Assembly: GCA_963791095.1 (NCBI GenBank)
Contig: CAWBRE010000012.1
Location: forward strand, 9,370 to 73,369
Length of the DNA: 64,000 bases
Reading direction: 5' to 3'
DNA from: an uncultured Solirubrobacterales bacterium
Lineage (GTDB): Bacteria; Actinomycetota; Thermoleophilia; Solirubrobacterales; 70-9
Shown here: positions 1 through 64,000 of the stretch, piece by piece
How positions within the stretch are numbered: the first letter of the stretch is position 1
Layout of the letters: every line of letters starts with the position of its first letter
Program-made: the position numbers and the translations under genes
Notes under the pieces: model-generated
What the model saw: the letters and a program-made list of their open reading frames with translations, nothing else
Told to the model about the DNA's origin: nothing
The model's database searches: none

Positions 1-1310
1 GCCGCCGGGTCGAGCTCGACCAGCGCCAGGAGGCTCGCCTGCTGCGAGGTCGCGGGGACCACCCGGGCGGGCTTCTCGGAGAGCCCGCAGGCGCGCTCCG
101 CCGCCATGATCACGTTGGAGGAGCTCGGCAGCACCAGCACTTCGTCGGCGTCGGCCCCGTGGATCCCGGCGAGCAGCTCCGAGGTCGAGGGGTTCAGGGT
201 CTCACCGCCCGGCACCACGTCGGCGCCGAGCTCGGCGAAGAGCCGTTCCATCCCCTCCCCCGCCGCCACCGCGACCACCCCGGTCCGCCCCGTGCTCGCC
301 AGCCGCGCGTCGCGTTCGGCCACCTGCTGGCGCATGTCGGCGATGTCGACGTTGGCCACCTCGCCGAGGCCCTCGAAGAGCTCCATCGCCGTCTCCGGGC
401 GATCGGTGTGGACGTGCACCTTCAGCGTCGCTTCGTCGCCGACCACGAGAACCGAGTCGCCGAGCGCCTCCAGCCGCGGCAGCACCGCCCGGTCGTCGAG
501 CCCGGCGCCGGAGACGATGAAGTTGGTGCAGTAGCGGTAGCGGCTGTCCGCGTGGTGGGGCCGGGTCAGCTTCGGCGGCTCGCGGTGGGAGACCTCCGGC
601 ACCGGCGCCCCGTCGCCGCGCAGGCCGGCGACGATCCCGGCCATGATCAGCACCAGGCCGTGGCCGCCCGCGTCGACGACGCCCGATTCGCGCAGCACCT
701 CGAGCTGCTCCGGCGTCCGCGCCACCGCCCGCTCGCCGTCGGCGATCGCCCGCTCCAGCACCTCGGCGAGGATCGCGTCCTGCTGCTCTTCGGAGATGTC
801 GGCGGCGAGCCGCTGTTTGTCGGCCGAGAGGTGGGCGAGCTGGCGGGTGAGCGAGTGGGCCATCTCGCGGAAGACGGTGAGCATCGTCCCCTCGGCGGGC
901 TCGCGGACGGAGTCGTAGGCGGCGTCGGCGGCGGAGGCGAAGGCGGCGGCGACCAGCAGCGGGTCGACCAGCTCACCGGGCCGCGAGGCGAGCTCCTCGG
1001 CGGCGCCGCGGACGATCTGGGAGAGGATCACGCCGGAGTTGCCGCGCGCGCCCATCAGCGCCGCCCGGGCCAGCGTCTGCACGAGGACGGTGCGGCCGAC
1101 CTCGTCGTCGCCCTGGCCGTCGATCCCCTCGCTGTCGACCCGGTCGAGCTCCTCCAGCACGGCGCGCAGCGTCATCGCCATGTTGTCCCCGGTGTCGCCG
1201 TCGGCGACCGGGAAGACGTTGAGGTCGTTCACCTCCTGCCGCCGCGCCTCCAGAGAGGCCAACGCAGAGCTGACGACCCGTCTGAAGCGAGCAATCGATG
1301 GATCGGGCAT
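1..1310 (-). CDS. DAK2/DhaL-domain protein (YloV-like); N-terminal ~436 codons, C-terminus beyond the left edge
   Basis: Own reverse-strand translation from ATG at 1310: MPDPSIARFRRVVSSALASLEARRQEVNDLNVFPVADGDTGDNMAMTLRAVLEELD. DGDTG is the DhaL/DAK2 signature. It is absent from the ORF track because it runs off the window. The + ORF 159..1319 is its R/G/P-rich antisense shadow. Confidence 0.8.
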   Translation of the reverse strand, partial: MPDPSIARFRRVVSSALASLEARRQEVNDLNVFPVADGDTGDNMAMTLRAVLEELDRVDSEGIDGQGDDEVGRTVLVQTLARAALMGARGNSGVILSQIVRGAAEELASRPGELVDPLLVAAAFASAADAAYDSVREPAEGTMLTVFREMAHSLTRQLAHLSADKQRLAADISEEQQDAILAEVLERAIADGERAVARTPEQLEVLRESGVVDAGGHGLVLIMAGIVAGLRGDGAPVPEVSHREPPKLTRPHHADSRYRYCTNFIVSGAGLDDRAVLPRLEALGDSVLVVGDEATLKVHVHTDRPETAMELFEGLGEVANVDIADMRQQVAERDARLASTGRTGVVAVAAGEGMERLFAELGADVVPGGETLNPSTSELLAGIHGADADEVLVLPSSSNVIMAAERACGLSEKPARVVPATSQQASLLALVELDPA

Positions 1311-1357
1311 TCGTCCTAAAACCTAGTGACCAGGCGCGACGGCAGCGGGCCGCGACG

Positions 1358-1371
1358 AATACGGCCGTATT
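1358..1371. promoter_or_regulatory. 14-bp perfect AT-armed palindrome AATACGGCCGTATT in the divergent DAK2/MMPL promoter region (candidate operator)
   Basis: Read directly. It is unusually AT-rich for this genome and sits between two divergent gene starts (1310 and 1520). Confidence 0.3.
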
Positions 1372-1519
1372 TATCGGTACCTTCACTCCCTCCACCCACG
1401 GGTGGATAACGATCCCCACACCATTTCCCCCCTGAGGCCGATGAAGGGCCTCTGCGATCGCCGTAGTTTCATCCGAGCCTCTTTGGCGATCCCGAGCACC
1501 CAGTCACGGAAGGAGCCCC

Positions 1520-3715
1520 ATGCGCCGCTTTGCCACCTGGACCACCGGTCACCGAAAGACGGTGATCTTCAGCTGGATTGCCGCCCTGATCGTCATGGTC
1601 GGCCTTGCCGGCTCCGTGGGCCCCGACTACTCCGAAGAATTCAAACTTCCGACCTCGGACTCGACCGAAGCCTACGAACTGCTCGAAGACAACTTCCCGT
1701 CGCAGTCGGGCGGCACCTCGACGATCGTCTTCAAAGCCGAGGGCGGAGTCGAAACGCCTGCGGTCGAAAAGAAGATGGAAGGCGTCTTCAAGAAGGTCGA
1801 AAAAGAGCCGCACGTGACCGAAGTCGCCAGCCCTTACGGCGGCGGCGAAGGCGCCGGGGCGGTCTCCAAGGACGGCAAGATCGCCTACGCGACGATCCAA
1901 TACGACGTCCAGACCAACGAACTGGACAAAGCAAGCACCGAACGGATCATCGAAACCGCGCAGGGGGCCTCGGAAGGCAGCAAGCTCGACGTGCAGCTGG
2001 GCGGCCAGGCGATCACCGAAGCCGAAGAAGAAAGCGGCGACTCCTCGTTCGGGATCGGCCTGCTGGCCGCGATCGTCATCCTCCTGATCGCCTTCGGCTC
2101 GGTGGTCGCGATGGGGCTGCCGATCATCACCGCGCTGTTCGCGCTCGGGGTCGGGCTCAGCCTGGTCACGCTCGGCACCAACGTCGTCGACACCGCCAAC
2201 TTCGCCCCCGTCCTGGCGGCGATGATCGGGCTCGGGGTCGGGATCGACTACGCGCTCTTCATCCTCACCCGCTTCCGCAACAACCTCGACGAAGGCGACG
2301 AGCCGCAGGAGGCGGCGATCCGGGCCGTCGACACCGCCGGGCGCGCGGTGCTCTTCGCCGGGACGACGGTGATCATCGCCCTGATGGGGATGTTCCTGCT
2401 GGGCATCACCTTCCTCTACGGCGTCGCCGTCGCCGCCGCGCTCTCGGTCCTCTTCACGATGATCTCGGCGCTGACCCTGCTGCCGGCGATGCTGGCCGGG
2501 GTCGGGCACCGGGTGAACAAGTGGAAGATCCCGGGCCTCTCCGGCGGCCAGAACTCGGTCCGCGAAGACACCATGTGGTACCGCTGGAGCCGACTGATCC
2601 AGCGCAATCCGTGGCCCGCCGCGATCCTCTCCGGCGCGCTCCTGCTCTTCCTCTGCGTCCCCACGCTCTCGCTGCGGCTGGGCGTCAACGACGAAGGCAC
2701 CAACCCGAACGGGACGACGACGCGCCAGGCCTACGACCTGCTCGCCGAAGGCTTCGGCCCCGGCTTCAACGGGCCGCTGACGATGGTCGCCTCGCTGCCC
2801 GACCCGGGCGCCGCGGCCGGGATCGAACAGCTCTGCTCGACGCTGAAAAACGAAGAAGGCGTCGCCTCGGTCACCAAGGTCACCTTCAACCGGAAGAAGA
2901 ACGTCGGCCTCTGCCAGGTCAACCCGACCACCTCACCGCAGAGCGCCGACACCACCAGCCTGCTCGATCACATCCGCAACGACGTGATCCCACCGATCGA
3001 AGCGAAGACCGGTGCGGTCATGCACGTCGGCGGCATCACCGCGGTCTTCGAGGACTTCGGCGACGCGATCTCGGAAAAGCTGCCGCTCTTCATCGGCGTG
3101 GTGATCCTGCTCTCGGCGATCCTGCTGATGGCGGTGTTCCGCTCGGTGCTGGTGCCGCTGAAGGCGATCATCATGAACCTGCTGTCGATCGGCGCCGCCT
3201 TCGGGATCATCGTCGCCGTCTTCCAGTGGGGCTGGGGAGGCAGCATCATCGGCGTCGACAACACCGGCCCGATCATCGCCTTCTTCCCCATATTCCTGTT
3301 CTCGATCGTGTTCGGGCTCTCGATGGACTACGAGGTGTTCCTGATGTCCCGCATGCACGAGGAGTGGGAGCGGACGCACGACGCCAACGAATCGGTCACC
3401 CGCGGCCTCGCCCTGACCGGGCGCGTGATCACCGCGGCGGCGGCGATCATGGTCACCGTCTTCGCCTCCTTCCTGCTCGGCGAAGAACGGGTGATCAAGC
3501 TGTTCGGCCTCGGCCTCGCCTCGGCGGTGCTGATCGACGCGGTGGTGATCCGCTCGATCCTCGTCCCGGCGATCATGCAGCTGCTCGGCAAATCCGCCTG
3601 GTGGATGCCCGAGTGGCTCTCCAAGATCCTGCCGAACCTCGCCGTCGATCCGCCCGACAGCGTGCACTCCGCCGACGGCACCGCCAAACCGGCCGTCGCC
3701 ACCGAGAGCGAGTAA
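1520..3715 (+). CDS. MMPL family (RND superfamily) membrane transporter
   Basis: 731-aa ORF. N-terminal TM followed by a periplasmic domain, two blocks of about 6 TM, typical MMPL sequence (GIDYALFILTRFR, MDYEVFLMSRMHEEW). Confidence 0.9.
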   Translation: MRRFATWTTGHRKTVIFSWIAALIVMVGLAGSVGPDYSEEFKLPTSDSTEAYELLEDNFPSQSGGTSTIVFKAEGGVETPAVEKKMEGVFKKVEKEPHVTEVASPYGGGEGAGAVSKDGKIAYATIQYDVQTNELDKASTERIIETAQGASEGSKLDVQLGGQAITEAEEESGDSSFGIGLLAAIVILLIAFGSVVAMGLPIITALFALGVGLSLVTLGTNVVDTANFAPVLAAMIGLGVGIDYALFILTRFRNNLDEGDEPQEAAIRAVDTAGRAVLFAGTTVIIALMGMFLLGITFLYGVAVAAALSVLFTMISALTLLPAMLAGVGHRVNKWKIPGLSGGQNSVREDTMWYRWSRLIQRNPWPAAILSGALLLFLCVPTLSLRLGVNDEGTNPNGTTTRQAYDLLAEGFGPGFNGPLTMVASLPDPGAAAGIEQLCSTLKNEEGVASVTKVTFNRKKNVGLCQVNPTTSPQSADTTSLLDHIRNDVIPPIEAKTGAVMHVGGITAVFEDFGDAISEKLPLFIGVVILLSAILLMAVFRSVLVPLKAIIMNLLSIGAAFGIIVAVFQWGWGGSIIGVDNTGPIIAFFPIFLFSIVFGLSMDYEVFLMSRMHEEWERTHDANESVTRGLALTGRVITAAAAIMVTVFASFLLGEERVIKLFGLGLASAVLIDAVVIRSILVPAIMQLLGKSAWWMPEWLSKILPNLAVDPPDSVHSADGTAKPAVATESE

Positions 3716-3731
3716 GCCTCAGCCCCAGACA

Positions 3732-3862
3732 GCGTCTGCACAAACTCGTCCCAGCGACGAGTTGGTGCAGACGCGTCTGCATTTACCCCTCCAGGGCGGG
3801 GGCAAATGCAGACGCTCAGCGTCGTTGTCTGCATTTACCCCTCAGATACGAGAGGTAAATGC
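3732..3862. repeat. Cluster of three consecutive hairpins (family B, arm GCGTCTGCATTTACCCC) downstream of the MMPL gene
   Basis: 3732-3774: 19-bp stem with 1 mismatch. 3773-3815: 17-bp arms GCGTCTGCATTTACCCC / GGGGCAAATGCAGACGC. 3828-3862: a degenerate third copy. The same arm recurs at 15444-15484. Confidence 0.75.
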
Positions 3863-3874
3863 GCCGCCCACGCT

Positions 3875-3991
3875 CCTGAGGCGGCGTGGGCCAGCCTCGC
3901 AAGGACGCAGGGAGCGAGCCGAGGGACGCGCACCCAAGTGCGTGACCCGAAGGCGAGCGACCGAGCACGCAGCGAGGCGCCCCCACGCCGC
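3875..3991. repeat. 117-bp segment bounded by a perfect 16-bp inverted repeat (CCTGAGGCGGCGTGGG / CCCACGCCGCCTCAGG), MITE-like
   Basis: Inverted repeat read directly. The interior holds the reiterated CGAGC/GACGC motifs and no credible ORF. Confidence 0.45.
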
Positions 3992-4010
3992 CTCAGGGGG
4001 AAGAACGATT

Positions 4011-4035
4011 GCGGCCTCCCCCTCGGGGAGGCCGC
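4011..4035 (-). terminator. Hairpin immediately 3' of rpmB (11-bp GC stem, 3-nt loop), probably a bidirectional terminator
   Basis: GCGGCCTCCCC-CTC-GGGGAGGCCGC, 6 nt after the rpmB stop. No U-tract. Confidence 0.5.
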
Positions 4036-4040
4036 TCAGG

Positions 4041-4232
4041 CTAGGCGGCCTTGGTGACCTTGTTGCTCTTGAGGCAACGGGTGCAAACGTAGGCGCGGAG
4101 CGGGCGACCGTTCTCCTGGATCCGGACCTTCTGCAGGTTCGGATTGAAGCGGCGCTTCGTCGCGACCATCGAGTGGCTGCGGGACTGGCCGAAGGCCGGT
4201 TTCTTGCCGCAGCTGTGACATACCTTTGCCAT
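4041..4232 (-). CDS. rpmB: 50S ribosomal protein L28
   Basis: 63-aa ORF MAKVCHSCGKKPAFGQSRSHSMVATKRRFNPNLQKVRI, canonical L28. Confidence 0.95.
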   Translation of the reverse strand: MAKVCHSCGKKPAFGQSRSHSMVATKRRFNPNLQKVRIQENGRPLRAYVCTRCLKSNKVTKAA

Positions 4233-4253
4233 ACGACGCGAGATGGTACCGAG

Positions 4254-4748
4254 TCAGGCGACTCGACGCTTCATCAGCGCCATCCGCGCAACGGTGAGGG
4301 CGGCGTTGCGGCCCTGATCGCGCTTGTCGCCGCCCGCCCGGGCCAGCGCCTGGTCCATCGTGTCGCAGGTGATCACGCCGAAGGCGCAGGGCACCCCGGT
4401 CTGCAACTGGACGTCCTGGATCCCCCGCGCCGACTCGCCGCAGACGAAGTCGAAGTGGGCGGTCTCGCCGCGGATCACCACGCCGAGGCAGGCGACGCCG
4501 GCGAACTTGCCGGTCTCGGCGAGGTACTTCGCCGCCAGCGGCAGCTCGAAGGCGCCGGGCACCGAGTGGTGCTCGACCTGGCCCGCCCCCACGCCGGCGA
4601 GCTCGAAGCCCGCCCGCGCCCCGGCCTCGAGCCGCTGCGCGAGGTCCTCGTAGAAGCGCCCGACCACGGTCGCGAAGCGCAGCGAGGACAGCTCCGAGCC
4701 CTCGGCCGGGGTGAACTCCTCGAGGAAGGCGCCGTCGCCCTCAGCCAT
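4254..4748 (-). CDS. ribH: 6,7-dimethyl-8-ribityllumazine synthase
   Basis: 164 aa. Motifs VPGAFELP and [22 protein letters not shown] overlap with the ribBA stop. Confidence 0.95.
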
Positions 4749-6105
4749 TGCCGTCGGTGCCCCCGGGGACGGAGCCGTCGCGCTCGCGCTCCTCGTCCCG
4801 GACCTCCTCTTCGTGGAGCATTTCCTCGTCGAGGTCGAGCCCCTGGTGGTGGAGGATGTGGCCCATCTTGTCGCGCTTGGTGCGCAGGTAGGCCTCGTTG
4901 TGGATGTTGGGCTGGGACTCGATCGGCACCTGCTCGGTGACCGACAGCCCGTAGCCCTCCATGCCGACGATCTTTTTCGGGTTGTTGGTGATGATGCGGA
5001 TGCTGGTCAGCCCCAGGTCGCCGAGGATCTGGGCGCCGATCCCGTAGTCGCGCAGGTCGGCGGGCAGGCCCAGCTTCAGGTTCGCCTCGACCGTGTCGGC
5101 GCCCTCCTCCTGCAGTTTGTAGGCGCGCAGCTTGTTCAGCAGGCCGATCCCCCGCCCCTCCTGGGAGAGGTAGAGGAGGACGCCGCGGCCCTCGTTCTCG
5201 ATCATCGCCAGCGAGGCCTCGAGCTGCTCGCCGCAGTCGCAGCGCATGCTGTGGAAGACGTCGCCGGTGAGGCACTCCGAGTGCACGCGGACGAGCACGT
5301 CCTCGATCCCGTCGACCTCGCCTTTGACCATCGCGACGTGGTGTTTGTCGTCGACCAGCGAGCGGTAGCCGACCGCGGTGAAGTCGCCGAAGGCGGTCGG
5401 CAGCGCCGTCGCCACCACCCGTTCGACCAGCTTCTCGGTCTTGCGCCGGTAGGCGATCAGGTCGGCGACGGTGACCATCTTCAGGTCGTGCTTGGCGCAG
5501 TAGGGGATCAGGTCGGGGACGCGGGCCATCGAGCCGTCGTCGTTCATCACCTCGCAGATCACCCCGGCCGGGATCAGCCCGGCGAGGCGGGCGAGGTCGA
5601 CCGAGGCCTCGGTGTGGCCGGTGCGCTCCAGCACGCCGCCCTCTTTCGCCTGCAGGGGGAACATGTGGCCGGGGACGACGATGTCGCGCGGGCCCGACTC
5701 GGGGTCGATCGCGACCTGGATCGTGTGGGCGCGGTCGTGGGCGGAGATCCCGGTGCTGACCCCGCCGGCGGCCTCGATCGAGACCGTGAAGGCGGTCTGC
5801 AGCGGCGCCTCGTTCTTGGCCGCCATCAGGTTCAGGCCGAGCTTGCGGCAGCGCTCCGGGGTCAGCGCCAGGCAGATCAGCCCGCGCGCCTCCTTGGCCA
5901 TGAAGTTGACCGCCTCCGGGGTGGCGAACTGCGCCGCCATCACCAGGTCGCCCTCGTTCTCGCGGTCTTCGCCGTCGCAGACGACGACCATCTTGCCGCG
6001 GCGGATCTCTTCGATCGCCTCCTCGATCGTGGCGAAGGCGCTCTCGATGCCGTCGCCCTGCTCGTCGATAGGGGTCTCCTGGGGGATGTCGGTCTCCTGA
6101 CTCAC
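4741..6105 (-). CDS. ribBA: Bifunctional 3,4-dihydroxy-2-butanone-4-phosphate synthase / GTP cyclohydrolase II
   Basis: C-terminal part of the 825-aa run-on ORF 4741..7218. Motifs DRENEGDLV (DHBPS) and [18 protein letters not shown] (GCH II). Start taken as GTG at 6105, preceded by GGAAAGGAG. Confidence 0.92.
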
Positions 6106-6708
6106 GCGTTCTCCTTTCCAGCAAATGGTGACAGCAGCCGCTCCACGTACTTGGCGATCACGTCGACCTCGACGTTCCAGGCGTCCCCGGGGGCGGCGTC
6201 GCCGAGGTTGGTGCGCTCCAAGGTCTCCGGGATCAGGCGAGACCTCTACCCAGGTGTCGCCGAGCTCGGCGATCGTGAGGCTGACGCCGTTCAGGGCGAC
6301 CGAGCCCTTGTCGACGACGTAGCGCCGCAGCTCGGGCGGGAGCTCGACCCGGATGCGGCGGGCGAAGCCGTCCTCGGTGACCTCGGTGACCCGGCCGGAG
6401 CCGTCGGCGTGGCCCTGGACGATGTGGCCGCCGAGGCGCTCGTCGGCGCGCGTCGCCAGCTCCAGGTTGACCCGGGCGCCGGCGTCGAGGGCGCCGATCA
6501 CGGTGACCTCGAGCGTCTGGTTCATCGCCTCGGTGGCGAAGCCGCCCGCGTCGGCCTCGGTGGCGGTGAGGCAGACGCCGTTGACGGCGATCGAGTCGCC
6601 GAGGCCGATCTCGGTGCCGAGCTTCGTCGCGATCCGCAGGCGCGCGCCGTCGGCGCCGCCCTCGACGCTCTCGACACTGCCGATGTCCTGCACCAGTCCG
6701 GTGAACAT
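6102..6708 (-). CDS. ribE: Riboflavin synthase alpha chain; reading frame broken by one extra base near 6237
   Basis: [36 protein letters not shown] reads in one frame. The expected C-terminus [44 protein letters not shown] reads in the +1 frame. That frame ends in a GTGA overlap with the ribBA start. Confidence 0.88.
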
Positions 6709-7928
6709 CACCACTCCTTGAATCGGGTTCGGATCAAAGTGTCCTCTCCCACGGTCTCGGCTTCCGTGGGACCGCCCTGGAGTGCCGCAACGGGTACGTC
6801 GCGGGCCGGGCCGCCGAGCCACAGCGGGGCGACGAAGACGCGCGCCTCGTCGACCTGCCCGGCGGCGGCGAAGGCGGCGGCGAGCGTCGCGCCGCCCTCG
6901 AGCAGGAGGCTGGTGAGGCCGCGGCGGCCGAGCTCGGCGAGCGCCGTGGTGACCCGCTCGGCGGGGCTCGCGCCGGCGGCGAGGATCGTCTTGGCGCCGG
7001 CGTCGCGCAGCGCCTCGAGCCGGTCCTGGTCGGCGCCGGGGCCGTGGACGACGGTGAGCGGCGCTTCGTCGAGCGTCGCCAGGAGCTGGCAGTCGAGCGG
7101 CAGGCGGGCGGCGGAGTCGAAGACGACGCGGACCGGCTGGCGCGCTTCGCCGAGGCGGGCGGTGAGCAGCGGGTCGTCGGCGAGGACGGTGCCGATGCCG
7201 ACCGCGATCGCGTCGCATTCGCCGCGCCAGACGTGGACCAGCTGGCGGCTCCGCTCGCCGGAGATCCAGGGCGAGGCGCCCTCCGGCGTGGCGGTGCGCC
7301 CGTCGAGCGACATCGCCGTCTTCAGCACGACGAGCGGCAGGCCGGTGATCCCGTGCTTGCGGAACGGCTGGTTGAGGAGGCGGGCCTCAAGCGCGACCTC
7401 GGCCGCCTCGGCGGCAGTCGGCGCGGCGAGCCCCGTGGCGTCGCCCACGCTCGAGGCGGCAGCCCCGGTCGCGGCGCGCGCGGTCTGGCCGTCGGTCGTG
7501 GCCTCGCCCTCACCCTCGCCGTCGATGAAGTCGACCTCGATCCCGGCGGCGCGCAGTTGCTCGGGGCCCTTGCCCGCGGCCTTCGTCGTCGGGTCCTCCG
7601 AGGCGATCACCACGCGGGCGAGGTCGGCCTCGATGATCGCTTCGCTGCAGGGCGGCTGGCGGCCCTGGTGGGCGCAGGGCTCGAGCGTCACGTAGATCGT
7701 CGCCCCGGCCGGGTCCTCACCGCGCCGCGCCGCGTCGGCGAGCGCCGCCCGCTCGGCGTGCAACCCGCCGAGCTCGGCATGGAATCCCTCCCCGATAATC
7801 TCCCCGTCGCGCACGACCAGCGCGCCGACGAGCGGGTTCGGGCTCACCCGACCGCGGCCGCCCGCCGCCAGGGCGAGCGCCTTTCGGAGGAATTTAAGGT
7901 CGCCTGGTGTTGTTGACTGACCAGTCAA
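6708..7928 (-). CDS. ribD: Bifunctional riboflavin biosynthesis deaminase/reductase
   Basis: 406 aa. Motifs HAERAAL and [14 protein letters not shown] (deaminase), then the [10 protein letters not shown] reductase domain. A low-complexity linker of about 45 aa separates the domains. TTG start. Confidence 0.9.
7913..7928. promoter_or_regulatory. Palindrome TTGACTGACCAGTCAA overlapping the ribD start, in the ribD / GT2 divergent region
   Basis: 7-bp arms read directly. Function unknown. Confidence 0.2.
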
Positions 7929-7994
7929 TCAGTCGATCTTAGTGCCTACCGGGCCCGCGTTTCGACCCCCACCCCCCGTACTCTGGGGGCCGCC

Positions 7995-9080
7995 TTGAAG
8001 TTGATCATCCAGATCCCCTGCCTGAACGAGGAAGAGACGCTGCCGGCGACGATCGCCGACCTGCCGCGTGCCCTCGACGGCTTCGACTCGGTCGAGCTGC
8101 TCGTGATCGACGACGGGTCGACCGATCGCACCGTCGCGGTGGCGCGCGAATGCGGGGTCGAGCACATCGTCCGGCTGACCAACAACAAGGGCCTCGCGGC
8201 CGGGTTCCAGGCCGGGCTCGACGCCTGCCTGAAGCTGGGCGCCGACGTCGTCGTCAACACCGACGCCGACAACCAGTACGCGGGCGCCGACGTCGCCAAG
8301 CTGGTCGCCCCGATCCTCGCCGGCGAGGCCGACATGGTGGTCGGCAACCGCCAGGTCGACGGGATCGAGCACTTCTCCGACGCCAAGAAACAGCTCCAAC
8401 ACTGGGGCAGCTGGGTTGTAAGGCGCGTGTCGAACACCGAGGTCACCGACACCACCTCCGGCTTCCGCGCCTACAACCGCGAGGCGGCGCTGCAGCTCGC
8501 CGTGGTCGACAACTTCACCTACACGCTGGAGAGCCTGGTGCAGGCGGGCAAGATGCTGGTCGCCGTCGACGAGGTGCCGATCGCGACCAACCCGCAGACC
8601 CGCGAGTCGCGGCTGGCCGGCTCGACCGGCGACTACGTGCGCCGCAACACGCCCGCGATCCTGCGGATCTACGCCCGCTACGAGCCGCTGCGGGCCTTCG
8701 TCACGGCGGCGATCGTGGTCGGCGCGCTGGCCTTCGTCGCCTGGCTGCCGTTCCTGATCGACGCGATCTTCAACGGCAAGTCAAACGGCCACATCCAGTC
8801 GCTGATCCTCGGCGCGGTGCTGTTCATCGCCGCCGTGCAGCTGTTCGCGCTCGGCGTGATCGGCGACCTGCTGGCCGGGCAGCGGGTGATGACGCAGCGG
8901 ATCTTCGAGCGCGTGCGCCGGGTCGAGCTGGCCCTCGGCGTGCCGCCCTCGCACTACGAGAAGGGCTCGGCGCGCCCCGCCGCCTCCGAGCAGGAGACGA
9001 CGGTGCACGGAACCGCGCCCGCCGAGGCGCCGACCGAAGTGGCGGCGCCCGACGAAGGCGTAACCGAGGTGGACGCATGA
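7995..9080 (+). CDS. Family 2 glycosyltransferase with C-terminal TM segments (polyprenol-phosphate sugar transferase-like)
   Basis: 361 aa. Motifs IPCLNEEETL, VIDDGSTD, NTDADNQY, TSGFRAY. TTG start. Confidence 0.88.
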   Translation: MKLIIQIPCLNEEETLPATIADLPRALDGFDSVELLVIDDGSTDRTVAVARECGVEHIVRLTNNKGLAAGFQAGLDACLKLGADVVVNTDADNQYAGADVAKLVAPILAGEADMVVGNRQVDGIEHFSDAKKQLQHWGSWVVRRVSNTEVTDTTSGFRAYNREAALQLAVVDNFTYTLESLVQAGKMLVAVDEVPIATNPQTRESRLAGSTGDYVRRNTPAILRIYARYEPLRAFVTAAIVVGALAFVAWLPFLIDAIFNGKSNGHIQSLILGAVLFIAAVQLFALGVIGDLLAGQRVMTQRIFERVRRVELALGVPPSHYEKGSARPAASEQETTVHGTAPAEAPTEVAAPDEGVTEVDA

Positions 9081-10490
9081 GCGAGACGAACGGCGCCTCC
9101 GCCAACGGCGCGGGCAAAGCCCCCGCCTCCTCCGCCGACTACGGCAAAACGGCGAGCTTCCTCGCGGTCGGCGTCGGGCTGACCGGGGTCATCACCTACG
9201 CCTACTTCCTGATCGCCTCGCACACGCTCTCGAAACCGGACTACGGGCAGATCACGGTGCTCTGGTCGGCGGTCTTCATCACCATCTCCACCCTCTACCG
9301 GCCGATCGAACAGCTGCTCAGCCGCCACATCTCCGAGCGCGTGGTCAAAGGCCAGTCGCTGAGCGAGCCGATGCGGGTCGCCTCGACGATCCAGTTCGGC
9401 CTCTCGCTGCTCTTCACCGTGGTCGCGCTGGCCCTGCGGGGGCCGATCCAGAACACCCTCCTGGAGGGGAACGAAACCCTCTACTGGGTCTTCTTCACCT
9501 CGGTGCTCTTCTACGCGGCGAGCTACTTCGCCCGCGGCTTCCTCGCCGGCAGCCAGCGGTTCGGGCTCTTCGTCGCCCTGATCCTGAGCGAATCCTGCTT
9601 CCGCACGATCTTCGCCGTGCTGGTCGTGGTCGGCATCCTCAGCGGCCAGGGCTGGGTCGCGGTCGGGATCACCGCGGCGCCCGCGCTCTCGCTGCTGGTC
9701 GTCCCGTTCGCCTTCGCCCGCAAAGCGCAGAAAGACAAAGCGGTGGCGCCCCCGCCCGAGGCCGCGGACGTCGAGGAGCCCGAGGCCTTCTCGCTTCCGC
9801 CACGGAGGCGGTTTCGCCGCCGCGGTCCTGCTGATCATGTTCTCCGAACAGGCCTTCCTCAACGCCGGGCCGCTGGTCATCCGCGGCCTCCAGGGCGCCG
9901 CCGAGGCGGGCTTCATCTTCAACGTGCTGATGATCGCGCGGGCGCCGCTGCAGCTCTTCCAGTCGATCTCGACCTCGATCCTCCCCCACCTCACCAGCCT
10001 CCACACCAGCGAGGACCCGGAGAGCGACCGCGAATTCGCCCACACGGTGAGGATGGTGCTGCTGGGGATCGTCGCCTTCACCGGGGCGGCCCTGGTCTTC
10101 ATGGCCGCGGTCGGCCCGAAAGCGATGCAGATCGCCTTCGGCAAAAACTTCACCTACGACCGCGCCGGCCTGCTGCTGGTGACGGTCGGGATGGGGCTCT
10201 ACCTCGCCTCGGTCACCCTGAACCAGGCCTGCGTCGCCCAGGGCCAGGTGCGGCGCGCCGCCGCCCGCTGGATCACCTGCGCGGTGATCTTCATCGGCTG
10301 GAACTTCGTCCCGCTGGTCTCCAACGAGCAGCGCCGGGTCGAGTTCGGCTTCCTGATCGCCGCCGGCGTCCTCTTCGCGCTCCTCTACTGGGTCTACCGC
10401 CGCCCCCACGCGCACAAAGGCGACACGCCGACGCCCGGCTCCCCGGAGGAGCTCGAGGCGCGCCTGGCGATGATCGACGAGAACGTCTGA
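9077..10490 (+). CDS. Wzx/MOP-like polysaccharide flippase family membrane protein; frame broken by one extra base near 9794-9797
   Basis: ATGA overlap with the GT2 stop. The N-terminal multi-TM part reads in the frame of ORF 8150..10507 up to ..EEPEAFSL. The rest (..HGGGFAAAVLLIMFSEQAFLNAG.. to 10490) reads in the +1 frame (ORF 9837..10490). Confidence 0.7.
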
Positions 10491-10516
10491 TCGGAGGCCT
10501 CCCCTAGGGTCTCCCG

Positions 10517-12322
10517 ATGGGCCACCACGACGCGATCCTGATCCTCGTCGCCGGTGTCCTCCTCGCTGCCGGGATCGCCGGCGCGCTGCTCGCCGACCAG
10601 GTGCGGGTCCCCGCCCTGCTGCTGTTCCTCGCCCTCGGGATGCTGGCCGGGTCGGAAGGCATCGGCGACATCCACTTCGCCAACTACGACCTGGCGCGGA
10701 CCCTGGGGACGATCGCGCTGGTGCTGATCCTGTTCGAGGGCGGGATCACCTCCGGCTGGCGGGAGATCCGCCCGGTGCTCGGCACGGCGGCCTCGCTGGC
10801 GACCCTGGGGACGCTGGCGACGGCGCTCCTCGCGGGGGTCGCCTCGAAATGGATCTTCGGGCTCTCCTGGCTGGAAGGGATGATCGTCGGCTCCGCGATC
10901 GCCGCCACCGACTCGGCCGCGATCTTCGCCGTCCTGCGCAACTCGACCCTGGAGAAGCGCCTGGCGCGCTCGCTCGAGGGCGAGTCGGGGATGAACGACC
11001 CGGTCGCCCTGCTGCTGGTGATCGGCTTCATCGAATGGATCCAGCAGCCGAACTACGGCGCCGCCGACATGGTCGGCCTGATCGCGCTGAAGATCGCGGT
11101 CGGGATCGTCGTCGGGCTCCTCCTGGGGAAAGCGGCGGTCTGGATCATGGAACGGATCGAGCTGCCCTCGGACGGGATCTACCCGGTGGCGACGATCGCC
11201 GCCGCGGCGCTCGCCTACGGGATCTCCGAGGTCGCCGGCGGCTCCGGCCTCCTCGCCGTCTACCTGACCGCGCTGGCGCTCGGCTCGGCGCGGATCCCGG
11301 CCAAGCGCAGCGTCATCTCCTTCCACGAGGGGCTCGGCTGGGTCTCCCAGATCGGCCTCTTCATCCTGCTCGGCGTGCTCGTCTTCCCGGGCGACCTGGG
11401 CGGCGTCGCGCTCAAGGGCCTGGCGCTCTCGGCGGTGCTGATCTTCGTCGCCCGCCCGCTCGCCACCTTCCTGGCGACGGCGTTCACCTCCTTCAACTTC
11501 CGCGAGAAGGTGATGCTCGGCTGGGCCGGCCTGCGCGGGGCGACGCCGATCTGGCTGGCGACCTTCCCGGTCGTCGCCGGGGTGCGCAGCGGCGAGGAAG
11601 AGTTCGCGATCGTCTTCTTCGTCGTCGTCACCTCGACCCTGGTGCAGGGGGCGAGCTTCGAGCCGCTGGCCAAGCGCCTGCGGCTGACCACCGACGAGCC
11701 GGCGCTGCCGCGGAGGCTCTTCGAGTCGGGGCGGATCCGCGAGATGGGCGGCGACGTGGTGGCGTTCCGGCTGCCGCCGGGCGCGGTCGCCGCCGGGCAC
11801 CGGGTGCGCGACCTCGAACTGCCGCGCGAGGCGCTGGTCAACGTGATCGTGCGCGACGGCCACGCGATCCCGCCGCGCGGGGCGACCGAACTGCACGAGG
11901 GCGACGAGCTCCACGTGCTGGTCCGCGGCGAGCTGCGCGACCAGGTGGAGAAGCTGACCGAGCGCTGGGTCAAAGGCCCGCTCGGCAAACCGGCACCGCC
12001 GCCACTGCCCCGCCGGGCGGCGTCCCAGGTCTTCTCGGTGCGGCCGCTGCGGGCGGGCGAAGATCCCGAGACGCCCACCGAGATCGACGGCATCCCGGTC
12101 GTCGCCGTGCTCCGCACCCGCAGCGACGACATCGGCGCGATGGCGGCGATGGCCGACGGCCGCTACGCGGTGACGAGCGGCGAGCTCGTCGCGATGGGAG
12201 GACGCCGAGCACTGGCGGGCTGGTGCGAGCGCCGCGCCGAACTCGAAGCGGTGGACGGCGAGACGAAGGCGTGGCTGCAGGAGATCACTGGCGCTCTCAT
12301 CGCCCGCGGCCGCCGGCGCTGA
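10517..12322 (+). CDS. CPA1-type cation/proton antiporter with C-terminal TrkA-C (RCK_C) domain
   Basis: 601 aa. Motifs IAATDSAAIFAVL, ESGMNDPVALLLV and GHRVRDLELPREALVNVIVRDG. Confidence 0.88.
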   Translation: MGHHDAILILVAGVLLAAGIAGALLADQVRVPALLLFLALGMLAGSEGIGDIHFANYDLARTLGTIALVLILFEGGITSGWREIRPVLGTAASLATLGTLATALLAGVASKWIFGLSWLEGMIVGSAIAATDSAAIFAVLRNSTLEKRLARSLEGESGMNDPVALLLVIGFIEWIQQPNYGAADMVGLIALKIAVGIVVGLLLGKAAVWIMERIELPSDGIYPVATIAAAALAYGISEVAGGSGLLAVYLTALALGSARIPAKRSVISFHEGLGWVSQIGLFILLGVLVFPGDLGGVALKGLALSAVLIFVARPLATFLATAFTSFNFREKVMLGWAGLRGATPIWLATFPVVAGVRSGEEEFAIVFFVVVTSTLVQGASFEPLAKRLRLTTDEPALPRRLFESGRIREMGGDVVAFRLPPGAVAAGHRVRDLELPREALVNVIVRDGHAIPPRGATELHEGDELHVLVRGELRDQVEKLTERWVKGPLGKPAPPPLPRRAASQVFSVRPLRAGEDPETPTEIDGIPVVAVLRTRSDDIGAMAAMADGRYAVTSGELVAMGGRRALAGWCERRAELEAVDGETKAWLQEITGALIARGRRR

Positions 12323-12341
12323 CCACCGCGCGGCACCCGTT

Positions 12342-12411
12342 GGGCGGGCCGGGGTGACCCCTGAACGAACCTCCCCGCTGTTGTGAGAGAAGGGGTCACC
12401 CCGGCCCGCCC
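12342..12411. repeat. Family A hairpin element, copy 1 (inverted orientation): 21-bp perfect stem around a 28-nt core
   Basis: GGGCGGGCCGGGGTGACCCCT..AGGGGTCACCCCGGCCCGCCC. The loop is the reverse complement of the core seen at 13041 and 47378, with a few changes. It lies between convergent gene ends. Confidence 0.8.
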
Positions 12412-12413
12412 CC

Positions 12414-12986
12414 TCAGAGCCCTAGGTCGTGCACCCCGCGCTCGTCCCAGCCCAGGTGGTGCGCTACCTCGTGGCGGACGGTTCGCGTTATCTGGGCGCG
12501 CAGGAGATCCGGATCCCAGCCGAAGTCGCGTTCGAGGGTGTCCTGGTAGATCACGATGTGGTCGCGGAAGTCGTCGCGGGCGACCGTGTCGCCGATGTAG
12601 TGGCCATAGGCGTGGAACTGGTGGCCGAGGTCGGAGATCACGATCGGCACGTCATTGAGGACCTCCTGGAATTCGGCCGGCAGCTCGTCGATCGCCTCGA
12701 CCACCGCTTCTTCGAACTCGCTCGGCTGCAACTGGCCGGACGGCAGCGTGGCGAGTAGTTCGCTGCGTTTCGCGATCCGCCGGAACTCCTCCTCCGGCAT
12801 CTCACCGCGACCGAGAAGCATCGCGACCAGGGCGGTGGCGAGGACGACGGCGACCGCCCCGGCCAGCAGTTGCACGAGGCCGCTGACCCGACCCCAGGTG
12901 AACGGGTCGAGCAGCAAGATCGCCAGCCCGATCAGGAAGCAGACCGTGACGATGATGCGAGCAGTCGAAGAAAGTCGTTCGCTCAT
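12414..12986 (-). CDS. Small membrane-anchored zinc metallopeptidase family protein (HExxH)
   Basis: ORF 12414..13058 trimmed to MSERLSS (ATG 12986), because the upstream extension is encoded by repeat A. TM segment, then TVRHEVAHHLG. Confidence 0.7.
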   Translation of the reverse strand: MSERLSSTARIIVTVCFLIGLAILLLDPFTWGRVSGLVQLLAGAVAVVLATALVAMLLGRGEMPEEEFRRIAKRSELLATLPSGQLQPSEFEEAVVEAIDELPAEFQEVLNDVPIVISDLGHQFHAYGHYIGDTVARDDFRDHIVIYQDTLERDFGWDPDLLRAQITRTVRHEVAHHLGWDERGVHDLGL

Positions 12987-13022
12987 ATGACGAGGGTAGC
13001 CCGGGGACAGATCTGGGGGTGA

Positions 13023-13087
13023 CCCTTGCGAAGGACCCGGGGGTGACCCTTCCCTCACGAACTGCGGGGAGGTTCGTCCAGGGTCAC
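13023..13087. repeat. Family A hairpin element, copy 2: 18-bp perfect stem around the 29-nt core TCCCTCACGAACTGCGGGGAGGTTCGTCC
   Basis: GGACCCGGGGGTGACCCT..AGGGTCACCCCCGGGTCC. The core is identical to the copy at 47378-47406. A partial duplicate of the left arm lies at 13006-13017. Confidence 0.85.
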
Positions 13088-13112
13088 CCCCGGGTCCCTC
13101 TCGACCGCGCGC

Positions 13113-13800
13113 TCAGGAGGCGCCGGCGGCTGAGGCGATCGCTTGATAGGCAGCGGCCGGGTCGTCGGCTCCGAAAACAGCGCTGCCTGCCACGAAGAGG
13201 GAGGCGCCGGCTGCGCCGATCGGGCCTGCCGTCTCCGTGTCGATGCCGCCGTCGACCTCGATCATCGGCGGTGCCGACCAGAGGCTTCAGGCGCTCTACC
13301 TTGTCCGGCGACGACGTGATGAAGGACTGGCCTCCCCAACCCGGGTTGACGGTCATGCAGAGGACGAGGTCGGCGAGGTCGCGGAGCTCGGCGAGGGCCT
13401 CGACCGGGGTGCCCGGATTGATCGCGATGCCGGCGCAGCAGCCTAGTTCGCGGATCGCCGCCAGGGTGCGGTTGGCGTGCGGGGTCGCCTCGGCGTGGAA
13501 GGTGATCGAGTCGGCGCCCGCCTTGGCGAACTCCTCGATCTGGCGCTCCGGCGTCTCGATCATCATGTGCACGTCGATCGCCCCGCCCGCCGCGTGGACG
13601 ACATCGGCGACCGCGCCCGCGACCAGCGGCCCGATCGTGATCGGCGGGACGAAGTGCCCGTCCATCACGTCGACGTGGATCACCCGCGCCCCCGCCGCCA
13701 TCACCTCCTCGACCTGCGAGCCGAGCTTGGCGAAGTCGGCGGAAAGGATCGACGGCGCCACCCGGCGCTCGGCGATCAGCTCGCGAAAACGGTCGCTCAT
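13113..13800 (-). CDS. rpe: Ribulose-phosphate 3-epimerase; frame broken by one extra base near 13263
   Basis: [54 protein letters not shown] reads in one frame. The expected [49 protein letters not shown] reads in the +1 frame. Confidence 0.9.
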
Positions 13801-13822
13801 GCGGCGCAGCCTACTGGCCGAC

Positions 13823-14071
13823 TCACGTCGGTTTCAGCATCGACGCCCCACACGTCTGGCACTGCATGTCGGCCGTGTGGGTCATGCGGGCGATCGTCTG
13901 GTGTTCGCCGCACTCGGGGCACTGGGAGACGAGTTCGAAGCGGCTCAGGCAGTTGACGCAGCGCAGGCGGCCGGGCAGCTGGGTCGGGCGCAGCCAGGGC
14001 TCGCCGCAGTTCGGGCACGGTGCTCGGTCGAGGATGCTGCTGCCGGAAACCTCGGACATCCGGCTAATCAT
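13823..14071 (-). CDS. Small zinc-ribbon protein (four CxxC pairs)
   Basis: 82 aa with CPNC, CVNC, CPEC, CQTC. 8-nt overlap with the rsmB stop suggests translational coupling. Confidence 0.6.
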   Translation of the reverse strand: MISRMSEVSGSSILDRAPCPNCGEPWLRPTQLPGRLRCVNCLSRFELVSQCPECGEHQTIARMTHTADMQCQTCGASMLKPT

Positions 14072-15433
14072 TGCGGGTCAGTCGGCTGATGAAAAACCCC
14101 GTCGTGGCGTCGCGGTCGGGACGAAGCTGCAACGTGCGGGGCTCATGGGGCGAGGCGAGGCCCGGGGCGAGCTCCCCGAGGTCGTCCAGGGTGAGGGCCG
14201 GGACCTGGCCGGCGGCGCTTGCCTCGAGCAGGGCCGCGATCCGATCCTCGTTCTCGCGCCGGGAGATCGTGCAGGTCGAGTAGACCAGGGTGCCGCCCGG
14301 CCGCAGCAGCTTCGCCGCGGCGACGAGTGCCTTCTCCTGCACCTCGGCGACCCGCTCGATCGTGCGCGGCGTTTTGCGCCAGCGGGCGTCGGGCCGCGAG
14401 GCGAGGGTGCCGAGGTCCGAGCAGGGCGCGTCGAGGAGGATGCGGTCGAAGCCCTCGGGCAGCGGCAGCTTCGTCACGTCGCCCTCGAAGATCGTCACCC
14501 CGTGCAGGTCGAGGCGGCGGGTCTGGGCGGCGATCTCGGCGGCGCGCGCCTCGTCGAGCTCGACCGAGATCACCTCGCCGCGGTCCTCCATCCGGGTCGC
14601 GATCTGGCCCGTCTTGATCCCCGGCCCGGCGCAGAGGTCGAGCACCGTCTCCCCCGCCCGCGGCTCCAGCACCGCGACCACCGCCGCCGAGCCGCGGCTC
14701 TGCGGGGTCAGGTAGCCCTCGGCGACCAGGCGCGGCACCGAGTCCCCGGTCCGCCCGGCGAAGACCAGTGCCTCGGCGACGTCGAGCGGCCAGCCGCCGC
14801 CCGCCGGCGACACGTCGACGCCCTCGCCCCGCAGCCGCGCCACCAGGTCGGCGCGGGCCTCACCGCCGGCCGCCCGCATCGCCACCTCGGCGGGCACGTT
14901 GCAGGCGGCGAGCAGCGAACGGGCCGTCTCGGCGCCGAGCTCCTCCCACCACATCCGCGCCAGCCAGAGCGGCGCCGAGTGCGCCACAGCGGCGGCCTCG
15001 GGCGTCGAGTCGTCCTCCAGCAGCGCCGCGGTCAGCTCCCCCCGTTCCCGCGCGGCGCGGCGGAGGATCGCGTTGACGAAGCCGCTCGCGTGGCTTGCCT
15101 TGGCGATCTTCACCAACTCCACCGCTTGGTCGACCGCGGCGTGGTCGGGGGTCCCGTCGGCGAAGAGCAGCTCGTAGAGGCCGAGCCGCAGCGCCGCCGC
15201 GACCGGCGGGTCGAGCAGCCGCATCGCGCGGCCCGAAAGCCGTTCGATCGCCGCATCGGAGGTGCCGCGCCGCTGCACCGACCCGTAGGTCAGCCGCTGC
15301 GCCTGCGCCCGATCGCGCCCGTCGAGCCCGAGCCGCTCCGCCCCGGCCCGGAACGCGACCTCGGTGTGGCCCTCGCGCTCGAAGGTCTCCCGCAGCACCT
15401 CGAAGGCGAGCGCCCGCGGCGCCTCTACCGGCA
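14064..15433 (-). CDS. rsmB: 16S rRNA (cytosine967-C5)-methyltransferase
   Basis: NusB-like N-terminal domain plus a methyltransferase domain (DLCAGPGIKT, DAPCSDLG, VYSTCT). Start trimmed to GTG 15433, because the ORF-track extension is encoded by the family B hairpin. Confidence 0.88.
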
Positions 15434-15443
15434 CGGCGGGCCT

Positions 15444-15484
15444 CCGTCTGCATTTACCCCCGCCCTCGAGGGGTAAATGCAGAC
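15444..15484. repeat. Family B hairpin: CGTCTGCATTTACCCC-N9-GGGGTAAATGCAGACG (16-bp perfect stem)
   Basis: Read directly. Lies between fmt and rsmB. Same arm as at 3773-3815. Confidence 0.8.
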
Positions 15485-15510
15485 GCCCGCGCCGAGGCAA
15501 GCCCGGTGCG

Positions 15511-16463
15511 TCACGCGAGCGCCGGCAGGTCGTGCCCGCGCAGGTAGTCGGCGGCGCTCATCGACTTGCCCCCGGCAGGCTGGACGACCTCGATCCGGAG
15601 CACCCCGTCTCCCGTTGCTGACCAAGAGGGCACCTCATCCACCGCAACCTCACCACCAGCGGCAGTTGAGGTTGCGGCGGATGACGGTGCTTCGGAGGCG
15701 CTTTCAGGATCACCAGCGTCACCGTCCGCGCCTGACGAACCCCCAGTCGCTCGCCGCCCTCCAACTCCAGATACGCCCCGATGTGCGGCGTCAGCGCCCG
15801 CACCTTCGCCGCCAGATCCGCCGCGCTCGCGGTCAGGTCCAGCCGCCGATCCTCGGCCGAGATCTTCTCCGCGTAGGTCACCTCGGCCTCGTCCTGCTCG
15901 GTGAACTCGAGCTTGCCGCCGGCGAGCCGGTCCAGCGCCTCGACCAGGAGATCGCCACCGAGGTCCGCCAGCTTCGGCGCCAGCGTCCCGTAGTCCTTGT
16001 CCCCGGTCTCGACCTCGGCGCGCAGCGCCACCGGCCCCGAGTCGAGCCCGGCGGTCAGGCGCATCACGCAGACGCCGGTGCGCTCGTCGCGGGCCATGAT
16101 CGCCCGCTCGATCGGCGCCGCCCCGCGCCAACGCGGCAACAGCGAGGGATGGATGTTCAAGATCTCGGTGAGACTCAGGAGCGGCTCGCGGATCAGCTGG
16201 CCGAAGGCGCAGACGAGCACCGCCTCGGGCCGCGCCGCGCGGATCCGCTCCAGCGCAGCCTCGTCGTTGACGTTCGACGCCTGCAGCAGGTCGAGGCCCA
16301 GCTCGCCGGCCAGCTCGGCGACCGGCGGCGGCGAGACCTTGCGTCCCCGCCCCTGCCTGCTGTCCGGCGGGGTGACGACGAGGGCGGGCTTGTGGGGCGA
16401 GTCGGCCAGACGGCGCAGGACCGTCGCGGCGAAGGCCGAGGTACCCAGGTAGACGGTCCTCAC
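15511..16463 (-). CDS. fmt: Methionyl-tRNA formyltransferase; frame change near 15720-15734 (net -1, or two +1)
   Basis: N-terminal and central parts (IHPSLLPRWRGAAPIE) read in ORF 15558..16463. The conserved C-terminus ..ATGDGVLRIEVVQPAGGKSMSAADYLRGHDLPALA* reads in ORF 15511..16131. Confidence 0.88.
15639..15680. repeat. 42-bp palindromic element inside the fmt coding sequence (14-bp arms, 1 mismatch, 14-nt loop)
   Basis: CCACCGCAACCTCA-N14-TGAGGTTGCGGCGG. It encodes the low-complexity stretch SSAATSTAAGGEVAV, at a point where this Fmt is about 13-15 aa longer than my recollection of E. coli Fmt. Confidence 0.6.
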
Positions 16464-16467
16464 GCGC

Positions 16468-17106
16468 TCACGCGTCGGTGCGCGGCTCGCGCAGCTCCTC
16501 GCCGGGATCGTCCTCGTCTTCGGCGGGCGGGTGGTAGCTCTCTTCCGCGCGCAGAGCCCGCAGCGCCGCCTTACGCTGCTTGCGTTCGGTGCGGTCGAGG
16601 ATCAGCACCCCGTCGAGGTGGTCGATCTCGTGCTGGAGGACGCGCGCCTCGAGGCCCGAGGCCTCGATCGTGACCGGCTCACCGTCGACGTCGCGGCCGG
16701 TGAAGCGGGCATGGAGCGGGCGCTCGACGTCCATCGTCACCTTCGGCAGGCTGAGGCAGCCCTCCTCGGCGATCGCCAGTTCGTCCGACATCCACTCGAT
16801 CTTCGGGTTGACGAGCGCCGATGGCTCGTTGTCGCCGCCCGCCTGGAAGACGAGGAGGCGGCGCAGCACGCCGAGCTGGGTGGCGGCGAGGCCGACCCCC
16901 ATCCCGTCTTGCATGATGTGGATCATCCGCTCGACCTCGGCGCGCAGCTCGGGGCCGAACTCGTGCACCTCCGACGCCCGGCTTTTCAGCACCGGGTCGC
17001 CGAACTTGACCACGTGGGCGAGCGCCGCTTCACGGCGTTCGATGAGCTTCTGGTGAAGCTCCTCCTCCTCGTTGTCCGCGGCGTCGACCGCCGGCTCGTC
17101 GCTCAT
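16468..17106 (-). CDS. def: Peptide deformylase
   Basis: 212 aa. Motifs GVGLAATQLG, EGCLSLP, QHEIDHLDG. Confidence 0.95.
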   Translation of the reverse strand: MSDEPAVDAADNEEEELHQKLIERREAALAHVVKFGDPVLKSRASEVHEFGPELRAEVERMIHIMQDGMGVGLAATQLGVLRRLLVFQAGGDNEPSALVNPKIEWMSDELAIAEEGCLSLPKVTMDVERPLHARFTGRDVDGEPVTIEASGLEARVLQHEIDHLDGVLILDRTERKQRKAALRALRAEESYHPPAEDEDDPGEELREPRTDA

Positions 17107-17124
17107 ACGTCGATTCTAAGCGCC

Positions 17125-19324
<2,200 letters not shown>

Positions 19325-19404
19325 CCCGGCCGAGGTTATGGATACCGGGGGACGGGCGCCTTCGGCCGCGGTGGACCGATCGACAAAACTCCGGCAAACG
19401 CCGC

Positions 19405-19418
19405 CATAAGCGCTTATG
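19405..19418. promoter_or_regulatory. 14-bp perfect palindrome CATAAGCGCTTATG in the priA / bPH2 divergent region (candidate operator)
   Basis: Read directly. AT-rich arms, similar in architecture to 1358-1371. Confidence 0.3.
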
Positions 19419-19931
19419 CTGCCGCGCGTGAACATGAACCTCAGCGAGGGCGAGACGATCATCTTCCAGGGGCACCCCTCCTGGCGGGCGATCCTCGGCT
19501 TCTACCTCAAAGGCGTCGTCATCGCGATCATCCTCGGGATCATCGCCAAGCTGGTCTCGAGCACGACCTCGGTCTTCGTCGTCGTGCTCGTGGTCCTGGC
19601 GCTGACGCTGCTGGTCGGCTTCATCAAACGCTGGGCGACCACGTACTCGATCACCACCCGCCGCCTCAACATCAAGCGCGGGATCATCTCGCGGGAGATC
19701 CAGGAGACGCGGCTGGAGCGGGTCCAGAACGTCAACTACAACCAGTCGGTCTACCAGCGCGTGATGCACATCGGCGACGTCGACTTCGACACCGCCGCGA
19801 GCGGCGACTACGACTTCATCTTCTACGGCGTCGCCGACCCGGAGAGCGTGGTCGAACGGGTCGACCGCGCGACCGGCGCGAACGCCGCCGGCAGCCACGG
19901 GCTCGGCGAGCCGCAGGCGCCTGGGGTTTAG
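19416..19931 (+). CDS. bPH2 (DUF304/YdbS-YdbT-like) membrane protein
   Basis: 171 aa. GETIIFQGHPSW, two TM segments, then YSITTRRLNIKRGIISREIQETRLERVQNV. The start may instead be ATG 19434 (MNLSEGE). Confidence 0.8.
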   Translation: MLPRVNMNLSEGETIIFQGHPSWRAILGFYLKGVVIAIILGIIAKLVSSTTSVFVVVLVVLALTLLVGFIKRWATTYSITTRRLNIKRGIISREIQETRLERVQNVNYNQSVYQRVMHIGDVDFDTAASGDYDFIFYGVADPESVVERVDRATGANAAGSHGLGEPQAPGV

Positions 19932-20080
19932 GCGGACGCCGTTGGACGGGGCGATCCCGTCCGCGGCCCGGGCGGGCTGAGGCCGCAGGCCGGGATCGCG
20001 CTGGTGGAGGTGCGGGACGCGCAAGGGGCGGTGCGGGACGAAGTCGGGACGGGCGAGGGGCGGTAGGGACGGAAGTCGGA

Positions 20081-20132
20081 CGAGCCATTCCGTATGCGGC
20101 TCGGGCAGGCTGAAGCCGCATACGGAATGGCT
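20081..20132. repeat. Perfect 20-bp stem / 12-nt loop hairpin 3' of the decayed DUF559 gene
   Basis: GAGCCATTCCGTATGCGGCT-N12-AGCCGCATACGGAATGGCTC. Flanked by degenerate GTGCGGGAC-type tandem repeats. Confidence 0.75.
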
Positions 20133-20205
20133 CTGAGGCCGGCGGAGGGATGCGCGGGAGTGCGGGAGTGCGGGGCGCGATCTGGCCCTGGACGGTGCCG
20201 ACGGT

Positions 20206-21082
20206 CACTTCGTCGGCAGGTGCGGACGCAGGCGACGGAGGACGTTCGTCACCTCGTCTGGTTCGTGGGTGATCTGCCAGTGGGTGAAGCGCAGGACGCG
20301 GAGGCCCGCGGCGGTGTGGGTCTGGTCGCGTCTGGCGGCTCGGGCCTGCTGGGACGGGCGTGCGGTGGTAACGGAGGCCGTCGGTCTCGACGATCAGGTC
20401 TTGGTCGGGGAAGTGGAAGTCGGCCTCGTAGCCGAGGACCGCGGTGTTTGGTGAGCGGGCCGGGCAGACCGGCGGCGAGGGCGAGGGGACGGAACAGGAC
20501 CTCGAGGTCTGAGTCTGAGAGGCGGAAGGTGTGGCGGTCGAGGAGGGTGGCTAGCTTCTTCACCCCCGGCTCGCCCTTGTGGCCGTCCAGGGATCGCCGG
20601 AGCGTCTCCGGGTCGACCAGGTCGAGCTTGTCCGCCTCGTTGACCGCCCTCTCCAGGCGGAGCGGCTTCAGTTCCGTCGCCAGGTCGATCAGGGTCTGGA
20701 CCGGGTGTGGTGACCGGGATGCCGTGGCGGTGGACGAAACTGCGGGCAGCGAGGGAGGGGCGGCTGCGCACCTTCAGTCCCCGCGGCGGACTCGAGGCGA
20801 CTGCGGCGCGGGATGGTGACGTCGATCGCGTCCCCGCTCCTCGCGGCCGATCCCCCAGAGCTCGGCAGCACTGCGGTGGCTGAGCATGGCCCCGTCCCCG
20901 CAGGCGAGCACCGCCGCCATCCAGCGCCCATGGGGTGAAAGCTCGCGCCGTCCCACGGCGTAGACACCCGCGGAAATCAGGTGCAGGCGCCCGGTGGCCA
21001 GGCGGTGTTCTATCGCCTCCTCCGTGAATCCGAGGCCCTCGAGATCCCTCCGCGCCACCACCCCATGCTGCCGGCGCGCCAT
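20206..21082 (-). pseudogene. DUF559 / AbiEi-like N-domain endonuclease-family gene, disrupted by five single-base frame shifts
   Basis: The pieces read in order: MARRQHGVVARRDLEGLGF..LWGIG | IDVTIPRRS | RGLKVRSRPSLAARSFVHRHGIPVTTP | VQTLIDLATELKPLRLERAVNEADKL..KKLATLLDRHTFRLSDSDLEVLFRPLALAAGLPGPLT | VLGYEADFHFPDQDLIVETDGLRYHRTP | QQARAARRDQTHTAAGLRVLRFTHWQI..*. Frames go 1>0>2>1>0>2. Paralogue of 30035..31034. Confidence 0.8.
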
Positions 21083-21170
21083 CTCCCAGGCCGCCCGACT
21101 TCGCGCTGTATCGATATAACCCGTGCCATAGCAGCCGGTAATCCGTGCAGCGCTTCAGAATCTCCCCCCG

Positions 21171-21191
21171 CCGGGGCCGCTCCGGCCCCGG
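21171..21191 (-). terminator. GC hairpin 3' of metK (9-bp stem, 3-nt loop)
   Basis: CCGGGGCCG-CTC-CGGCCCCGG, about 36 nt after the metK stop. No U-tract. Confidence 0.4.
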
Positions 21192-21226
21192 GACTGCCGC
21201 TCCGCCCGCGGAATCGCGCGCGTTCG

Positions 21227-22474
21227 CTACGCGGTTGCGGCCTCGACGCCTGCCGCGGCCTTGAGGGCCTCGGCGCGGTCGGTGCGCTCCCAGGTGAAGT
21301 CGGGGAGCTCGCGGCCGAAGTGGCCGTAGGCCGCCGTCTTCTGGAAGATCGGACGGTGCAGGTCGAGGTACTGGCGGAAGGCGCCGGGGCGCATGTCGAA
21401 CTCGGCTTCGACCAGCTGGGAGATGCGGTGGTCCGGGAGTTTGCCGGTGCCGAAGGTCTCGACCATCAGCGAGACCGGGTGGGCGACGCCGATCGCGTAG
21501 GCGACCTGGACCTCGCAGCGCTCAGCGAGGCCGGCGGCGACGACGTTCTTGGCCACGTAGCGGGCCGCGTAGGCGGCCGAGCGGTCGACCTTGGACGGGT
21601 CCTTGCCGGAGAAGGCGCCGCCGCCGTGGCGGGCCATGCCCCCGTAGGTGTCGACGATGATCTTGCGGCCGGTGAGGCCGGCGTCGCCGACCGGGCCGCC
21701 GATCACGAACTTGCCGGTCGGGTTGACGAGGAAGTCGTCGCGCAGCGCGCCCTCGTCGTACAGCCCGGGGACCTCCGACGCGAGCACCGGCATGATCACG
21801 TGCTCCCAGAGGTCGGGGCGGATCGTCCCCTGCGAGTCGACCCCCTCGTCGTGCTGGGTGGAGATCAGAAGTTTTTCCACCGCGACCGGGCGGCCGTCGG
21901 CGTAGCGCACCGTGACCTGGGTCTTGCCGTCGGGGCCGAGGTAGGGAAGCGTCTCGTCCTTGCGGACCGCCGCCAGCCGTTCGGCGAACCGGTGCGCGAG
22001 GTGGATCGGCATCGGCATCAGCGCCTCGGTCTCGTTCGAGGCGTAGCCGAACATCATGCCCTGGTCGCCGGCCCCGGCGATGTCGAGCTCGTCGTCGTCC
22101 GACGGGTCGGTGCGCGTCTCGTAGGCGTGGTCGACGCCCTGGGCGATGTCAGGGCTCTGTTTGTCGAGCGACACCAGCACCGAGATGTGGTCGCAGTCGT
22201 AGCCGTAGTTCGCGTCGTAGCCGATCCCGCGCACCGTCTCCCGCACGATCTCCGGGATGTCGATGTAGTTCTCCGTCGTGATCTCACCGGAGACGACCGC
22301 CATCCCGGTGTTCACCAGGGTCTCGCAGGCGACGCGGCCCTCCGGGTCCTCGGCGAGGATCGCGTCGAGGACGCCGTCGGAAATCTGGTCCGCGACCTTG
22401 TCGGGATGACCCTCGGTGACGGACTCGGACGTGAAGAGGTGCTCGCCCTCGGCGAGTGGCTTGGAAGTCGGCAT
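21227..22474 (-). CDS. metK: S-adenosylmethionine synthetase
   Basis: 415 aa. Motifs [44 protein letters not shown]. Confidence 0.97.
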
Positions 22475-22526
22475 CGTGGAAGCGTAGAGGAAAGGCCGGC
22501 GGGCCAGAAGCGGACTGACGTGCGTC

Positions 22527-23843
22527 CTAAAGTTTGCGCCCGCGCCCGCCCGAGTGCGGCACGAAGTCGATGATCAGCGGCACGCCCTCCAACCCGTAGG
22601 CCTCGCGCATCCGATTCTCCAGGTGGTAGGCCCAGTCGCGGCTGATCAGCTTGCGGTCGTTGACCTGGATCGCGATCCGCGGCGGGCTCTCCCCCACCTG
22701 CGCCGAGTAGTAGAGCCGCAGCCGGCGGCCGCGTTTGGCGGGCGGCGGCGTTTTGCCGACGACTTCGGCGACGAACTTGTTCAGCTCCGGGGTGGGGATG
22801 CGCGAGGCGGCGCGGTCGGCCAGCTCGAGCGCCTTCGGCAGCAGCGTGCCGACGTTGCGCCCGCGGGTTGCGCTGGCGGTGATCACGGCCGGCCGCAGGC
22901 GCGATTTGCGGCTGACCCGGATCCGCGCGTCGTCGATGTCGACCTCGCCGATGTCCCATTTGTTGAGGACGAAGAGCGTCGCGCAGCCCGCGTGCATCGA
23001 CATCTCGGCGATCCGCAGATCCTCGGAGGTGACCCCCTCGGCGGCGTCGCAGACGACGATCGACACGTCGGCCCGCTCGACCGCCCGTTCGGAGCGCAGC
23101 TGGGCGTAGTAGTCGATCGTCCCGGCGACCTTGGCGCGGCGCCGCAGCCCGGCGGTGTCGACCAGGATCACGCGTCGGCCCTCGACCTCGAGCTCGGTGT
23201 CGATCGAGTCGCGGGTGGTGCCCGCCATGTCGGAGACGATCACCCGGTCGGAGCCGAGGAAGGCGTTCACCATCGAGGACTTGCCGACGTTGGGGCGGCC
23301 GATGATCGCGACCCGGACCGCGTCGTCGTCCTCGTCGTTGCCCGGGTTGTCGCCGAGCGCGACGACGATCGCGTCGAGCAGGTCGCCGGTGCCGAGGCCG
23401 TGCGTTGCCGAGACCGCGAGCGGCTCGCCGAGCCCGAGCGAGTGGAACTCGGCGGTCGCGGCGTAGTCGTTGGGTCGATCGGCTTTGTTGACGACGACGA
23501 TCACCGGCACCTCGGCGCCGCGCAGCGTCCGGGCGAGGTCGGCGTCCCCGGCGCGCAGCCCGGCGCGGCCGTCGACCACCATCAGGATCGCGTCGGCCTC
23601 GTTGATCGCCAGACGGGCCTGGGACTGGATGTCGCGGGCCAGCTCGGCCTCGTCCTCGAGGTCGATCCCGCCGGTGTCGATCAGGTCGAAGCGGACCCCG
23701 TTCCATTCGGTCTCGAGGCGCTTGCGGTCGCGGGTCACCCCGGGCTCCGACGCGGTGACCGCCTCGGTGCCGCCGACCAGGCGGTTCACGAGCGTCGACT
23801 TGCCGACGTTGGGGAAGCCGACGATGGCGACGGTGGCGCTCAT
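22527..23843 (-). CDS. der: Ribosome-associated GTPase Der (EngA), two G domains plus KH-like domain; probably the C-terminal part of a Cmk-Der fusion
   Basis: 438 aa. Motifs [10 protein letters not shown] and GRPNVGKSS. There is no stop between the corrected cmk frame and this ATG. Confidence 0.93.
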
Positions 23844-24498
23844 CGGTGCTCCACCTGAGTGACCAAGGCCGCGTTCGCGGGCGAGCTTGACTACGCGGCC
23901 GACTACCTCTTCCAGAGCTGAAGCCGGTGGTGTCGAGCTCGACCGCGTCCTCGGCGGCGCGCAGGGCGCCGTGCTCGCGCTCGGTGTCGCGGGCGTCGCG
24001 CCGGCGTTGGGCCGCCAACACCGAGGCCTCGTGCTCGCCGGTCTCCGCCGCGCGGCGCCGCGCCCGCTCCTCGTCGGAGGCGGTGAGGAAGATCTTCAGC
24101 GGCGAGTCGGGGCTGACCACGGTGCCGATGTCGCGGCCCTCGGCGACGTAGTCGCCCGTCTCGATCAGCTGTCGCTGCCGGGCCACCATCGCCTCGCGCA
24201 CCGCCGGGTGCACGGAGACGCGGGAGGCGTCGGCGGTCACCTCGGGGCGGCGGATCGCCTCGGAGACGTCGCGCCCGCCGAGCAGCACCCGGCGACCGTC
24301 GAAGCCGATCTCGAGCTTCTCCGCCAGCGGGCCGAGCGCGGCACCGTCGTCGGCGTCGACCCCGGCCTCCTGCGCCGCCAGGGCGACGCTCCGGTACATC
24401 GCCCCCGAGTCGAGGTAGGTGAAGCCGAGCTCGGCCGCGACGGCGCGGGCCACGGTTGACTTGCCGGCCCCGGCGGGGCCGTCGATCGCGATCACCAT
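23844..24498 (-). CDS. cmk: Cytidylate kinase; frame broken by one extra base near 23936. The corrected frame runs into der.
   Basis: [38 protein letters not shown] reads in one frame. [41 protein letters not shown] reads in the +1 frame, which is the der frame. The run-on ORF 22312..24498 is an artefact. Confidence 0.85.
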
Positions 24499-24527
24499 GG
24501 CGCCAGCGTACGGGTCGGGGCGCTTCG

Positions 24528-25877
24528 CTAGTGGACCGGGTCGTGCAGTGGCGGGCCCTGTTGCAGCGATCCGAGGTCGGACTCGAAGCCCGGGTAGCTG
24601 ACCGCGGCGGCCGCCATGTCGGCGACCTCGACCCCGTCGCGGGAGGCGGCGCCGGCGACCGCGCCGAGCATCGCGATGCGGTGGTCGCCGTGCGAATCGA
24701 TCGCCCCGCCGCGCAGGCCGCCGGTGCCCTCGATCACCATCCCGTCCTCGGTCGCCTCGACCTGGCCGCCGAGCGCCCGCAGGGCGTCGGTGACGGTGGC
24801 GATCCGGTCGGACTCCTTGCGGCGCAGCTCGGCCGCGTCGCGGATCGTCGTCGTCCCCTCGGCGAAGCAGGCGGCGAGGGCGACCAGCGGCAGCTCGTCG
24901 ATCGCCCGCGGCACGTCGGCGCCGCCTACCTCACATCCCTGGAGCCCGGAGTGGCCGACGCGGATGTCGCCGATCGGCTCGCCGCCGTCCTCGCCGAGCT
25001 CGGTGACCTCGATCCGCTCGGCCCCCATCCGGCGCAGGATGTCCAGCAGGCCGGTGCGGGTCGGATTGAGGCCGACCTGGTGCAGGAGCACGTCGCTGCC
25101 GGGGACGAGCGTCGCGGCGACGATGAAGAAGGCGGCCGAGGAGAAGTCGGCGGGGACGATGATGCGGCCCGGTTCGAGGCGCTCGGCCGGGGCGATCACC
25201 ACGGTGTCGCCCTCGCGGCGGACCTGGGCGCCGGCGGCGGCGAGCATGCGCTCGGAGTGGTCGCGGGTCGGCAGCGGCTCGACCACGCGGGTCTCGCCCT
25301 CGGCGACGAGGCCGGCGAAGAGCAGGCAGGACTTGACCTGGGCGCTGGCGACGGGCAGCTCGTAGGTGATGCCGTGGAGCGGCGCGCCTTCGATCCGCAG
25401 CGGCGGCAGACCGTCGTCGGCGCCGAGGATCGCGCCCATCTCCCGCAGCGGGTCCACCACGCGGTCGACCGGGCGCCTGCGGATCGACTCGTCGCCATCG
25501 AGCTTCCACATGCCCTGCGGCTGCCCGGCGAGCCAGCCCGGCAGAAGGCGCAGGAGCGTCCCCGCGTTGCCGACGTCGATCGACGCCGGGCGCGCGCCCC
25601 GCAGCCCCACGCCGGCGATCCGCAGCCGCGCCGAGCCGAGCCCGTCGTCCTCGCCGAGCGTGTCTGTGGCCGCCTCGCCGACCGCCCGCGCCCCGAGCGC
25701 CTGCACCGCGGCGAAGGTCGAGCGGGTGTCGGCGGCGTCGAGATAGCCGACGATGTCGGTCTCCCCCTCGCCCATCGCGGCGATCATCGCCGCCCGGTGG
25801 GAGATCGACTTGTCGGCGGGCGGGCGCAGCGCCCCGCGCAGGTGACCCAGGGGTTTGAAGTGGGTTCGGTCGCTCAT
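24528..25877 (-). CDS. aroA: 3-phosphoshikimate 1-carboxyvinyltransferase (EPSP synthase)
   Basis: 449 aa. Motifs PADKSISHRA, GNAGTLLRLL, RKESDRI. Confidence 0.93.
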   Translation of the reverse strand: MSDRTHFKPLGHLRGALRPPADKSISHRAAMIAAMGEGETDIVGYLDAADTRSTFAAVQALGARAVGEAATDTLGEDDGLGSARLRIAGVGLRGARPASIDVGNAGTLLRLLPGWLAGQPQGMWKLDGDESIRRRPVDRVVDPLREMGAILGADDGLPPLRIEGAPLHGITYELPVASAQVKSCLLFAGLVAEGETRVVEPLPTRDHSERMLAAAGAQVRREGDTVVIAPAERLEPGRIIVPADFSSAAFFIVAATLVPGSDVLLHQVGLNPTRTGLLDILRRMGAERIEVTELGEDGGEPIGDIRVGHSGLQGCEVGGADVPRAIDELPLVALAACFAEGTTTIRDAAELRRKESDRIATVTDALRALGGQVEATEDGMVIEGTGGLRGGAIDSHGDHRIAMLGAVAGAASRDGVEVADMAAAAVSYPGFESDLGSLQQGPPLHDPVH

Positions 25878-25886
25878 GGCCGGAAG

Positions 25887-26988
25887 CTATCCACCGGCGC
25901 CGACGACGGTCACGGAATGGCCCAATTGACGAACCAGGGCGGCGCCGCGCTCGGCCTGCTCCTCGCCGGCGACCCAGAGCGAGACCGCGCCGGAGGTCAT
26001 GTCCGGGGCCGGGTAGAGGGCCATGTCCTCGATGTTCACCCCGGCCTCGCCGAGCGCCAGCGCCAGCGTCGCCATCGTCCCCGGCTTGTTGGCGACGATC
26101 AGGCGCAGCTCGTGCAAAGGGCCATCGGGGCGCTCGGCTTCGAGCAGGCGGCGGCGGTCCTCGCCGGCGGCGGCGTGCCAGGCGGCGATCGCGGCGGTGT
26201 CGCCGGAGCGGATCAGGGACGCGGCCTCGGCGAGCCGGCGGGCGACCGCGTCAACCGAGTCGGCGACCGCCTCGGCGTTGGCGGCGAAGATGTCGGCCCA
26301 GATCGCCGGGTTCGAGCCGGCCACGCGGGTCGCGTCGCGGAAGCTCGGGCCGACCTCGGGCACCCGCTCGCCGCGCGCCAGGTCGGCGGCCGCCTCGGCG
26401 ACGAGGGCGTTGGCGACCGCGTGCGGCATCCCGCTCACCGTCGCCATCAGCCGGTCGTGGCCGGCGGCGTCGATCGCCTGGGGACGGGCGCCGAGCCCGG
26501 CGACGGCGCGCTGCAGGCGGTCGTAGAGGACGCCGTCGGAGGCCGCCGTCGGGGTCAGGTACCAGGTGGCGCCCTCGAAGAGGTCGGCGCGGGCGTTGGC
26601 GACCCCGGCGGTCTCGGCGCCGGCCAGCGGGTGGCCGCCGATGAAGCGCTGGTCGGCGCCGACCGCGGCGACGATCCCGCGCTTGGTCGAGCCGACGTCG
26701 GTGATCGCGGCCTCCGGCCCGGCTGTGTGCGAGCGCCGCGGCGGCGAGCTCCGGCAGCCGTCCCACGGGCGCCGCGCAGAAGACCACTTCGGCGCCCTCG
26801 CAGGCGGCCGCCACCGAGTCGGTGGCGGTGTCGGCGGCGCCGGTCGCGAGCGCCGCCTCGCGCGTCCCCGGATCCGGGTCGTAGCCCGCCACCACGGCGC
26901 CGAGGCGCGCCCGCGCGGCGAGCCCGATCGAACCGCCGATCAGCCCGACGCCGAGGATGGCGACCCGCGGCGCCGTCGAATCGCTCAT
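25887..26988 (-). CDS. tyrA: Prephenate dehydrogenase with C-terminal ACT domain; frame broken by one extra base near 26711-26724
   Basis: The N-terminus MSDSTAPRVAILGVGLIGGSIGLAA..AAAALAHS reads in ORF 26251..26988. AAITDVGSTKRGIVAAVGADQRFIGGHPLAGAE..MATVSGMPHAVANAL.. reads in the +1 frame (ORF 25887..26447). Confidence 0.88.
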
Positions 26989-27013
26989 CGACGCGCGGCC
27001 GCGCGACGCGCCC

Positions 27014-28092
27014 TCAGGCGCGGCGGGCCTGGACAGCGGAGGCGAGCCGGTCGAGCGCCTGCACGGTGTCCTCCCAGTCGAGGCAGGGGTCGGTGATCGA
27101 CTGGCCGTAGACGAGCGGCTCGCCCGGGCGCAGGTCCTGCCGCCCCTCGACCAGGAAGGACTCGAGCATCACGCCGGTGATCGCCTTGTTGCCGTCGGCG
27201 ACCTGGTCGGCGATTTCGCCCGCGGCGAAGAACTGTTTTTCCGGGTCCTTGCCGCTGTTGTCGTGGGAGGCGTCGATGACCAGGCGCTCCGGCAGGCCGG
27301 CGACGCCGAGCGTGACCAGCGCGTCCTCGACCTCGGGCACGTGGTAGTTCGGCATCCCGTGGCCGCCGCGCAGGATGATGTGGCAGTCGGGGTTGCCGGT
27401 GGTATGGAGGATCGCCGGGGCGCCGGTGTCGTCGATGCCGGCGAAGGCGTGCTGGGCGGCGGCGGCGCGGACCGCGTCGACCGCGACCTGGACGTTGCCG
27501 TCGGTGCGGTTCTTGAAGCCGATCGGCATCGAGAGGCCGGAGCTGAGCTGACGGTGGGTCTGGGACTCCGAGGTACGGGCGCCGATCGCCCCCCAGGCGA
27601 CGGTGTCGGCGATGTACTGCGGCGTGATCGGGTCGAGGAACTCGCAGCCGACCGGGAGGCCGAGCTCGACCACCTCGAGCAGCAGCTTGCGGGCGATCCG
27701 CAGGCCGGCGTTGACGTCGGCGGAGCCGTCGAGGTGCGGGTCGTTGATCAGGCCCTTCCAGCCGGTGGTCGTCCGCGGCTTCTCGAAGTAGACGCGCATC
27801 ACGACCAGCAGGTCGTCTTTGAGCAGGCGGGCCTGGGCGGCGAGGCGGTTGGCGTAGTCGAGCGCCGCCTTGGGGTCGTGCACGCTGCAGGGGCCGACCA
27901 CGACCATCAGCCGCGGGTCGCGACCGTGGAGGACGTCGACGACTTCCTGGCGGCCGCGGATGACCGCCTTGGTGCGCGCGTCGCCCAGGGGCAGCTCCTC
28001 GATGACCTTGCCCGGTGGGGTCAGCTCGACCACTTTGGCTATCCGCTGTTCACGGACGCCGTCTCGTTTGGCGCCCTGCATGCCGATGATCA
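27014..28092 (-). CDS. aroG: Class I (AroG/F/H-type) 3-deoxy-7-phosphoheptulonate (DAHP) synthase
   Basis: KPRTTTGWKGLINDP, ARTSESQTHR, IDASHDNS. Start taken at ATG 28092 (MIIGMQ), preceded by GAAAGGCGAAGGA. Confidence 0.9.
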
Positions 28093-28240
28093 TTTTTCCT
28101 TCGCCTTTCTCCAAAACGCTGCAATCGTAACTTCCCCTGGTGCAAGTGCGGACTTGTGTGTGCGCGAAGTCGCGCAACCGCATGGGCGGCGCCCGGCCGA
28201 AGACTGTCTCGGGGCGGCTGCGGGCCGCCGGGCCGGACGC

Positions 28241-28339
28241 CTAAGTAAATCGCCAGTAATACGCGGTGAAGGTGCCACGGCCGGTGGTCGCGCGGGGGGC
28301 GCGAGTGGATTCAGGAGCGGTGGTGGCGGTGCTCTTCAC
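28241..28339 (-). promoter_or_regulatory. Candidate 32-codon leader peptide ending ..GTFTAYYWRFT* about 150 nt upstream of aroG (possible aromatic amino-acid attenuator)
   Basis: Own translation from GTG 28339: MKSTATTAPESTRAPRATTGRGTFTAYYWRFT*. Five aromatic codons fall in the last nine. GC-rich alternative stems follow the stop. No clear SD or U-tract. Confidence 0.3.
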
Positions 28340-28387
28340 GACGTGAGGGTTGTACCACGCGGGCGAGCGCGGGTCCAGGGGCACGCA

Positions 28388-28447
28388 CCACTGTCCCCCA
28401 CCCTGGGGAAGGGGCCGGGGGAGGAATTCCTCCCCCTTCCTTCCCCT
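28388..28447. repeat. Family C element, copy 1, directly 3' of the hisC stop; contains the perfect palindrome GGGGGAGGAATTCCTCCCCC
   Basis: About 75% identical over about 60 nt to 33327-33386 (shared CTGTCCCCCACCC-GGGGAA..CTCCCCC..TTCCT). Confidence 0.7.
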
Positions 28448-28449
28448 CG

Positions 28450-29544
28450 TCAGCTCAGCAAAGGCGCAAGCGCCGTCAAAAACCGGTCGTCCTCGGCGCT
28501 GGTGCCATAGCTGACCCGGATGTGGCCCGGGTCGCCGAGCGGGGCTCCGGCGCGCACCGCGATGTCGGCCGCGGAGAGGCCCGCCAGCACCGCCGCTTCG
28601 GCGTTGTCGCCGAGGTCGATCCAGGAGAAGTTCGCCTGCGACTCCGAGGTCCAGAGCCCCAGCCCGCGCACGCCCTCCTGCACCCGGATCCGCTCGACCA
28701 CGGTGGATTCGATCCGCTCCAGCACGTCGTCTTGGTGCAGGATCGCCTCCGCCCCCGCCGCCTGGGCGAGCGCGTTGACGCTGAACGGCTGGCGCACCGC
28801 GTCGACCGCGGCGCGGAAGTTCGAGGACCCGATCGCGTAGCCGACCCGCAGCCCGGCGAGGCCGTAACACTTGCTGAAGGTGCGCAGCACGACCAGGTTC
28901 GGGAACTCCTTCAGCAGATCGAGGGAGTCGTCCGGATCGTCGTTGGTCTGGAACTCGATGTAGGCCTCGTCGAGGATCACCGTCACCCGCGCCGGCACCT
29001 TCTCGAGGAAGGCGGCGATCACGGCGACCGGGTGGTGCGTCGCGGTCGGGTTGTTCGGGTTGCAGACGACCAGCAACTGGGTCGCCGCGGTCACCTCGGT
29101 CGCCATCGCGTCGAGGTCGAGCGCGGCCCCCTCGCCGAGCGGTACGCGGATCTCCCGCGCCCCCGTCAGCGCCGGCAGGTACGGGTACATCGAGAAGCTC
29201 GGCCAGGCGTAGAGGATCTCGTCGCCCGGCTCGCAGAGCGCCGCGGCGGCGGCGAGCAGCAGGTCGCACGACCCGTTGCCGACGGCGATCCGCCCCGGCT
29301 CCTGTTCGTAGCGGTCGGCGAGCCGGCGCCGCAGCAGCGTCGCGTCGGGGTCCGGGTAGCGGTTCATCGACGCCGCCGCGCGCCCGATCGCCTCGACCAC
29401 CTTCGGGTGCGGCGGCCGCGGCGACTCGTTGGAGGCGAGCTGGGCGATCGTCCCCGCGGCGATCGCCTCCGGGGCCTGCCCGGTGGGCACGCCGGCCTGG
29501 TAGCCGGGCATCCGCGCCAGCTTCTCTGCGTAGGTGACCGTCAT
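28450..29544 (-). CDS. hisC: Histidinol-phosphate / aromatic aminotransferase (class II PLP enzyme)
   Basis: 364 aa. Motifs NESP, NPNNPTA, RTFSKCYGLAGLRVGY. Embedded in the aromatic biosynthesis block. Confidence 0.8.
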   Translation of the reverse strand: MTVTYAEKLARMPGYQAGVPTGQAPEAIAAGTIAQLASNESPRPPHPKVVEAIGRAAASMNRYPDPDATLLRRRLADRYEQEPGRIAVGNGSCDLLLAAAAALCEPGDEILYAWPSFSMYPYLPALTGAREIRVPLGEGAALDLDAMATEVTAATQLLVVCNPNNPTATHHPVAVIAAFLEKVPARVTVILDEAYIEFQTNDDPDDSLDLLKEFPNLVVLRTFSKCYGLAGLRVGYAIGSSNFRAAVDAVRQPFSVNALAQAAGAEAILHQDDVLERIESTVVERIRVQEGVRGLGLWTSESQANFSWIDLGDNAEAAVLAGLSAADIAVRAGAPLGDPGHIRVSYGTSAEDDRFLTALAPLLS

Positions 29545-29567
29545 CGCCGCAATTGTGCCGGGTCGCG

Positions 29568-29963
29568 CTACTGCGCGGCGTTGAGATCGGCGCGCAGCTT
29601 CTGCGTCTCGCCGATGTAGACGTGCTCGGGGACGGTGTCCTCGGGGGCGTAGTAATGCAGCATCACCCGGATCACCCGCTCCATCGAGCCCGGCACCGGG
29701 ATCTCGCGGCAGCAGAGCAGCGGCACCGTGTCCAGCCCGAGCTGCCGCGCCGCGACCGCGGGGAACTCCGCGTCGAGGTCGGCTGTGGTGGTGAAGATGC
29801 AGCTGACCATCGCCTCCGCCTCGAGCGCGTTGCGCTCGATCAGCGTCCGCATCAACTCGGCGCTCGCCGCGAGGATCGAATCCCGCTCGTTCACCTCCGC
29901 CTGCACCGCGCCGCGGAGCGCGAAGAGCCGTCGCTGAGGACCGTTGTAGCTGCCGACATCCAT
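29568..29963 (-). CDS. aroH: AroH-type monofunctional chorismate mutase
   Basis: C-terminal 131 aa of ORF 29568..30317, from MDVGSYNGPQRRLFALRGAVQ.. Motifs IFTTTADL and CCREIPVPG. Confidence 0.8.
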   Translation of the reverse strand: MDVGSYNGPQRRLFALRGAVQAEVNERDSILAASAELMRTLIERNALEAEAMVSCIFTTTADLDAEFPAVAARQLGLDTVPLLCCREIPVPGSMERVIRVMLHYYAPEDTVPEHVYIGETQKLRADLNAAQ

Positions 29964-30034
29964 GCGCCGCGCATCATTCCAGAGCGCAATGGGCGACGGC
30001 CCCGAGCCGAGACGGGGGCGAGTTCCCTTGCGCG

Positions 30035-30067
30035 GTGACTTATCCACCTGTGAGGGGGATAAGTCAC
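30035..30067. repeat. Family D hairpin, copy 1: GTGACTTATCC-ACCTGTGAGGG-GGATAAGTCAC
   Basis: 11-bp perfect stem. The loop/inner-arm motif CCCCC-N2-ACAGGTGGATAAG (reverse strand) recurs at 63066-63090. Confidence 0.7.
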
Positions 30068-31034
30068 CACGCAAGAGCTCAGGCCTCGCTGGGCCGACTC
30101 GCCGGGCGCCAGGAAGGCGTTGTGTCGAGGCGCCAGGTGGAAGCCCTCGGCATCTCGGCCCGCCAGGTGGATGGCATGGTGCGGGAAGGTCGCCTACTTC
30201 CCGTGTTTCGCGGCGCCCTTGCCTTGGGGCATGCGGCCATCGGGCCGCGGGCACGGATGCGGGCGGCGGGACTCGCCTGTCCAGGGTCGGTGATCTCGCA
30301 TCGGAGCGCGGCCGCATTGCTCGGGATCGGCAAGGTGGCGCCGGTCGTGGTCGACCTGATTCCTCTTCAGCAGCGCGGCCGGGGCATCGACGGGATCAAG
30401 GCTCACCGGGTTCCCTTCCCGAACCGAGCGGAATGGGGCTACGTTGGTGGGATCCCGGTCACGAGTGTGGCGCGGACGATCGTCGACCTGGCGGGGGTGC
30501 AAGGCGAAAGGCAACTGCGGGAATCGGTCGAGCGGGCGGCGACGGAGCGAATGCTGGACGTCGCCGGGATCGACGCGATCCTCGCCAATGGTCCGAAGCG
30601 AAGGGGAGCCCCGTGCCTTCGGCGGATCCTGGCCGACTGGCGGCCCGTCGCCGAAGCCGCGAAGTACGCCACCTTCCGCAGCCTCTTCGAGGCGAAGCTC
30701 CTGCCCTTGGTCGCCGCCACCGGACTGTCGCTCCCCCGATTCAACGCCCCGGTCCGCACGGCGGAGCGAACCCTCGAGGTCGACCTCCTCTGGGAGCACG
30801 CCCGCTTCGTCGTCGAAGCCGACAGCCGCAAGCACCACGGCATCGAGGTCGCCTTCGAGCGTGACCATCGCCGAGCCCGCGAACTGATTGCCGCCGGCTA
30901 TAGCCGTCCTCGGCGTCACCTGGCGCGAAGCGGAAACGAAGCCGCCCGCCGTCTTCGCCGTCATCCGCCAGGAGCTCGAGAAACGCGGCCCGCGGTCACC
31001 GGCCATCCGGACCCGGACTCGAGCCATCCCCTGA
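30035..31034 (+). CDS. DUF559 / AbiEi-like N-domain endonuclease-family protein; frame broken by one extra base near 30903
   Basis: ..GRLAGRQEGVVSRRQVEALGI..GIPVTSVARTIVDLAG..EVDLLWEHARFVVEADSRKHHG..RDHRRARELIAAGY reads in one frame. AVLGVTWREAETKPPAVFAVIRQELEKRGPRSPAIRTRTRAIP* reads in the +1 frame. The true start is uncertain, because the 5' end is the family D hairpin. Confidence 0.75.
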
Positions 31035-31112
31035 CGAGCCGTCCCCGACCGAGCCCCAGCGTCCCCTCACCGGCGCCAGAGCGACCCAGCGTCCCCCAGC
31101 GGCGCGGCGAAG

Positions 31113-31166
31113 CGCGGCCCCACTTTGCCCACCTAAGTGCCAGTGAGGTGGGCAAAGTGGGGCCGC
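31113..31166. repeat. Perfect 21-bp stem / 12-nt loop hairpin 3' of the second DUF559 gene
   Basis: GCGGCCCCACTTTGCCCACCT-N12-AGGTGGGCAAAGTGGGGCCGC, about 80 nt after the corrected stop. Confidence 0.75.
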
Positions 31167-31280
31167 TCGTCATGCCAGCGCCGGTCCCTTCTCCTCCAGC
31201 CCCTGGTCATACGCCGCCCACCGCAACTCCGCGCCACCTCGCCGACGCTTAGCCCCCTCGCGTCCCTTCCTCGCCAGCCC

Positions 31281-31976
31281 CTAGTCCTGCGCCGCCGCCC
31301 GTAGCACCGCCACCTCGGCCTCACTCAGCCGCCGCGCCTTTCCCTCTCCCAGCTTCCCCAGCCCCAGGGGCCCGAAGCCGATCCGCTGCAGCGACACCAC
31401 CCGGTTGCCGACCGCCTCGACCATCCGGCGCACTTGGCGGTTGCGGCCTTCGCGCAGGACGATCTCGATCTCGCGGTCGCCGAGGGGGCGGACCTGCGCC
31501 GGGGCGGTCGGCCCGTCCTCCAGCTCGATGCCCTCGCGCAACTGCGCCACTTCGCGCTTGCTCGGGGCCTTCCCCAGCCGCGCCCGGTAGGTCTTGGCGA
31601 CTTCGTAGCGCGGGTGGGTCAGGTGGTTCGCCAGCGCCCCGTCGTTGGTCAGCAGCAGCAGGCCGGTCGAGTCGGCGTCGAGGCGTCCCACCGGATAGAG
31701 GCGCGCCCCGGAGTCGACGAGCTCGACGACCGCCCGCCGCTCCCCCGGCTCGCGCGCCGTCGAGACCACGCCGGCGGGCTTGTTCACCGCCCAGACCTCC
31801 AGCGCCTCGGCGCCGACCGGCGCCCCGTTGACCCGCACGTCATCGCCGTCGCCGACGTCGCGGGCCGGGTCGACGACCACCTCGCCGCCGACCGTCACCA
31901 CGCCCTTGGCGATGATCTCCTCCGCTTTGCGACGCGACGCGACCCCGCCGTGGGCGAGGTATTTGGCCAGCCTCAC
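31281..31976 (-). CDS. rluB: 23S rRNA pseudouridine synthase (RluB/RsuA family) with S4 domain
   Basis: 231 aa. MRLAKYLAHGGVASRRKAE (S4), VGRLDADSTGLLLLTNDG, REGRNRQVRRM. Confidence 0.85.
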   Translation of the reverse strand: MRLAKYLAHGGVASRRKAEEIIAKGVVTVGGEVVVDPARDVGDGDDVRVNGAPVGAEALEVWAVNKPAGVVSTAREPGERRAVVELVDSGARLYPVGRLDADSTGLLLLTNDGALANHLTHPRYEVAKTYRARLGKAPSKREVAQLREGIELEDGPTAPAQVRPLGDREIEIVLREGRNRQVRRMVEAVGNRVVSLQRIGFGPLGLGKLGEGKARRLSEAEVAVLRAAAQD

Positions 31977-31992
31977 GGGCGGCGCACGCCGG

Positions 31993-32562
31993 TCATTCGG
32001 CGCGCTGTTCGCCGGCTTTCAGCAGCCGCTCGCGCAGCTCGCGTTCGTCCTCCGGGGTCGGGTCGAACTGCGAGGGGTCGGGCAGGCCCTCGATGCCGGT
32101 GAGGCCGAAGAGGCGTTCGAAGAGGTCCGAGGTCTTGAAGATCGCGGCGCCGAACTGGGAGCGTCCCGACTCCTCGATCAGGCCGCGGTCGGCCAGCGTC
32201 TGCACCGCCGACTCGGAGCTGACGCCGCGGATCCGGGCGATCTCCGGGCGGGAGACCGGCTGCAGGTAGGCGACGATCGCGAGGGTCTCGGCCTGGGCCG
32301 GGGTCAGCGGCGGGGTGCGCGGTTTGGCGAGGAGGCGGCGCGCGGCGCCCTCGGCGGCCGGGTCGCTGGCGAGGGTGAAGCCGCCGCCGATCAGCCGCAG
32401 GACGATCCCCCGCCGGCCCTCGCCGAGGTCTTCGCTCAGCAGCTCGATCGCCTCGGCGACCTGGCCCTCGGTCGCCTCGGTCGCCTCGGCGAGGTCGGCG
32501 ACGCTGACCGGGTCGGGCGAGAGGAAGAGCAGGGCTTCGACGGTGCGCGAGAGGTCGTTCAC
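31993..32562 (-). CDS. scpB: Segregation and condensation protein B
   Basis: 189 aa. VEALLFLS, LSPAQ-like TPAQAETLAIVAYLQPVSRPEIARIRGV. Confidence 0.88.
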   Translation of the reverse strand: MNDLSRTVEALLFLSPDPVSVADLAEATEATEGQVAEAIELLSEDLGEGRRGIVLRLIGGGFTLASDPAAEGAARRLLAKPRTPPLTPAQAETLAIVAYLQPVSRPEIARIRGVSSESAVQTLADRGLIEESGRSQFGAAIFKTSDLFERLFGLTGIEGLPDPSQFDPTPEDERELRERLLKAGEQRAE

Positions 32563-33296
32563 GCCGTCGCCTCGCCGCTGCCGCGCAGCACCCGGATCGG
32601 GCCGAAGTTCTCCTTCTGCTCCCAGGTCACCTCGCCCTTGCTGTAGAGGTCGAGCAGGGCGAAGATCGTCACCGCCTGGGTCAGCCGGTCCTCCTTGCCG
32701 AACTCCTCGTCGAAGTCGAAGCTGGGGCGGGCGAGGAGCGCGTCGCGCACCACGCGGAGGCGGCGCTGCAGGGAGACGGTCGGGCGGATGTGGGAGACGT
32801 CGACTTCCTCGGGCTCGCGCAGGAGGTCGCCGATCGCGGCGCCGAGGCGTGCGGGGTCATAGACGGCGACGGCGGCATCGACGGCGACGCGGCGCAGGCC
32901 GGCCGGGAGCGGCGCCGAGCGGTAGAGGTAGCCGCGCTCGGCCTCGAAGCGGTCGGCGAGGACGGCGGAGGCGTCGCGGTAGCGGCGGTACTCGAGCATG
33001 CGGGCGAGCAGCTCCTCGACCGCCTCCTCGGGTTTCAGCGGCTCGAGGCCCTCCTCCTCGCGCGGCAGCATGAGGCGGGACTTCAGCTCCAGCAGCGAGG
33101 CGATCAGGACGAGGAATTCGGTCGCCACCTCGAGGTCGAGCTCACCGGCCTCCTCAAGGTGGTCGACGTAGGCGACGACGACCTCGCCGAGCTGCAGCTC
33201 GAGCAGGCTGACCTCCTCGCGCAGGACGACGGCGAGGAGGAGGTCGAACGGGCCCGCGAAGACGTCGAGGTCCAGATCCAGATCGGCGACCGGCAT
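32559..33296 (-). CDS. scpA: Segregation and condensation protein A
   Basis: 245 aa. FAGPFDLLLAVVLREEVSLLELQLGEV, EFLVLIASLLELKSRLMLP. 4-nt overlap with scpB. Confidence 0.88.
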   Translation of the reverse strand: MPVADLDLDLDVFAGPFDLLLAVVLREEVSLLELQLGEVVVAYVDHLEEAGELDLEVATEFLVLIASLLELKSRLMLPREEEGLEPLKPEEAVEELLARMLEYRRYRDASAVLADRFEAERGYLYRSAPLPAGLRRVAVDAAVAVYDPARLGAAIGDLLREPEEVDVSHIRPTVSLQRRLRVVRDALLARPSFDFDEEFGKEDRLTQAVTIFALLDLYSKGEVTWEQKENFGPIRVLRGSGEATA

Positions 33297-33326
33297 CGGC
33301 TCAGACTAGACGCGGACCGGGACGGT

Positions 33327-33386
33327 CACCCCTGTCCCCCACCCGGGGAATGGCTTGGGAGCGCGGATCTCTCCCCCGCTTCCTCG
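33327..33386. repeat. Family C element, copy 2, about 36 nt 3' of the trpS stop
   Basis: See 28388-28447. Confidence 0.65.
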
Positions 33387-33421
33387 AAACACCGCCCAAA
33401 ATGGGCGAAACGGCTCCGGGC

Positions 33422-34414
33422 CTAGCCGAACCCCATCCGCGCCCGCACGTCGACCAGCGTCGCCGCCGCGATCTCCCGGGCCTTCTCCGCCCCGGCCGCC
33501 AGCGTCGCCTCGAGCGCCGCCTCGTCCGGCCGCAGCTCCTCGTAGCGCTCCCGCACCGGCCCGAGCAGCTCGACCACCCCGTCGGCCACCGCCTTCTTGA
33601 AGTCGCCGTAGCCCGCGCCGTCGAAGTCGGCCTCGATCTGCGCCCGGCCGGTCCCCCGCGCCACCGCGAGGATGTCGATCAGGTTCGTCACCCCCGGCTT
33701 GTCCGGCGCGGCGCGCACCTCGCGTCCCGAATCGGTCACCGCCGAGCCGACCTTCTTGCGGATCGTCTTCTCGTCGTCGAGCACCAGCACCGTCCCCTGC
33801 TCGGTCCCGCCGGTCGTCGACATCTTCATCGTCGGCTCCTGCAGGTCCATGATCCGCGCGCCGACCTCGGGCACGACCAGCTCCGGCACCACCAGCGTGT
33901 CGCCGAAGCGGGCGTTGAACTTGCGCGCGATCTCCCGCATCAGCTCGACGTGCTGGCGCTGGTCGTCGCCGACCGGCACTTCGGTCGCCCGGTAGGCGAG
34001 CACGTCGGCGGCCATCAGCACCGGGTAGTAGAAGAGCGCCGCCGAGGCCAGCTCGCGCGCCTTGCCGACCTTCTCCTTGAACTGGGTCATCCGATCGAGG
34101 TCACCGTGCGAGGTCACCGCCGACAGCAGCCAGGTCAACTCGGTGTGCTCGCGCACGTCGGACTGGCGGAAGAAGATGCAGCGCTCCGGATCGAGCCCGG
34201 CGGCGAGCAGGATCGCGGCGGTGTCGAGCACCCGCTCACGCAGGTCGGCCGGGTCGTAGGGGACCGAGATCGAGTGCAGGTCGACGACGCAGTAGATCGC
34301 CGGGTCGCCGCGGTCCTGCCCCTCGACGTACTGGCGGATCGCGCCGATGTAGTTGCCGAGGTGCTTGCGGCCGGTCGGCTGGATGCCGGAGAAGATGATC
34401 GGGCTGTCAGTCAT
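33422..34414 (-). CDS. trpS: Tryptophan--tRNA ligase
   Basis: 330 aa. GIQPTGRKHLGNY (HIGH-like), KMSTT (KMSKS-like). Confidence 0.95.
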   Translation of the reverse strand: MTDSPIIFSGIQPTGRKHLGNYIGAIRQYVEGQDRGDPAIYCVVDLHSISVPYDPADLRERVLDTAAILLAAGLDPERCIFFRQSDVREHTELTWLLSAVTSHGDLDRMTQFKEKVGKARELASAALFYYPVLMAADVLAYRATEVPVGDDQRQHVELMREIARKFNARFGDTLVVPELVVPEVGARIMDLQEPTMKMSTTGGTEQGTVLVLDDEKTIRKKVGSAVTDSGREVRAAPDKPGVTNLIDILAVARGTGRAQIEADFDGAGYGDFKKAVADGVVELLGPVRERYEELRPDEAALEATLAAGAEKAREIAAATLVDVRARMGFG

Positions 34415-36016
34415 CGGAGGCCAACCCTAATTTCTCCGCCTCGTCGGCGTTCTCCTGACCAGGGGCCGACCCGCGCCGCGGGTTCTCGATGCCGATCCCG
34501 GCGGCGATCCCGCCGAGGATCATCAGCAGGCCGGCGAGCAGCGTGCCGAGGTGGAAGGCCGAGGTCGAGGCGTCGGCGGAGGCGGTGACGATCGCGCGTC
34601 GCTCGAACGGCTCGAGCTTGCTCGTATCCGGGATCCCGAGCGGCTGTTCCTTCGCTTCGGCGACGGCGTCTCGGGCGCGGCGGAAAGATTCGTCCTCGGC
34701 GCGAGTCAGCTTGCCGATGATCTGGACCGGATCCGACGCCAGCTCCGAGTCGAGCCGCGCGGCGAAGTGGGCCGAGATCACCGCGCCGAGCACCGCGATC
34801 GCCAGCAGCCCCGCCACCCGCGAGACCCCGTTGTTGATCCCGGAGGCGATCCCGACCCGGTTCTCGGCGACCGAGTCGAGCACGGTCGCGGTCAGCGGCG
34901 CCACCGTCGCCGAGAGCCCGAGGCCGAAGACGAGCACCGCGGGCAGCACGTCGGTGACGTAGTCGGCGCCGGGTTCGAGGCGCAGGAAGAGCAGCATGCC
35001 GAGCGCCGCCGACGATCGGGCCGAGCGATCATCGGCAGCCGCGGCCCGGTCCCCGAGGCGAGCCTGCCGAAGCGCGGCGAGAGCAGGAAGAGGCAGAGCG
35101 AGATCGGCGTCGTCGCCAGCCCCGCCTCGAGCGCCGTGTAGCCGACCACCTGCTGCAGGTAGAGGCCGATGAAGAGCAGCCCGGCGCCAAGCCCGGCGTA
35201 GACGGAGAGCGTGGTCAGGTTGGCGACGGCGAAGTTGCGGATGCGGAACAGGGAGAGGTCGAGCATCGGCCGGGCCGCCCGCGCCTCCCAGGCGATGAAG
35301 GCGGCGAAGCACGCCACCCCGGCGATCAGCGTCAGCCAGACCAGCGGGTCGCCCCAGCCGTGGCTCGGCTCCTCGATCAGGGCGAAGACCGGCCCCGCCA
35401 GGCCCGCCGCCGAGAGCAGCACGCCGGGGACGTCGATACCGGGCGAGGCGTCCGGATCGCTCGACTCCTCGATCACCCGCAGCGCCAGCGCCACCGTCAC
35501 CGCGATCAGCGGGATGTTGACCCAGAAGATCGCCCGCCAGGAGATCAGCCCGACCAGCGCGCCGCCGCCCGCCGGCCCGAACACGGTCGCGATCCCGGTC
35601 CACGCGGTCCAGGTGCCGACCGCCTTGCCCCGCTCCTCGCCCGAGAAGGTGGCGGCGACGATCGCCAGCGAGCCCGGCACCGAGAGCGCCCCGGCGATCC
35701 CCTGCAGCGCCCGCGCGCCGACCAGGAACTCCTCGCTCGGCGCCAGCGCGCAGAGGATCGAGGTCGCCCCGAAGGCGACCAGCCCGATCACGAAGAGGCG
35801 CTTGCGCCCGAACTGGTCGCCGAGGCTGCCGCCGACGAGGAGCAGCGAGACCATCGTCAGCATGTAGGCCTCGACCACCCACTGCTGCCCGGCGAGCCCG
35901 GCGTTCAGCTCCCGCCCGAGCGAGGGCAGCGCCACGTTGACGATCGTCCCGTCGAGGAAGACGACGGTCGAGCCGAGGATCGTCGCCACCAGGGTGAGGC
36001 GCTGCTGCCGGGACAC
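34407..36016 (-). CDS. MFS drug:H+ antiporter (14-TM EmrB/QacA-like); frame disturbed at 35004-35026
   Basis: The N-terminal 330 aa read in ORF 34892..36016 and the C-terminal part in ORF 34407..36203. The short middle frame reads LGPIVGG, consistent with two separate +1 insertions. 8-nt overlap with the trpS start. Confidence 0.8.
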
Positions 36017-36196
36017 GGGGCGAGTCTAGGTCCCGCCCCGCGTCATCTCGCCGGGCGCCGAGGCGGGCGGTTCCTCGTGTCGAGGCGCTCAGTCCCGCGT
36101 GTCCAGGCGCACAGCTCCGCAAGTTCGCAGCCGTTCGCCCTACCGTGCAGGACATCCCGAGTGATCGCTGGAACAATCGGGGTAGGTGAACGCGTA

Positions 36197-37087
36197 ATGG
36201 CAAGAGCGATCTGGTCCGGCTCGATCAGCTTCGGGCTGCTGAACGTCCCGGTGCGGATGTACAGCGCCGTCGCGCGGCGGAATATCGCCCTGCGCGAGAT
36301 CCGCGAATCGGACTCCGCCCGGATCAAACACCGCCGCTTCGCCGACGGGACCGACGAGGAGGTCCCCTACGACGAGATCATCAAGGCCTACGAGCTGACC
36401 CCCGGCCAGTACGTCCCGCTGACCAAGGAAGAGATGGAAGCGCTGGCGCCGGAAAAAACGCGCGCGATCGAGGTCAAGGACTTCGTCGACCTCGATGAGA
36501 TCGACCCGATGTACTTCGACAGCCCCTACTACCTGGGCCCCGCCGACGGCGCCGAGAAAGCGTACGGGCTGCTGGCGAAAGCGATGGCGGCCTCGGGCAA
36601 GGTGGCGATCGCCCGCTTCGTCCTGCGCAACAAAGAGCACCTGGCGGCGATCCGCAGCGCCAGCGACGTGCTGACGCTGACGACGATGCGCTTCGCCGAC
36701 GAGGTGGTGCCGGCGAAAGAGCTCGAAATCCTTCCCGAGAAAGCGCAGAAACCGGCGCAACGCGAGCAGGAGATGGCCGAGCAGCTGATCGAATCGCTCT
36801 CCACCGACTTCGACCCGGGCGCCTACCACGACGAATATCGCGAGCAGCTGCTGAAACTGATCGAACGGAAAGCGGAAGGCAAAGAAATCGTCGCCTCCGA
36901 GGCGGAATCGCCGAAAGCGACCAAAGCCCCCGACCTGATGGCGGCCCTGGAAGAGTCAATCGCCGCGGCGCAGGGCGGGAAGAAAAAACCGGCGAAAAAA
37001 GCCGCGAAAAAAACGACTCCCAAAGCCAAAAAAGCTGCCGCTAAAAAATCGCCCGCAAAAAAACGGGCGAAAGCCAAAGCCAAGTAG
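36197..37087 (+). CDS. ku: NHEJ DNA end-binding protein Ku with lysine/alanine-rich C-terminal tail
   Basis: MARAIWSGSISFGLLNVPVRMYSA.. is the canonical bacterial Ku N-terminus. The tail is KKKPAKKAAKKTTPKAKKAAAKKSPAKKRAKAKAK. Confidence 0.93.
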   Translation: MARAIWSGSISFGLLNVPVRMYSAVARRNIALREIRESDSARIKHRRFADGTDEEVPYDEIIKAYELTPGQYVPLTKEEMEALAPEKTRAIEVKDFVDLDEIDPMYFDSPYYLGPADGAEKAYGLLAKAMAASGKVAIARFVLRNKEHLAAIRSASDVLTLTTMRFADEVVPAKELEILPEKAQKPAQREQEMAEQLIESLSTDFDPGAYHDEYREQLLKLIERKAEGKEIVASEAESPKATKAPDLMAALEESIAAAQGGKKKPAKKAAKKTTPKAKKAAAKKSPAKKRAKAKAK

Positions 37088-37096
37088 GCCCTCCCC

Positions 37097-38014
37097 GTGG
37101 CGACCAGCCGCCAGGTCGAGGTCGACGGTCGGGAGCTGAAGCTCACCAACCTGGACAAGGTGCTCTACCCGAAGAGCGGCTTCACCAAGGGCGAGATGAT
37201 CGATTACTACGCCAAGGTGGCGCCGGTGATGGTCCCCCACCTGAGCGCCCGCGCGGTCACCCTGCGCCGCTTCCCGGAAGGGGTCGAGGACACGAACTCC
37301 GCCTTCTTCGAGAAGCGCTGCCCCAAACACCGTCCCAAATGGGTGAAGACGGCAAGCGTCGACGCCGGGCCGAAAGCGGGCAAGATCGACTTCTGCGTCT
37401 GCGACGGGCTGCCGACCCTGATCTGGATGGCTCAGTTGGCGTCAATCGAGTTCCACCCCTCGCTCTCCAAAGCGCGGGCGCCGAAACGGCCGACCGTGCT
37501 CGCCTTCGACCTCGACCCCGGCCCGCCCGCCGACATCATCGACTGCTGCGGCGTGGCGCTGCGCCTGCGCGACCTCTTCGGCCACTTCGGGGTCCAGTCG
37601 TTCCCGAAGACCTCGGGCTCCAAGGGGATGCAGGTCTACGTCCCCCTCAACTCCAAAAAAGTGAACTACGAGGTGACCAAACCGTTCGCCAAAGCGATCG
37701 CCCAGCTGCTCGAGAAGCAGACCCCGGACAAGGTCCTCTCGAAAATGAAAAAAGTCGAACGCGAGGGCAAGGTCTTCGTCGACTGGTCGCAGAACCACCC
37801 GAGCAAAACGACGATCGCCGTCTACAGCCTGCGCGCCCGTGAACAGCAGACCGCCTCGACCCCGGTGACCTGGGAGGAGGTCGAGGAGGCCGCCGACTCC
37901 GGCGACGGCAAGAAGCTGGTCTTCACCGCCGACGCGGTGGTCGACCGGATCGAGAAGCACGGCGACCTCTTCGCGCCGGTGCTCGAGCTGGAACAGGAAC
38001 TGCCGGACCTCTAG
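37097..38014 (+). CDS. Stand-alone NHEJ polymerase/primase (LigD Pol domain)
   Basis: 305 aa. LKLTNLDKVLYP, FFEKRCP, FDLDP, KTSGSKGMQVYVPL, VFVDWSQN. No ligase or phosphoesterase domain in this ORF or this window. Confidence 0.9.
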   Translation: MATSRQVEVDGRELKLTNLDKVLYPKSGFTKGEMIDYYAKVAPVMVPHLSARAVTLRRFPEGVEDTNSAFFEKRCPKHRPKWVKTASVDAGPKAGKIDFCVCDGLPTLIWMAQLASIEFHPSLSKARAPKRPTVLAFDLDPGPPADIIDCCGVALRLRDLFGHFGVQSFPKTSGSKGMQVYVPLNSKKVNYEVTKPFAKAIAQLLEKQTPDKVLSKMKKVEREGKVFVDWSQNHPSKTTIAVYSLRAREQQTASTPVTWEEVEEAADSGDGKKLVFTADAVVDRIEKHGDLFAPVLELEQELPDL

Positions 38015-38647
38015 GGGTCGAAGCGGCCGTGCGTCGCCGGGGGCGTGCTGCCGCCGACGCCGCGCCACATCTGGGTGGCGCCGAGGCCGGCAATCAGCTC
38101 GACCTCCCGGGTCGGGCGGAAGCCGAGCCGTTCGTAGCGCGGCACGTTGGCGGGGTTCGAGGACTCGAGGAAGGCGGCGGCGGGTGGGTCGCCGGCGTCG
38201 ATCTCGGCCAGGCAATCGGCGACCAGGCCGACGCCCGTGACCGTGCCCGGCGTGGTCGGGATGGGTGCCGAGCAGGCTGAGGTAGAAGTGCGGCGGCTCG
38301 TGCGGGTGGTTGGCTTCGAAGGCGTGCATCAGGTCGAGCACCCGCTGCGCCGACTCGGGTCCGCAGGCGCCCGCCACGATTCCCGGCATCCGCTCCTCGT
38401 CGGCGGGCGTCATCTCCGGCGAACCGGGCGGGATCCAGACCGCCACCGCCTCCACCCCGTCGGTCACCCGCACCCATCCCTGGTCGAGCGCTGCGGCGGC
38501 GAAGAAGCCGAACACCTCGGCCAGCGCCGCCAGCTTCCGATCGCGCTCGGCGTCTTCGAAGGCCCAGCCCCAGAGCGGATCGTGCTCGAAGGCGCCCGCC
38601 AGGGTGAGGCCGATCGCCTCCAGGTCCGTCTCGGTCGCCACGCGCAT
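38011..38647 (-). CDS. GNAT family N-acetyltransferase; frame broken by one extra base near 38236-38240
   Basis: MRVATETDLEAIG..YLSLLGTHPDHAG reads in ORF 37442..38689. GVGLVADCLAEIDAGDPPAAAFLESSNPANVPRYERLGFRPTREVEL..* reads in the +1 frame. The start may be 38689. Confidence 0.7.
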
Positions 38648-38720
38648 GCTCACGCCGGCCACCTTCTCATGGGCCGGGCCGCACGTCATTGGACGGCGAG
38701 GAGCGAATCCGGGCCGATGG

Positions 38721-39593
38721 TCAGCCGGGGAGATCGGCGGCGAGCAGCTCGGGGTGGGCGTCGAGGGTCTGCTCGAGCGTCATCGGCGCCCGCCCGGTGA
38801 CCGCCTCGACGTCGCCGCTGACCTGGTCGAGCGAGCCGTCGGCGATCGCCGCGTAAGTGCTGATCCAGCCCTCGATCATCCAGTCGGGGGCGCCGGTCGG
38901 GCGGCGGCTCGCCCAGGCCTCCTCGGTCGTCTCCTCGACGTAGGAGTACGGCTCGCCGGTGTAAGCGCCCAGCCGCGCGGCGGCCTCGGTGAGGGTGAAG
39001 AGCTCGGGGCCGGTGAGGCCGTAGGCCTTGCCGTCGTGATCGCCGAGCGCGGTCAGCACCGCGACGGCGACCGCGGCGACGTCGTCGCGGGAGACCGGTG
39101 AGAGCCGTCCCGTCCCCGCCGGCCCGCGGAAGGTCCGCTCCGGCCCGGCGAAGTAGGGGATGAAGTCCATGTAGAAGGAGTCGCGCAGGAAGGTGAAGGC
39201 GACGCCTGCCTCGCGGATCGCCTGCTCGGTAGCCCAGTGGTCGCGGCCGAGGAGGAAGGTCGAGTCCTCGGCGGCGCCAAGGAACGAGGTGTAGACGATC
39301 CGCTCGACCCCGGCCCCCGCCGCTGCCTCGATCGCGGCCCGGTGCTGGGCGACCCGGTCCGGGGCCTCCTCGGCGGAGACGAGGAAGAGGGTGCCGACGC
39401 CCTCGAGCGCCGCACGGAACCCGGCCGGGTCGGCGTAGCCGCCGGGAACCTCGCGCACCTCGGCGCCGTCGAGGCGCGGCGCCCGCTCGGCCGAGCGGAC
39501 GACCAGCCGCTGCTCGACACTGAGGTCGGCGAGCGCCCTTGCGACCCGCCCGCCCAAGGCGCCGGTCGATCCGGTGACGGCGAGATCGGTCAT
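38721..39593 (-). CDS. NmrA-like / atypical SDR NAD(P)-binding protein
   Basis: 290 aa. VTGSTGALGGRV Rossmann motif. Confidence 0.75.
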   Translation of the reverse strand: MTDLAVTGSTGALGGRVARALADLSVEQRLVVRSAERAPRLDGAEVREVPGGYADPAGFRAALEGVGTLFLVSAEEAPDRVAQHRAAIEAAAGAGVERIVYTSFLGAAEDSTFLLGRDHWATEQAIREAGVAFTFLRDSFYMDFIPYFAGPERTFRGPAGTGRLSPVSRDDVAAVAVAVLTALGDHDGKAYGLTGPELFTLTEAAARLGAYTGEPYSYVEETTEEAWASRRPTGAPDWMIEGWISTYAAIADGSLDQVSGDVEAVTGRAPMTLEQTLDAHPELLAADLPG

Positions 39594-39662
39594 GCCTACG
39601 CGCCGGTCCCGCGGGTGACGGTGAGAGCGGCCATGCCTACGCCGGTCCGGCCGAACATCGCC

Positions 39663-41329
39663 TCAGGCGTCGGAGTCGGCCGGCGAGGTGGCGTCGTTGA
39701 AGTCGGTCTCCGGCGCCGAGCCGTTCGCGGCGGCGTCCACGCCTCCGCCCACCGATGGCGATCCGCCCCGGCTTGCGCCGGCCGCCCCACCGTCGCCGCC
39801 GCTCGAGTCGAAGGCCTGGCGCACGACCGGCCTGCGGGTCGCCCGCACCTCGTCCAGCCGGCGGACCGGGGTCGAGTAGGGGGCGTTCTTGGCCAGCTCG
39901 GGATCGGTCTCGGCCTCGGTGAGGATCTCCTCGATCGCGTCGGCGAAGGCGTCGAGGCTCTCCTTCGTCTCGGTCTCGGTCGGCTCGATCATCAGCGCCT
40001 CGTCGACCAGGAGCGGGAAGTAGACGGTCGGCGGGTGGAAGCCGAAGTCGAGCAGCCGCTTCGCCAGGTCGAGGGTCGCCAGGCCGAGCTCTTTTTTCAT
40101 CGGCCGGCCGGAGAGGACGAACTCGTGCATGCAGTGGCGGTCGAAGGCGATCGGCAGCCGCTCGCCCGCGCGCCCGGCGGCGAGCCGCGCTTTCAGGTAG
40201 TTGGCGTTCAGCACCGCGGTCTCCGAGGCCTCGGTGAGGCCGTCGGCGCCGAGGCTGAGGATGTAGGCGTAGGAGCGGACGAAGACGCCGAAGTTGCCCT
40301 GGAAGCCGCGCAGGCGGCCGATCGACTTGGGTCGCTCGAAATCGAGGTCGAAGCTCGGGCCGTGGCCGTTGGAGCTCTCCTTGCGCACCACCTGGGGCCG
40401 CGGCAGGAACGGCTCGATCCGCGAGCTGACCGCAATCGGCCCCGCTCCCGGCCCGCCGCCGCCGTGCGGCTGGCTGAAGGACTTGTGCAGGTTCAGGTGG
40501 ACGATGTCGAAGCCCATGTCGCCGGGCCGCGAGCGCCCCATGATCGCGTTCAGGTTCGCGCCGTCGTAGTAGAGCGTCCCCCCCGCCTCGTGGATCAGCG
40601 CCGCGATCTCCTCGATGTTCTCGTCGAAGAGCCCGAGCGTGTTCGGGTTGGTCAGCATCAGGCAGGCGATCTGGTCGGGGCCCTCCTCGGCGATCTTCGC
40701 CCGCAGGTCATCGATGTCGACGCCGCCGCGCTCGTTCGTCGCGACTTTGACCACCTCGTAGCCGGCCATCGTCACCGAGGCCGGGTTGGTCCCGTGCGAG
40801 GTGTCAGGCGCCAGCACCTTGGTCCGCGTTTCGCCGCGGTCGGCGTGGTAGGCGCGGGTCAGCAGCAGGCCGGCGAGCTCGCCGTGGGAGCCGGCCGAGG
40901 GCTGCAGGCTGACGCTGGGCAGGCCGCAGATCTCCGACAGGCTCTCCTGCAGCAGGTACATCAGCTCCAGCGCGCCCTGGGCGCGGCGCGGGTCCTGCGC
41001 CGGGTGCAGGCGGGCGTGGCCGGGCAGCGCCGCGACCCGCTCGTTGAGGCGCGGGTTGTGCTTCATCGTGCAGGAGCCGAGCGGGTAGAAGCCCGAGTCA
41101 AGGTCGAAGTTGCGGCGGCTGAGCCGGTTGTAGTGGCGGACGATCTCCGGCTCGGCGATCTCAGGGAGGTTCGGCGGCTCGGAGCGCAGCAGGTTGGCCG
41201 GGATCAGCTCCTCGATCGGCGGCTCCGGCACGCCCGCGTCGGGGAGGACGGCGGCGCGCCGGCCGGTCTTCGACTTCTCGTAGATCGTCGTCGCGCGTTC
41301 GCGCTGCAGCGGCGCCTCGGCGAGCGGCG

Positions 41330-41333
<4 letters not shown>
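39663..41333 (-). CDS. gcvPB: Glycine dehydrogenase (decarboxylating) subunit 2
   Basis: 556 aa. LGSCTMKHN, NLHKSFSQPHGGGGPG. About 50-aa low-complexity C-terminal extension. Confidence 0.93.
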
Positions 41334-42736
<1,403 letters not shown>

Positions 42737-42823
42737 CCGCTACAGGCTAGGGAACCGGGTGGTTGGGCTCGCGGACGCGGTCGCGCGGAAAGTGCGGGCA
42801 TTCCGAGGGCCAGGCGCCCGGAT

Positions 42824-43216
42824 CTACCGGTCGAGAAGTTTCTGGTACTCGTCGGCGGTGAGGAGCGACTGGTACTCATCCGGGTTCGACAGCTTCACCT
42901 TCACCAGCCAGCCGCCCTCGTAGGGGCCCTCGTTGATCTGCTCGGGGCCGTCGGAGAGCGCCTCGTTGACCTCGGTCACCTCGCCGGACATCGGCGCGAT
43001 CACGTCGGAGACCGCCTTCACCGACTCGACCTCGGCGTAGGGCTGGTCTTTGGTCAGCGCCGTCCCCACCTCGGGCGGCTCGAAGAAGACGACCTCGCCG
43101 AGCGTGTCCTGGGCGTACCAGGTGATCCCGAACACCGCCGCGTCGTCGCCGTCGAGCCGCACCCAGTCGTGCTGGTCGTGGTAGCGCAGGTCGTCGGGGT
43201 AGTTGGCCTCGGCCAA
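42824..43216 (-). CDS. gcvH: Glycine cleavage system H protein
   Basis: 130 aa. The lipoyl-lysine motif reads VESVKAVSDV. Confidence 0.95.
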   Translation of the reverse strand: MAEANYPDDLRYHDQHDWVRLDGDDAAVFGITWYAQDTLGEVVFFEPPEVGTALTKDQPYAEVESVKAVSDVIAPMSGEVTEVNEALSDGPEQINEGPYEGGWLVKVKLSNPDEYQSLLTADEYQKLLDR

Positions 43217-43227
43217 GGTTCAGCTCC

Positions 43228-44343
43228 TTATCCGGTGGGTGATGGTCCGGTCGGCCATCGCGAGTAGAGGGGCTTGGAAGCTATCCGCGCCGGTCGATGC
43301 TTGCCGCGCACGTCGATCTGGACCTCGGTACCCGGCTCGGCCAGGGCGCTCTCGACGTAGGCCATCCCGGCGCCGATCTCCAGGGAGGGCGCGAAGGTGC
43401 CGCTGGTCACCGTGCCGACCACCGCGCCGCCCTCGCCCAGCACCGGGTTGCCGTCGCGAGGGATGCCGCCACCCTCGATCGTGAAGGGGACGAGCCGCTC
43501 GGGGGTGCCGTCGGCGCGCGCCGCGGCGATCGTCGGCGAGCCGAGGAAGCCGGTCGCCTCCTTGCAGCACCAGCCGAGGTCGGCCTCGATCGGGTTGCGC
43601 TCGGTCGACAGCTCGTGGCCGTGCAGCGGGTAACAGACCTCCAGCCGCAGGGTGTCGCGGGCGCCGAGCCCGCAGGGGATGACGCCCGCGTCGCGCAGCT
43701 CTTTGAAGACCGGGATCGCGACCTCGGGGTCGATCAGCATCTCGACCCCGTCCTCGCCGGTGTAGCCGGTGCCGCAGATCAGCGCCGGGCGGCGGCCGAT
43801 GTTGTGGGCGGCGACGTGGAATCGCGCCGGCAGCTCGATGCCGAGCGTGCGGGTGAGGACGGCGCGGGCATGCGGGCCCTGCACGGCGAGCATCGCGTAG
43901 CGGTCGGCGACGTCGCGGACGTGGACCTCGTAGTCGCGGGACCAGCGCCCGAGCCAGGCGAGGTCGGTCTCGTGGTTGGCCGCGTTGGTGACGACCATGT
44001 ACCGATCGCTGCCGAGGCGGTAACAGAAGAGGTCGTCGATCACGCCGCCCGCCTCGTTGCAGAGGCACGAATACTGGGCGCCGCCGACGGCGATCTTCGC
44101 CACGTCGTTGGAGAGCACCAGTTGCAGGAAGGCGAGCGCCCCCGGCCCCTCGACCTCGACCTCGCCCATGTGGGAGACGTCGAACATCCCGACATGCGTC
44201 CGCACCGCGGAGTGCTCCTCCTTGATCCCCTCATAGAGGACCGGCATCTCCCAACCCGCAAAGGGCACCAATTTGGCCCCCAGCTCCTCATGCTGCTCGA
44301 AGAGAGGGGTGCGACGAAGTTGCTGAACCGGAGGAGTCGCCAT
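43228..44343 (-). CDS. gcvT: Glycine cleavage system aminomethyltransferase T
   Basis: 371 aa. FAGWEMPV, MFDVSHMG, GYTGEDG. Confidence 0.95.
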   Translation of the reverse strand: MATPPVQQLRRTPLFEQHEELGAKLVPFAGWEMPVLYEGIKEEHSAVRTHVGMFDVSHMGEVEVEGPGALAFLQLVLSNDVAKIAVGGAQYSCLCNEAGGVIDDLFCYRLGSDRYMVVTNAANHETDLAWLGRWSRDYEVHVRDVADRYAMLAVQGPHARAVLTRTLGIELPARFHVAAHNIGRRPALICGTGYTGEDGVEMLIDPEVAIPVFKELRDAGVIPCGLGARDTLRLEVCYPLHGHELSTERNPIEADLGWCCKEATGFLGSPTIAAARADGTPERLVPFTIEGGGIPRDGNPVLGEGGAVVGTVTSGTFAPSLEIGAGMAYVESALAEPGTEVQIDVRGKHRPARIASKPLYSRWPTGPSPTG

Positions 44344-44492
44344 CGCGCCTCAGCTCTCAGTGGAAGGAGTCGCCATCGACCCCAGCGTATTCCCTGGGCG
44401 CGCTCGCCGGACCCCTCGGGAGTTCCTCACCAGGAACTCCCCGCGAAGCGGGCCTGGAGAGGGACTCCCGAGGGGTCCCCCACCAGCCCGAC
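44344..44492 (-). promoter_or_regulatory. Structured 149-nt gcvT leader (three-way-junction-like; weak resemblance to a single glycine riboswitch aptamer)
   Basis: 13-bp long-range stem ACCCCTCGGGAGT/ACTCCCGAGGGGT enclosing two hairpins. Elements GGGGAG-hairpin-CCGAGGGG-hairpin-CAGG are ordered like a glycine aptamer, but the conserved GAAGGAGCAA core is not matched. Confidence 0.3.
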
Positions 44493-45572
44493 CTACTCTT
44501 TGAGGAACCCCGGCACGTCGATGTCGTCATCCGACACCCGCAGTTTGCGAATGTCGGTGTCCTCGGCGGAGACCCGCGGCCGTGACTCGTAGCGCCGCCG
44601 CACGCGCTGAGGCGAGCGGGCGAGGAGCTCGAAGCCCTCGAAGCCGGTGGCGATCACGGTGACCCGGATCTCGTCGTGCATCGACTGGTCGACGACCGAG
44701 CCGAAGATGATGTTGGCGTTGTCGTCGGCCTCTGCCTGGACCAGCTGGGCCGCCTCGTTGACCTCGAACAGGCCGAGGTCCTCGGGGCCGGTGATGTTCA
44801 GCAGCATCCCGGTCGCGCCTTTGATCGACTCCTCGATCAGCGGCGAGGTGATCGCCGCTTTGGCCGCTTCGAGCGCGCGTTTCTCGCCCGAGGCCGAGCC
44901 GACGCCCATCAGCGCCGAACCGGCGTCGCGCATGATCGTGCGCACGTCGGCGAAGTCGAGGTTGATCAGGCCGGGGATCGTGATCAGGTCGGTGATGCCC
45001 TGGACGCCTTGGCGCAGGATGTCGTCGGCCTGACGGAAGGCGTCGAGGACGCTGGTCCGCCGCTCGACCGCCTGCAGCAGCTTCTCGTTCGGGACGATGA
45101 TCAGGGTGTCGACGTTGTTGCGCAGTTTCTCGATCCCCTCGAGCGCCTGCTGCATCCGTCGTTTGCCCTCGAACTCGAACGGTTTGGTGACCGCGCCGAC
45201 GGTGAGGGCGCCGATCTCCTCCTTGGCGATCTCGGCGATGACCGGCGCCGAGCCGGTGCCGGTGCCGCCACCCTCGCCCGCGGTGACGAAGACCATGTCG
45301 GCGCCCTTCAGCGCCTCCTTGATCTCGTCGCGGGACTCGGCCGCCGCGCCCGCGCCGACCTCGGGGTTACCGCCCGCGCCGAGGCCTCGGGTCAGCTCCT
45401 GGCCGATCGAAAGCTTGATGTCCGCATCGCAGGCCTGCAGCGCCTGGGCGTCAGTGTTGACGGCGACGAACTCGACGCCGCGGATGCCCGCGTCGATCAT
45501 GCGGCTGACCGCGTTGGTGCCACCGCCGCCGGCGCCAACGACCTTGATCACCGCTAGGTAAGTCGATTCCAT
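44493..45572 (-). CDS. ftsZ: Cell division protein FtsZ
   Basis: [37 protein letters not shown]. The ORF track offers a TTG start at 45617. ATG 45572 matches typical FtsZ N-termini. Confidence 0.95.
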
Positions 45573-45883
45573 CTCCCGATTTCTTTCTGTTGGTGGGCCT
45601 GGTCGCCTCTTCGACAAATTCGGCGTCGAGGCTTAGCCACCTGTAATTGAGTTGAGCCTTTGATCTGTCCGAGGCTGTAGCGATGCTCCAGGGTTCGGAG
45701 GTTGCGCTCTAACCGCGGAAATTGCGCTCAACGTAGGGCATTCTGGAGGGTCTGTCAAACGGCCGCCCGGGGTCCTGCAAGGCAAAATTCTCAAGTTCGG
45801 GTTGAGAGTTTCGCATCTCTCAGCCTATGGTCGAGGGTTGGTCTCGACCCCGCATTCCGCCTAAGGGAGCGGGCGGCAACTAC

Positions 45884-46441
45884 CTAATTGGCGGGAGGAA
45901 GTTCGTGATCTTCGCCCCCCACCGCCGGGTGGGTCGGCGCCGTCACGTCTACATAACTGAGCAACGTCACAGAAGGATCGGCCAGCACCTCCGCCGCCGA
46001 TTCCCACTTGCGCGCGACTTCGCGATCGTCGCCGAAGCGGATTTCGATCCCGGTGGCCGTCTCGAGGGCGACCCCGCTCTTGCCGTACTTGGCGCTCGCG
46101 ATGTAGCGGCGGATCGCGGCCGGAGCGGCGGCGATCACGTGCACCTCTTCGAGCACGTGGCCCTTCACCTGGTCGCCCTTCGGCCGTTTCTTCAGCGCCA
46201 GCACGACCAGGTGCTTCTGCTGCTTGCCGCCGCCGCCCTTGTTCGAGTCGGGGGCGGTGCGGGTGCCGAGGATCCTGCCGTCATCGCCGACCATGACCAC
46301 GGTCTTGCCCTCGCCGATCTGGGCCACCGGCGTCGTCGGCTGCGCCTCGGCGGTTGGGGTCGAGGAGCCGCGCAGGGCGAACCAGTAGACGGCCACGGCG
46401 GCGACCGCGACGACCGCGACGGCGATCAGCGCGCGCCTCAT
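45884..46441 (-). CDS. ftsQ: Short FtsQ/DivIB-like cell division protein
   Basis: MRRALIAVAVVAVAAVAVYWF (TM) plus a domain of about 150 aa. ATGA overlap with the murB stop. Assignment rests mainly on its position between murB and ftsZ. Confidence 0.55.
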   Translation of the reverse strand: MRRALIAVAVVAVAAVAVYWFALRGSSTPTAEAQPTTPVAQIGEGKTVVMVGDDGRILGTRTAPDSNKGGGGKQQKHLVVLALKKRPKGDQVKGHVLEEVHVIAAAPAAIRRYIASAKYGKSGVALETATGIEIRFGDDREVARKWESAAEVLADPSVTLLSYVDVTAPTHPAVGGEDHELPPAN

Positions 46442-47358
46442 GCGTCCTCCCAACCGGGGACGACGACGTCGCCCAGCACGTGCACCTCGGGCTCGAGCTC
46501 GACGCCGAACCGCTCCTTCACCCGGCGCCGCCCCTCGGCCATCAGCGCGAGCACGTCGGCGGTGGTCGCCTCGCCGGTGTTCTCGACGAAGTTCGCGTGC
46601 TTCTCGGAGAAGCGGGCGCCGCCGTGGGTGAGGCCGCGGCAGCCGGCCGCCTCCAGCAACTGCCCGGCAGAGCGGCCCTCGGCGCGCGCGTCCTCGGGGT
46701 TCTTGAAGGTGGAGCCGAAGGTCTTGATCCCGGAGGGCTGGGCCTCTTTGCGGCGGCCGCGCATCGAGGCGAGCGTGGCGCGCACCTCGTCGGGGTCGCT
46801 GGGCTCGAGCGCGAAGGAGGCGCGGGAGACCACTTCGCCCGCGGCCAGGTTGGAGTTGCGATAGGCGAAGCCGAAGGCGTCCGGGGTGCGCCGCTCGGTG
46901 CCGGCCGCGGTCGTCACCTCGACCCACTCCAGCACCTCGGCCAACTGCCCGCCGTAGGCGTTGGCGTTCATCCGTACCGCGCCACCGACGGTGCCGGGGA
47001 TGTTGACCCCGAACTCGAGCCCCGCCAGGCCCCAGCCCGGCGTCTTGCCGGCGACCGAGGGCAGCCGGGCGCCACCGCCGCAGCGCAGGTGCGTGCCATC
47101 GCGCTCGACCTCGGTCAACGCACCGTCCAACTTCATCGCCAGTCCTCGGAATCCGTCATCCGCTACCAGGAGGTTCGAGCCCGAGCCGACCACTCCTACC
47201 GGGACGGACGCCTTTTCTGCCCAGGCCAGCAGGGCGGCGAGGTCGTCTTGGGACGCAGGGCGGGCGAAGAAGTCGGCGGGGCCGCCGGTGCGGACCGTGG
47301 TGAGGCGGGCCAGGGGGTAGTCGCGCTCGACGCCGGGTGGGGGTTCGTTGTGGGAGGA
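46438..47358 (-). CDS. murB: UDP-N-acetylenolpyruvoylglucosamine reductase (C-terminal half of the fused 805-aa murC-murB ORF)
   Basis: ..YPLARLTTVRTGGPADFF..GSGSNLLVADDGFRG..GGAVRMNANAYGG..FKNP. No stop and no ATG separate it from murC. Confidence 0.85.
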   Translation of the reverse strand, partial: SSHNEPPPGVERDYPLARLTTVRTGGPADFFARPASQDDLAALLAWAEKASVPVGVVGSGSNLLVADDGFRGLAMKLDGALTEVERDGTHLRCGGGARLPSVAGKTPGWGLAGLEFGVNIPGTVGGAVRMNANAYGGQLAEVLEWVEVTTAAGTERRTPDAFGFAYRNSNLAAGEVVSRASFALEPSDPDEVRATLASMRGRRKEAQPSGIKTFGSTFKNPEDARAEGRSAGQLLEAAGCRGLTHGGARFSEKHANFVENTGEATTADVLALMAEGRRRVKERFGVELEPEVHVLGDVVVPGWEDA

Positions 47359-47425
47359 GGGGGACGAGGGGGACCCTTCCCTCACGAACTGCGGGGAGGT
47401 TCGTCCAGGGTCCCCCTCGTCCCCC
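47359..47425. repeat. Family A hairpin element, copy 3, forming the in-frame linker between murC and murB
   Basis: 19-bp perfect stem GGGGGACGAGGGGGACCCT/AGGGTCCCCCTCGTCCCCC around the identical 29-nt core. Translated as KGDEGDPGRTSPQFVREGSPSSP. Confidence 0.85.
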
Positions 47426-48855
47426 TTCACGGAAGCCTCGCCCGGGTTGGGGGATACCAGGGCCTCCCCCAGCTTGAAGATGTCTCCGGCGCCGATGGTG
47501 ACCAGGATGGAGCCCTCGGGAACGGATTCCAGGCGGCGCTTCAGGAACGCTTCGGCGCGGGCGGCGGTTGGGAGCCAGGCGACTGGTTTGCCCTTGCCTC
47601 GATCCGCGGCGGCTCGGGCTACGTCTAGGCCGCTGACGCCGGCCAGGGGGCCGATCGGCTCCTCGCGGGCGGGATAGACGTCGAGGACGGCGATCTCGTC
47701 GGCGAGGGCGAGGGCGGCGCCGAACTCGGCGGCGAAGACCTTGGTGCGCGAGTAGAGGTGGGGCTGGAAGACGGCGAGGAGGCGCGGCGGGGCCAGGCCG
47801 CGCAGGGCCGAGAGGGCGGCGCGGACCTCGGTCGGGTGGTGGGCGTAGTCGTCATATATGCGGACCCCCCCGCGCTCGCCCTTCACCTCAAGCCGGCGGC
47901 GGACGCCGCGGAAGTCGGCGAGCGCCGCGGCGGCGCGGTCGAGGTCGAACCCGGCGGCCTCGAGCGCCGCCAGCGCCGCGCGCGCGTTGAGCACGTTGTG
48001 AGCGCCGGGAACCGCGAGGTCGAGCGAGGCGGTCGGCGGCTTGGCGGCGGAGAACTCGGCGAGGGTCGGCGGAGCGTCCGGCGGAGCCACGGAGCCTCCG
48101 GTCGCGGCCACCGTCGGTCCGCCGACTAGCGCCTCGCGGACCTCCTCGACCGCGCCGCCCTCGCGGCTCGGGGCCGGCAGCACCGCCACGCGGGACTTGG
48201 CGGCGAAGCCGACGAAGGCCTCGATCAGCGGCTCGAGCGAGCCCCATTTCGAGTGGTGGTCCATCTCGACGTTGGTGATCACGGCGACCTCGGGGTCGAG
48301 GCGGAGGAAGCTGCCGTCGGACTCGTCGGCCTCGGCCACCACCCAGTCGCTCGCTCCCCAGCCTGCGTTGGCCGGGGCGCCGTCGGGACCGAGCCCGGGG
48401 ACCTCGCCGCCGACGAAGAAGGCCGGGTCCTCGCCCAGTCCGCGGAGGGCCCAGACCGCCATCGCGGTCGTCGTCGTCTTGCCGTGGGTGCCGGCGATCG
48501 CGATCAACCGCTTCTCCGCGCAGAGCTCGGCCAGCAGCTCGCCGCGGTGGATCACGGTGAGGCCGCGCTCATGGGCGAGGGCCAGCTCCGGGTTCTCGGC
48601 GGCGATCGCGGTCGAGACCACCACCTCCGCCCCCTCGGGCAGGTTGGCGGCGTCGTGGCCGATCGTCGGCTCGAGCCCCGCCGCCCGCAGACGCTCCATA
48701 TAAGAGGACTCGCTGCGGTCCGATCCGGTCACCTCGGCGCCGAGCCCGGCGCAGACCACCGCCAGCCCGCTCATCCCCGCCCCGCCGATGCCGATGAAGT
48801 GCAGCCGGCGCCCGCTCCAGTCCGTGCCCGTCACGCTTGGGCCCTGGCGCTGCAA
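47426..48855 (-). CDS. murC: UDP-N-acetylmuramate--L-alanine ligase (N-terminal half of the fused ORF)
   Basis: HFIGIGGAGMSGLA, IAGTHGKTTTTAM, DYAHHPTE, TIGAGDI. TTG 48855 or GTG about 48834 as start. Confidence 0.9.
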
Positions 48856-48862
48856 GGAGGTT

Positions 48863-48952
48863 GTAGACCTTGGTCGCCCACAGGGTTACCAAGCTCTACG
48901 ACCCCGGAGGGCTTCTGCCTTTTGTCGCCCACAGGGCGACAAAAGGCAGAAG
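48863..48952. repeat. Two tandem hairpins (family E) with different stems but the same loop motif CGCCCACAGGG, between murG and murC
   Basis: 48863-48899: 12-bp stem with 1 mismatch. 48912-48952: 18-19-bp perfect stem CTTCTGCCTTTTGTCGCC/GGCGACAAAAGGCAGAAG. Confidence 0.75.
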
Positions 48953-48984
48953 GTTGGCGGCGGGCGAGGGTTTGGTCGAGCCCG

Positions 48985-50097
48985 TCACTTGACCGCGGCC
49001 TCCAGGACCTGGTCGGCGATCGTGCGCGCGGCGTGGGGCTTGGCCAGGTCGCGGGCGGCGGCCGACATCTTCGCCAGGCGCTCCGGGTCGCGCAGGATCC
49101 CGCCGACCTCGGCCAGCAGCTTTACCGGGTCGAGGGCGTCGTCTTCGACGATCGTCGCCGCGCCCGCCCTCTCCATCCACCTTGCGTTGGCGCGCTGGTG
49201 GTCGGCGGTCGCGTAGGGATACGGGACCAGGACCGCGGGGCGGCCGGCGGCGGTGAACTCGAAGATCGAGCCGCCCGAGCGTCCCAGGACCAGATCGCTC
49301 GCCGCCAGCACGTCGCCGAGGTTCGGCTCGTACTCGATCAACTCGTAGCCCTCCTTATATGGAGCGCCCGCGAGGCGCTCGCGCAGATCGGCGTAGTCAC
49401 GCGTCCCCGCCAGGTGCAGGACGCGGAAGTCACGGCCCTCGCGCTCGGCGAACGCCTCGACCGCGGCGAAGTTGACCGACTTCGCTCCCTGGCTGCCGCC
49501 GACCACGAGCAGCGCCCGCTCGTCGGCCCCGATCCCGAACCGCGCCCGCGCCGCGCGCGGGTCCGCGGCCAGCACCGCCTCGGGCACCGGCCGTCCCGTC
49601 ACCAGGTAGCGATCGCCGTCGCGCCCCTCGATCGGGAACGCCAGGCACACCCTTCCCGCCCTTGCGGCCAGCAGCCGGTTCGCGAGGCCGAGGTGGCTGT
49701 CGGCCTCGGTCAGCACCAGGGGCGTGCGGGTCAGCGTCGCCGCCAGCCCGGCCGGACCGGCCACGTAGCCCCCGCCGCCCAGCACCACGTCGGCGCGCCG
49801 CCGCCGCAGCACCGCGCGCGCCGCCGCGACCGCGCCGAACGCCTCCACCCCGGCCCGCGCCGCGCGCAAGGGATTGCGACGGTCGATCCCGCGTACCTTC
49901 AGGAAGTCGATCTCGTAACCGGCGGCGGGCACCAGGTCCGCCTCCATCCGGTCGCGCGTCCCGAGCCAGCTGACCTCGGCACCGCGCTTACGTAGCTCGG
50001 CGGCGACCGCCATGGCGGGCACCACGTGCCCCGCGGTTCCCCCCGCCGCCACCACCACTCTTGGCCCTTCTGGCACCGCTCGAACCGTTCCTTTCAC
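48985..50097 (-). CDS. murG: Undecaprenyldiphospho-muramoylpentapeptide beta-N-acetylglucosaminyltransferase
   Basis: 370 aa. VVVAAGGTAGHVVPAMAVA, GGSQGA. GTG start. Confidence 0.92.
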   Translation of the reverse strand: MKGTVRAVPEGPRVVVAAGGTAGHVVPAMAVAAELRKRGAEVSWLGTRDRMEADLVPAAGYEIDFLKVRGIDRRNPLRAARAGVEAFGAVAAARAVLRRRRADVVLGGGGYVAGPAGLAATLTRTPLVLTEADSHLGLANRLLAARAGRVCLAFPIEGRDGDRYLVTGRPVPEAVLAADPRAARARFGIGADERALLVVGGSQGAKSVNFAAVEAFAEREGRDFRVLHLAGTRDYADLRERLAGAPYKEGYELIEYEPNLGDVLAASDLVLGRSGGSIFEFTAAGRPAVLVPYPYATADHQRANARWMERAGAATIVEDDALDPVKLLAEVGGILRDPERLAKMSAAARDLAKPHAARTIADQVLEAAVK

Positions 50098-51355
50098 GCG
50101 CGGGCTTGCGCCCGCCTTCGACTACCCGCAGTCTTTCGGACCCGCTGGACGAGCTTGACGAGCCCCGCCCGCCGGTCGTCCGCACGGCGCTCGCGGTGCC
50201 CCCGCGGGCGACGTTCAGGATCAGGCCGACCGCGAACAGGCACGACAGCAGCGCCGAGTTACCGTAGGAGATGAAGGGCAGCGGCACGCCGGTCAGCGGC
50301 GCCAGCCCCATCACCGCGAAGAGGTTGATCGCCGCCGTCACCAGCACCATCGAGGTCAGCCCGGCGACGAGGATCTTGCCGTAGTTGTCCTTCGCCTTCT
50401 GGGCGATCCGCAGCCCGGCGAAGCCGAACATGCCGAAGAGGCCGACGACGCCGAGGATCCCGACCAGGCCGAGCTCCTCGCCGATCACCGCCGAGATCAT
50501 GTCGGTGTGGGCCTCGGGCAGGTAGAAGGCCTTCTGCACGCCGTTGCCGATGCCGACCCCGAAGATGCCGCCGGAGCCGAGCGCGATCTTCGCCTGCGCG
50601 GCCTGGAAGCCGGCGCCTTCGGTGTCGCCGCTCGGGTGCAGGAAGCTGGTCAGGCGGGCCATCCGGTAGGGCTCGACGATCGTCAGCAGCAGGATGCAGA
50701 CGCCGATCCCGAGGGCGATCTTGCCGAGGTCCCGCGGGGCGACGCCGGCGGCGATCAGCGTGGCGCCGACGGCGAAGGCGATCACCATCGTCGTCCCCAT
50801 GTCCGGCTGCAGCATGACCAGCAGCGCCGCCGCCCCGGTGACCAGCAGGATCGGCATGAAGCCCTGGATCGAGCGGACGCGCTTCGGTTCGCGGGCGAGC
50901 ATGTCGGCGGCGTAGAGGACGAGCGCCACCTTCGCCAGCTCCGACGGCTGGATCTGGAAGGAGCCGCTGCCGATCCAGCGGGTCGCCCCGTTGACGCTCT
51001 GCCCGGCGCCGAGCACGACGACCAGGAGGAAGATCGAGCCGCCGAGCAGCAGCGGCGTCGCGCGGCGGATCGCCTCCAGCCCGTGGCGGGCGGTGAAGTG
51101 CATGATCACCAGGCCGATCGCGCCGACGATCAGCGTGCGCTGGAGGTAGTAGGCCGAGTCGGCGAGGCCGCCGTTCTGCAGCACCTGGGTGGTCGAGGAG
51201 GCGGAGAAGACCATCACCGCGCCGAAGGCGAGCAGGCAGAGGGTCGCGGTCAGCAGCAGGCTGTACTCGGTCGAGACCGCGAGCGCCTTCGACTTGCTCT
51301 TCTTCTTCGCCTTCGCCGGGCGGGCGCGGCCGAGGGCGACGGAGAGGCTGGTCAT
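49988..51355 (-). CDS. ftsW: Peptidoglycan glycosyltransferase FtsW (SEDS family)
   Basis: MTSLSVALGRARPAKAKKK.. then 10 TM. QPSELAKVAL, LQPDMGTT, GGIFGVGIGNG, PEAHTDMI. ATGA overlap with the murD stop. The last ~36 codons overlap murG and may be out of frame. Confidence 0.88.
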   Translation of the reverse strand: MTSLSVALGRARPAKAKKKSKSKALAVSTEYSLLLTATLCLLAFGAVMVFSASSTTQVLQNGGLADSAYYLQRTLIVGAIGLVIMHFTARHGLEAIRRATPLLLGGSIFLLVVVLGAGQSVNGATRWIGSGSFQIQPSELAKVALVLYAADMLAREPKRVRSIQGFMPILLVTGAAALLVMLQPDMGTTMVIAFAVGATLIAAGVAPRDLGKIALGIGVCILLLTIVEPYRMARLTSFLHPSGDTEGAGFQAAQAKIALGSGGIFGVGIGNGVQKAFYLPEAHTDMISAVIGEELGLVGILGVVGLFGMFGFAGLRIAQKAKDNYGKILVAGLTSMVLVTAAINLFAVMGLAPLTGVPLPFISYGNSALLSCLFAVGLILNVARGGTASAVRTTGGRGSSSSSSGSERLRVVEGGRKPARERNGSSGARRAKSGGGGGGNRGARGARHGGRRRAT

Positions 51356-52762
51356 GCCCGGCCCGCCTCGGGCTCGCCGGCCTCGGACCCGAGCGCGGCG
51401 ACGATCTCGCGGAAGCGCTCGCCGCGCGCCTCGAAGTTGGCGAAGGCGTCGAAGCTGGCGCAGGCGGGGCTGAGCAGGACGACCTCGCCGGGCGCGGCCG
51501 CGGCGGCGGCGGTGCGGACCGCGTCCTCGAGGTCGGCGACGCGGCGCAGCGGCACCCCGGCCTCGGCCAGCGGCGCCAGCTCGGCCGCCATCCGGGCGGC
51601 GGTGTCGCCGAGCAGGTAGGCGGCGACGGCGCGCTGGGCCAGCGGCGCGACCAGCGGCGCGAACGGCTCGCCCTTGTCGCTGCCGCCGAGGATCGCGTGG
51701 ACGCCGCCGTCGAAGCTGCCGATGCCGACCGCGGCGGAGGCGACGTTGGTCGCCTTGGAGTCGTTGACGAAGCGGACGCCGTCGATCGTCGGCGACCGGC
51801 TCGAGCCGGTGCGGGACGCCGGCGAAGCTGCGCAGCCCGGCGCGGACCGCGTCGCGGTCGATGCCGAAGGCGAGCGCCGCCGCGGCGGCCGCCATCGCGT
51901 TCTCGACGTTGTGCTCGCCGGGGATGCCGAGCTCCTCGGTCCCCAGCAGCGGTTCGCCGTCCCAGAAGATCGTCCCCTCGGCCGCCGCCACCTCGCAGTC
52001 GGGAGAGGCGCCGCGGCAGAACTCGATCCGCCGCGCGCAGCCGCCGAGGTCGACGCCGGCCAGCTCGGGATCGTCGCCGTTCCAGACCGCGACGTCGTCG
52101 TTGCCCTGGTTGGCGAAGACGCGCAGCTTCGCCTCGCGGTAGGCCGGGAGGTCGCCGTGGCGGTCGAGGTGATCGGGCGCCAGGTTCAGGAAGATCGCGC
52201 CCTCGGGGCTGAAGAGGCTGGTGTCCTCGAGCTGGAAGCTGGAGACCTCGGCGACGACGGTCGCGTCGGGTTCGATCTCGCCGACCAGGCCGGCCAGCGG
52301 CACGCCGACGTTGCCCGCCACCGCGACCGGCTCGCCGGCGCCGCGGAAGATGTGGCCGAGCAGCTCGACCGTGGTCGTCTTGCCGTTGGTGCCGGTCACG
52401 GCGAGGAAGCGGTTGGGCAGGGCGCGCCAGGCGAGCTCGAGCTCACCGGTGACCTCGATCCCCCGCTCCAGCGCGGCCGCGATCACCGCCGCCTCCCGGG
52501 GAACTCCCGGGCTCTTGACGACCGTGTGCGTGCCCTCGAGCTGTGCCAATCCATCCGTATCCAGGACAACTTCGACGCCGTAGCGGGAAAGCCTTTCCGC
52601 TCCCTCGGGATGTCCCGAATCGACCGCCCGGACCCGCTCGCCGCGGGCGGCGAGGAGGTGCGCGGCGGCCTGGCCCGAGCGGGCGAGCCCGACCACCAGG
52701 AACGGCCCGCGCGACAGCGGCGGGCGAACTTCCTTGGCGGGGATCAAAGGCATCAGTCGCAT
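51352..52762 (-). CDS. murD: UDP-N-acetylmuramoylalanine--D-glutamate ligase; frame broken by one extra base near 51787-51793
   Basis: MRLMPLIPAK..VVGLARSG..VTGTNGKTTT..HRLEPVA reads in the run-on ORF 49988..52891. IDGVRFVNDSKATNVAS..SPACASFDAFANFEARGERF..* reads in the +1 frame (ORF 51352..51591). Confidence 0.88.
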
Positions 52763-53015
52763 CTTCGCGACCGGGGGCGCCGGCCCTGCGCGACCGCGTC
52801 GGCCCGCCGAATTACTCCTGGCCCGGGCAGAGGTGCACCGCCGCCGGGTCCGCCATCTCATTCGGATCCCGGCGGCGGCTGCTTGCAGCACCTCGGATAT
52901 GCGCTTTCGGCCCCCTAGCCTTGCGCGCTCCCCCTTGCGGGAGCTCCTGCAACGTAGTCCGACGACCCCGTACCGGTCAAGGACCCCTAATCGGTTGCCC
53001 TACGTACTTTTGGGG

Positions 53016-53990
53016 TCAGCGACCGATCGATTGCTGGTAGAGCGTGAAACCGATCCCCGAACAGACCGCAGCGATGATCCAGAAGCGCAGCATGATCTTG
53101 GTCTCCGACCAGGCCATCATCTCGAAGTGATGGTGGAGCGGGGCCATCAGGAAGATGCGCCGGCGGAAGGTGCGGAAGGAGAAGACCTGGAGCAGGACCG
53201 AGAGCGCCTCGATCACGAAGATGCCGCCGATGATGATCAGCAGGACCTCCGTCTGGGTCATCACCGCCATCGCCCCGATCGCCCCGCCGAGGCCCAAGGA
53301 ACCGGTGTCCCCCATGAAGATCGAGGCCGGGAAGGCGTTGTACCAGAGGAATCCGATGCAGGCGCCGACCAGGCAGCAGCAGAGCAGCGCCAGGTCCTTC
53401 TGCCCGTTGGCGACGAAGGCGATCGCGGTGAAGGTGAGGAGGACGATCGCGCAGGAGCCGGCGGCGAGGCCGTCGAGGCCGTCGGTGAGGTTGACGCCGT
53501 TCGAGGTGCCCGCGATGACGAGGAAGACGAGCACGAAGTAGAGGACCGGGCCGAGGTAGATGCTGCCGCCGCCGATGCGGATGAAGAGGCGCGGTTCGAG
53601 CCCGACCGAGTGGCGGGCCACCCACCAGAGCCCGAGCGCCAGGATCAGCTGGCCGAGCAGCTTCCAGCGGCCGGAGAGGCCGAGCGAGCGGCGTTTGATG
53701 ATCTTGATGTAGTCGTCGGCGAAGCCGAGCGCGGCGCAGCCGATCGCGACCCCGAAGACGGCGAGGCTGGAGGCGTCGCGTTCGGAGAGCACCAGGTAGG
53801 GGACGCAGATCGCGGCGAAGATGATCAGCCCGCCCATCGTCGGCGTGCCCGCCTTGGCGTGGTGCTCCTGCGGGCCGTCCTCGCGGATGTGCTGGCCGAA
53901 CTCGCGCACCCGCAGGTATTCGATGAATTTCGGGCCGAGGAAGATCGTGATCAGCATCGAGGCCATCCCGGCGATGAGGATTTCGCCCAT
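53016..53990 (-). CDS. mraY: Phospho-N-acetylmuramoyl-pentapeptide transferase
   Basis: MGEILIAGMASMLITIFLGPKFIEYLR.., KAGTPTMGG, NGVNLTDGLDGLA, FMGDTGS, APLHHHFE. Start at ATG 53990, just after the murF stop. Confidence 0.93.
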   Translation of the reverse strand: MGEILIAGMASMLITIFLGPKFIEYLRVREFGQHIREDGPQEHHAKAGTPTMGGLIIFAAICVPYLVLSERDASSLAVFGVAIGCAALGFADDYIKIIKRRSLGLSGRWKLLGQLILALGLWWVARHSVGLEPRLFIRIGGGSIYLGPVLYFVLVFLVIAGTSNGVNLTDGLDGLAAGSCAIVLLTFTAIAFVANGQKDLALLCCCLVGACIGFLWYNAFPASIFMGDTGSLGLGGAIGAMAVMTQTEVLLIIIGGIFVIEALSVLLQVFSFRTFRRRIFLMAPLHHHFEMMAWSETKIMLRFWIIAAVCSGIGFTLYQQSIGR

Positions 53991-53992
53991 GG

Positions 53993-55396
53993 CTAGGCGG
54001 CCTCCGCCGCAAGCTCGGTGGCGATGCTCTCCATGCCGACCGCCCGGGAGCCCTTGATCAGGACCACGTCGCCCGCTTCCAGGTGGGACTCCAGCCACTC
54101 GGCCGCCTCGGCCGGGTCGGCGACGAGTTCATCCGGGTCGTAATCGCGGGCGGCGGCGCCGACCCCGAGCACGAGGTCGATCGACCTGCTGCGCGCATGG
54201 CCGCCGACGGCCCGGTGGTGCTCGACCGACTCCGGGCCCAGCTCGCCCATGCCGCCGAGGACGGCCACGGTGCGCGCCCCACCGAGGGTGGCGACGTAGT
54301 CGAGCGCCGCGCGCATCGACACCGGGTTGGCGTTGTAACAGTCGTTCACGAGGAGGATGCCGTCGGCGAGCTTCATCTGTTCGCCGCGAAAGCGGGAGAA
54401 GCCTATGCCCGCGGCGCGGACGGCCATCTCCTCGGGCCCGATCCCGAGCGCGACCCCGCCTGCCACCGCCGCCAGGGCGTTCGTCAGGTTGTACGGCTCG
54501 GCGAAGGGAAACCGGAAGCGCGCCTCGCCCAGCGGGGTGCTGATCAGGGCCGACGTCTCACCCGCGGCCACCTGGACCTCCGAGGCCGCGACGTCGCCCC
54601 CATCGCCGAAGCGCAGGAGGCGCGGGGCGCGCTCCAGGTGGGGCTCGAGCTCACCCGCCTCGACCGGCGCGATCGCGGTGCCGTCGGCGGGCAGGAAGTC
54701 GAGCACCTCGGCCTTGGCGGCGGCGATCGCCTCGACCGAGCCGAGCAGCTCGACGTGGACCGGGCCGACGTTGGTGATGATCGCCGCGTCGGGCTCGGCG
54801 ATCTGCGCCAGCTCGGCGATCTGGCCGGGCCCGCGCATCGCCATCTCGAGCACCAGGCGCTCGGTGTCGTCGGGCGCCTCGAGCACGGTCAGCGGCAGCC
54901 CGATCTCGGTGTTGAAGTTCTGCGTGTTGGCGTGCACGTTGCCGGGGAGGAGGGCGCGGGCGATGTCCTTGACCGAGGTCTTGCCGACCGAGCCGGTGAC
55001 CCCGAGGACCTGGGCGCCGAGCGCCCGCCGGCTGGCGGTGGCGAGGGATTGGAGCGCGGCGAGCGGATCCTCGGTGGCGAAGATCCAGGGCGGCCCGGCG
55101 GGACCGATCGGGGAGACAGGATTTGAACCTGCGATCGCTCGTCCCCCAGTCTCGTAGGCCGCAGCCACTAGCGCCTCGGTGAACTCGGGGCCGACGACCA
55201 CCCCCCAGGCCCCGGCCTCAATCGCAGCCGCGGCGAACTCGCCGCCATCGCGATGCTCGCCGCGCAGGCCGAAGAAGAGGTCACGGAGGCCGACCGCCGC
55301 GGAATCGATGACCGCGCGCTGCGGCAACTCCGAGGAGCCTTCGGCGAGCACCCGTGCGCCGGTCGCGCCCGCGATCTGCGCCCCGCCGAGCCTCAC
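53993..55396 (-). CDS. murF: UDP-N-acetylmuramoyl-tripeptide--D-alanyl-D-alanine ligase
   Basis: 467 aa. GVTGSVGKTS, NDCYNANP. GTGA overlap with the murE stop. Carries an atypical insertion of about 25 aa (see 55108-55180). Confidence 0.9.
   Translation of the reverse strand: MRLGGAQIAGATGARVLAEGSSELPQRAVIDSAAVGLRDLFFGLRGEHRDGGEFAAAAIEAGAWGVVVGPEFTEALVAAAYETGGRAIAGSNPVSPIGPAGPPWIFATEDPLAALQSLATASRRALGAQVLGVTGSVGKTSVKDIARALLPGNVHANTQNFNTEIGLPLTVLEAPDDTERLVLEMAMRGPGQIAELAQIAEPDAAIITNVGPVHVELLGSVEAIAAAKAEVLDFLPADGTAIAPVEAGELEPHLERAPRLLRFGDGGDVAASEVQVAAGETSALISTPLGEARFRFPFAEPYNLTNALAAVAGGVALGIGPEEMAVRAAGIGFSRFRGEQMKLADGILLVNDCYNANPVSMRAALDYVATLGGARTVAVLGGMGELGPESVEHHRAVGGHARSRSIDLVLGVGAAARDYDPDELVADPAEAAEWLESHLEAGDVVLIKGSRAVGMESIATELAAEAA
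55108..55180 (-). other. Degenerate tRNA-Pro(GGG)-like 73-nt segment embedded in frame in murF (not a functional tRNA)
   Basis: In the coding sense it reads ..GCGC-TAGTGGCT-GCGG..CTGGGGGACGAG-CGATC-GCAGG-TTCAAAT-CCTGT-CTCCCCG-A. The T arm, 3' acceptor strand and discriminator match my recollection of actinobacterial tRNA-Pro. The 5' acceptor and anticodon stem do not pair. A/T-ending codons (CTA, ACT, GGA, CGA, GCA, GGT, TCA, AAT, CCT) are atypical for this genome. Confidence 0.55.
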
Positions 55397-56895
55397 GCCG
55401 GGCTGCCCAGCTTGCGCAGCTCCTCGCGGGCGACCTCGCGGTCGTCGAAGGGGATCTTCCGCCCGCCCTCGAACTCCTGTCCCTGCTCATGACCCTTGCC
55501 GGCGATCACCACCGTGTCGCCGCGCCGGGCGCGGCCCAGCGCCAGTGCGATCGCGGCCTGGCGGTCGACCTCGACGATCAGCTCGGCATCGCCTTCGCGC
55601 GCCCCGGCGGCCACTTCGGCGACGATCGCCTCGGGGTCCTCGGAGCGCGGGTTGTCGGAGGTGACGATGGCGAGATCGGAGAGGACGCCGCCCGCCCGTC
55701 CCATCAGCGGTCGCTTGGCCTTGTCGCGGTCGCCGCCGGCGCCGAAGACGGCGATCAGCCTGCCCTCGGTGAGCCGGCGTGCCGCGCGCAGCACGTTCTC
55801 GACCGAGTCGGGGGTGTGGGCGTAGTCGACGAGGACGGCGAAGCCCTGGCCCTCGTCGACCGGCTCGAAGCGTCCCGGCACCCGCGCCGCCGCCGCCAGC
55901 CCCCGCGCCGCAGCCTCCGGCTCGACCCCGAGCGCCGTCGCCGCCGCGAACGCCCCGAGCGCGTTCGCCACGTTGAAGTGCCCCGGCATCCCCGTCCCCA
56001 CCCGCACCTCGGTGTCGATGGGCCGAAAACTCAAGCCCTTATGGTCCGGTTTTCGGCCCATCAACACGGTGAACTGGGCGCCCCCCGCGTCGAACTCGAC
56101 GTCGATGGCGCGGTAGTCGGCGTCGGCGCCTTCGGCGGAGAAGGTCAGGCACTCGAATTCCTCCGCCAGGCGCCGGCCGTAGGGATCGTCGACGTTGACG
56201 ATCCGCACCCCCGGCTCGGCTTCGAACAACTTGCGCTTGGCGACGAAGTAGTCCTCCATGTCGGCATGGAAGTCGAGGTGGTCCTGGGTCAGGTTGGTGA
56301 AGACGGCGGCGTCGAAATGGATCGCGTCGGCGCGGTGCAACACCATCGCGTGCGAAGAGACCTCCATCGCGCAGGCCTTGTCGCCACCCTCGAGCATCCG
56401 GCGGAACGTCTCCTGCAGGTCGATCGCCTCCGGGGTGGTCCGTTCGACCGGCTCCTCCTCCCCGCCGACCACCTGCTTGACCGTGCCCATCAGCCCGGTC
56501 TGGATCCCCGCCGCTTCGAGGATCTCGCGGGCCAGGTAGGCGGTCGTCGTCTTGCCGTTGGTGCCGGTCACCCCGACCACCTTCAGCTCCGCCGTCGGGT
56601 CGCCCCAGAAGGCGGACGCGAACGGCGCCATCGCCGCCCGCGCGCTCGGCACCACCACCTGCGGCACCGCGACCTCCAGCTCCCGCTCGACGACCAGCGC
56701 CACCGCCCCGGCCTCGACCACCTGCGCCGCAAACTCGTGCCCATCGCGCTTTTCCCCGACCACGCAGAAGAAAAGCGTCCCCGGACCCGCCTTGCGCGAG
56801 TCATAGGCGAGGTCGGCGATCTCGACCGTGGGATCGCCCAGGATTCGGGTCCGGTCCGCGCCCGAAGACGCTTTGAGGAGATCTTCCAGCTTCAC
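55393..56895 (-). CDS. murE: UDP-N-acetylmuramoyl-L-alanyl-D-glutamate--2,6-diaminopimelate ligase
   Basis: C-terminal 500 aa of ORF 55393..57519, from GTG 56895 (VKLEDLLK). GVTGTNGKTTT, DYAHTPD, GAGGDRD, DNPRSEDP. Confidence 0.92.
   Translation of the reverse strand: MKLEDLLKASSGADRTRILGDPTVEIADLAYDSRKAGPGTLFFCVVGEKRDGHEFAAQVVEAGAVALVVERELEVAVPQVVVPSARAAMAPFASAFWGDPTAELKVVGVTGTNGKTTTAYLAREILEAAGIQTGLMGTVKQVVGGEEEPVERTTPEAIDLQETFRRMLEGGDKACAMEVSSHAMVLHRADAIHFDAAVFTNLTQDHLDFHADMEDYFVAKRKLFEAEPGVRIVNVDDPYGRRLAEEFECLTFSAEGADADYRAIDVEFDAGGAQFTVLMGRKPDHKGLSFRPIDTEVRVGTGMPGHFNVANALGAFAAATALGVEPEAAARGLAAAARVPGRFEPVDEGQGFAVLVDYAHTPDSVENVLRAARRLTEGRLIAVFGAGGDRDKAKRPLMGRAGGVLSDLAIVTSDNPRSEDPEAIVAEVAAGAREGDAELIVEVDRQAAIALALGRARRGDTVVIAGKGHEQGQEFEGGRKIPFDDREVAREELRKLGSPA
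56017..56062. repeat. About 45-bp palindromic element inserted in frame in murE (14-bp perfect arms, 18-nt loop)
   Basis: GATGGGCCGAAAAC-TCAAGCCCTTATGGTCCG-GTTTTCGGCCCATC. Lower GC than its flanks. Translated as MGRKPDHKGLSFRPI, in a segment where MurE proteins normally have no such residues (from memory of E. coli and M. tuberculosis MurE). Confidence 0.7.
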
Positions 56896-56939
56896 AGAGC
56901 CGATTCTAGGTAGGCCGCCGGGCGCCCCTCCCGAGGCCC

Positions 56940-58596
56940 TTATTCCTGCGGCACGCCGAGATAAGGCAGCGAGAAGGCCGCGATTTCGCCGAACGCCGGC
57001 GCCGCGACCGAGCCACCGTAGATTTCGCCTTCCGGCTCGTCGACGATCACCGCGGCGAGGAACTTCGGGTGCATCGCCGGGGCGAAGCCGATGAAGGAGG
57101 CGATGTATTTGGTTTCCGAGTAGCCGCCGTTTTCGGCCACCTGGGCGGTTCCGGTCTTGCCCGCCAGCGTGTAGCCGGGGACGCTCACCATCGACGCGGT
57201 GCCTTCCGGGCCGAGCACGCCCTCGAGCATTTCGCGCACCTCCTCGGCGGTTTTCGCGCTGATCACGCGATGCCCCTTGGGCTCGTGCACGGCTTCTTCG
57301 CCGATCCGCTTGACCAGCTGCGGCGGCCGCTCGATCCCGCCGTGGGCGATCGCCGTGTATCCCTGCACCATCTGCATCGGCGTCACCGCGGCGCCCTGGC
57401 CCATCGGCAGGTTGCCCATCGTCGCGCCCGAGTATTCGTCGAGCTTCGGCACGATGCCTTTTTCCTCGCCCGGGAACTGGACCCCGGTCGGTTTGCCGAA
57501 GCCGAACCTTTCGATCCACTTGCTGTATTTCGTGGCGCCGATCTTCTGCCCGATCTCGACCGCGCCGATGTTCGAGGAGCGCGCCAGGATCTGCGCCACC
57601 GTCATGTTTTCGGTGCCGTGTTCCTCGGCGTCTTCGATGATCCGTTCGCCGATTTCGAGGAACGGCGGGATCGTGAATTCGGTCGACGGCGTCACCAGAC
57701 CTTCTTCGAGGGCGGCCGAGACCGTGAACGCCTTGAAGGTCGAGCCCGGTTCGTAGTTGAAGCTGGTCGCCCGGTTGTTCAGGTCTTCGGTGGTGACGTG
57801 TTCCAGGTCACCCGGGTTGACCGGCGGCCAGTTCGCCATCGCCAGGACTTCCGAGGTTTCCGGGTCCATCACGATCGCCGTCGCGCCCTTCGGCGAGTAC
57901 GTTTCGCCGATCCGTGACAGCACCTGTTCGGCTTTCTGCTGGATCACCGGGTCGAGCGTCAGCTGCACGTCTTCGCCGTCGCGCGCTTCCTTCACCGTTT
58001 CCAGCTTGATCGGGTCGCCGAGCGCGTCGGTGACCACGCGGCGTTCGCCTTCTTCGCCCGCCAAGCGCCGATTCCTCGCCCGCCTCGATCCCGGTCAGGC
58101 CGGTCCCTTCGGAGCCGACCGCGCCGATCACCTGACCCGCCATTTCCCCCTGCGGGTAGGTGCGGCGGCTGGCCGGCAGCTGGCCGACGCCTTCGATCGC
58201 AAGCTTTTCGACCTTCGCCGCGGTGGCCAGGTCGATGTCTTTGGCGAGGTAGGAGAAGCCCGATTCGGCGGTCAGCTCTTCCAGCACCTTGCCTTTTTTC
58301 TGCTTCAGGATCGGGGCGAGGCGTTCCGCCGCCTTGGGCGGGTTTTTCACCTGGTAGGGCGTCGCGTAGATCGTCGCCGCGTCTTCGGAGGAGGCGAGGC
58401 GGGTGCCGCTGCGGTCGAGGATCGAGCCGCGCAGGCCCGGCACCATCACCGTCTGGCTCTGCTGCTCGAGCGCCTGCGAGGAGAGCTGCGAGGCCTCCAC
58501 CCCCTGCAGCCAGAAGGCGCGGCAGATGATCAGCAGGAAGGCGAACAGAAAGCCGGCGAAGAGGAGGCCGATGCGTCGCTCGATCAGGTGCTTCAT
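56940..58596 (-). CDS. ftsI: Division-specific class B penicillin-binding protein (FtsI/PBP3); frame broken by one extra base near 58063-58067
   Basis: The N-terminus MKHLIERRIGLLFAGFLFAF..GLTGIEAGEES reads in ORF 57808..58596. LAGEEGERRVVTDALG..STFK..SSN..KTGTA reads in the +1 frame (ORF 56940..58064). Confidence 0.9.
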
Positions 58597-58601
58597 CCCG
58601 G

Positions 58602-59582
58602 CTATTCCGTCGGGACTTCGGTCACGGTTTCTTCGTAAACCGGTTCTTCGTAGCTGACTTCTTCGCCGCCCACAGCGCCTTCGGCGTCAGCCGCTTCGCG
58701 GGCCAGCGTTTCTTCGTAGATCGCGTTTTTTTCTTCCTGGGAGAGGCCCGCCATTTCGGCTTCGCTGGTTGCTTCGCCGCCCGCGGCTTCTCCGCCGGCC
58801 GTTTCTTCGCCGGCCGTTTCTCCGCCGGCCGCCGCTCCTTCGCTCGCGCTCGCTTCGCCGGACGTCGAGTTGGCCGCAGCGGTTCCGCCGGCTGCGGCGC
58901 CTAGACGCGCGGCGGCGGTGGCGACGTTCCCCTTGCCCACGGTCACCATCTTCGGCTCGACCGCCATGTTCGCCGAGAGGCCCAGTTTCTTCGCCTCGAA
59001 GTGGACCGGCCCCTGGCCGTACTTCTTCGAGTTGAGGCTCTGCAGCACGGTGTTCTCGCGGCTCAGTTCCAGGTTGCTCTCTTCGACCTTGCCCGCCGAG
59101 GCGGCGAAGCTGAGCGTCACCACGTTGAGGCCGACGATCCCGATCAGGAGCACGCCGAGCACGCCGATCCAGGCGCGGCCGCGGGTGAGCCGGTGGATCA
59201 GCCCGGACTCGGGAAGCTGGGTGACGGCGACGGCGGTGCGGCCGACGGTGCCCGCGGCGATCGGGATGACCCGGGCCGGGGCGCGGCGTTTCGGCGCGGT
59301 CTTGCGAGCCGGTTCGGCGGAGGCTTTGCGACGGCTCGGGGCGGCTTCGCGGGCGGTCGCTTTGCGCTTCGGCGCGGCGGTCGCGCCGGAAGCGGCTTTG
59401 CGGCGTTTCTTCGGCGCGGTGGCGGGCGCCGCCGTGGCCGCGCTCGCGGCGCCGCCGGTGCGGCCAGGTCCTCCCGGGCGGGGACGGTCGCGAGGGCGTT
59501 TCTTCGGCTCGGGCGGTGCGGTGCGCGCGGGCGCCGGAGCGGCCGGGCTCTGGGAGGGGCGCTTCGGCGCGGCGACGGCCAT
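58602..59582 (-). CDS. ftsL: FtsL-like bitopic cell division protein with a long basic N-terminus and an acidic C-terminus
   Basis: 326 aa. K/R/P/A-rich ~130 aa, one TM (AWIGVLGVLLIGIVGLNVV), a short coiled segment, then an E/G/A-rich tail with a tandem DNA repeat. Assigned mainly from its position between rsmH and ftsI. Confidence 0.5.
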   Translation of the reverse strand: MAVAAPKRPSQSPAAPAPARTAPPEPKKRPRDRPRPGGPGRTGGAASAATAAPATAPKKRRKAASGATAAPKRKATAREAAPSRRKASAEPARKTAPKRRAPARVIPIAAGTVGRTAVAVTQLPESGLIHRLTRGRAWIGVLGVLLIGIVGLNVVTLSFAASAGKVEESNLELSRENTVLQSLNSKKYGQGPVHFEAKKLGLSANMAVEPKMVTVGKGNVATAAARLGAAAGGTAAANSTSGEASASEGAAAGGETAGEETAGGEAAGGEATSEAEMAGLSQEEKNAIYEETLAREAADAEGAVGGEEVSYEEPVYEETVTEVPTE

Positions 59583-60622
59583 CAGTCGTCCTCCCCGGTC
59601 GGCGCGTCGTCATCGACCCGCGTGTCGAAGGCGATCCGGGTCGCGGCGCGCAGGTGGGCCGAGCGCGAGCGCGGGTTGGCCTCGACCTCCTCGGGCCCGG
59701 GAGCGACCGCCCGCCGGGTCAGGAGTTCGGCCTCGGGCTCGTGGCCGCAGACGCAGACCGGCAGCTCCGGTGGGCAGACGCAGCCGGTCGCCTTTTCGGC
59801 GAGGAACTGCTTCACCGGCCGGTCCTCGAGCGAGTGGAAGGAGATCGCGGCGAATCGGCCGCCCAGCGGCAGCGCGTCCCAGGCCAGCGGCAGCACCTCG
59901 TTCAGCAGGTCGAGCTCACCGTTGACGGCGATCCGCAGTGCCTGGAAGGTGCGCTTGGCCGGGTGGCCGCCGGCGAAGCGGGCGGCGGTGGGCATCCCCG
60001 CCTGGATCGCGCCGACCAGTTCGGAGGTGGTGCGCAGCGGGCGGCGGCGGATGATCTCCTTGGCGATCCCGTTGGCGTGGCGCTCCTCGCCGAAACGGCG
60101 CAGCACCTGGACGATCCGCCCCTCCGGCCACTCGTTGACGAGGTCGGCGGCGTCGAAGCTCTGTCGCGGGTCCATCCGCATGTCGAGCGGCGCGTCGTAG
60201 GAGTAGGAAAAGCCCCGCTCCCAGGCGTCGATCTGCATCGATGACATTCCCAGATCCATGTAAACCATGTCTGGGCGGATTCCTTCGCCTTGCAGCGCGC
60301 GAAGTCCTGCAACGAAGTCGGCGCCGACGAACAGCGTCTTACACGGAGCCTCCGCGGCGAAGCGGTTGAAGCGCTCCTGGGCGGTCGGGTCGCGGTCGAT
60401 CCCGATCAGCGTCCCCTCCGGGCCGAGGCGCTCGGCGACGAGCCGCGCGTGGCCGCCCGCGCCGAAGGTGCAGTCGATCGCGATCTGGCCGGGCTCGGGG
60501 GCGAGCAGGTCGACCAGCTCGGGGGCGAGGACGGGATCGTGTTCGCGGGTCACGAGCGACAGCAGGTTCGGCCCGGCGGGCTGGTGGGAGAGGGTGGGGG
60601 TGCGGGCGGCATGAAGTCTCAT
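59582..60622 (-). CDS. rsmH: 16S rRNA (cytosine1402-N4)-methyltransferase
   Basis: HDPVLAPELV, DCTFGAGGH, DLGMSSMQID, ISFHSLEDR. Start at ATG 60622, directly after the mraZ stop. Confidence 0.92.
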   Translation of the reverse strand: MRLHAARTPTLSHQPAGPNLLSLVTREHDPVLAPELVDLLAPEPGQIAIDCTFGAGGHARLVAERLGPEGTLIGIDRDPTAQERFNRFAAEAPCKTLFVGADFVAGLRALQGEGIRPDMVYMDLGMSSMQIDAWERGFSYSYDAPLDMRMDPRQSFDAADLVNEWPEGRIVQVLRRFGEERHANGIAKEIIRRRPLRTTSELVGAIQAGMPTAARFAGGHPAKRTFQALRIAVNGELDLLNEVLPLAWDALPLGGRFAAISFHSLEDRPVKQFLAEKATGCVCPPELPVCVCGHEPEAELLTRRAVAPGPEEVEANPRSRSAHLRAATRIAFDTRVDDDAPTGEDD

Positions 60623-60624
60623 GG

Positions 60625-61065
60625 TTACGCGGCGCCGGCCCCGGCCAGGCCCTCGGCGATCTCGGGCGCGGCGGCGTCGAGCTCTTCCTCCTGCTTGGCC
60701 CAGGCCTCGGCGTTCCAGATCTCGAGGTACTCCCCCGCCCCGATCACCACGCATTCGCCGTCCAGGCCGGCGTGCTCGATCAAGGGCTTGGGGATGCGGA
60801 TCCGCCCGGCCGAGTCGAGTTTCTCGTCGAAGGAGCCGCCGTGAAAACGGCGGCGCAGAGCCCTGGCGTCCTTGCCGAAGGGCGAATGAGGTGAGAGGAA
60901 GCGGTCCGACAGCTCCTCGAACTCGGCGGTCGTGTGCACCCAGACGCAGGGGTCGAAGCCCTTGGAGAGAACTATCCCGTCGGCTAGAGAACTGCGAAAG
61001 CGGGAGGGCACGGTCAATCGATCCTTGCTGTCCAGGCTGTGCTCATAGAGGCCCCGAAATGCCAT
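60625..61065 (-). CDS. mraZ: Division/cell wall cluster transcriptional regulator MraZ
   Basis: MAFRGLYEHSLDSKDRLTVPSRFR..DSAGRIRIPKPL. Two DxxxR repeats. C-terminal 146 aa of ORF 60625..61647. Confidence 0.92.
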   Translation of the reverse strand: MAFRGLYEHSLDSKDRLTVPSRFRSSLADGIVLSKGFDPCVWVHTTAEFEELSDRFLSPHSPFGKDARALRRRFHGGSFDEKLDSAGRIRIPKPLIEHAGLDGECVVIGAGEYLEIWNAEAWAKQEEELDAAAPEIAEGLAGAGAA

Positions 61066-61110
61066 CTCGGTGTCCTTTCTGAGCGGTGGTTCGAGGTCGG
61101 AAAAGAGTTG

Positions 61111-61153
61111 GGACCGGAGTGATGAGGTGGGAGGAGCCTCACCACCCCGGTCC
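61111..61153 (-). promoter_or_regulatory. 17-bp-stem hairpin in the mraZ 5' leader with a C-rich apical loop (CUCCUCCCA in the transcript)
   Basis: GGACCGGAGTGATGAGG-TGGGAGGAG-CCTCACCACCCCGGTCC on the + strand. In the minus-sense RNA two positions become G-U pairs. Confidence 0.45.
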
Positions 61154-61171
61154 TGGGCTTCAACTCGATCG

Positions 61172-61208
61172 CCACTCTGACACACACCCTCCCACTTTGC
61201 AACACCAC
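61172..61208 (-). promoter_or_regulatory. Series of GTGG(G/C/T) direct repeats upstream of mraZ (candidate MraZ operator / Pmra region)
   Basis: On the minus strand: GTGGT, GTGGG, GTGTG, GTGGC, spaced about 10-13 nt (CCAC at 61172, 61192, 61205; CACAC at 61181). MraZ is known to bind phased GTGGG-type repeats upstream of its own operon. Confidence 0.4.
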
Positions 61209-61422
61209 CTCCCTCTGCAACCCCATTTGCATTTCGACCCCTGCCTTCTGGCCCGCGGGGTAGGTTGGGGCGCATGAGCACTGAAGAGCGGGACCAGGCA
61301 GAAGAGTCGGACGTAGAGGCAGGCGGCGCGGCGGCTGCGGGCGGTGCGGGCGCGGCGACGGGCGACGGCACTCCGGGACAGCCGGACACGGCTTCCGCCC
61401 AGGCGCGCCGGCCCCTTCCGGC

Positions 61423-62253
61423 GTGCCGGACGACGCCGACGACCTGCGCGGCTACCACTTCCGCGAACTGCTCCACAAGCCGTTGACCTGGGTGCTGGTC
61501 GGCGGCGGCTCGCTGCTGCTCGGGATCGTGCTGGCGCTCGCCTTCAGCCCGGTGGTCGGCGCGATCGCCTTCGTCGTCGCCTTCCTCTTCGGCATCTGGC
61601 TGACCTTCAACGTCGCCGACTCGCGCGCCGCCGACGACTTCTTCCACGTCTACGCCCAGCAGCGCAACCTGACCCTCGGCGGCAAGACCTCGCTGCCGCC
61701 GATCACGCCGCTGCTGCGCAAGGGCGACGACCAGTACGCCGAGCGGACGCTGACCGGGGAAATCGCACCCGGCGTCCGCGGCATCCTCGCGACCTACACC
61801 TACGTCACCGAATCAACCGACAGCAACGGCAACACCGAGAAGACCTACCACCCGTTCACGCTCGGGATGACCGACATTCCCGAGTGCGAACCCCACGTGC
61901 CGGAGCTCTACTGCCAGCGCAAGAGCGGCCTGCGCTCGCTGGAGAAGTTCGAGGACGTCTTCCGCACCTCCAAACAGCGGGTCGAGCTGGAGAGCGAGGC
62001 GCTCGACGATCGCTACGAGATCTTCTCCGCCAAGGGCCAGGACGCGGTCTGGCTGCGGCGGCTGTTCTCCCCCACCTTCATCGTCTGGCTGACCGAAGGG
62101 GCGCCGGACAAGTTCGCCTTCGAGCTCGTCTCCGGCACCCTCGTCGCCTACGTGCGCGGTCATCACGAAGACACCGCCGACCTCGACAAGGTCGCAGCGG
62201 CGACCGTGACGGTGGCCTCGCGGCTGCGCGACGAGTCGGCCGAGACTTCGTAA
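61423..62253 (+). CDS. Hypothetical membrane protein, possibly DUF3137 family
   Basis: 276 aa. Two N-terminal TM segments, then ..VELESEALDDRYEIFSAKGQDAVWLRRLFSPTFIVWL, which resembles my recollection of DUF3137. GTG start; the frame is open further upstream. Confidence 0.5.
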   Translation: MPDDADDLRGYHFRELLHKPLTWVLVGGGSLLLGIVLALAFSPVVGAIAFVVAFLFGIWLTFNVADSRAADDFFHVYAQQRNLTLGGKTSLPPITPLLRKGDDQYAERTLTGEIAPGVRGILATYTYVTESTDSNGNTEKTYHPFTLGMTDIPECEPHVPELYCQRKSGLRSLEKFEDVFRTSKQRVELESEALDDRYEIFSAKGQDAVWLRRLFSPTFIVWLTEGAPDKFAFELVSGTLVAYVRGHHEDTADLDKVAAATVTVASRLRDESAETS

Positions 62254-62273
62254 GGCGCCCTCCGGGGATGGCT

Positions 62274-63185
62274 TCAGAAACCTGAGAGCAGGGTCCCCGC
62301 GTTGGCGATCAGTCCGGCGGCGATCATCAGCATCACCGAGGGGACGAGGACCAGGGCGACGACCAGCTGGATCTTCGGCGCGGCGCGGGCGGCCCGCTCT
62401 TCGACCGCGCGGCGACCGTCGCGACGGAGCGAGGACGCCTGGCGGCGGAGCTGGTCGGCAAGCGGCGAGCCGAAGCGCCGCGAACGCTCGATCGAGGCGA
62501 CGAGCGTCGCCAGCTCACTGCCCGGGACGCGGGCGCGCAGCGCGGCGAGGGCGGCGGTGAGCGAGGCGCCGCAGGAGAGCTCGGCGACCGCGATCCGCAT
62601 CTCCTCGGCCAGCGGTCCCTCGCCCGCCCGCGCCAGCTGGGCCAGCCCGTCGGCCGGGCCACGGCCGGAGGCGACGCTGACCGCGAGCAGGTCGAGGGCG
62701 TCGGGCAGCGCGGCGACCAGGCGGCGGCGCCGGCGGCGCGCCTCCCGCTCGAGCAACGCGTCGGGGAGGAAGAAGCCGGCGGCCGGGAGCCCGAGCGCCA
62801 CAGCGAACGCGAGCCGCCCCGGCGCCGCGGGCGCGGCGGCGACCGCGAGGATCGCCCCGAGGGTGAGCCCGGCGAATTTCGCCAGCAGTAGCGCCGGGAG
62901 CGGGAAACGCGCTTGCAGGCCGGAGCGACGCAGGCGCTCCGGGAGGTTCAGCCAGAGCGCGACGCGGGCCCAGCGCGGGTCGAGGCGCGCCCCACCCTCG
63001 CCCGGCGAGCCCCGTCGACCGCCGCCTTCGCCGCCCGACTCGGCCGGATCCGTTGCGCGGTTCGAAATCCCCCGTACAGGTGGATAAGGAACCGCGCGAC
63101 GCTGCGCCCTCGCCACCAACACCTCGCGGCCGGCGGCGAGGGCAAGCAGCGTCGCCAGCGCGAAGAGAAGGCCGACCGGGGTCAC
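62274..63185 (-). CDS. tadC: Tad pilus inner-membrane platform protein (T2SS F-domain), TadC-like
   Basis: 303 aa. LPDALDLLAVSVASG..SLTAALAAL..RRFGSPLADQLRRQA, C-terminal TMs. Contains the family D hairpin in its N-terminal loop. Confidence 0.7.
   Translation of the reverse strand: MTPVGLLFALATLLALAAGREVLVARAQRRAVPYPPVRGISNRATDPAESGGEGGGRRGSPGEGGARLDPRWARVALWLNLPERLRRSGLQARFPLPALLLAKFAGLTLGAILAVAAAPAAPGRLAFAVALGLPAAGFFLPDALLEREARRRRRRLVAALPDALDLLAVSVASGRGPADGLAQLARAGEGPLAEEMRIAVAELSCGASLTAALAALRARVPGSELATLVASIERSRRFGSPLADQLRRQASSLRRDGRRAVEERAARAAPKIQLVVALVLVPSVMLMIAAGLIANAGTLLSGF
63055..63097. repeat. Family D hairpin, copy 2, inside the tadC ORF
   Basis: GCGCGGTTC-GAAATCCCCCGTACAGGTGGATAAG-GAACCGCGC. 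It encodes PYPPVRGIS, the same peptide string (YPPVRGIS) as the copy at 30035. Confidence 0.7.
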
Positions 63186-64000
63186 TCGACCACCCGGGAG
63201 AGCCGCCGGATCGCGACGAAGCCGACGACCTGCAGGCCGGCGGCGAGGGCAAGCAGGATCGCCGAGGCGGGCGAGCCGAGCAGCTTGCCGAGGAAGCCCG
63301 GCTGGATCAGCTCGGCGAAGAGCGCGCCCCCGGTGGGCATCGCCACCACGAGGAGGCCGGTGAACCGCGCCTGGGCGGTCGCCGACTTGGCGTCTTCGGC
63401 GACCCGGTCGCGCTCTGCCGCCCCGGCGGCGAAGCGGCGCAGGAGGCCGGCCAGGTCGCCACCGGCGAGGCGCTGGCTGAGGAGCGCCGCGGCGAAGGCG
63501 TCGACCCGCTCCGAGCGCATCCGCCCGCGCCAGGCGGCGACCGCCTCGGCAGTGCCGGCGCCGAGGTCGAGCTCGGCGCCGAGCCGCGCCAGCTCGGTCG
63601 CCGGCGGCCCGTCCAGGTACAAGGCCGCAGCGGGCAACGAGGCGCGCAGCGAGCGGCCCGCGGCAAGCGAGTCGGCGACCGCGGTAGCGACTTCGGGCAG
63701 CGCCCGCTCGACCGCCGATCGGTAGCGGCGGCGCCGGCTCGAGATCGCCCAGGCGGCGACCCCCGGGCCGGCGACCGAGAGCGGTAACGCCACCTCGACC
63801 CCGCCGAGCAGCCAGCCGGCGACGATCGCCGCCGCCGCGCCGAGCGCCGCAAGGCGCCGCCGCTCGCCGGTCGAGGGCGCGTAGCCCTCCCGCCCGGCCC
63901 GGCGCAGCGGCTCCAGCGCCTGCTGCAACCAGGCCGCGACGGCCGGGCTGGCGAGGACCGCCTCCCGTGCCGCCAGCGCGAGCAGGCCGCCGGCGACGGC
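63182..64000 (-). CDS. tadB: Tad pilus inner-membrane platform protein (T2SS F-domain), TadB-like; N-terminus probably beyond the right edge
   Basis: LPEVATAVADSLAAGRSL..ERVDAFAAALLSQRLAGGDLAGLL, C-terminal TMs. The frame stays open and hydrophobic (AVAGGLLALAA) up to position 64000. Confidence 0.7.
   Translation of the reverse strand, partial: AVAGGLLALAAREAVLASPAVAAWLQQALEPLRRAGREGYAPSTGERRRLAALGAAAAIVAGWLLGGVEVALPLSVAGPGVAAWAISSRRRRYRSAVERALPEVATAVADSLAAGRSLRASLPAAALYLDGPPATELARLGAELDLGAGTAEAVAAWRGRMRSERVDAFAAALLSQRLAGGDLAGLLRRFAAGAAERDRVAEDAKSATAQARFTGLLVVAMPTGGALFAELIQPGFLGKLLGSPASAILLALAAGLQVVGFVAIRRLSRVVE

Follow-up and report, generated by a model that had tools for sequence, protein, structure and literature searches.

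A probably mobile, lineage-restricted family of palindromic DNA elements with a conserved core and variable complementary arms in Solirubrobacterales

Three hairpins with a common core

The window, i.e., the whole stretch of 64 kb that was analysed, contains three copies of a palindromic element, here called family A. A 29-nt core, TCNCTCACGAACNGCGGGGAGGTTCGYYC, is present in exactly these three copies, each time enclosed by complementary arms of unrelated sequence. The copies and the features around them are the following.

10517-12322, + strand: Na+/H+ exchanger-TrkA_C gene; stop TGA at 12320-12322, 19 nt upstream of copy 1
12342-12411, core on the - strand: copy 1; covariance-model score 84.7 bits
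12414-12986, - strand: zincin-like gene; stop at 12414-12416, 2 nt from copy 1; start at 12984-12986, 43 nt from copy 2
13015-13027, + strand: 13-nt direct repeat GGGGGTGACCCTT, repeating the inner 5' arm of copy 2 and the first core bases
13030-13100, core on the + strand: copy 2; covariance-model score 83.3 bits
13113-13800, - strand: rpe (ribulose-phosphate 3-epimerase); true stop TGA at 13113-13115, 12 nt from copy 2
46438-48855, - strand: fused murC-murB ORF of 805 aa; MurC N-terminal, MurB C-terminal, copy 3 between them
47358-47426, core on the + strand: copy 3; covariance-model score 96.4 bits

The arms of copy 1 (12342-12362 and 12391-12411, 21 bp) and of copy 3 (47358-47377 and 47407-47426, 20 bp) are 100% complementary. 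Those of copy 2 (13030-13050 and 13080-13100, 21 nt) are 95% complementary, the pairing being perfect over 13033-13097. The cores of copies 2 and 3 occupy 13051-13079 and 47378-47406 on the + strand, and the two copies match exactly over GACCCTTCCCTCACGAACTGCGGGGAGGTTCGTCCAGGGTC. The core of copy 1 (12363-12390, - strand) is a 1-nt deletion variant, CAC-AACAGCGGGGAGGTTCGT, which differs from the other two by two substitutions besides the deletion (CAC-AAC). The initial annotation had described three copies with an identical core of 29-41 nt and different but self-complementary stems, an observation that is borne out by direct sequence comparison and by a covariance model built from 120 copies; the exact identity of copies 2 and 3 from GACCCT to AGGGTC, also claimed there, is confirmed as well. 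The model finds exactly three matches in the window, at 83-96 bits, and the next-best match, at 29 bits, is a generic hairpin. The 22-nt core occurs twice in the window, where 100 shuffles give an expectation of 0.00, and folding z-scores range from -4.8 to -7.9 for all three copies on either strand. A hairpin at 44409-44478 was considered as a sister family and rejected; it has no exact core match in the genome contigs, and its 26.9 bits correspond to a generic-hairpin match only.

Copy 1 occupies the 91-nt interval that separates two convergent genes. Loci from the genomes of relatives are designated by L-numbers, and an ortholog of copy 1 (L027:895-981) has the same deletion and two compensated arm changes. 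Copy 2 is situated within the 127 nt that separate the rpe stop from the start codon of the adjoining - strand gene, and an ortholog with unrelated distal arms was found in L105. The 13-nt repeat at its side may be the remnant of a truncated copy. Truncated half-copies also adjoin full copies elsewhere, and those found upstream of full copies in L030 and L109 resemble this repeat. The rpe gene shows an apparent frameshift in the window. Copy 3 lies in frame within the fused murC-murB reading frame, where it encodes the peptide ..KGDEGDPGRTSPQFVREGSPSSP...

Across the family, the element measures about 69-75 bp and forms a hairpin of ~70 bp. The asymmetric 29-nt core, TCNCTC-ACGAAC-NGCGGGGAG-GTTCGT-YC, has a 6-bp mini-stem of its own, and its half-sites CGAAC/GTTCG form a 6-N9-6 inverted repeat. 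The two 20-bp arms are G-rich on the 5' side, carry GACCC(Y) next to the core and are Watson-Crick complementary to each other; nothing else in them is kept. The C-rich sense has TGA in two frames, and the G-rich sense has no stop codon in any frame. As RNA, the hairpin has a predicted stability of -52 to -60 kcal/mol on either strand. In the minimum-energy fold of the C-rich strand, CCUCCC is paired with GAGGGA and the loop is not presented. No T-tract follows the hairpin; over the 15 nt downstream of the stem T exceeds 29% at no position, and A is similarly low before it. An intrinsic (Rho-independent) terminator was therefore rejected, since the GC-rich hairpin is present and the U-tract absent. 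A k-turn (GA/GAGNGA internal loop on the C-rich strand) was also dropped as an idea, because the bulge would be 4 nt and the orientation relative to transcription is not conserved.

Distribution, gene context and gain of copies

A scan for the exact core recovered at least 115 further loci in at least 21 genomes, all of them Solirubrobacterales/Actinomycetota MAGs, so that the situation contemplated in the initial annotation, in which only three copies exist and relatives lack them, does not apply. A phage origin was rejected, viral contigs having given 0 matches. The element had 0 matches in 80 rpe loci (414 kb) and was absent from 71 murB loci with MurB identities of 71-77%. Copies are dispersed singly at unrelated genes, with no doublets or clusters.

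Gene context was assigned by codon-score analysis of the flanks rather than by ORF calls, which place too many copies inside genes because stop-free GC-rich hairpins extend ORFs. Unique loci are distributed over 16 convergent, 32 tandem and 3 divergent positions. Most copies are at gene 3' ends, and in core-'+' copies the stem starts 1-38 nt after the stop codon; this placement is typical of REP/MITE elements. The orientation of the core relative to genes is unbiased (19 vs. 13 unique tandem loci). A uniform transcribed orientation, proposed from the window, thus applies to copies 2 and 3 but fails across the family; copy 1, with its convergent genes, is an ambiguous case. At the murC/murB site, the core of L200 is even inverted in situ relative to that of L204, with the same arms.

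About 30% of the copies are inside reading frames, and 37 read-through copies use the stop-free frames. MurC and MurB are fused through the element in six genomes (the window, L197, L200, and L202-L204), and in three further genomes the element at this site supplies the stop. A MurC-MurB fusion protein would carry the linker GDPGRTSPQFVREGSP. Orthologs of copy 3 occupy the murC/murB junction in eight of the nine closest relatives; L201 and 71 more distant relatives have an empty junction. Where such empty junctions were read (L201 and L205-L215), murC and murB mostly have overlapping stop/start codons. A GNAT gene is interrupted in frame by the element in L055/L062/L092.

The presence/absence polymorphism at orthologous sites that marks mobile repeats was found at five sites, namely murC/murB and four others: L054 vs. 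L046/L001, L050/L066/L096/L113 vs. L030, L081/L049 vs. positions 23849-23864 of the window, and an intragenic hyuA site. In the two legible comparisons, both between different species (L054 vs. L001/L046 and L050 vs. L030), the insert is the hairpin alone. A derivation of the arms from the target site was excluded by their absence from empty sites. Identical arms, the same mismatch included, occur at the non-orthologous L066 hyuA/B and L014 murC/B sites, and the recent L054 insertion has 15 nt of arm in common with L031 of the same genome. As read from these between-species comparisons, from which mobility is deduced, whole hairpins (arms and core) are gained at gene boundaries and permissive linkers and are vertically inherited for long periods; the core can flip between the arms, and where a copy has landed within a gene or at its end, the reading frame continues through it.

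No clear target-site duplication was seen, flank logos anchored on the stem base were flat, and no fixed terminal tag was seen. CGAG stands on both sides of 13 of 119 copies, and CGAGG is found just 5' of several copies and also in one empty site. Of the 119 copies, 24 have a GTAG within 34 nt of their left end and 16 have one on the right (8 expected); its offset varies, and TAG stop codons account for most of these occurrences. The sole clear one-sided motif is TTGCG(A/G)GG (17 left, 0 right, 1.9 expected). No recurrent neighbour gene was detected, the 807 ORFs from the loci clustering only into orthologous housekeeping groups. A parent IS or autonomous element with matching ends was not found at the loci, and tblastn searches of ~1.9 Mb of 8-kb loci with approximate sequences of IS200 TnpA and E. 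coli RAYT returned no transposase match.

Pairing of the arms and alternative explanations

Among the 120 copies, 19 of the 20 arm pairs covary and 96.6% of the cells pair, G.T making up only ~28% of the non-Watson-Crick cells. Together with the compensated changes at orthologous loci, this upholds the suggestion, made from three copies, of covariation-like support for a constrained hairpin. At orthologous loci, arm pairs differ by 19.2% (compensated) plus 8.4% (uncompensated), and the core by 4.4% per site; the arms evolve ~5x faster than the core, yet keep their Watson-Crick pairing. A structured RNA under selection should show switches dominated by transitions, with G.U intermediates. This pattern was not observed. 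Compensated switches were of the transversion type in 55 cases and of the transition type in 52, and transversion-type switches proceed without a wobble intermediate. Wobble pairs on the transcribed strand were not enriched either (12 G.U vs. 12 A.C). To judge by these patterns, the pairing of the arms looks DNA-like rather than RNA-like.

The arms of non-orthologous copies have a modal difference of 9 out of 16 positions. Within a genome, arms differ from each other as much as random G-rich sequences do, although the cores are almost the same, and a simple recent burst fails as an explanation for this reason. Orthologous copies have retained perfect arms and a conserved core across species with flanking coding DNA 75-95% identical. 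Such long-term upkeep would be unexpected for a purely selfish, decaying element and points to either a host-level function or an active homogenising mechanism as candidate causes.

The alternative that survives best is a host-useful RNA hairpin at transcript 3' ends, which would act as a U-tract-independent bidirectional terminator, a block to 3' exonucleases or an RNase III site segmenting operons; it would maintain the repeat family and is compatible with a mobile origin. It agrees with the position of copies just past stop codons, with their enrichment in convergent over divergent (promoter) gaps (16 vs. 3 unique loci), with the stability of the hairpin on either strand and with the continued pairing of orthologous arms over long divergence, and Correia inverted-repeat hairpins cut by RNase III provide a precedent (PMC10969869). 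However, a function requiring only a stem leaves the conserved 29-nt core unexplained, and there is no T/U tract on either side. The copies in reading frames still have their arms 20/20 paired, even in the essential murC-murB, where a strong hairpin or terminator should be harmful. The lack of a wobble preference and the transversion-type half of the compensated switches argue in the same direction, and we regard this explanation as rather unlikely.

Less probable still is a double-stranded or cruciform site for a host protein acting in nucleoid organisation, supercoiling or replication, like the REP/BIME bound by gyrase and IHF. We know of no protein that binds the core; the putative one would read ACGAAC-N9-GTTCGT and GCGGGGAG. 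Orientation-independent use, strict DNA-like pairing and a core kept in situ while the arms change would all be accommodated. The half-sites are also those of the LexA box of Gram-positives and actinobacteria (Cheo/SOS), CGAAC-N4-GTTCG, but their spacing here is 9 nt and not 4 nt, so membership fails. Moreover, gain and loss, truncated copies and intragenic insertions would be unexplained unless such a role were combined with mobility, and sister clades that possess the same housekeeping machinery lack the family.

Highly improbable, and already contradicted by the orientation data, is a regulatory RNA acting in cis or in trans that would display a C-rich, anti-Shine-Dalgarno-like loop (CUCCCCGCA) on its inner 6-bp stem, as in 6C or RoxS/RsaE. 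In its favour, copies 2 and 3 are transcribed with the C-rich strand as RNA, and CCUCCCC is the complement of GGGGAGG. Against it, the two orientations are about equally frequent, one orthologous site has an inverted core, the C-run is paired instead of lying in an apical loop, many copies are translated, and no promoter or terminator marks out a small RNA. Rfam gave no match for the window at the gathering threshold or for three loci at E <= 1, sub-threshold hits being generic animal miRNA precursor hairpins only. Of the interpretation offered initially, the constrained hairpin is retained and the REP/MITE-type option fits best, and the anti-Shine-Dalgarno-like loop RNA has to be given up.

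Relationship to known repeats and proposed mechanism

REP/REPIN sequences are associated with RAYT (HUH Y1) transposases, and TIR repeats with TIRYT genes, some of the latter repeats containing a GGGGWSAS motif (PMC3733652). Like REP/REPIN, family A is a lineage-specific family of abundant GC-rich palindromes, which for the most part lie outside genes, at their 3' ends, and occasionally within them. In both there is no obvious target duplication, and the hairpin is probably recognised in single-stranded form. The arm-proximal GGGGTGAC fits GGGGWSAS, which is only a lead. REPs, in contrast, are imperfect palindromes 20-40 bp long with conserved stems of 6-9 bp and a GTAG or CGTC tag, whereas the element has 69-75 bp, sequence-free 20-bp stems, a conserved centre and no fixed tag. 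Its copies are single, unlike REP doublets and BIME clusters, and a RAYT gene flanked by REPs has no counterpart among the 8-kb loci.

The Correia element of Neisseria is a bacterial MITE (PMC10969869). As in MITEs, the copies are small, non-coding and bounded by terminal inverted repeats, they are present or absent between relatives, can invert and place RNA hairpins in transcripts. MITEs, however, have conserved inverted repeats that are bound by the transposase and common to a parent IS, and target duplications; the inverted repeats are variable here and no clear duplication was seen.

Integron attC sites resemble the element in that a hairpin structure sets the substrate, paired regions are highly variable and unpaired bases provide strand asymmetry. 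The attC hairpin, however, carries conserved boxes (R''/R', GTT; R/L boxes) at its base and has a variable tip, whereas here the tip is conserved and the base variable, and attC cassettes form arrays beside the integrase gene intI while copies of the element are single and scattered at unrelated genes. The subterminal hairpins of IS200/IS605 may have in common with the element a hairpin-dependent single-strand mechanism and an insertion that leaves no duplication, possibly with a preference for sites 3' of a short sequence (CGAGG here), but they are short, conserved and flank tnpA/tnpB, and the element is one long hairpin with no cargo.

The Rickettsia palindromic elements (RPE) were reportedly described by Ogata et al. 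in 2000. In the account of them in PMC10969869, RPE insert in frame into unrelated protein genes, adding a peptide and leaving the protein intact; they are about 100-150 bp long, AT-rich, conserved in sequence along their whole length and confined to Rickettsia. On the features given there, in-frame insertion with the frame preserved is common to both families (the 37 read-through copies, MurC-MurB in six genomes, the GNAT gene), while most copies of the element are intergenic and no sequence relationship exists. RPE are therefore an analogy, and not a family to which the element belongs.

The explanation that we favour, as the probable one on the comparative data, is that family A consists of non-autonomous, palindromic mobile DNA elements of the REP/MITE/RPE kind that are restricted to this lineage. 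The folded hairpin, as single-stranded DNA or cruciform, would be handled by a trans-acting enzyme that recognises the sequence of the core and the shape of the arms, by analogy with HUH/Y1 enzymes on REP and IS200/IS605 ends and with the integrase on attC. Arm complementarity would be kept at the DNA level and not by selection on RNA, candidate processes being correction or recombination in which one arm serves as template for the other, or selection for the ability to form the hairpin. Effects on transcripts, such as those of very stable 3' hairpins, may be a by-product or a secondary exaptation.

A more far-reaching version is that the hairpins are substrates of an undescribed structure-guided system of single-stranded DNA recombination or transposition, whose enzyme would read a fixed apical module of 29 nt and a 20-bp stem of free sequence; the arms would be copied from one another and the core could be flipped. 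We consider this a speculative idea with a small chance of being right. Active copying from arm to arm, if true, would account for the perfect Watson-Crick pairing, for "compensation" of the transversion type and for the 5x faster evolution of the arms. As core flipping alters which frames have stops, copies at gene ends such as murC-murB could serve as inherited switches that yield either separate proteins or fused or extended ones.

Family A is an addition to the known interspersed repeats and comes from an uncultured soil lineage that has barely been studied. It inverts the usual rule of REPs and MITEs, the centre being conserved and the inverted repeats free but strictly complementary. It offers a natural test case for distinguishing structure selection, arm-to-arm DNA correction and shape recognition, and illustrates that covariation statistics alone can mislead toward a functional RNA. 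The element is likely to trouble gene callers and assemblers in high-GC MAGs of this clade. The responsible enzyme, if found, could be a new hairpin-specific DNA tool. For the organisms themselves, the element has remodelled essential genes, with MurC and MurB fused or given a stop and peptides inserted into enzymes.

A constant centre between complementary arms

The three hairpins with a shared centre described in the initial annotation were confirmed by reading of the window, by an inverted-repeat scan and by a covariance model. They belong to family A, a hairpin repeat of about 70 bp with a 29-nt conserved core between variable arms.

12342-12411, core on the minus strand, opposite to the other two: copy 1, arms of 21 bp, perfect
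13030-13100, core on the plus strand: copy 2, arms of 21 nt, 95% complementary and perfect over 13033-13097
47358-47426, core on the plus strand: copy 3, arms of 20 bp, perfect

The central 41 nt are identical between copies 2 and 3; copy 1 carries this centre, shortened by a 1-nt deletion, on the opposite strand. A 22-nt core occurs twice in the window against 0.00 expected. All three copies fold at -52 to -60 kcal/mol, with z-scores of -4.8 to -7.9 against shuffles on either strand. The covariance model recovers exactly these copies in the 64-kb window, at 83-96 bits; the remaining long hairpins reach at most 29 bits and match merely as generic stems. A 13-nt arm fragment lies just before copy 2.

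Among 123 matches, the core is common to all, and the flanking 20 nt or so are different in every copy yet complementary. Anchored on the core, arm pairing is 87-100% at the 19 core-adjacent positions, 74% at the 20th and at most 44% further out, and the stem length is therefore sharply defined at about 20 bp. The 5' arm is G-rich and ends next to the core in GACCC(T/C). Alignment A1 comprises 120 distinct copies. In it, 96.6% of the cells are paired versus 71.5% in shuffles, 19 of the 20 outer pairs have changed on both sides, and a covariation score of 0.643 compares with 0.161 for shuffles and 0.08-0.14 when the register is slid. The inner 6-bp stem ACGAAC/GTTCGT is invariant in A1 and, because it does not vary, is uninformative for or against its own pairing. 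In 17 copies, against 1.9 expected by chance, TTGCG(A/G)GG directly abuts the G-rich-sense arm on its 5' side; it never occurs on the other side. These left flanks, present in about 14% of copies (e.g., window 13026-13033 and, from other genomes, loci L018, L031, L041, L083, and L097), give the element a polarity beyond its core.

Other hairpins occur in the window. One at 44409-44478 has 26-bp arms and a centre, ..CCAGGAACTCCCCGCGAAGCGGGCCTGGAGAG.., loosely like the C-rich strand of family A; it was rejected as a relative, with a core lacking exact matches in the genome contigs and 26.9 bits with the family model. A second, REP-like hairpin family, not related to family A, lies at 3732-3815 and 15445-15485; its arms are conserved (CGTCTGCATTTACCCC / GGGGTAAATGCAGACG), and it has a tandem partner (GCGTCTGCACAAACTCGTC / GACGAGTTGGTGCAGACGC). 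Inverted repeats at 30027-30075, 31109-31171 and 63051-63101 are long and AT-richer, and their arms are related in part (..GCGCGGT..TTATCCACC..); they may represent either protein-binding sites or a third repeat family. Isolated perfect or near-perfect hairpins of 19-20 bp at 20082-20133, 48912-48952 and 56012-56067, with loops of 3-18 nt and a GC content below their surroundings, may be terminators or operators.

Range of the family and turnover between relatives

A search of 185,579 species genomes for the exact core CACNAACNGCGGGGAGGTTCGT, which favours intact cores, revealed at least 115 loci. All of these belong to Solirubrobacterales/Actinomycetota MAGs, and the first 80 matches listed span at least 21 different assemblies. 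In the same loci, the family model added 17 copies with one to three core changes and 6 intact ones, their arms still mostly paired at 19-20 of 20 positions; about one copy in four thus has the exact core. The copies number roughly 33-47 per Mb. None is present in 80 rpe loci, which span 414 kb and include about 30 from other Solirubrobacterales. The family has no match in 2.9 million viral contigs and no counterpart in Rfam, and no mention of such a repeat in Solirubrobacterales was found in the literature. Family A is a large, clade-restricted family of hairpins with fixed geometry and a conserved asymmetric centre.

The rpe gene of the window itself (13113-13800, minus strand) is split between two frames, with the shift near 13260-13270. 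One frame holds residues 1-178, which match relatives, and the other holds the conserved C-terminus (...AAGAS, then the stop TGA at 13113-15). The gene is uninterrupted in the close relative L116, and the split could be either an assembly indel or a pseudogene.

Copy 3 lies within an 805-aa frame joining MurC to MurB. Comparison of 80 murB loci placed an element at this junction in eight of the nine closest relatives (83-89% MurB identity); L201 lacks it, as do all 71 relatives at lower identity (71-77%), whose murB loci carry no family A copy. In the empty junctions read (L201 and L205-L215), murC and murB are mostly joined via overlapping stop and start codons, e.g., GTGA or ATGACTGA. The element fuses MurC and MurB in frame in the window and in L197, L200, L202, L203, and L204. 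In L196, L198, and L199, the upstream frame stops at a TGA where arm and core meet, and a GTG within the core could serve as the murB start. The core of L200 is inverted relative to L204, with almost identical arms and the frame still open. Locus L209 (about 1400-1500) has no element, yet its murC frame continues into murB without a stop; another, AT-richer inverted repeat (GGTTCCTTTTGTACCTGTGGAGCACATAAGGAACC) lies near its junction.

Further filled and empty sites were found by BLAST of flanks among all compared loci: L054 versus L046/L001, L050/L066/L096/L113 versus L030, L081/L049 versus window 23849-23864 (where two minus-strand genes share an overlapping ATGA stop/start), and an intragenic hyuA site. 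In the two legible cases the insert is the hairpin alone, without duplication; in one case, CGAGG immediately 5' of the insertion was already in the empty site. Truncated half-copies adjoin full copies in L030 and L109. The arms of L066 (hyuA/B) equal those of the non-orthologous L014 (murC/B), mismatch included, and the recent insertion in L054 has arms resembling L031 of the same genome. Arms common to a few non-orthologous loci indicate that they travel with the core. These comparisons show gain and loss between relatives, copying of whole hairpins and in-situ core inversion. At the site orthologous to copy 1, L105 (about 3554-3734) has two copies of another palindrome (GTTCGCAGTAATCCGCGGATAGCGCGGAGAACTGCGAAC) and no family A; this convergent gap is colonised by different repeats.

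Gene context and DNA-like pairing

Flanking reading frames were called with a self-trained codon score, and orthologous loci were counted once. Copies lie between convergent genes at 16 loci, between tandem genes at 32 (the G-rich core strand in gene sense at 19, the C-rich strand at 13) and between divergent genes at only 3, from which it follows that the family shuns promoter gaps and keeps close to the 3' ends of genes. In copies with the core in '+' orientation, the stem begins 1-38 nt after the end of the stop codon. Core orientation relative to genes is not fixed, and neither a T-tract nor an A-tract adjoins the stem. A flanking frame crosses about 30% of copies, copy 3 of the window among them, using the stop-free frames of the element: ..DPERTSPQFVREGSP.. 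(17 copies) and ..DPRTNLPAVREGGG.. (6) in the C-rich sense, and ..DPSLTNSGEVRSGS.. (10) in the G-rich sense. In three genomes, a GNAT gene contains a copy in frame. Both 3'-end placement and in-frame tolerance inside genes are properties of the family.

Arm evolution was followed at 18 inner stem positions in 92 pairs of orthologous copies. Stem pairs were identical in 72.3%, changed on both sides with pairing kept in 19.2%, changed on one side in 6.5% and otherwise different in 1.9%; the 29-nt core differed at just 4.4% per site. The arms stay strictly Watson-Crick while substituting at about five times the core rate, and non-orthologous arms are no closer to one another than random G-rich sequences would be (modal difference 9 of 16). 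G.T makes up about 28% of the non-Watson-Crick cells in A1, and read as transcribed there are as many A.C as G.U cells (12 each). Orthologous pair switches are transversion-type, which have no wobble intermediate, in 55 cases versus 52 others. Given the low G.T share, the lack of G.U excess and the transversion-type half of the switches, pairing looks DNA-like, not RNA-like.

A candidate mobile repeat and its rivals

Jointly, these properties make it probable that family A is a mobile DNA element, non-autonomous and processed in folded form by a putative enzyme that would recognise the core through its sequence and the stem through its shape. What keeps the arms complementary would act on the DNA: either templated correction or recombination between the arms, or selection favouring hairpin competence. 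No recurrent gene family accompanies the copies, a crude tblastn search with approximate Y1 transposase queries gave no match in the compared loci, and the copies show no clear target duplication or terminal tag. A host function would equally well account for arms that long stay perfect, and a core that stays intact, at orthologous loci. One such function would be exerted by the stem as RNA at 3' ends, through termination, a block to exonucleases or an RNase III site. It is compatible with mobility and agrees with placement and hairpin stability; it is rather unlikely, being at odds with the conserved core, the intragenic copies and the DNA-like pairing. Still less probable is a DNA or cruciform site for a putative host protein, which would suit the orientation independence and core conservation but has no candidate protein. 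LexA boxes have half-sites 4 nt apart; those of the core (CGAAC/GTTCG) are 9 nt apart. The regulatory RNA with a C-rich, anti-Shine-Dalgarno-like loop favoured in the initial annotation is very improbable, since orientation relative to genes is mixed, the core is flipped at an orthologous site (L200), the C-run is paired in the minimum-energy fold and many copies are translated.

The REP/MITE-type alternative listed there is the one that gained support. By analogy, family A would work most like REP/REPIN and IS200/IS605 ends (a hairpin, no clear duplication), Correia-type MITEs (small, invertible, forming hairpins in transcripts; PMC10969869) and the in-frame palindromes within genes known as Rickettsia RPEs (PMC10969869), although defining features of REPs and MITEs are missing. 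Conserved stems and the GTAG/CGTC tag of REPs (PMC3733652) are lacking, as are the conserved inverted repeats of MITEs; no parent IS was found, and the legible cases show no duplication. Integron attC sites share the principle of structure, not sequence, but have base-of-hairpin boxes and cassette arrays that family A lacks; intrinsic terminators have a U-tract, absent here. A motif GGGGWSAS has been reported in repeats that surround some genes for TIRYT tyrosine transposases (PMC3733652); that the arm-proximal GGGGTGAC fits it may serve as a lead. Family A would be an interspersed palindromic mobile repeat with inverted conservation, its centre constant and its arms free yet complementary. 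Its chief interest lies in the mechanism keeping the arms perfect and in the remodelling of essential genes.

Follow-up and report, generated by a model that had tools for sequence, protein, structure and literature searches.

Introduction

REPs have a conserved stem and a 5′ GTAG that is recognised by RAYT transposases, and they are not normally translated. Small inversions associated with hairpins, as well as quasi-palindrome mutation by template switching, have been described for chloroplast DNA and E. coli. The Rickettsia palindromic elements (RPEs) are dispersed palindromes that lie between genes and also in frame in unrelated genes, where they occupy structurally tolerant positions and contribute a stretch of peptide (PMC10969869). 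As for the enzymes concerned here, MurB/C of Verrucomicrobium spinosum has an N-terminal MurC and a C-terminal MurB joined by a linker of about 100 residues, and it complements murB and murC mutants of E. coli (PMC4803751). In a survey that excluded unidentified species, MurC-MurB made up about 11% of Mur chimeras and was found mainly in Verrucomicrobia (PMC10214165). Our literature search returned no paper on MurC-MurB fusions in Thermoleophilia, and none on REP-type repeats in Solirubrobacter or on the repeat family described below.

The window analysed here, that is, the whole stretch of 64,000 nucleotides, comes from an uncultured Solirubrobacterales bacterium, a soil actinobacterium, and contains a murC/murB junction at which a palindromic repeat lies within a continuous reading frame (Table 1). 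The best explanation, to which we assign a probability of roughly 0.65, is that a dispersed repeat located at an overlap of the murC stop and the murB start is a tolerated passenger, which is read through as the linker between MurC and MurB.

Table 1. Features of the window around the murC/murB junction and further copies of the repeat family (positions in the window; a dot marks features for which no strand is given).
Feature	Position	Strand	Remarks
805-codon MurC-MurB fusion ORF	46438..48855	-	TTG start, stop included; from the ORF list
MurC part	47458..48855	-	residues 1-466, end ..GAGDIFKLGEAL; Mur_ligase/_M/_C by Pfam
Extra 10-codon module SPNPGEASVK	47425..47454	-	resembles a diverged tandem copy of the preceding KLGEALV, as inferred from sequence
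Palindromic repeat element, 69 nt	47358..47426	.	translated as residues 478-499
Stem arm, 5′ side on the coding (-) strand	47407..47426	.	G-rich there; reads GDEGDP
Conserved 29-nt core	47378..47406	-	coding strand GGACGAACCTCCCCGCAGTTCGTGAGGGA; reads GRTSPQFVRE
Stem arm, 3′ side on the coding (-) strand	47358..47377	.	C-rich there; reads GSPSSP
MurB part	46438..47334	-	from about G508 (..PPGVERDYPLARLTTVRTGG..) to the stop; FAD_binding_4 528-656, MurB_C 690-793 (Pfam)
Junction peptides of the window allele			e.g. TSPQFVR, EGSPSSPSSHNEPPPGVER
Second family copy	12342..12411	.	intergenic, between two convergent ORFs
Third family copy	13030..13100	.	overlapping the 3′ end of the preceding ORF or immediately beyond it, before the next same-strand gene

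The MurC-MurB Reading Frame

The five Pfam domains of the ORF, the MurC set followed by the MurB set, share one frame, and Mur_ligase, Mur_ligase_M, and Mur_ligase_C together occupy residues 18-457 of the 805-aa product. With MurC at the N-terminus, MurB at the C-terminus, and no interruption between them, the ORF is by Pfam a Mur chimera. The initial annotation had described murC and murB as one 805-codon ORF with neither a stop codon nor an ATG at the junction, and the ORF list and the Pfam domains bear this out. When the window junction is read in frame, neither a stop nor an in-frame ATG is present in the stretch from GEAL to ERDYP (..ERDYPLARLTT). Start-type codons of this frame are limited near the junction to two GTGs, V476 and V491; a Shine-Dalgarno-like sequence is absent upstream of either, and the next in-frame start after V491 is codon 555, within the MurB fold. 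Because the junction has neither a stop nor a credible MurB start, MurB can be obtained only within the long polypeptide. The same two features of the window go against the other proposal of the initial annotation, in which the hairpin was a translational or processing signal between two cistrons.

In an AlphaFold2 model based on 34 homologues, both enzyme halves fold, with a mean pLDDT of 80 and values above 80 in most blocks of ten residues. The pLDDT falls below 50 at linker residues 470-500, and the element-encoded peptide is therefore predicted to be a disordered inter-domain linker. The linker of the window fusion comprises about 40-50 aa, half of which is translated genomic repeat. Very probably, the organism of the window makes a MurC-MurB fusion enzyme whose halves are bridged by the repeat, and the modelled protein would hold both activities within one polypeptide.

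Modules of the SPNPGEASVK type are found in some relatives only; there are two in L004, and the sequence in P0060 is KLGEALVDPKLDEALVK. Such additional modules, 9-10 codons long, lie directly 5′ of the element in the window, L004, L067, P0054, and P0060. Their variants (SPNPGEASVK; NSELGEASA-NSELEEAPVK; DPKLDEALVK) look like tandem duplications of the murC end KLGEALV. Since both module copies are on the same side of the element, the modules suggest slippage beside the hairpin rather than a target-site duplication.

Anatomy of the Junction Hairpin

The inverted repeat at the murC/murB junction has 20-nt arms that are 100% complementary with 29 nt between them, and it is translated in the coding frame as GDEGDPGRTSPQFVREGSPSSP. 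The initial annotation had placed the hairpin and its 29-nt core correctly, apart from the outermost base pair: the stem has 20 bp and the element 69 nt, instead of the 19 bp and 67 nt given there. Within the core, a smaller 6-bp hairpin (ACGAAC/GTTCGT) can be formed, and this inner helix is 100% paired in 11 orthologues. The arm pattern, which is expected 0.1 times by chance, was found twice, as the two arms of the junction hairpin. The RNA fold of the hairpin has an energy of −62.6 kcal/mol (z = −4.3), the stem contains G5 and C5 runs, and five of the six frames of the element are stop-free.

No Rfam family matched the window at gathering thresholds. A search by E-value returned for the element only generic miRNA-precursor hairpins at about 30 bits, compared to thresholds of 47-168, and these candidates were rejected; the element is not a described RNA family. 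It was also rejected as an intrinsic terminator, given that there is no terminator-like call and no U-tract, the 3′ flank being CCTCCTCCCACAAC.

Two other hairpins were observed in the window. Directly downstream of the ftsZ stop on the minus strand, positions 44409-44478 form a different long hairpin with 26-nt arms that are 92% complementary and an 18-nt loop containing GGAACTCCCCGC, which is faintly like the family core. A perfect 19-bp hairpin with a 3-nt loop (48912-48952; CTTCTGCCTTTTGTCGCCC / GGGCGACAAAAGGCAGAAG), unusually rich in AT for this genome, is found in the short stretch that separates murG from the beginning of the murC-murB ORF.

A Dispersed Repeat Family with a Conserved Loop and a Free Stem

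The junction hairpin can be recognised as a copy of a dispersed palindromic repeat family of Solirubrobacterales. Three copies occur in the window, the junction copy included, and each is flanked by a different stem; the recurrence of the 29-nt core with different stems indicates that the family is real. The core of the third copy (13051-13079) is identical to that of the junction and its stem differs, and the core of the second copy (12363-12390, GCTGTTGTGAG) departs from the junction core by a 1-nt deletion and three substitutions. The stems of both copies have 20-21 bp and are perfect or near-perfect, and both copies are intergenic, immediately behind the ends of genes. The second copy carries the 1-nt-deleted TTGTGAG variant of the core, the same variant that supplies the murC stop in relatives. 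The ORF upstream of the third copy appears by its sequence to be pentose-5-phosphate 3-epimerase-like.

Metagenome contigs were scanned with a 23-nt core pattern, which gave at least 120 matching stretches, and stem statistics were compiled for 124 non-redundant copies among the matches listed. Perfect pairing over 20 bp was found in 74 of these 124 copies and a single mismatch in 28; the mismatches are few and fall mostly at stem position 20. Among the listed copies, the modal perfect stem is exactly 20 bp long, as many as 44 distinct stem sequences occur in the perfect ones, and the 5′ arm is G-rich whichever strand is read. The loop-proximal half of their stem is semi-conserved (approximately GGKGACCCY), and the distal half is free. 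Two further candidate features were rejected. Wobble mismatches, a possible sign of selection at the RNA level, showed no clear G-T excess family-wide in the 124 listed copies, and a conserved flank motif of the CTCG type yielded at most 0.6 bit of information in a position-by-position count.

The gene context of the listed copies was assigned by a crude GC3-based gene caller. Tandem genes flank 28 copies, convergent genes 10, and divergent genes none, and a further 21 copies lie within ORFs; by these crude calls the distance from the upstream stop to the copy was mostly −45 to +50 nt. The usual home of the family is the first tens of bases after a stop codon. With respect to the upstream gene, the core was oriented in the opposite direction in 39 listed copies and in the same direction in 26, which amounts to no bias.

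Viral contigs gave no match to the core and thus no sign of a phage origin, and no copies beyond those at the junction were present in the 10-kb flanks of 80 genome murC-murB loci. In the metagenome Ga0153956, mosaic repeat clusters contain dozens of copies that are identical to one another and end up some 30-70 nt away from the contig ends (L087, L093, L097, L105, L116, L119, L123, L146, L152, and others), in the manner of high-copy repeats that break assemblies. These clusters also hold tandem GGCCACGCCTGCCCG units and the perfect palindrome CAGCTGTTCCTTATGCGCC..GGCGCATAAGGAACAGCTG, and their organisation resembles that of BIMEs. No mobilising gene, transposase, or RAYT was found, the candidate copy pair inspected being the inverted pair of L129 only; this pair was rejected as a transposase cassette, as it encloses a GNAT-like gene instead.

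In-Frame Copies in Other Genes

The element is also read in frame in other genes. By Pfam, such copies are found in an FO-synthase-like protein (Radical_SAM + CofH_C; element peptide GDPSLTNSGEVRPGSP), a MenD-like TPP enzyme (LPSRTAGRFVQG), a CopC-CopD protein (PWTNLPAVREG), and an FAD monooxygenase, and two more, in a DnaE-like polymerase and a GNAT-like protein, were identified by sequence only. Three of the four Pfam-checked copies are located between Pfam domains, and the remaining one, that of the FO-synthase-like protein (FbiC), falls inside the CofG half. All five open frames are used across these genes and the MurC-MurB junction. The element thus appears to sit at structurally tolerant positions, such as linkers and places between domains.

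Two copies occur in the GNAT-like acetyltransferase gene (L129:1332-2453, minus strand): one is in frame within an internal loop, and the other, at the 3′ end of the gene, is read in the one closed frame of the element and supplies the stop (..GTLNEPPRSS*).

Maintenance of the Stem and Inversion of the Loop

Covariation of the stem was evaluated in 11 orthologous junction copies, in which 99.6% of the cells are paired. In these copies, both partners have changed in 9 of the 19 outer stem pairs (32 cells), a single G-U and a single mismatch are present, and none of the shuffled or register-slid controls came near the observed covariation. Many of the swaps are transversions. Transversion pair swaps cannot pass via a wobble intermediate. 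In addition, the loop occurs in both orientations between the same arms, one in L001, L018, and L133 and the other in the rest. Because the paired changes lack intermediates, the loop flips, and the core has no orientation bias, it is most likely that the perfect pairing of the stem is maintained in the DNA itself, through template switching or conversion between the arms, which would also invert the loop. Stepwise RNA compensatory evolution would fit the pattern less well.

The same data bear on the question of whether the hairpin is a selected RNA structure in the mRNA of the dcw operon, with the fused or split state of the genes being secondary. Its roles could be those of an RNase III site, a stabiliser against 3′-to-5′ exonucleases, or a site of ribosome pausing that gives MurC time to fold ahead of MurB synthesis. 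RNase III recognises stems of about 20 bp, and the stem length is indeed tightly held near 20 bp, or about two helical turns. Moreover, pairing is kept among orthologues despite many substitutions, copies directly follow stop codons, as do hairpins that stabilise mRNAs or act as terminators, and the element persists at the junction across dozens of lineages. However, a sequence-specific RNA loop should be strand-specific, and therefore the missing orientation bias (39 against 26) and the presence of both orientations at this very junction count against such a role. The near absence of wobble intermediates together with the many transversions is unusual for RNA compensatory evolution, close relatives without the element keep a plain stop/start overlap, and there is no U-tract, no terminator-like call, and no Rfam family. 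Furthermore, cleavage inside the fused ORF would destroy the sole MurB message. On balance, we regard a selected RNA structure as unlikely, and prefer the reading of the element as a tolerated passenger. Against strict neutrality, a perfect 20-bp GC-rich stem in an essential ORF should have a cost, so that its persistence could reflect a function.

A more active element may also be envisaged. HUH endonucleases act on a conserved loop that is displayed on a variable stem. By analogy, the conserved loop could be the recognition or nicking site of an enzyme that acts in this way, with arms that are renewed by fold-back copying, and this self-renewing hairpin would home to gene 3′ ends and act there as a switch between fusion and fission. 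We hold this idea to be speculative and its truth doubtful. If it were true, the gain or loss of one base in the core, or the inversion of this loop, would toggle essential neighbours between a translationally coupled and a fused form, and the two forms might exist side by side in populations as standing variation.

The Junction in Relatives

The best protein matches of the window fusion are MAG proteins labelled Solirubrobacterales, and the MurC of relatives is 77-90% identical to that of the window. One of the matches, P0002 from a different JGI sample, is 93% identical and has the same linker in the same frame. In a genome comparison, the junctions of 79 species-level loci were classified by tblastn anchoring. 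In about 67 of them, murC and murB are separate genes that occupy different frames and share a short stop/start overlap, and about 12 are fused. The fused loci include L001, L002, L004, L010, and L076, the frame check placed L022 among the split ones, and L065 has an ordinary split junction without the element, GATGACTGA. Apparent frameshifts affect the last ~20 MurC residues (GPGHDRRRR...) in L007, P0039, P0043, and P0057, while the frame stays open into MurB; possibly caused by homopolymer indels in long-read assemblies, such cases should be left out of the tally of clean fusions.

A protein comparison covered the best 120 clusters. Fusion through the element was found in 34 of them (28 with the core forward, 5 with the core flipped, and P0018), whereas in about 57 the element is present and the ORF stops. 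About 37% of the element-bearing clusters among the best 120 are fused. In 21 clusters the stop comes 6-8 residues into the core-encoded peptide, those directly read ending in ..PQL*, and in 27 it comes about 10 codons past this peptide. About 14 of the best 120 clusters have an empty, split junction (EALLD[GDH]*), and 7 fused ones lack the element, namely six distant ones and P0046. Relatives thus present every kind of junction: without the element and with overlapping stop and start; with the element, either split or fused; and with the loop inverted. According to the initial annotation, ordinary stop/start pairs without the element in relatives would speak against the fusion. The comparison gave a mixed picture: such pairs do exist (L065, P0058), side by side with junctions that combine the element with a stop and others that combine it with a fusion, and the fusion of the window stands.

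The difference between the filled states can be small. The core variant TTCGTGAG is the fused form, and TTGTGAG is the form with the GTGA stop/start overlap. Fused alleles read CAG TTC GTG AGx, whereas L204 reads CAG TTG TGA, in which the TGA ends murC and the GTG overlapping it is the called start of murB. From this comparison, a single base of the repeat separates the fused enzyme from one common translationally coupled pair.

Given that one base decides between fused and split and that the element has G5 and C5 runs, the continuous ORF could be thought to result from an assembly or sequencing error, e.g., a homopolymer indel in G5 or C5, with two genes being truly present. The related long-read MAGs with apparent frameshifts near the MurC C-terminus (L007, P0039, P0043, P0057) may show the kind of error in question. 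Yet the independent JGI sample of P0002 gave the same linker and frame at 93% identity, about 34 of the best 120 clusters, from many samples, are fused via the element, the fused contigs L004 and L010 bear names (k141/k127) suggesting short-read assemblers, and the window offers a separate MurB no start codon that is preceded by a ribosome-binding site. An artefact is therefore very improbable. The indel problem that the initial annotation had named for the window is unlikely at the junction for the same reasons, and its proposal of a fusion bridged by the repeat is upheld by the shared linker of P0002 and the ~34 clusters.

Evidence on the order of events comes from the MurC tree, a neighbour-joining tree of one protein that has poor resolution inside the element clade. 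A single clade carries the element in this tree, and the empty EALLD[GDH]* alleles are scattered within it. Inside the clade, every empty junction is split, and every fused allele but P0046 runs through the element. The empty P0058 and the filled P0049 have MurC proteins that are 97.6% identical, and their 4.4-kb loci show 91-100% identity per 100-nt window outside two indel hot spots. One hot spot is the junction, with a 97-nt indel and a diverged stretch of ~100 nt next to it, and the second lies midway along MurC and carries another palindromic in-frame element. A target-site duplication and clean insertion boundaries were looked for in these near-identical empty and filled strains and not found. 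Because there is no clean boundary and no duplication and the ~100 nt beside the indel have diverged, allele exchange by recombination would fit better than a fresh insertion.

The second palindromic element is unrelated to the first and lies in frame in a variable loop in the middle region of MurC of relatives (L201:2220-2266). It also occurs in P0058, P0063, P0075, P0082, P0094, P0109, and P0110 and is absent from the window MurC. Its arms are GACCGTTCGCTGTTCCTCCGGC / GCCGAACAAGGAGCGAACGGTC, it reads approximately RVRSSPxxxxESANAP in one to three tandem copies, and its presence varies between strains that are otherwise 91-100% identical per 100-nt window.

Element-free fusions are known in other Solirubrobacterales lineages (L003, L005, L008, L009, L033, P0032-P0037), and P0046 is such a fusion close to the element clade, at ~80% identity. 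They count against regarding the direction of events as settled, and they would agree with a different order, in which murC and murB were fused in the clade ancestor, the repeat entered the linker later, as RPEs enter tolerant loops, and the splits are secondary. Also in keeping with this order, the remaining Pfam-checked in-frame copies are found in proteins that existed already, for the most part between their domains. Against it, the empty alleles of the clade are all split and have a short tail and a stop/start overlap as in the outgroups, so that the ancestral-looking state is the split one. Moreover, only ~37% of the element-bearing clusters among the best 120 are fused, and the post-stop position of the family matches an insertion at the end of a separate murC. 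We consider it rather improbable that the fusion came first.

Proposed Origin and Significance of the Fusion

In the explanation that we favour, with the repeat as a passenger, a copy would have come to adjoin the overlap of the murC stop and the murB start in the clade ancestor, or would have done so repeatedly. The five stop-free frames would let the element be read through, and small indels would decide the outcome: either murC stops in or just after the element and murB restarts at the overlapping GTGA or ATGA, or murC and murB become one ORF. In the window allele, the continuous frame would lead to a MurC-MurB polypeptide of ~85 kDa as the only route to MurB. The element would then encode a part of a disordered, Gly/Pro/Ser-rich inter-domain linker and would be a tolerated passenger rather than a signal. 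The anatomy, the repeat family, the spread of junction states among relatives, the covariation, and the predicted disorder are shown by the data; the direction of these events, the upkeep of the stem at the level of DNA, and the bifunctional nature of the protein are inferred.

MurC-MurB chimeras are not confined to Verrucomicrobia and arise repeatedly in Solirubrobacterales from overlapping stop/start junctions, which makes this order a natural experiment on whether the fusion of consecutive peptidoglycan enzymes matters. A free-living, high-GC lineage of actinobacteria also tolerates an in-frame palindromic repeat in several enzymes, at least one of which is essential, a behaviour that is best known from Rickettsia. 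The proposed maintenance of the palindrome at the DNA level could be studied with population data. In practical terms, annotation pipelines call such loci fused or split on one base, and catalogues of fusions in MAGs need care.

Comparison with Known Systems

The initial annotation gave the Verrucomicrobium fusion the opposite domain order; it has the same order as that of the window (PMC4803751). The verrucomicrobial MurB/C and the window fusion are alike in forming one polypeptide, MurC then MurB, with a non-conserved linker and in lying in the dcw region. They differ in the linker, which has ~100 aa in Verrucomicrobia and ~40-50 aa in Solirubrobacterales, half of the latter being translated repeat, and in that the nearest relatives are split here and the fusion toggles within one actinobacterial order. 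Given these split neighbours and the emergence of the fused state within Solirubrobacterales, the comparison points to an origin independent of the verrucomicrobial fusion. Some of the Solirubrobacterales fusions have already been annotated as bifunctional by JGI.

In behaviour, the family is like the RPEs, being dispersed and palindromic and occurring between genes as well as in frame in unrelated genes at tolerant sites; no sequence relationship is claimed. The element is shorter (~69 nt compared to ~100-150 bp), its peptide varies through the use of five frames and both orientations, and its stem is hypervariable with only the loop conserved. Whereas the RPE host has a reduced intracellular genome, the element is hosted by a free-living, high-GC actinobacterial order. 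The likeness to the REPs and BIMEs of Proteobacteria lies in short GC-rich hairpins just past stop codons, between tandem or convergent genes, and in the mosaic clusters of one metagenome. In contrast to REPs, the stem varies (44 perfect stems), the loop is conserved, there is no 5′ GTAG, and the element is translated. A classification as a MITE was rejected, because the terminal arms vary between copies and there is neither a target-site duplication nor a conserved flank. Compared to REPs and MITEs, conservation is reversed: the loop is fixed, and the stem of ~20 bp is free but always perfect.

The loop in both orientations and arms that remain complementary through paired changes without intermediates recall small inversions and template switching. 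These are general mutational processes, whereas here they would act on a conserved-core repeat inside an essential coding region. The repeat is set apart from REPs and RPEs by four features: its loop is conserved, its stem varies freely yet is always perfect, five of its frames are translated, and one base switches between fusion and coupling.

Follow-up and report, generated by a model that had tools for sequence, protein, structure and literature searches.

The window analysed here, i.e., the whole 64-kb stretch of DNA from an uncultured soil Solirubrobacterales bacterium, contains a murF gene in which a sequence-only reading had flagged a degenerate, tRNA-Pro-like 73-nt sequence (55108-55180). 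The locus raises the question of how much of this segment is derived from a tRNA gene, and how a piece of such a gene could enter, and be kept and translated in, an essential enzyme of cell-wall synthesis.

The murF gene and its extra loop

The host gene encodes a UDP-MurNAc-tripeptide--D-Ala-D-Ala ligase, as indicated by its Pfam domains (Mur_ligase_M and Mur_ligase_C), by matches to MurF structures in the PDB and by its context and synteny in the dcw cluster, where the order is murE-murF-mraY-murD-ftsW-murG-murC/B (feature coordinates are given in Table 1). murE, murF and mraY are contiguous in the window and in every relative locus fetched, L115 and L116 among them. The ORF translation confirmed that the flagged segment is sense-oriented and in frame, being read as ..EALVAAAYETGGRAIAGSNPVSPIG...

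The alignment of MurF proteins bore out an extra loop of about 25 aa, which is absent from close as well as distant homologues. Between the same anchors, 35 residues are found here vs. 11–13 in insert-less relatives, and the protein is 27 residues longer than the best-matching solved MurF (S. pneumoniae, PDB 2AM1), which has no such loop. The insert adds about 24–27 residues between the N-terminal and the central domains. As AlphaFold pLDDT values fall below 50 at residues 83–87 and 89–99, between a helix (70–82) and a strand (104–107), the inserted stretch is predicted to be a disordered surface loop and an insertion-tolerant site; its peptide is probably a passenger, with a catalytic role in MurF being unlikely. 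The remark that rare A/T-ending codons cluster here was also correct: such codons make up 9/20 in residues 79–98 vs. 28/447 elsewhere in murF (Fisher p = 4e−6), each rare codon of this stretch accounting for 0.7–5% of its codon family.

Table 1. Features of the murF region and neighbouring genes in the 64-kb window
Feature	Position	Strand	Description and basis
murF (host gene)	53993..55396	-	467 aa; ORF and translation, Pfam, 7996 homologues, synteny in L115/L116
Extra MurF loop	55097..55168	-	about residues 77-100; comparison with insert-less relatives
tRNA-Pro(GGG)-derived block	55108..55149	-	exact 25-mer, blastn, tRNA-Pro CM, Rfam T-arm match
Anticodon-loop copy	55149-55143	-	CTGGGGG
Former 3' anticodon-stem strand	55142-55138	-	ACGAG
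Variable loop	55137-55133	-	CGATC
T arm	55132-55116	-	GCAGG-TTCAAAT-CCTGT
3' acceptor strand	55115-55109	-	CTCCCCG
Discriminator	55108	-	A
Remainder of flagged segment ("D arm" and "5' acceptor" of the sequence-only reading)	55150..55180	-	native E-A-L plus variable VAAAYE(T)
Native TGGGGGG	55201..55207	-	W64-G65 codons, conserved GAWGVVV motif; CM alignment, MFE, RNAalifold
In-frame murE hairpin	56012..56071	-	peptide VLMGRKPDHKGLSFRPIDT; folding energy, conserved pattern
Palindrome CTTCTGCCTTTTGTCGCCCACAGGGCGACAAAAGGCAGAAG	48912..48952		129-nt murG-murC gap; hairpin scan, flanking genes by Pfam

A tRNA-Pro(GGG) gene fragment in murF

Read in the murF sense, the 42 nt from 55149 to 55108 follow the order of parts of a tRNA from the anticodon loop to the discriminator (Table 1) and are translated as (T)GGRAIAGSNPVSP(I), the tRNA-derived codons being those of residues 83–97. 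The last 25 nt are identical to 33 stretches in IMG/VR, 30 of which are tRNA-Pro genes (TGG, CGG or GGG) according to ARAGORN, while the other three are 3'-halves without a tRNA and have the appearance of att-type copies. With blastn, 38/44 nt (window 55151-55108) were identical to the attP region of mycobacteriophage Giles, adjoining the Giles integrase (E = 1e−5), and annotated phage tRNA-Pro genes matched the block to the same extent (38/44 nt, E = 1e−5). A covariance model (CM) trained on 22 real tRNA-Pro genes and searched against the whole 64 kb scored the block at 33.3 bits (E = 1.3e−6), the sole such match in the window, where the second-best reached 15.8 bits. The general Rfam tRNA model (RF00005), however, gave a local T-arm match only (55116-55136; 13 bits vs. 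a gathering score of 29 bits), and ARAGORN found 0 tRNA genes in the window. The orthologous insert of L333 shares 34/35 nt with real tRNA-Pro(GGG) genes, its stem strand CCGAG included. The similarity to bona fide tRNA-Pro genes is thus significant and specific, which makes the block a tRNA-Pro-derived fragment, and we show that its 42 nt reproduce, as DNA, the 3' part of a tRNA-Pro(GGG) gene, beginning with the first anticodon-loop base and ending with the discriminator.

The remaining 5' 31 nt told a different story. E-A-L is native murF, found in insert-less homologues, and the stretch from L76 to T83 (VAAAYE) is lineage-specific, differing in each relative; two rare codons, CTA and GCT, fall within this part. 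In the alignment to the tRNA-Pro CM, the D arm is deleted and 3/5 anticodon-stem pairs are unpaired, and the 5' acceptor strand, the D arm and the 5' anticodon-stem strand are all missing from the insert. A full-length pseudo-tRNA was therefore rejected (no ARAGORN gene, T arm only with Rfam, no D arm in the CM alignment). The insert lacks the complete cloverleaf of RF00005 and is not a tRNA gene, and a dedicated tRNA-like function (aminoacylation, decoding) is judged excluded. Positions 55150-55180 are not demonstrably tRNA-derived, with nothing tRNA-like beyond chance 5' of the anticodon loop, and because this half is native or variable murF, the D arm deleted and the stem unpaired, there is no evidence that a whole 73-nt tRNA ever stood here. 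Of the degenerate tRNA-Pro originally proposed, the 3' 42 nt hold, on the strength of the 25-mer and the CM, and the 5' 31 nt are variable murF sequence.

The native TGGGGGG upstream is able to pair with CTCCCCG, which would close an acceptor-like helix on top of the T arm. The MFE fold including it had z = −2.1, and RNAalifold placed it in the consensus of 10 Pro-type sequences with zero covariation, both strands being invariant; an equivalent partner was not found in several other cassette types. We regard this closing helix as a possible candidate pairing, and rejected the long-range acceptor helix as a conserved feature: all Pro-type sequences have it, but the invariance of its strands has other reasons, and several other cassette types lack it. 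A secondary-attB model via the native CTGGGGGG at W64-G65 was also rejected, as the segment order that it predicts does not match the gene.

Conservation at the nucleotide level

The A/T third bases of GCA GGT TCA AAT CCT are kept in 8, 9, 9, 9 and 7 of 9 lineages, respectively, compared to just 4/26 A/T-ending codons elsewhere in murF that are kept in at least 7/9 lineages. Conservation across lineages extends to CTGGGGG, CGGTC, the T arm and CTCCCCGA, and the former 3' anticodon-stem 5-mer drifts (ACGAG, GCGGC, CCAGG, GCAGC, GCAAG, ACAGG, CAAAT, CCGAG). Of the T-stem cells, 94% are paired, pair 8-20 (alignment A2) occurs as U-A, A-U, C-G and G-C, and the covariation score was reached by 0/500 shuffles; pairing is preserved by synonymous, compensatory third-position changes, and the base pairs persist while amino acids vary. 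These alignments show that it is the nucleic acid and not the peptide that is conserved, and more tightly than the protein would need, which is an unusual pattern.

Chance resemblance, or protein-level selection on a VAGSNPVSP motif that happens to look T-arm-like, has next to no probability under these results. The motif is indeed conserved as a peptide in 26/120 nearest relatives, but conserved rare synonymous codons, amino acids that change where base pairs stay, the predicted disorder of the peptide and the identity to real tRNA-Pro genes over 25 nt (and over the longer block in L333) all contradict it; the exact 25-mer, the CM score, the T-stem covariation and the kept A/T codons effectively refute this reading.

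The same pattern could point to a functional, cis-acting RNA module, either a tRNA "top-half" or minihelix mimic in murF mRNA, with RNase P or Z, TruB/TrmA, the CCA-adding enzyme, ProRS or TrmD as candidate readers, or a local structure tuning how the dcw operon transcript is processed, degraded or translated; such a module would stand in for the ancestral long hairpin at the murF slot (see below). The conservation is tRNA-like, with loops, T arm and acceptor fixed and the unpaired former stem strand free to change, and the C32/U33-equivalents are kept while the first base of the codon, and hence the amino acid, changes. Besides the synonymous covariation of the T stem, stems stay paired even where the acceptor part is no longer tRNA-like (L328, L329, L331), GGGGG has a potential pairing partner in CUCCCC, as native UGGGGGG has in CUCCCCG, and strongly covarying hairpins occur at the murF slot and in murE across the order. 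However, several lineages have a mutated A58-equivalent base (A58G in L001 and L330, and G in some cassettes too), so that an authentic T-loop fold is not required, and the closing helix is unconserved in other cassette types. The folding of T-arm-type inserts is thermodynamically unexceptional among murF windows (window z = +0.24), which makes a strong pausing or stability role unlikely. Moreover, no Rfam family matches, cleavage within an essential CDS would destroy the message, and the insert is lost in 30/120 nearest relatives and rapidly replaced even inside a 90%-identity cluster. Taken together, we consider an RNA module unlikely. A thermodynamic "pause hairpin" for the T-arm type was rejected, the folding energy being ordinary for GC-rich murF.

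Distribution and turnover of the inserts

The same tRNA-Pro block was found at the same murF position in related genomes (L115, L116, L001, L324-L327, L330 and L333). Among the 120 nearest MurF clusters, 26 have the Pro-type insert, 34 other T-arm-like "G-S-x-P" cassettes, 30 something else and 30 no insert; as a quarter of the close relatives do without any insert, it is dispensable. The Pro type occurs in just one clade of uncultured Solirubrobacterales, throughout which it is found, including its earliest-branching members in a rough, unbootstrapped neighbour-joining tree. Within this clade, the insert has either been retained, turned into other T-arm-like 24-nt "G-S-x-P" cassettes, or lost. 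Two other members of the 90%-identity cluster to which the MurF of the window belongs have different loops, and some inserts consist of two cassettes in tandem (two in P0121). Short direct repeats with a 24-nt period (e.g., GCTGGTTCG in L121) flank some cassettes and may just as well reflect the unit being duplicated in tandem. The non-Pro cassettes (GCTGG... and ACTGG... types) had blastn matches only to generic T arms of tRNA-Asn, Phe, Ile and Val. In L116, the T stem and acceptor are different and match exactly another real tRNA-Pro allele, plus "ACC", which fits re-copying from tRNA genes better than selection in situ.

Could the loop be re-entered by a family of selfish or mobile hairpin cassettes (REP, MITE or RPE-like), mobilised by a transposase or recombinase and useless to the host? 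Varied cassette types and tandem stacks in one and the same loop (P0083, P0031, P0075, P0094, P0121), sister lineages with different types, and intergenic palindromes like the murF hairpins, one of them in a murG-murC gap that is absent from relatives, are in line with it, and Rickettsia is known to have in-frame palindromic elements (PMC10969869). The tRNA-like block is nevertheless undispersed: a strict T-arm motif occurs 22 times in 1.0 Mb of related DNA, 12 times at the murF site, once in a real tRNA and nine times as one conserved mraY coding motif, and in this DNA (dcw regions of relatives) together with the 64-kb window, where the CM match is single, no tRNA-like pieces other than that real tRNA were found away from murF. 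Terminal inverted repeats, target duplications or a transposase were not seen nearby, and the long hairpins of the murF slot appear to be orthologous, with compensatory substitutions instead of turnover. We therefore hold selfish cassettes to be improbable, and the suggestion of a tRNA-derived mobile sequence is not supported, the tRNA-like pieces in the DNA covered being confined to one site. Weak CM matches in murD (L170, L056, L027, L192; 15–17 bits) were rejected as tRNA pieces, being a conserved coding motif.

Hairpins in the murF slot and in murE

In more distant Solirubrobacterales, the same murF slot is occupied by an unrelated, strongly covarying in-frame hairpin of 17–22 bp, present in 40 genomes and with compensatory changes at 15/17 pairs. 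The stretch coding for the loop out-folds every control murF window in 55/137 loci. Another in-frame hairpin is encoded in murE of the window (−41.5 kcal/mol, z = −7.5, equalled by 0/200 shuffles), and 17 loci share the conserved pattern GGGCCGAAAA..TTTTCGGCCC at this position of murE. Rfam searches returned nothing above threshold for the long hairpins, which had generic miRNA-precursor matches only, and no family for the murE hairpin. It is conceivable, and in our estimate unlikely, that Solirubrobacterales keep a "structured-RNA slot" in murF, and separately in murE, where an in-frame hairpin would act in cis on the dcw transcript (processing, decay or ribosome pacing at the domain boundary), and that in the clade of the window a tRNA-Pro fragment replaced the ancestral hairpin as a T-arm or minihelix mimic. 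If true, a piece of a tRNA gene would have been exapted at once as coding sequence and as RNA signal.

As a separate observation, the core of the palindrome in the murG-murC gap of the window resembles the in-frame murF hairpins of other Solirubrobacterales (e.g., L059, L037). In L115 and L116, murG and murC overlap and leave no gap.

Origin and maintenance of the insert

The explanation that we favour, and to which we give an even chance of being right, is that a tRNA gene fragment was captured in an insertion-tolerant, hairpin-prone loop of murF and has been kept as a stem-loop, its peptide being a passenger. In L330 and L333, the discriminator is followed by CTGG, as in the 3' trailer of a real tRNA-Pro(GGG) gene (L088), and CCA is absent. 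Because of this gene-like trailer and the lack of CCA, we infer a capture at the level of DNA, the source being a tRNA-Pro gene or an att-type copy and the route probably illegitimate recombination into the tolerant loop. The insert would then persist as a small stem-loop in murF DNA or mRNA, and its pairing may be maintained in one of two ways, namely weak selection acting on a cis RNA hairpin of the dcw transcript, or copy-correction through conversion from tRNA genes or hairpin-templated repair. Template-switch mutation can yield covariation in inverted repeats without selection. A recombination scar, one of the origins proposed earlier, is possible but would not by itself explain the conservation of nucleotides across lineages.

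The fragment could alternatively be a relic or decoy of site-specific integration, i.e., a tRNA-Pro-targeting attB/attP core left in murF by aberrant recombination, possibly still used as a secondary attachment site. The identity starts at the anticodon loop and covers the tRNA 3' end and a few trailer bases, which is the span of att cores and the same tRNA stretch that they copy; tRNA-Pro is also the target of pSAM2 of Streptomyces. The best database match lies in the attP region beside the Giles integrase, three IMG/VR matches look att-type, and the attB of Giles is located at the 3' end of tRNA-Pro (PMC11551767). In contrast to such cores, the murF copy has no integrase, island or second direct repeat, is translated as part of an essential ORF and has been inherited vertically throughout a clade, with the dcw genes contiguous in all loci; an insertion into murF would be lethal, and neither the nucleotide conservation nor the other cassette types would be explained. 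Excision by tyrosine recombinases leaves no footprint, which we counted against this origin as well. The extent of the copy fits the att-site relic that had been suggested, but no integrase, island or flanking repeat is present, and we consider integration very improbable as the source.

Relation to known systems

Rickettsia palindromic elements (RPEs) are in-frame inserts in housekeeping genes that are translated as an extra surface peptide (PMC10969869). The murF insert shares with RPEs and intragenic MITEs that a short structured or palindromic DNA is translated in frame at a site tolerated by the protein. RPEs, however, are ~ 150 bp long, multi-copy, dispersed and not tRNA-derived, whereas the murF insert is a tRNA fragment of 42 nt, confined to a single site in the 64 kb plus 1.0 Mb of related DNA that were examined, with nucleotide conservation throughout its lineage. 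Exonised tRNA-derived SINEs of eukaryotes also turn a tRNA-derived sequence into a protein-coding one, but they are multi-copy and arise through retrotransposition and splicing, while the murF case is a single bacterial locus with no CCA tail and a gene-like 3' trailer. TruB/Pus4/TRUB1 modify T-arm-like stem-loops in mRNAs, and these targets resemble the murF element in having a 5-bp stem and a GUUCNANNC-type 7-nt loop in a coding region; they are convergent motifs and not tRNA gene copies, unlike the murF element, which to judge from its sequence was copied from a tRNA gene. Full-text literature searches returned no earlier description of an essential bacterial enzyme in which a recognisable piece of a tRNA gene is translated.

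The murF insert offers a clear natural example of a coding sequence that is subject to another constraint, at the nucleic-acid level, and indicates that new coding sequence can arise from tRNA genes or att-type copies. Considered along with the covarying in-frame hairpins of murF and murE across the order, it may represent an undescribed class of intragenic RNA elements in the cell-wall operon, or an RPE-like selfish-DNA process in Actinomycetota. On the practical side, such inserts inflate the apparent variability of MurF and can prompt false tRNA calls, as in L121, where ARAGORN called one.

A tRNA-Pro gene fragment within murF

The murF gene lies in the cluster murE-murF-mraY-murD-ftsW-murG-murC/B of an uncultured Solirubrobacterales bacterium, and the MurF of the closest GTDB relatives shares 77% identity with its product. 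Read in the murF sense, positions 55180–55108 are accgaggcgctagtggctgcggcctacgagaCTGGGGGACGAGCGATCGCAGGTTCAAATCCTGTCTCCCCGA, a 73-nt stretch that the sequence-only reading had taken for a degenerate tRNA-Pro-like sequence; the 3′ 42 nt of it withstood analysis, the 5′ part did not. Exact matches to the final 25 nt, which comprise the T arm, the 3′ acceptor strand and the discriminator, were obtained in 33 IMG/VR stretches, 30 of which were tRNA-Pro by ARAGORN (anticodon TGG, CGG or GGG), the other three being 3′-halves only. By blastn against phage genomes, mycobacteriophage Giles and its relatives were 38/44 identical to the segment (E = 1e−5) in a non-coding gap adjoining the integrase, i.e., the attP region, and annotated tRNA-Pro genes of Microbacterium phages matched as well; Giles integrates into tRNA-Pro, at the 3′ terminus of the gene (PMC11551767). 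When a covariance model trained on 22 real tRNA-Pro genes was run over the whole window, the murF site scored 33.3 bits (E = 1.3e−6). The second-best match in the window (15.8 bits, E = 0.057), weak, full-length and within a GC-rich coding region, is probably due to chance. For the element itself, chance resemblance to tRNA-Pro is excluded.

ARAGORN predicted no tRNA in the window, and the Rfam tRNA model aligned the T arm alone (13 bits vs. a gathering score of 29 bits). In the tRNA-Pro model alignment the D arm was deleted and the anticodon stem unpaired, and the E-A-L codons are native to murF and the stretch beyond them differs in every relative. Since the 5′ part thus lacks support from ARAGORN, Rfam, the tRNA-Pro model and the homologue comparison, a degenerate 73-nt tRNA was rejected, and the element is a 42-nt copy whose 5′ end is the base that opens the anticodon loop.

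Features of the window by position
Feature	Position	Strand	Remarks
murF	55396-53993	minus	467 aa; Mur_ligase_M and Mur_ligase_C domains
tRNA-Pro-like element in murF	55149-55108	minus	42 nt
Weak tRNA-Pro model match	8607-8673	minus	
In-frame hairpin in murE	56012-56071	minus	−41.5 kcal/mol, z = −7.5
Long near-perfect palindromes, mostly intergenic	48912-48952; 3732-3774; 3831-3862; 15445-15485; 20082-20133; 30027-30075; 31114-31166		
murC-murB ORF	46438-48855	minus	805 aa

Codon usage and the encoded loop

The suspected rare codons were confirmed: eleven A/T-ending codons occur at residues 76–98, each making up 0.7–5% of its own codon family, and at residues 79–98 A/T-ending codons account for 9/20 vs. 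28/447 elsewhere in murF (p = 4e−6). The extra loop is equally real, with 35 residues between the anchors GAWGVVV and W(I/V)F vs. 11–13 in insert-less relatives, and 38 query residues against 11 in the Streptococcus pneumoniae MurF structure (2AM1). In the AlphaFold model (mean pLDDT 79), values were below 50 for residues 83–87 and 89–99, i.e., most of the tRNA-derived codons, located between the helix 70–82 and the first strand of the next domain (104–107). Because of this low pLDDT, the position between helix and strand, and the missing loop in insert-less relatives and 2AM1, the insert peptide looks like a disordered surface loop, and the loop hosting the tRNA-Pro(GGG) fragment is predicted to be dispensable.

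Distribution and turnover of the cassettes

Among the 120 nearest MurF cluster representatives (73–100% identity to the query), 26 carried the tRNA-Pro-derived in-frame cassette (Pro type, ..GG[RQK]x[VI]xGS[NDK]PxxP..), 34 had other G-S-x-P cassettes, 30 lacked an insert, and 30 had something else. G-S-x-P was encoded by GGT TCN ... CCN in all 18 T-arm-type loci with DNA, corresponding to G53-T54-T55-C56 and C61-C62 of the T arm. In a rough, unbootstrapped neighbour-joining tree, the Pro type was scattered across the window's clade, earliest branches included, and the sisters of Pro-type lineages had other cassette types or none. Even in the 90%-identity cluster of the window protein, two other members had different loops, with two tandem cassettes in P0121. 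Cassette turnover is fast.

Yet another cassette type, the third, reads ..GVG(Y/N)PSQGRVSHTA.. and has the hairpin GTGTGGGTTATCCGTCCCAGGGACGGGTTTCCCACAC as its coding sequence. It was found in the murF loops of loci L014, L120 and L126 and in proteins including P0012, P0015, P0049 and P0094; it is tandemly duplicated in P0094 and stands beside a decayed Pro-type cassette in P0083. Inserts in the murF loop can yield false tRNA calls, e.g., at L121:2683-2763, where ARAGORN reported a 'tRNA-???' by pairing the cassette's CGTGCCC with the native upstream GGGCGCG (G-A codons).

Conservation of the nucleic acid

The comparison covered ten Pro-type lineages, of which nine were codon-aligned (MurF 74–88% identical). 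CTGGGGG, CGGTC and CTCCCCGA were near-invariant blocks, as was the T arm, whereas the 5-mer that separates CTGGGGG from CGGTC differed in almost every lineage; it was once the 3′ anticodon-stem strand and is now partnerless. In the codon preceding GGG, positions 2–3 stayed C and T (equivalent to C32 and U33) and position 1 varied, so that the amino acid was T, P, A or S. The A/T third bases of the T-arm codons GCA GGT TCA AAT CCT were kept in 8, 9, 9, 9 and 7 of nine lineages, compared with 4/26 other A/T-ending window codons of murF kept in at least seven of nine. The T stem was paired in 94% of cells across all cassette types, and pair 8–20 of alignment A2 appeared as U-A (6), A-U (4), C-G (1) and G-C (1), with the changes falling at synonymous third positions of the flanking codons; the T-stem covariation score was equalled by 0/500 shuffles. 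The nucleic acid, not the peptide, is conserved: the insert is an in-frame, clade-specific fragment of a tRNA-Pro(GGG) gene with nucleotide-level conservation and T-stem covariation. A functional tRNA-mimic RNA is rather unlikely in our estimation; the stability of T-arm cassettes is ordinary (window z = +0.24).

Origin of the fragment

The insert of the related locus L333 was identical at 34/35 positions to real tRNA-Pro(GGG) genes (L332, L089), stem strand CCGAG included. After the discriminator, the L333 and L330 inserts continue with CTGG, not CCA, and CTGG is likewise the trailer of the real GC-rich tRNA-Pro(GGG) gene L088. Given the L333 identity and the CTGG trailer without CCA, the source would be a DNA-level copy of the gene or of its att-type duplicate, and mature tRNA is disfavoured. 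That the insert is itself an att relic in murF seems very improbable. At L116, the T stem (CCCGG/CCGGG), the acceptor (CGCCCCG) and the following ACC differ, and T stem and acceptor exactly match another real tRNA-Pro allele; either the murF site can be re-copied from tRNA genes, or it evolves inside tRNA-like constraints.

In the reading that we prefer, at about an even chance, illegitimate recombination would have brought the fragment into a site that tolerates insertions and is prone to hairpins, where it would persist as a small stem-loop and its peptide would be a passenger. Weak RNA-hairpin selection, tRNA-gene conversion or hairpin-templated repair could then keep the pairing and the conserved blocks.

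Dispersal was assessed in the window, which gave one covariance-model match, and in 1.0 Mb of related dcw (cell-wall/division cluster) regions, where the model matched nothing but the murF loop and a single real tRNA-Gln. Within this scope, the element is not dispersed. Of 22 strict T-arm motifs in the same 1.0 Mb, 12 lay at the murF loop, one was the tRNA-Gln, and nine were one conserved mraY coding motif. A mobile cassette family is improbable.

Hairpins and neighbouring observations

In distant Solirubrobacterales (62–70% MurF identity), the same loop holds an unrelated 17–22 bp in-frame hairpin (−54 kcal/mol in L064). It occurs in most Solirubrobacterales beyond the window's clade (loci L008–L195; e.g., L053:3205-3264, L064:3198-3246); its core, TCCTTTG..CAAAGGA, is conserved, and its loop is approximately GGATAGC or the reverse complement of that sequence. 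Its 60-nt version showed compensatory double changes in 15/17 predicted pairs across 40 genomes, and at 55/137 loci the loop stretch folds better than every other murF window. This hairpin has the appearance of a structured, intragenic and so far undescribed element.

The murE hairpin, GTGTTGATGGGCCGAAAACC...GTTTTCGGCCCATCGACAC, encodes VLMGRKPDHKGLSFRPIDT, and its pattern GGGCCGAAAA..TTTTCGGCCC recurs in 17 related loci, in each case at the equivalent place in murE. Rfam had no family match for the murF hairpins, the murE hairpin or similar palindromes. The long palindromes of the window are possibly a REP-like family; those at 3732 and 15445 share CGTCTGCA, and those at 15445 and 3831 share GCATTTACCCC. 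The palindrome starting at 48912 resembles the murF hairpin core and is situated between murG and murC, in a gap of 129 nt that is missing in L115 and L116. In L003, two long palindromes (5677-5725 and 5917-5974) and the real tRNA-Gln(TTG) gene (6061-6133) lie between mraY and murD within the dcw cluster.

The mraY motif GTCGG-TTCGAGG-CCGAC is a perfect, antisense T-arm-like sequence that nine loci (e.g., L015:4611, L040:4764) have at one conserved mraY position, some 1.56 kb downstream from the murF loop; conservation of a protein motif is taken to produce it incidentally. Finally, murC and murB form one continuous ORF (Mur ligase domains, then FAD_binding_4 and MurB_C), whereas L115 and L116 have two distinct genes that overlap; the single ORF is either a gene fusion or the result of a stop or frame change that was missed.

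What the first reader, a model, noticed from the sequence alone, without database searches (positions are those of the whole stretch)
56017..56062. A perfect-armed ~45-bp palindrome sits in frame inside the essential gene murE
GATGGGCCGAAAAC-N18-GTTTTCGGCCCATC (14/14 complementary arms) is noticeably AT-richer than its surroundings. It is translated without a stop as MGRKPDHKGLSFRPI. The flanking residues (..GGAQFTVL / DTEVRVGTGMPGHFNVANAL) line up with the usual MurE spacing only if these 15 residues are removed. This is the signature of a small palindromic mobile or repeat element inserted in frame into a coding sequence. Such insertions are well known for Rickettsia palindromic elements, but to my knowledge not described for high-GC actinobacteria. 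The fmt, murC/murB and tadC cases below suggest it is recurrent in this genome.
Basis: partly seen in the sequence, partly recalled or inferred. Interest (0 to 1): 0.72.

Follow-up and report, generated by a model that had tools for sequence, protein, structure and literature searches.

The report
Palindromic repeat translated inside murE
A 46-base hairpin-forming repeat, found in many copies in genomes of the soil actinobacterial order Solirubrobacterales, sits in frame inside the essential cell-wall gene murE and adds a 16-residue loop; such "coding palindromes" are known from Rickettsia, but I found no report of them for this group.

Summary
Window 56017-56062 is a perfect 14+14-nt palindrome with an 18-nt centre, read without a stop in murE (minus strand).

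- **Repeat family.** The same arms occur in more than 113 places, at least 117 copies, in at least 22 Solirubrobacterales assemblies. The consensus is GTT-GATGGGCCGAAAAC-[5-bp variable stem, 5-nt centre, 5-bp stem]-GTTTTCGGCCCATC-AAC.
- **Location of copies.** Most are intergenic and favour gene 3' ends. About 13% are read in frame inside other genes (purQ, dnaE2, pabB, glycosyltransferases).
- **Empty site.** A relative with 92% identical murE DNA lacks exactly these 48 nt. Another relative carries a 45-nt version.
- **Age.** About 100 of 120 close MurE homologues, and 18 of 80 more distant murE loci, carry the element at the same β-hairpin. Their DNA has diverged but stays palindromic through changes on both arms.

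Corrections: the indel is 16 codons here, not 15. The window holds only this one copy. The other hairpins in the window belong to different families.

I found no transposase and no target-site duplication, so how the element moves is inferred. This is a new member of a known kind (Rickettsia palindromic elements, intragenic REPs). Interest is moderate.

The parts
56017..56062 (.). Core palindrome: 14-nt arms GATGGGCCGAAAAC / GTTTTCGGCCCATC around an 18-nt centre
   Evidence: The identical arms occur in 117 copies in other genomes.
56031..56048 (.). Central 18 nt (tcaagcccttatggtccg). The ends are not self-complementary. It looks like a chimera of two family centre types, TCAAG..CTTGA and CGGAC..GTCCG. 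It is 15 nt in 103 of 117 family copies.
   Evidence: The closest filled orthologue, L196, has CGGACCATATGGCGG here.
56007..56072 (.). Full match to the family covariance model R1 (63 positions), including the GTY/RAC junctions and the outer flanks CCTCGGTGT / AACACGGTG
   Evidence: 56.7 bits, E = 3.5e-14; 19-nt arms at 95% complementarity.
56017..56064 (-). The 48 nt (16 codons, LMGRKPDHKGLSFRPI) that are absent from the empty-site orthologue L194
   Evidence: Three-way DNA alignment.
55993..56016 (-). The 24 nt immediately 3' of the insert on the coding strand (DTEVRVGT). About 54% identical to the empty allele against about 91% for the whole gene. The first 10-12 nt resemble the family's own outer flank.
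   Evidence: Unexplained.
55393..56895 (-). murE CDS (500 aa, GTG start, VKLEDLL...), host of the element
   Evidence: ORF. (homologues with PF01225, PF08245 and PF02875). (2WTZ, E = 1e-98).

Best explanation
The palindrome is a copy of a dispersed, non-coding palindromic repeat family. The core is about 49 nt and the element reaches about 65 nt with its weaker outer flanks. The family is specific to Solirubrobacterales. It behaves like REP/REPIN-type selfish DNA.

The family lands in intergenic DNA, mostly just after genes, and sometimes in coding DNA. A copy inside a gene survives only if the reading frame stays open and the protein tolerates the extra loop. Two of the three frames are open in the common GTT-type element. 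The third frame contains TGA.

In murE the element sits between the two strands of a β-hairpin of the central Mur-ligase domain. It is translated in the frame that reads LMGRK-x7-FRPI(N/D). This lengthens the hairpin by 15-16 residues without destroying the enzyme.

The occupied allele is old. It is shared by most close relatives and by part of the more distant ones. Because murE is essential, imprecise deletion would be lethal, so the copy persists.

Its two arms keep evolving together. I infer that this is a DNA-level process, either conversion from other family copies or hairpin-templated repair, rather than selection on the peptide or on the mRNA.

Shown: family membership, the filled/empty polymorphism, in-frame copies in other genes, and changes on both arms. 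Inferred: that the peptide is translated and tolerated, how the element moves, and what keeps it palindromic.
For: **Family.**
- These loci hold 117 copies, 103 of them with a 15-nt centre.
- The inner 5-bp stem is fully complementary in 50 of 102 copies, against about 10 when arms are re-paired at random.
- Covariation score is 0.198 against 0.119 in shuffles, with 0 of 500 shuffles reaching it. Pair types are, for example, UA 49 / CG 45 and GC 50 / AU 26 / CG 9.

**Context of copies.**
- 13-15 of 117 copies lie inside long coding-type ORFs.
- Pfam domains span or flank the insert in PurQ (GATase_5), the DnaE2 PHP domain, GT87, GT2, PabB and AccA.
- Three reading frames are used: VDGPKT..FSAHQ, LMGRK..FRPIN, and a third (RWAEN..VFGPS) that is open only in GTC-type copies. 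What is conserved is therefore the DNA, not a peptide.
- In 11 copies the upstream ORF ends at the element's own TGA. Coding 3' ends abut the element 22 times against 8 for 5' ends.

**murE.**
- 107 of 120 close homologues carry [LS][MT]GRK-x7-[FN]RP[IV][ND] at this site, and 13 lack it.
- 18 of 80 metagenomic murE loci (65-88% identity) match the family model at the same position, E = 3e-17 to 2e-5.
- The empty allele L194 is 91.8% identical across murE and lacks exactly 48 nt. The filled allele L196 is 90.2% identical.
- Among 17 distinct murE-resident copies, 85.6% of cells pair against 74% in shuffles (0/500), and 12 of 22 pairs changed on both sides. M/T covaries with I/V (ATG/CAT to ACG/CGT).
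- G·T pairs on the sense strand (9) do not exceed A·C pairs (14). There is thus no sign of selection on the mRNA strand.

**Structure.** The insert falls in the hairpin [19 protein letters not shown] of 2WTZ. In the AlphaFold model it lies between strands 272-279 and 295-301, and pLDDT dips to 62 against 83 and 80 in the neighbouring blocks.
Against: - No transposase was found. A crude HUH...Y motif scan of 895 kb around copies gave one implausible hit.
- No direct-repeat target-site duplication is visible at the murE junction. Mobility is inferred only from the number of copies and from presence/absence differences.
- The 64-kb window holds only this one copy, so the family may be rare or extinct in this genome.
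- Empty alleles do not form a clade when judged by the rest of the protein.
- The 24 nt downstream of the insert differ far more between filled and empty alleles than the gene does. The history is therefore more complex than one clean insertion.
- There is no direct evidence that the peptide is translated or that the enzyme is unaffected.
- The AlphaFold model is only moderate (mean pLDDT 73.8).
Confidence: 0.8

Rival explanations
1. Same element, different history: the murE β-hairpin site is a hot spot that the family has invaded repeatedly and independently in different lineages. In this view there was no single ancient insertion kept palindromic in place.
For: - Two junction types occur in murE, and both subtypes also occur among intergenic copies. 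Close homologues have GTG-TTGATGGG..CCCATC-AAC. Distant ones have (C/T)CGA(T/C)GGG..CCC(A/G)TCGGC.
- The centre types found in murE (PDHMAG, ALDISA, LDTEAS, LKEGLS, TTIWRTN) are discrete and track MurE distance only weakly.
- L146 carries a double insert.
- Empty alleles are interspersed among filled ones.
Against: - The position is the same to within one or two codons in all lineages.
- Half-changed intermediates exist (L179, L192, L163), as expected for change in place.
- Allelic recombination among relatives would also scatter empty and filled alleles.
- No insertion-site consensus could be derived.
Confidence: 0.3
2. The hairpin has been co-opted. It is kept in murE because the DNA or RNA structure does something, for example an mRNA processing, pausing or stability signal within the dcw operon, or a protein-binding site. 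Alternatively, the extra MurE loop itself has a function.
For: - The hairpin is very stable in the mRNA, -41.9 kcal/mol, z = -5.9.
- Palindromy is retained through double changes across murE orthologues of 65-90% identity.
- Intergenic copies prefer gene 3' ends, as do REPs that act on mRNA.
Against: - There is no excess of G·U over A·C pairs on the sense strand, 9 against 14.
- Many related lineages do without the insert.
- The same DNA is read in three different frames in other proteins.
- The centre is hypervariable, and in this genome its inner stem is broken.
Confidence: 0.12
3. The insert is not translated. Ribosomes bypass the hairpin, as with T4 gene 60 or the mitochondrial 'byp' elements.
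For: The element is a stable hairpin of about 45-50 nt inside a coding sequence, a size similar to known bypassed gaps (from my own knowledge of those systems, not tested here).
Against: - All of about 125 filled murE orthologues keep the insert a multiple of 3 and free of stop codons.
- Every intragenic copy in other genes is also in an open, continuous frame.
- Where the TGA-containing frame is used, the ORF ends at a natural C-terminus, for example the histidine kinase in L048 and L103.
Confidence: 0.02
4. The palindrome is a chance feature of a conserved peptide, or an assembly artefact.
For: Only one copy exists in the window.
Against: - More than 100 copies lie outside murE, most in non-coding DNA, in assemblies from different projects and assemblers.
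- The family model scores the site at E = 3.5e-14.
- Filled and empty alleles exist among relatives.
Confidence: 0.01

Closest known systems
Rickettsia palindromic elements (RPE; Ogata et al. 2000 and 2002, as summarised in PMC10969869 and PMC3733652)
   Same: - A palindromic repeat family that is dispersed through the genome.
- Many copies lie in frame inside unrelated housekeeping genes and are translated as extra loops compatible with the fold.
- The host genes remain intact.
   Different: - The classic RPE-1 is about 100-150 bp, against a 43-49 nt core here (about 65 nt with flanks).
- The host is a free-living, 71% G+C soil actinobacterium, not a reduced AT-rich intracellular alphaproteobacterium.
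- Only about 13% of copies are intragenic here.
- Sequence similarity to RPEs was not tested.
Intragenic REPs of the GTAG and CGTC superfamilies (Di Nocera et al. 2013, PMC3733652)
   Same: - Short palindromic repeats, mostly downstream of genes.
- The ends sometimes supply the stop codon of the flanking ORF.
- A minority lies entirely inside ORFs, including replication and repair genes. Here dnaE2 is among the hosts.
   Different: - There is no unpaired GTAG or CGTC tag. The junction is GTT/AAC or GTC/GAC, and it is paired.
- The stem is 22 bp or longer, against 5-13 bp.
- The inner stem varies between genomes.
- The paper lists no Solirubrobacterales family.
REPIN-RAYT systems (PMC3116915, PMC3337134)
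   Same: - Two inverted conserved arms separated by a short spacer, folding into one long hairpin.
- Tens of copies per genome.
- Lineage-specific sequence variants and long vertical persistence.
   Different: - No RAYT or other tyrosine transposase was found near copies (a crude test).
- The arms are not themselves REP stem-loops.
- REPINs are described as extragenic.
Bacterial MITEs (Correia/NEMIS, ERIC, RUP and others; review PMC10969869)
   Same: Small non-autonomous repeats that can form in-frame fusions with host ORFs.
   Different: - MITEs are typically 70-300 bp, with terminal inverted repeats and a target-site duplication.
- Here the whole element is one hairpin.
- No duplication is seen at the murE junction.

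Membership tests
Rickettsia palindromic elements (RPE) | Palindromic repeat found in frame within protein-coding genes that stay intact | tested here: met
   murE. purQ, dnaE2, GT87 and GT2, with Pfam domains spanning the insert.
Rickettsia palindromic elements (RPE) | Size about 100-150 bp (RPE-1) and sequence similarity to the RPE-1 to RPE-10 consensus in Rickettsia | tested here: not met
   The core is 43-49 nt and about 65 nt with flanks. The host is Solirubrobacterales. Sequence similarity to RPE consensus sequences was not tested, because no RPE library is on hand.
REP (GTAG/CGTC superfamilies, PMC3733652) | Short stem-loop with an unpaired terminal GTAG or CGTC tag; stems of 5-13 bp | tested here: not met
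   The consensus is CCCCnnTGTT-GATGGGCCGAAAAC..GTTTTCGGCCCATC-AACATnGGGG, with paired GTT/AAC junctions and no GTAG. The stem is 22 bp.
REP (GTAG/CGTC superfamilies, PMC3733652) | Multi-copy, mainly intergenic, preferentially downstream of ORFs | tested here: met
   104 of 117 copies lie outside long coding ORFs. 56 of those 104 are within 150 nt of a gene 3' end. 3' ends abut the element 22 times against 8 for 5' ends. The gene calls are crude, based on G+C at third codon positions.
REPIN-RAYT | A cognate single-copy RAYT (IS200-like tyrosine transposase) flanked by the repeats | tested here: inconclusive
   A motif scan (HxH..Y) of 895 kb around copies found nothing credible. Whole genomes could not be scanned.
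MITE | Target-site duplication flanking terminal inverted repeats | tested here: not met
   The filled/empty comparison at murE shows a clean 45-48-nt indel between GTG and RAC, with no direct repeat.
Programmed translational bypass elements | The insert need not keep the reading frame and may contain stop codons | tested here: not met
   All filled murE orthologues and all intragenic copies are in open, continuous frames.
Any Rfam RNA family | Score at or above the family's gathering threshold | tested here: not met
   No hit in the window at gathering thresholds. The best weak hit on the element is a miRNA-precursor model at 26.5 bits against a threshold of 67.
MurE (UDP-MurNAc-tripeptide synthetase), the host gene | Three Mur-ligase domains and close similarity to solved MurE structures | tested here: met
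   Homologues carry PF01225, PF08245 and PF02875. 2WTZ matches at E = 1.1e-98 over residues 21-488. The gene lies in a dcw cluster between the PBP gene and murF.

The most novel reading that the evidence does not exclude
The murE copy is not a passive passenger. In this reading it is a protected 'safe-harbour' copy. It sits inside an essential gene, where imprecise loss is lethal, and a DNA-level mechanism keeps it palindromic. From there it persists through speciation and may re-seed or homogenise the genome's population of this repeat. This would explain four observations: the copy is the only one in this 64-kb window; its flanks resemble the family's outer consensus; centre types are swapped or chimeric; and the family has survived across a whole order.
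Probability: 0.12. Interest if true: 0.75.

Novelty: new member of a known kind. Interest (0 to 1): 0.55.

Why it matters
- **Scope.** Coding palindromes are not limited to Rickettsia and a few REP-rich Gram-negatives. They also occur in free-living, high-G+C soil Actinomycetota, and in essential genes such as murE, purQ and dnaE2.
- **A natural experiment.** The murE case spans more than 100 orthologues with the insert and a set without it. It can show how a protein tolerates a 15-16-residue loop. It can also show how a DNA-level constraint (palindromy) shapes a coding sequence: arm codons covary (M/T with I/V) while the centre is hypervariable.
- **Annotation.** Such inserts inflate apparent protein divergence. 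They create apparent gene fusions and supply stop codons. They could also serve as fine-scale strain markers for uncultured Solirubrobacterales.

Tried and rejected
- **Other copies in the window.** Pattern search with up to 2 mismatches and the covariance model with filters off found none.
- **Rfam.** Nothing at gathering thresholds. Only chance hairpin hits on the element at permissive thresholds.
- **Source genome.** An exact look-up of this MurE (P0001) was not on record. BLAST of the window against all fetched loci gave no near-identical contig.
- **murE among the genome-contig hits.** None of L001-L113 contains murE. I could therefore not compare a genome's murE copy with its own intergenic copies.
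- **Transposase.** The HUH/Y motif scan was uninformative.
- **Monophyly of empty alleles.** Distance clustering and a search for diagnostic columns found no clade. A proper recombination-aware phylogeny was not run.
- **Link to the window's other hairpins.** They are different families and are absent from the fetched loci. I rejected the idea that they are copies of this element.
- **integron attC-like site.** Considered from memory and rejected. The attC conserved ends run AAC...GTT, the opposite of GTT...AAC here, and GTTGATG does not fit GTTRRRY.
- **Literature.** Searches for Solirubrobacterales, actinobacterial intragenic MITEs and REPIN/RAYT returned no description of this family. The library is not exhaustive.
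Full report
**Observation**

Window 56017-56062 is GATGGGCCGAAAAC-tcaagcccttatggtccg-GTTTTCGGCCCATC. The two arms are the only matches to the 14-mer in the window, even with two mismatches allowed. With one mismatch the arms extend to 19 nt, 56012-56030 and 56049-56067. The element is 57% G+C in a window of 71%.

It lies in the minus-strand ORF that encodes MurE (CDS 55393-56895, 500 aa from a GTG start). There it is read as ...GGAQFTV-LMGRKPDHKGLSFRPI-DTEVRVGTGMPGHFNVANAL. The 76-nt region folds into one long hairpin. The free energy is -41.9 kcal/mol as RNA and -23.8 kcal/mol as DNA, with z-scores near -6.

**It is a member of a dispersed repeat family**

All were in Solirubrobacterales or unclassified Actinomycetota MAGs, from at least 22 assemblies made with different assemblers.

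These loci hold 117 copies, and 103 of them have a 15-nt centre. The consensus is CCCCnnTGTT-GATGGGCCGAAAAC-[5 nt][5 nt, often TATAT/ATATA][5 nt]-GTTTTCGGCCCATC-AACATnGGGG.

- **Inner stem.** The 5+5 nt next to the arms are complementary but differ between copies (ttgcc/ggcaa, ccgcc/ggcgg, tcaag/cttga). They pair fully in 50 of 102 copies, against about 10 when left and right halves are re-paired at random.
- **Genome-specific variants.** One variant tends to dominate in a given MAG (one search read together).
- **Covariation.** On the alignment the covariation score is 0.198 against 0.119 in shuffles (0 of 500 reach it). When the 3' partners are slid by 1-3 columns, 29-48% of cells pair against 84% for the structure itself. 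G·U pairs are rare.
- **Window copy.** A covariance model built from these copies scores the window element at 56.7 bits (E = 3.5e-14). Nothing else in the 64 kb exceeds 13.8 bits.
- **Density.** In 97 of the seed loci the model found only about seven further copies with imperfect arms. This suggests tens of copies per genome rather than hundreds.
- **Rfam.** No Rfam family matches.

**Where the copies sit**

A crude gene caller based on G+C at third codon positions gave the following.
- 104 of 117 copies lie outside long coding ORFs.
- The median distance to the nearest gene 3' end is 94 nt.
- 56 copies are within 150 nt of a 3' end.
- In 11 copies the upstream ORF stops at the element's own TGA, in GT-TGA-TGG.
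- Coding 3' ends abut the element 22 times against 8 for 5' ends.

In two genomes the element lies between a histidine-kinase gene and its response-regulator gene and supplies the kinase's stop codon.

Thirteen to fifteen copies lie inside real genes and are read through.
- Pfam domains span the insert in PurQ (GATase_5; three genomes, same site), in the PHP domain of a DnaE2-type polymerase (two genomes), in a GT87 glycosyltransferase and in a GT2 glycosyltransferase.
- In PabB and in an acyl-CoA carboxylase α subunit the insert lies between domains.
- Three frames are used: VDGPKT..FSAHQ, LMGRK..FRPIN, and a third (RWAEN..VFGPS) that is open only in copies with a GTC junction.

What is conserved is therefore the DNA, not a peptide module.

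**The murE site**

Of the 120 closest MurE homologues (84-100% identity), 107 carry [LS][MT]GRK-x7-[FN]RP[IV][ND] at this point. Thirteen have a short hairpin instead, mostly FTV-EGKAEIR-TGMPGH. The arms are conserved. The middle falls into discrete, very different classes (PDHMAG, ALDISA, LDTEAS, LKEGLS, TTIWRTN and others). M/T at the left covaries with I/V at the right, which is the palindrome ATG/CAT changing to ACG/CGT.

Among 80 metagenomic murE loci of 65-88% identity, 18 match the family model at the same position, and many others have no insert. Their DNA has diverged yet remains palindromic. Examples are CCGACGGGACGAAATGTCAAG-gcaga-CTTGACATTTCGTCCCGTCGG in L135 and a comparable perfect variant in L165.

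Across 17 distinct murE-resident copies:
- 85.6% of cells pair, against 74% in shuffles (0 of 500);
- 12 of 22 pairs changed on both sides;
- when the 3' partners are slid by 1-3 columns, only 22-43% of cells pair;
- half-changed intermediates exist (L179, L192, L163).

G·T pairs on the sense strand (9) do not outnumber A·C pairs (14). Nothing therefore points to selection on the mRNA strand in particular.

**Filled and empty alleles**

Syntenic 21-kb loci were fetched from three close relatives, and two of them (L194 and L196) were aligned with the window.
- L194 is 91.8% identical to the window across murE and lacks exactly 48 nt, between GTG (Val) and the next codon.
- L196 is 90.2% identical and carries a 45-nt version with the centre CGGACCATATGGCGG.
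- There is no direct-repeat duplication at the junction.

The window's 18-nt centre, CGGACCATA|AGGGCTTGA on the coding strand, looks like a chimera of the CGGAC..GTCCG and TCAAG..CTTGA centre types seen elsewhere in the family. This hints at exchange between copies.

Two things remain unexplained.
- The 24 nt downstream of the insert are only about 54% identical between filled and empty alleles. Their first 10-12 nt (RACACCGAGG) resemble the family's own outer flank.
- Empty alleles are not a clade when judged by the rest of the protein. Their nearest neighbours are mostly filled, and no column outside the hairpin discriminates them.

Allelic recombination, or repeated gain and loss, must be involved. 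I could not tell which.

**Position in the protein**

In the alignment to M. tuberculosis MurE (2WTZ, E = 1e-98) the insert falls in [25 protein letters not shown], which is 12 residues shorter. In an AlphaFold model (mean pLDDT 73.8) it lies between strands 272-279 and 295-301, with lower confidence than its neighbours: 62 against 83 and 80. From general knowledge of Mur-ligase structures, this is a peripheral antiparallel hairpin of the central domain. Surface exposure was not measured here.

**Mechanism**

Best supported: this is a REP/REPIN-like selfish palindrome that spread in Solirubrobacterales.
- Copies inside genes survive only in open frames and in tolerant loops.
- The murE copy extends a β-hairpin and is translated. 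The frame and the absence of stop codons are kept in about 125 orthologues (107 close homologues and 18 metagenomic loci), which argues against ribosomal bypass.
- Because the gene is essential, the copy is hard to lose.

The persistent palindromy fits a symmetric DNA-level process, namely conversion from other copies or hairpin-templated correction. That step is inferred. No transposase was found, so the mode of movement is unknown.

**Comparison with known systems and novelty**

The behaviour matches Rickettsia palindromic elements and the intragenic REPs catalogued by Di Nocera et al. (PMC3733652; review PMC10969869).
- It fails the formal definitions of GTAG/CGTC REPs: there is no tag and the stem is 22 bp.
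- It fails the definition of MITEs: there is no target-site duplication.
- It differs from RPE-1 in size and in host.
- A RAYT association could not be tested properly.

I found no description of such a family in Solirubrobacterales or other Actinomycetota in the searchable literature. I rate it a new member of a known kind, of moderate interest. The deep conservation and arm covariation inside an essential gene are its most notable features.

Noticed in passing
window 12342-12411, 13033-13097, 47358-47426 (and a diverged relative at 44409-44478): A second hairpin repeat family of about 65-70 nt. It has perfect 18-21-nt outer stems that differ between copies and a shared core, tccctcacgaactgcggggaggttcgtcc. 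It is unrelated to the murE family and nearly absent from the fetched loci of other genomes. A 71-nt copy is present in relative L196 (position about 1166) but absent from L194, so it is polymorphic.
   Followed up: partly
window 46438-48855 (-), hairpin at 47358-47426: murC and murB form one 805-aa ORF. The second-family hairpin lies in the linker and is read as ..KGDEGDPGRTSPQFVREGSPSSPS... The MurC-MurB fusion is also called in L194 (844 aa) and L196 (766 aa), with length differences in the linker and inside MurC.
   Followed up: partly
window 3773-3815, 3826-3841, 15445-15485: A third hairpin family with arms CGTCTGCATTTACCCC, at least three copies in the window. The copy at 15445-15485 lies near the 5' end of a minus-strand ORF.
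   Followed up: no
window about 48825-48964 (contains hairpin 48912-48952): A 140-nt block with two hairpins between murG and murC. It is present in the window and in L194 but absent from L196, where murG and murC overlap. This is another presence/absence polymorphism.
   Followed up: partly
window 63051-63101: An imperfect 23-nt-arm palindrome inside the tadC-like (T2SSF) ORF 62274-63185 (-), read as ..QRRAVPYPPVRGISNRATD... The three-way alignment showed no indel of 12 nt or more here, so it is not shown to be an insertion.
   Followed up: partly
window 20082-20133, 31114-31166, 30034-30068: Further perfect hairpins with stems of 20, 21 and 12 bp and no second copy in the window or in the fetched loci. 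Their context was not examined.
   Followed up: no
window about 55131-55169 (murF, minus strand): A 39-nt in-frame segment in murF (encoding about VAAAYETGGRAIA) that is present only in the window and absent from both L194 and L196. It is not obviously palindromic.
   Followed up: no
L048:3728-3770 and L103:1466-1508: In two other genomes the murE-type element lies between a histidine-kinase gene and its response-regulator gene. It supplies the kinase's TGA stop codon, and the centre sequences differ between the two genomes.
   Followed up: yes
L012, L052, L102 (purQ); L062, L063 (dnaE2); L024, L044 (pabB): The same element occupies the same in-frame site in orthologous genes of two or three different genomes, with different centre sequences. 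These are further conserved coding insertions like the one in murE.
   Followed up: partly
L146:1415-1507: One metagenomic murE carries a double or partly duplicated insert (SMGRKVHSGSSSRPVDTEDSSFRPVGGE) at the same site.
   Followed up: no
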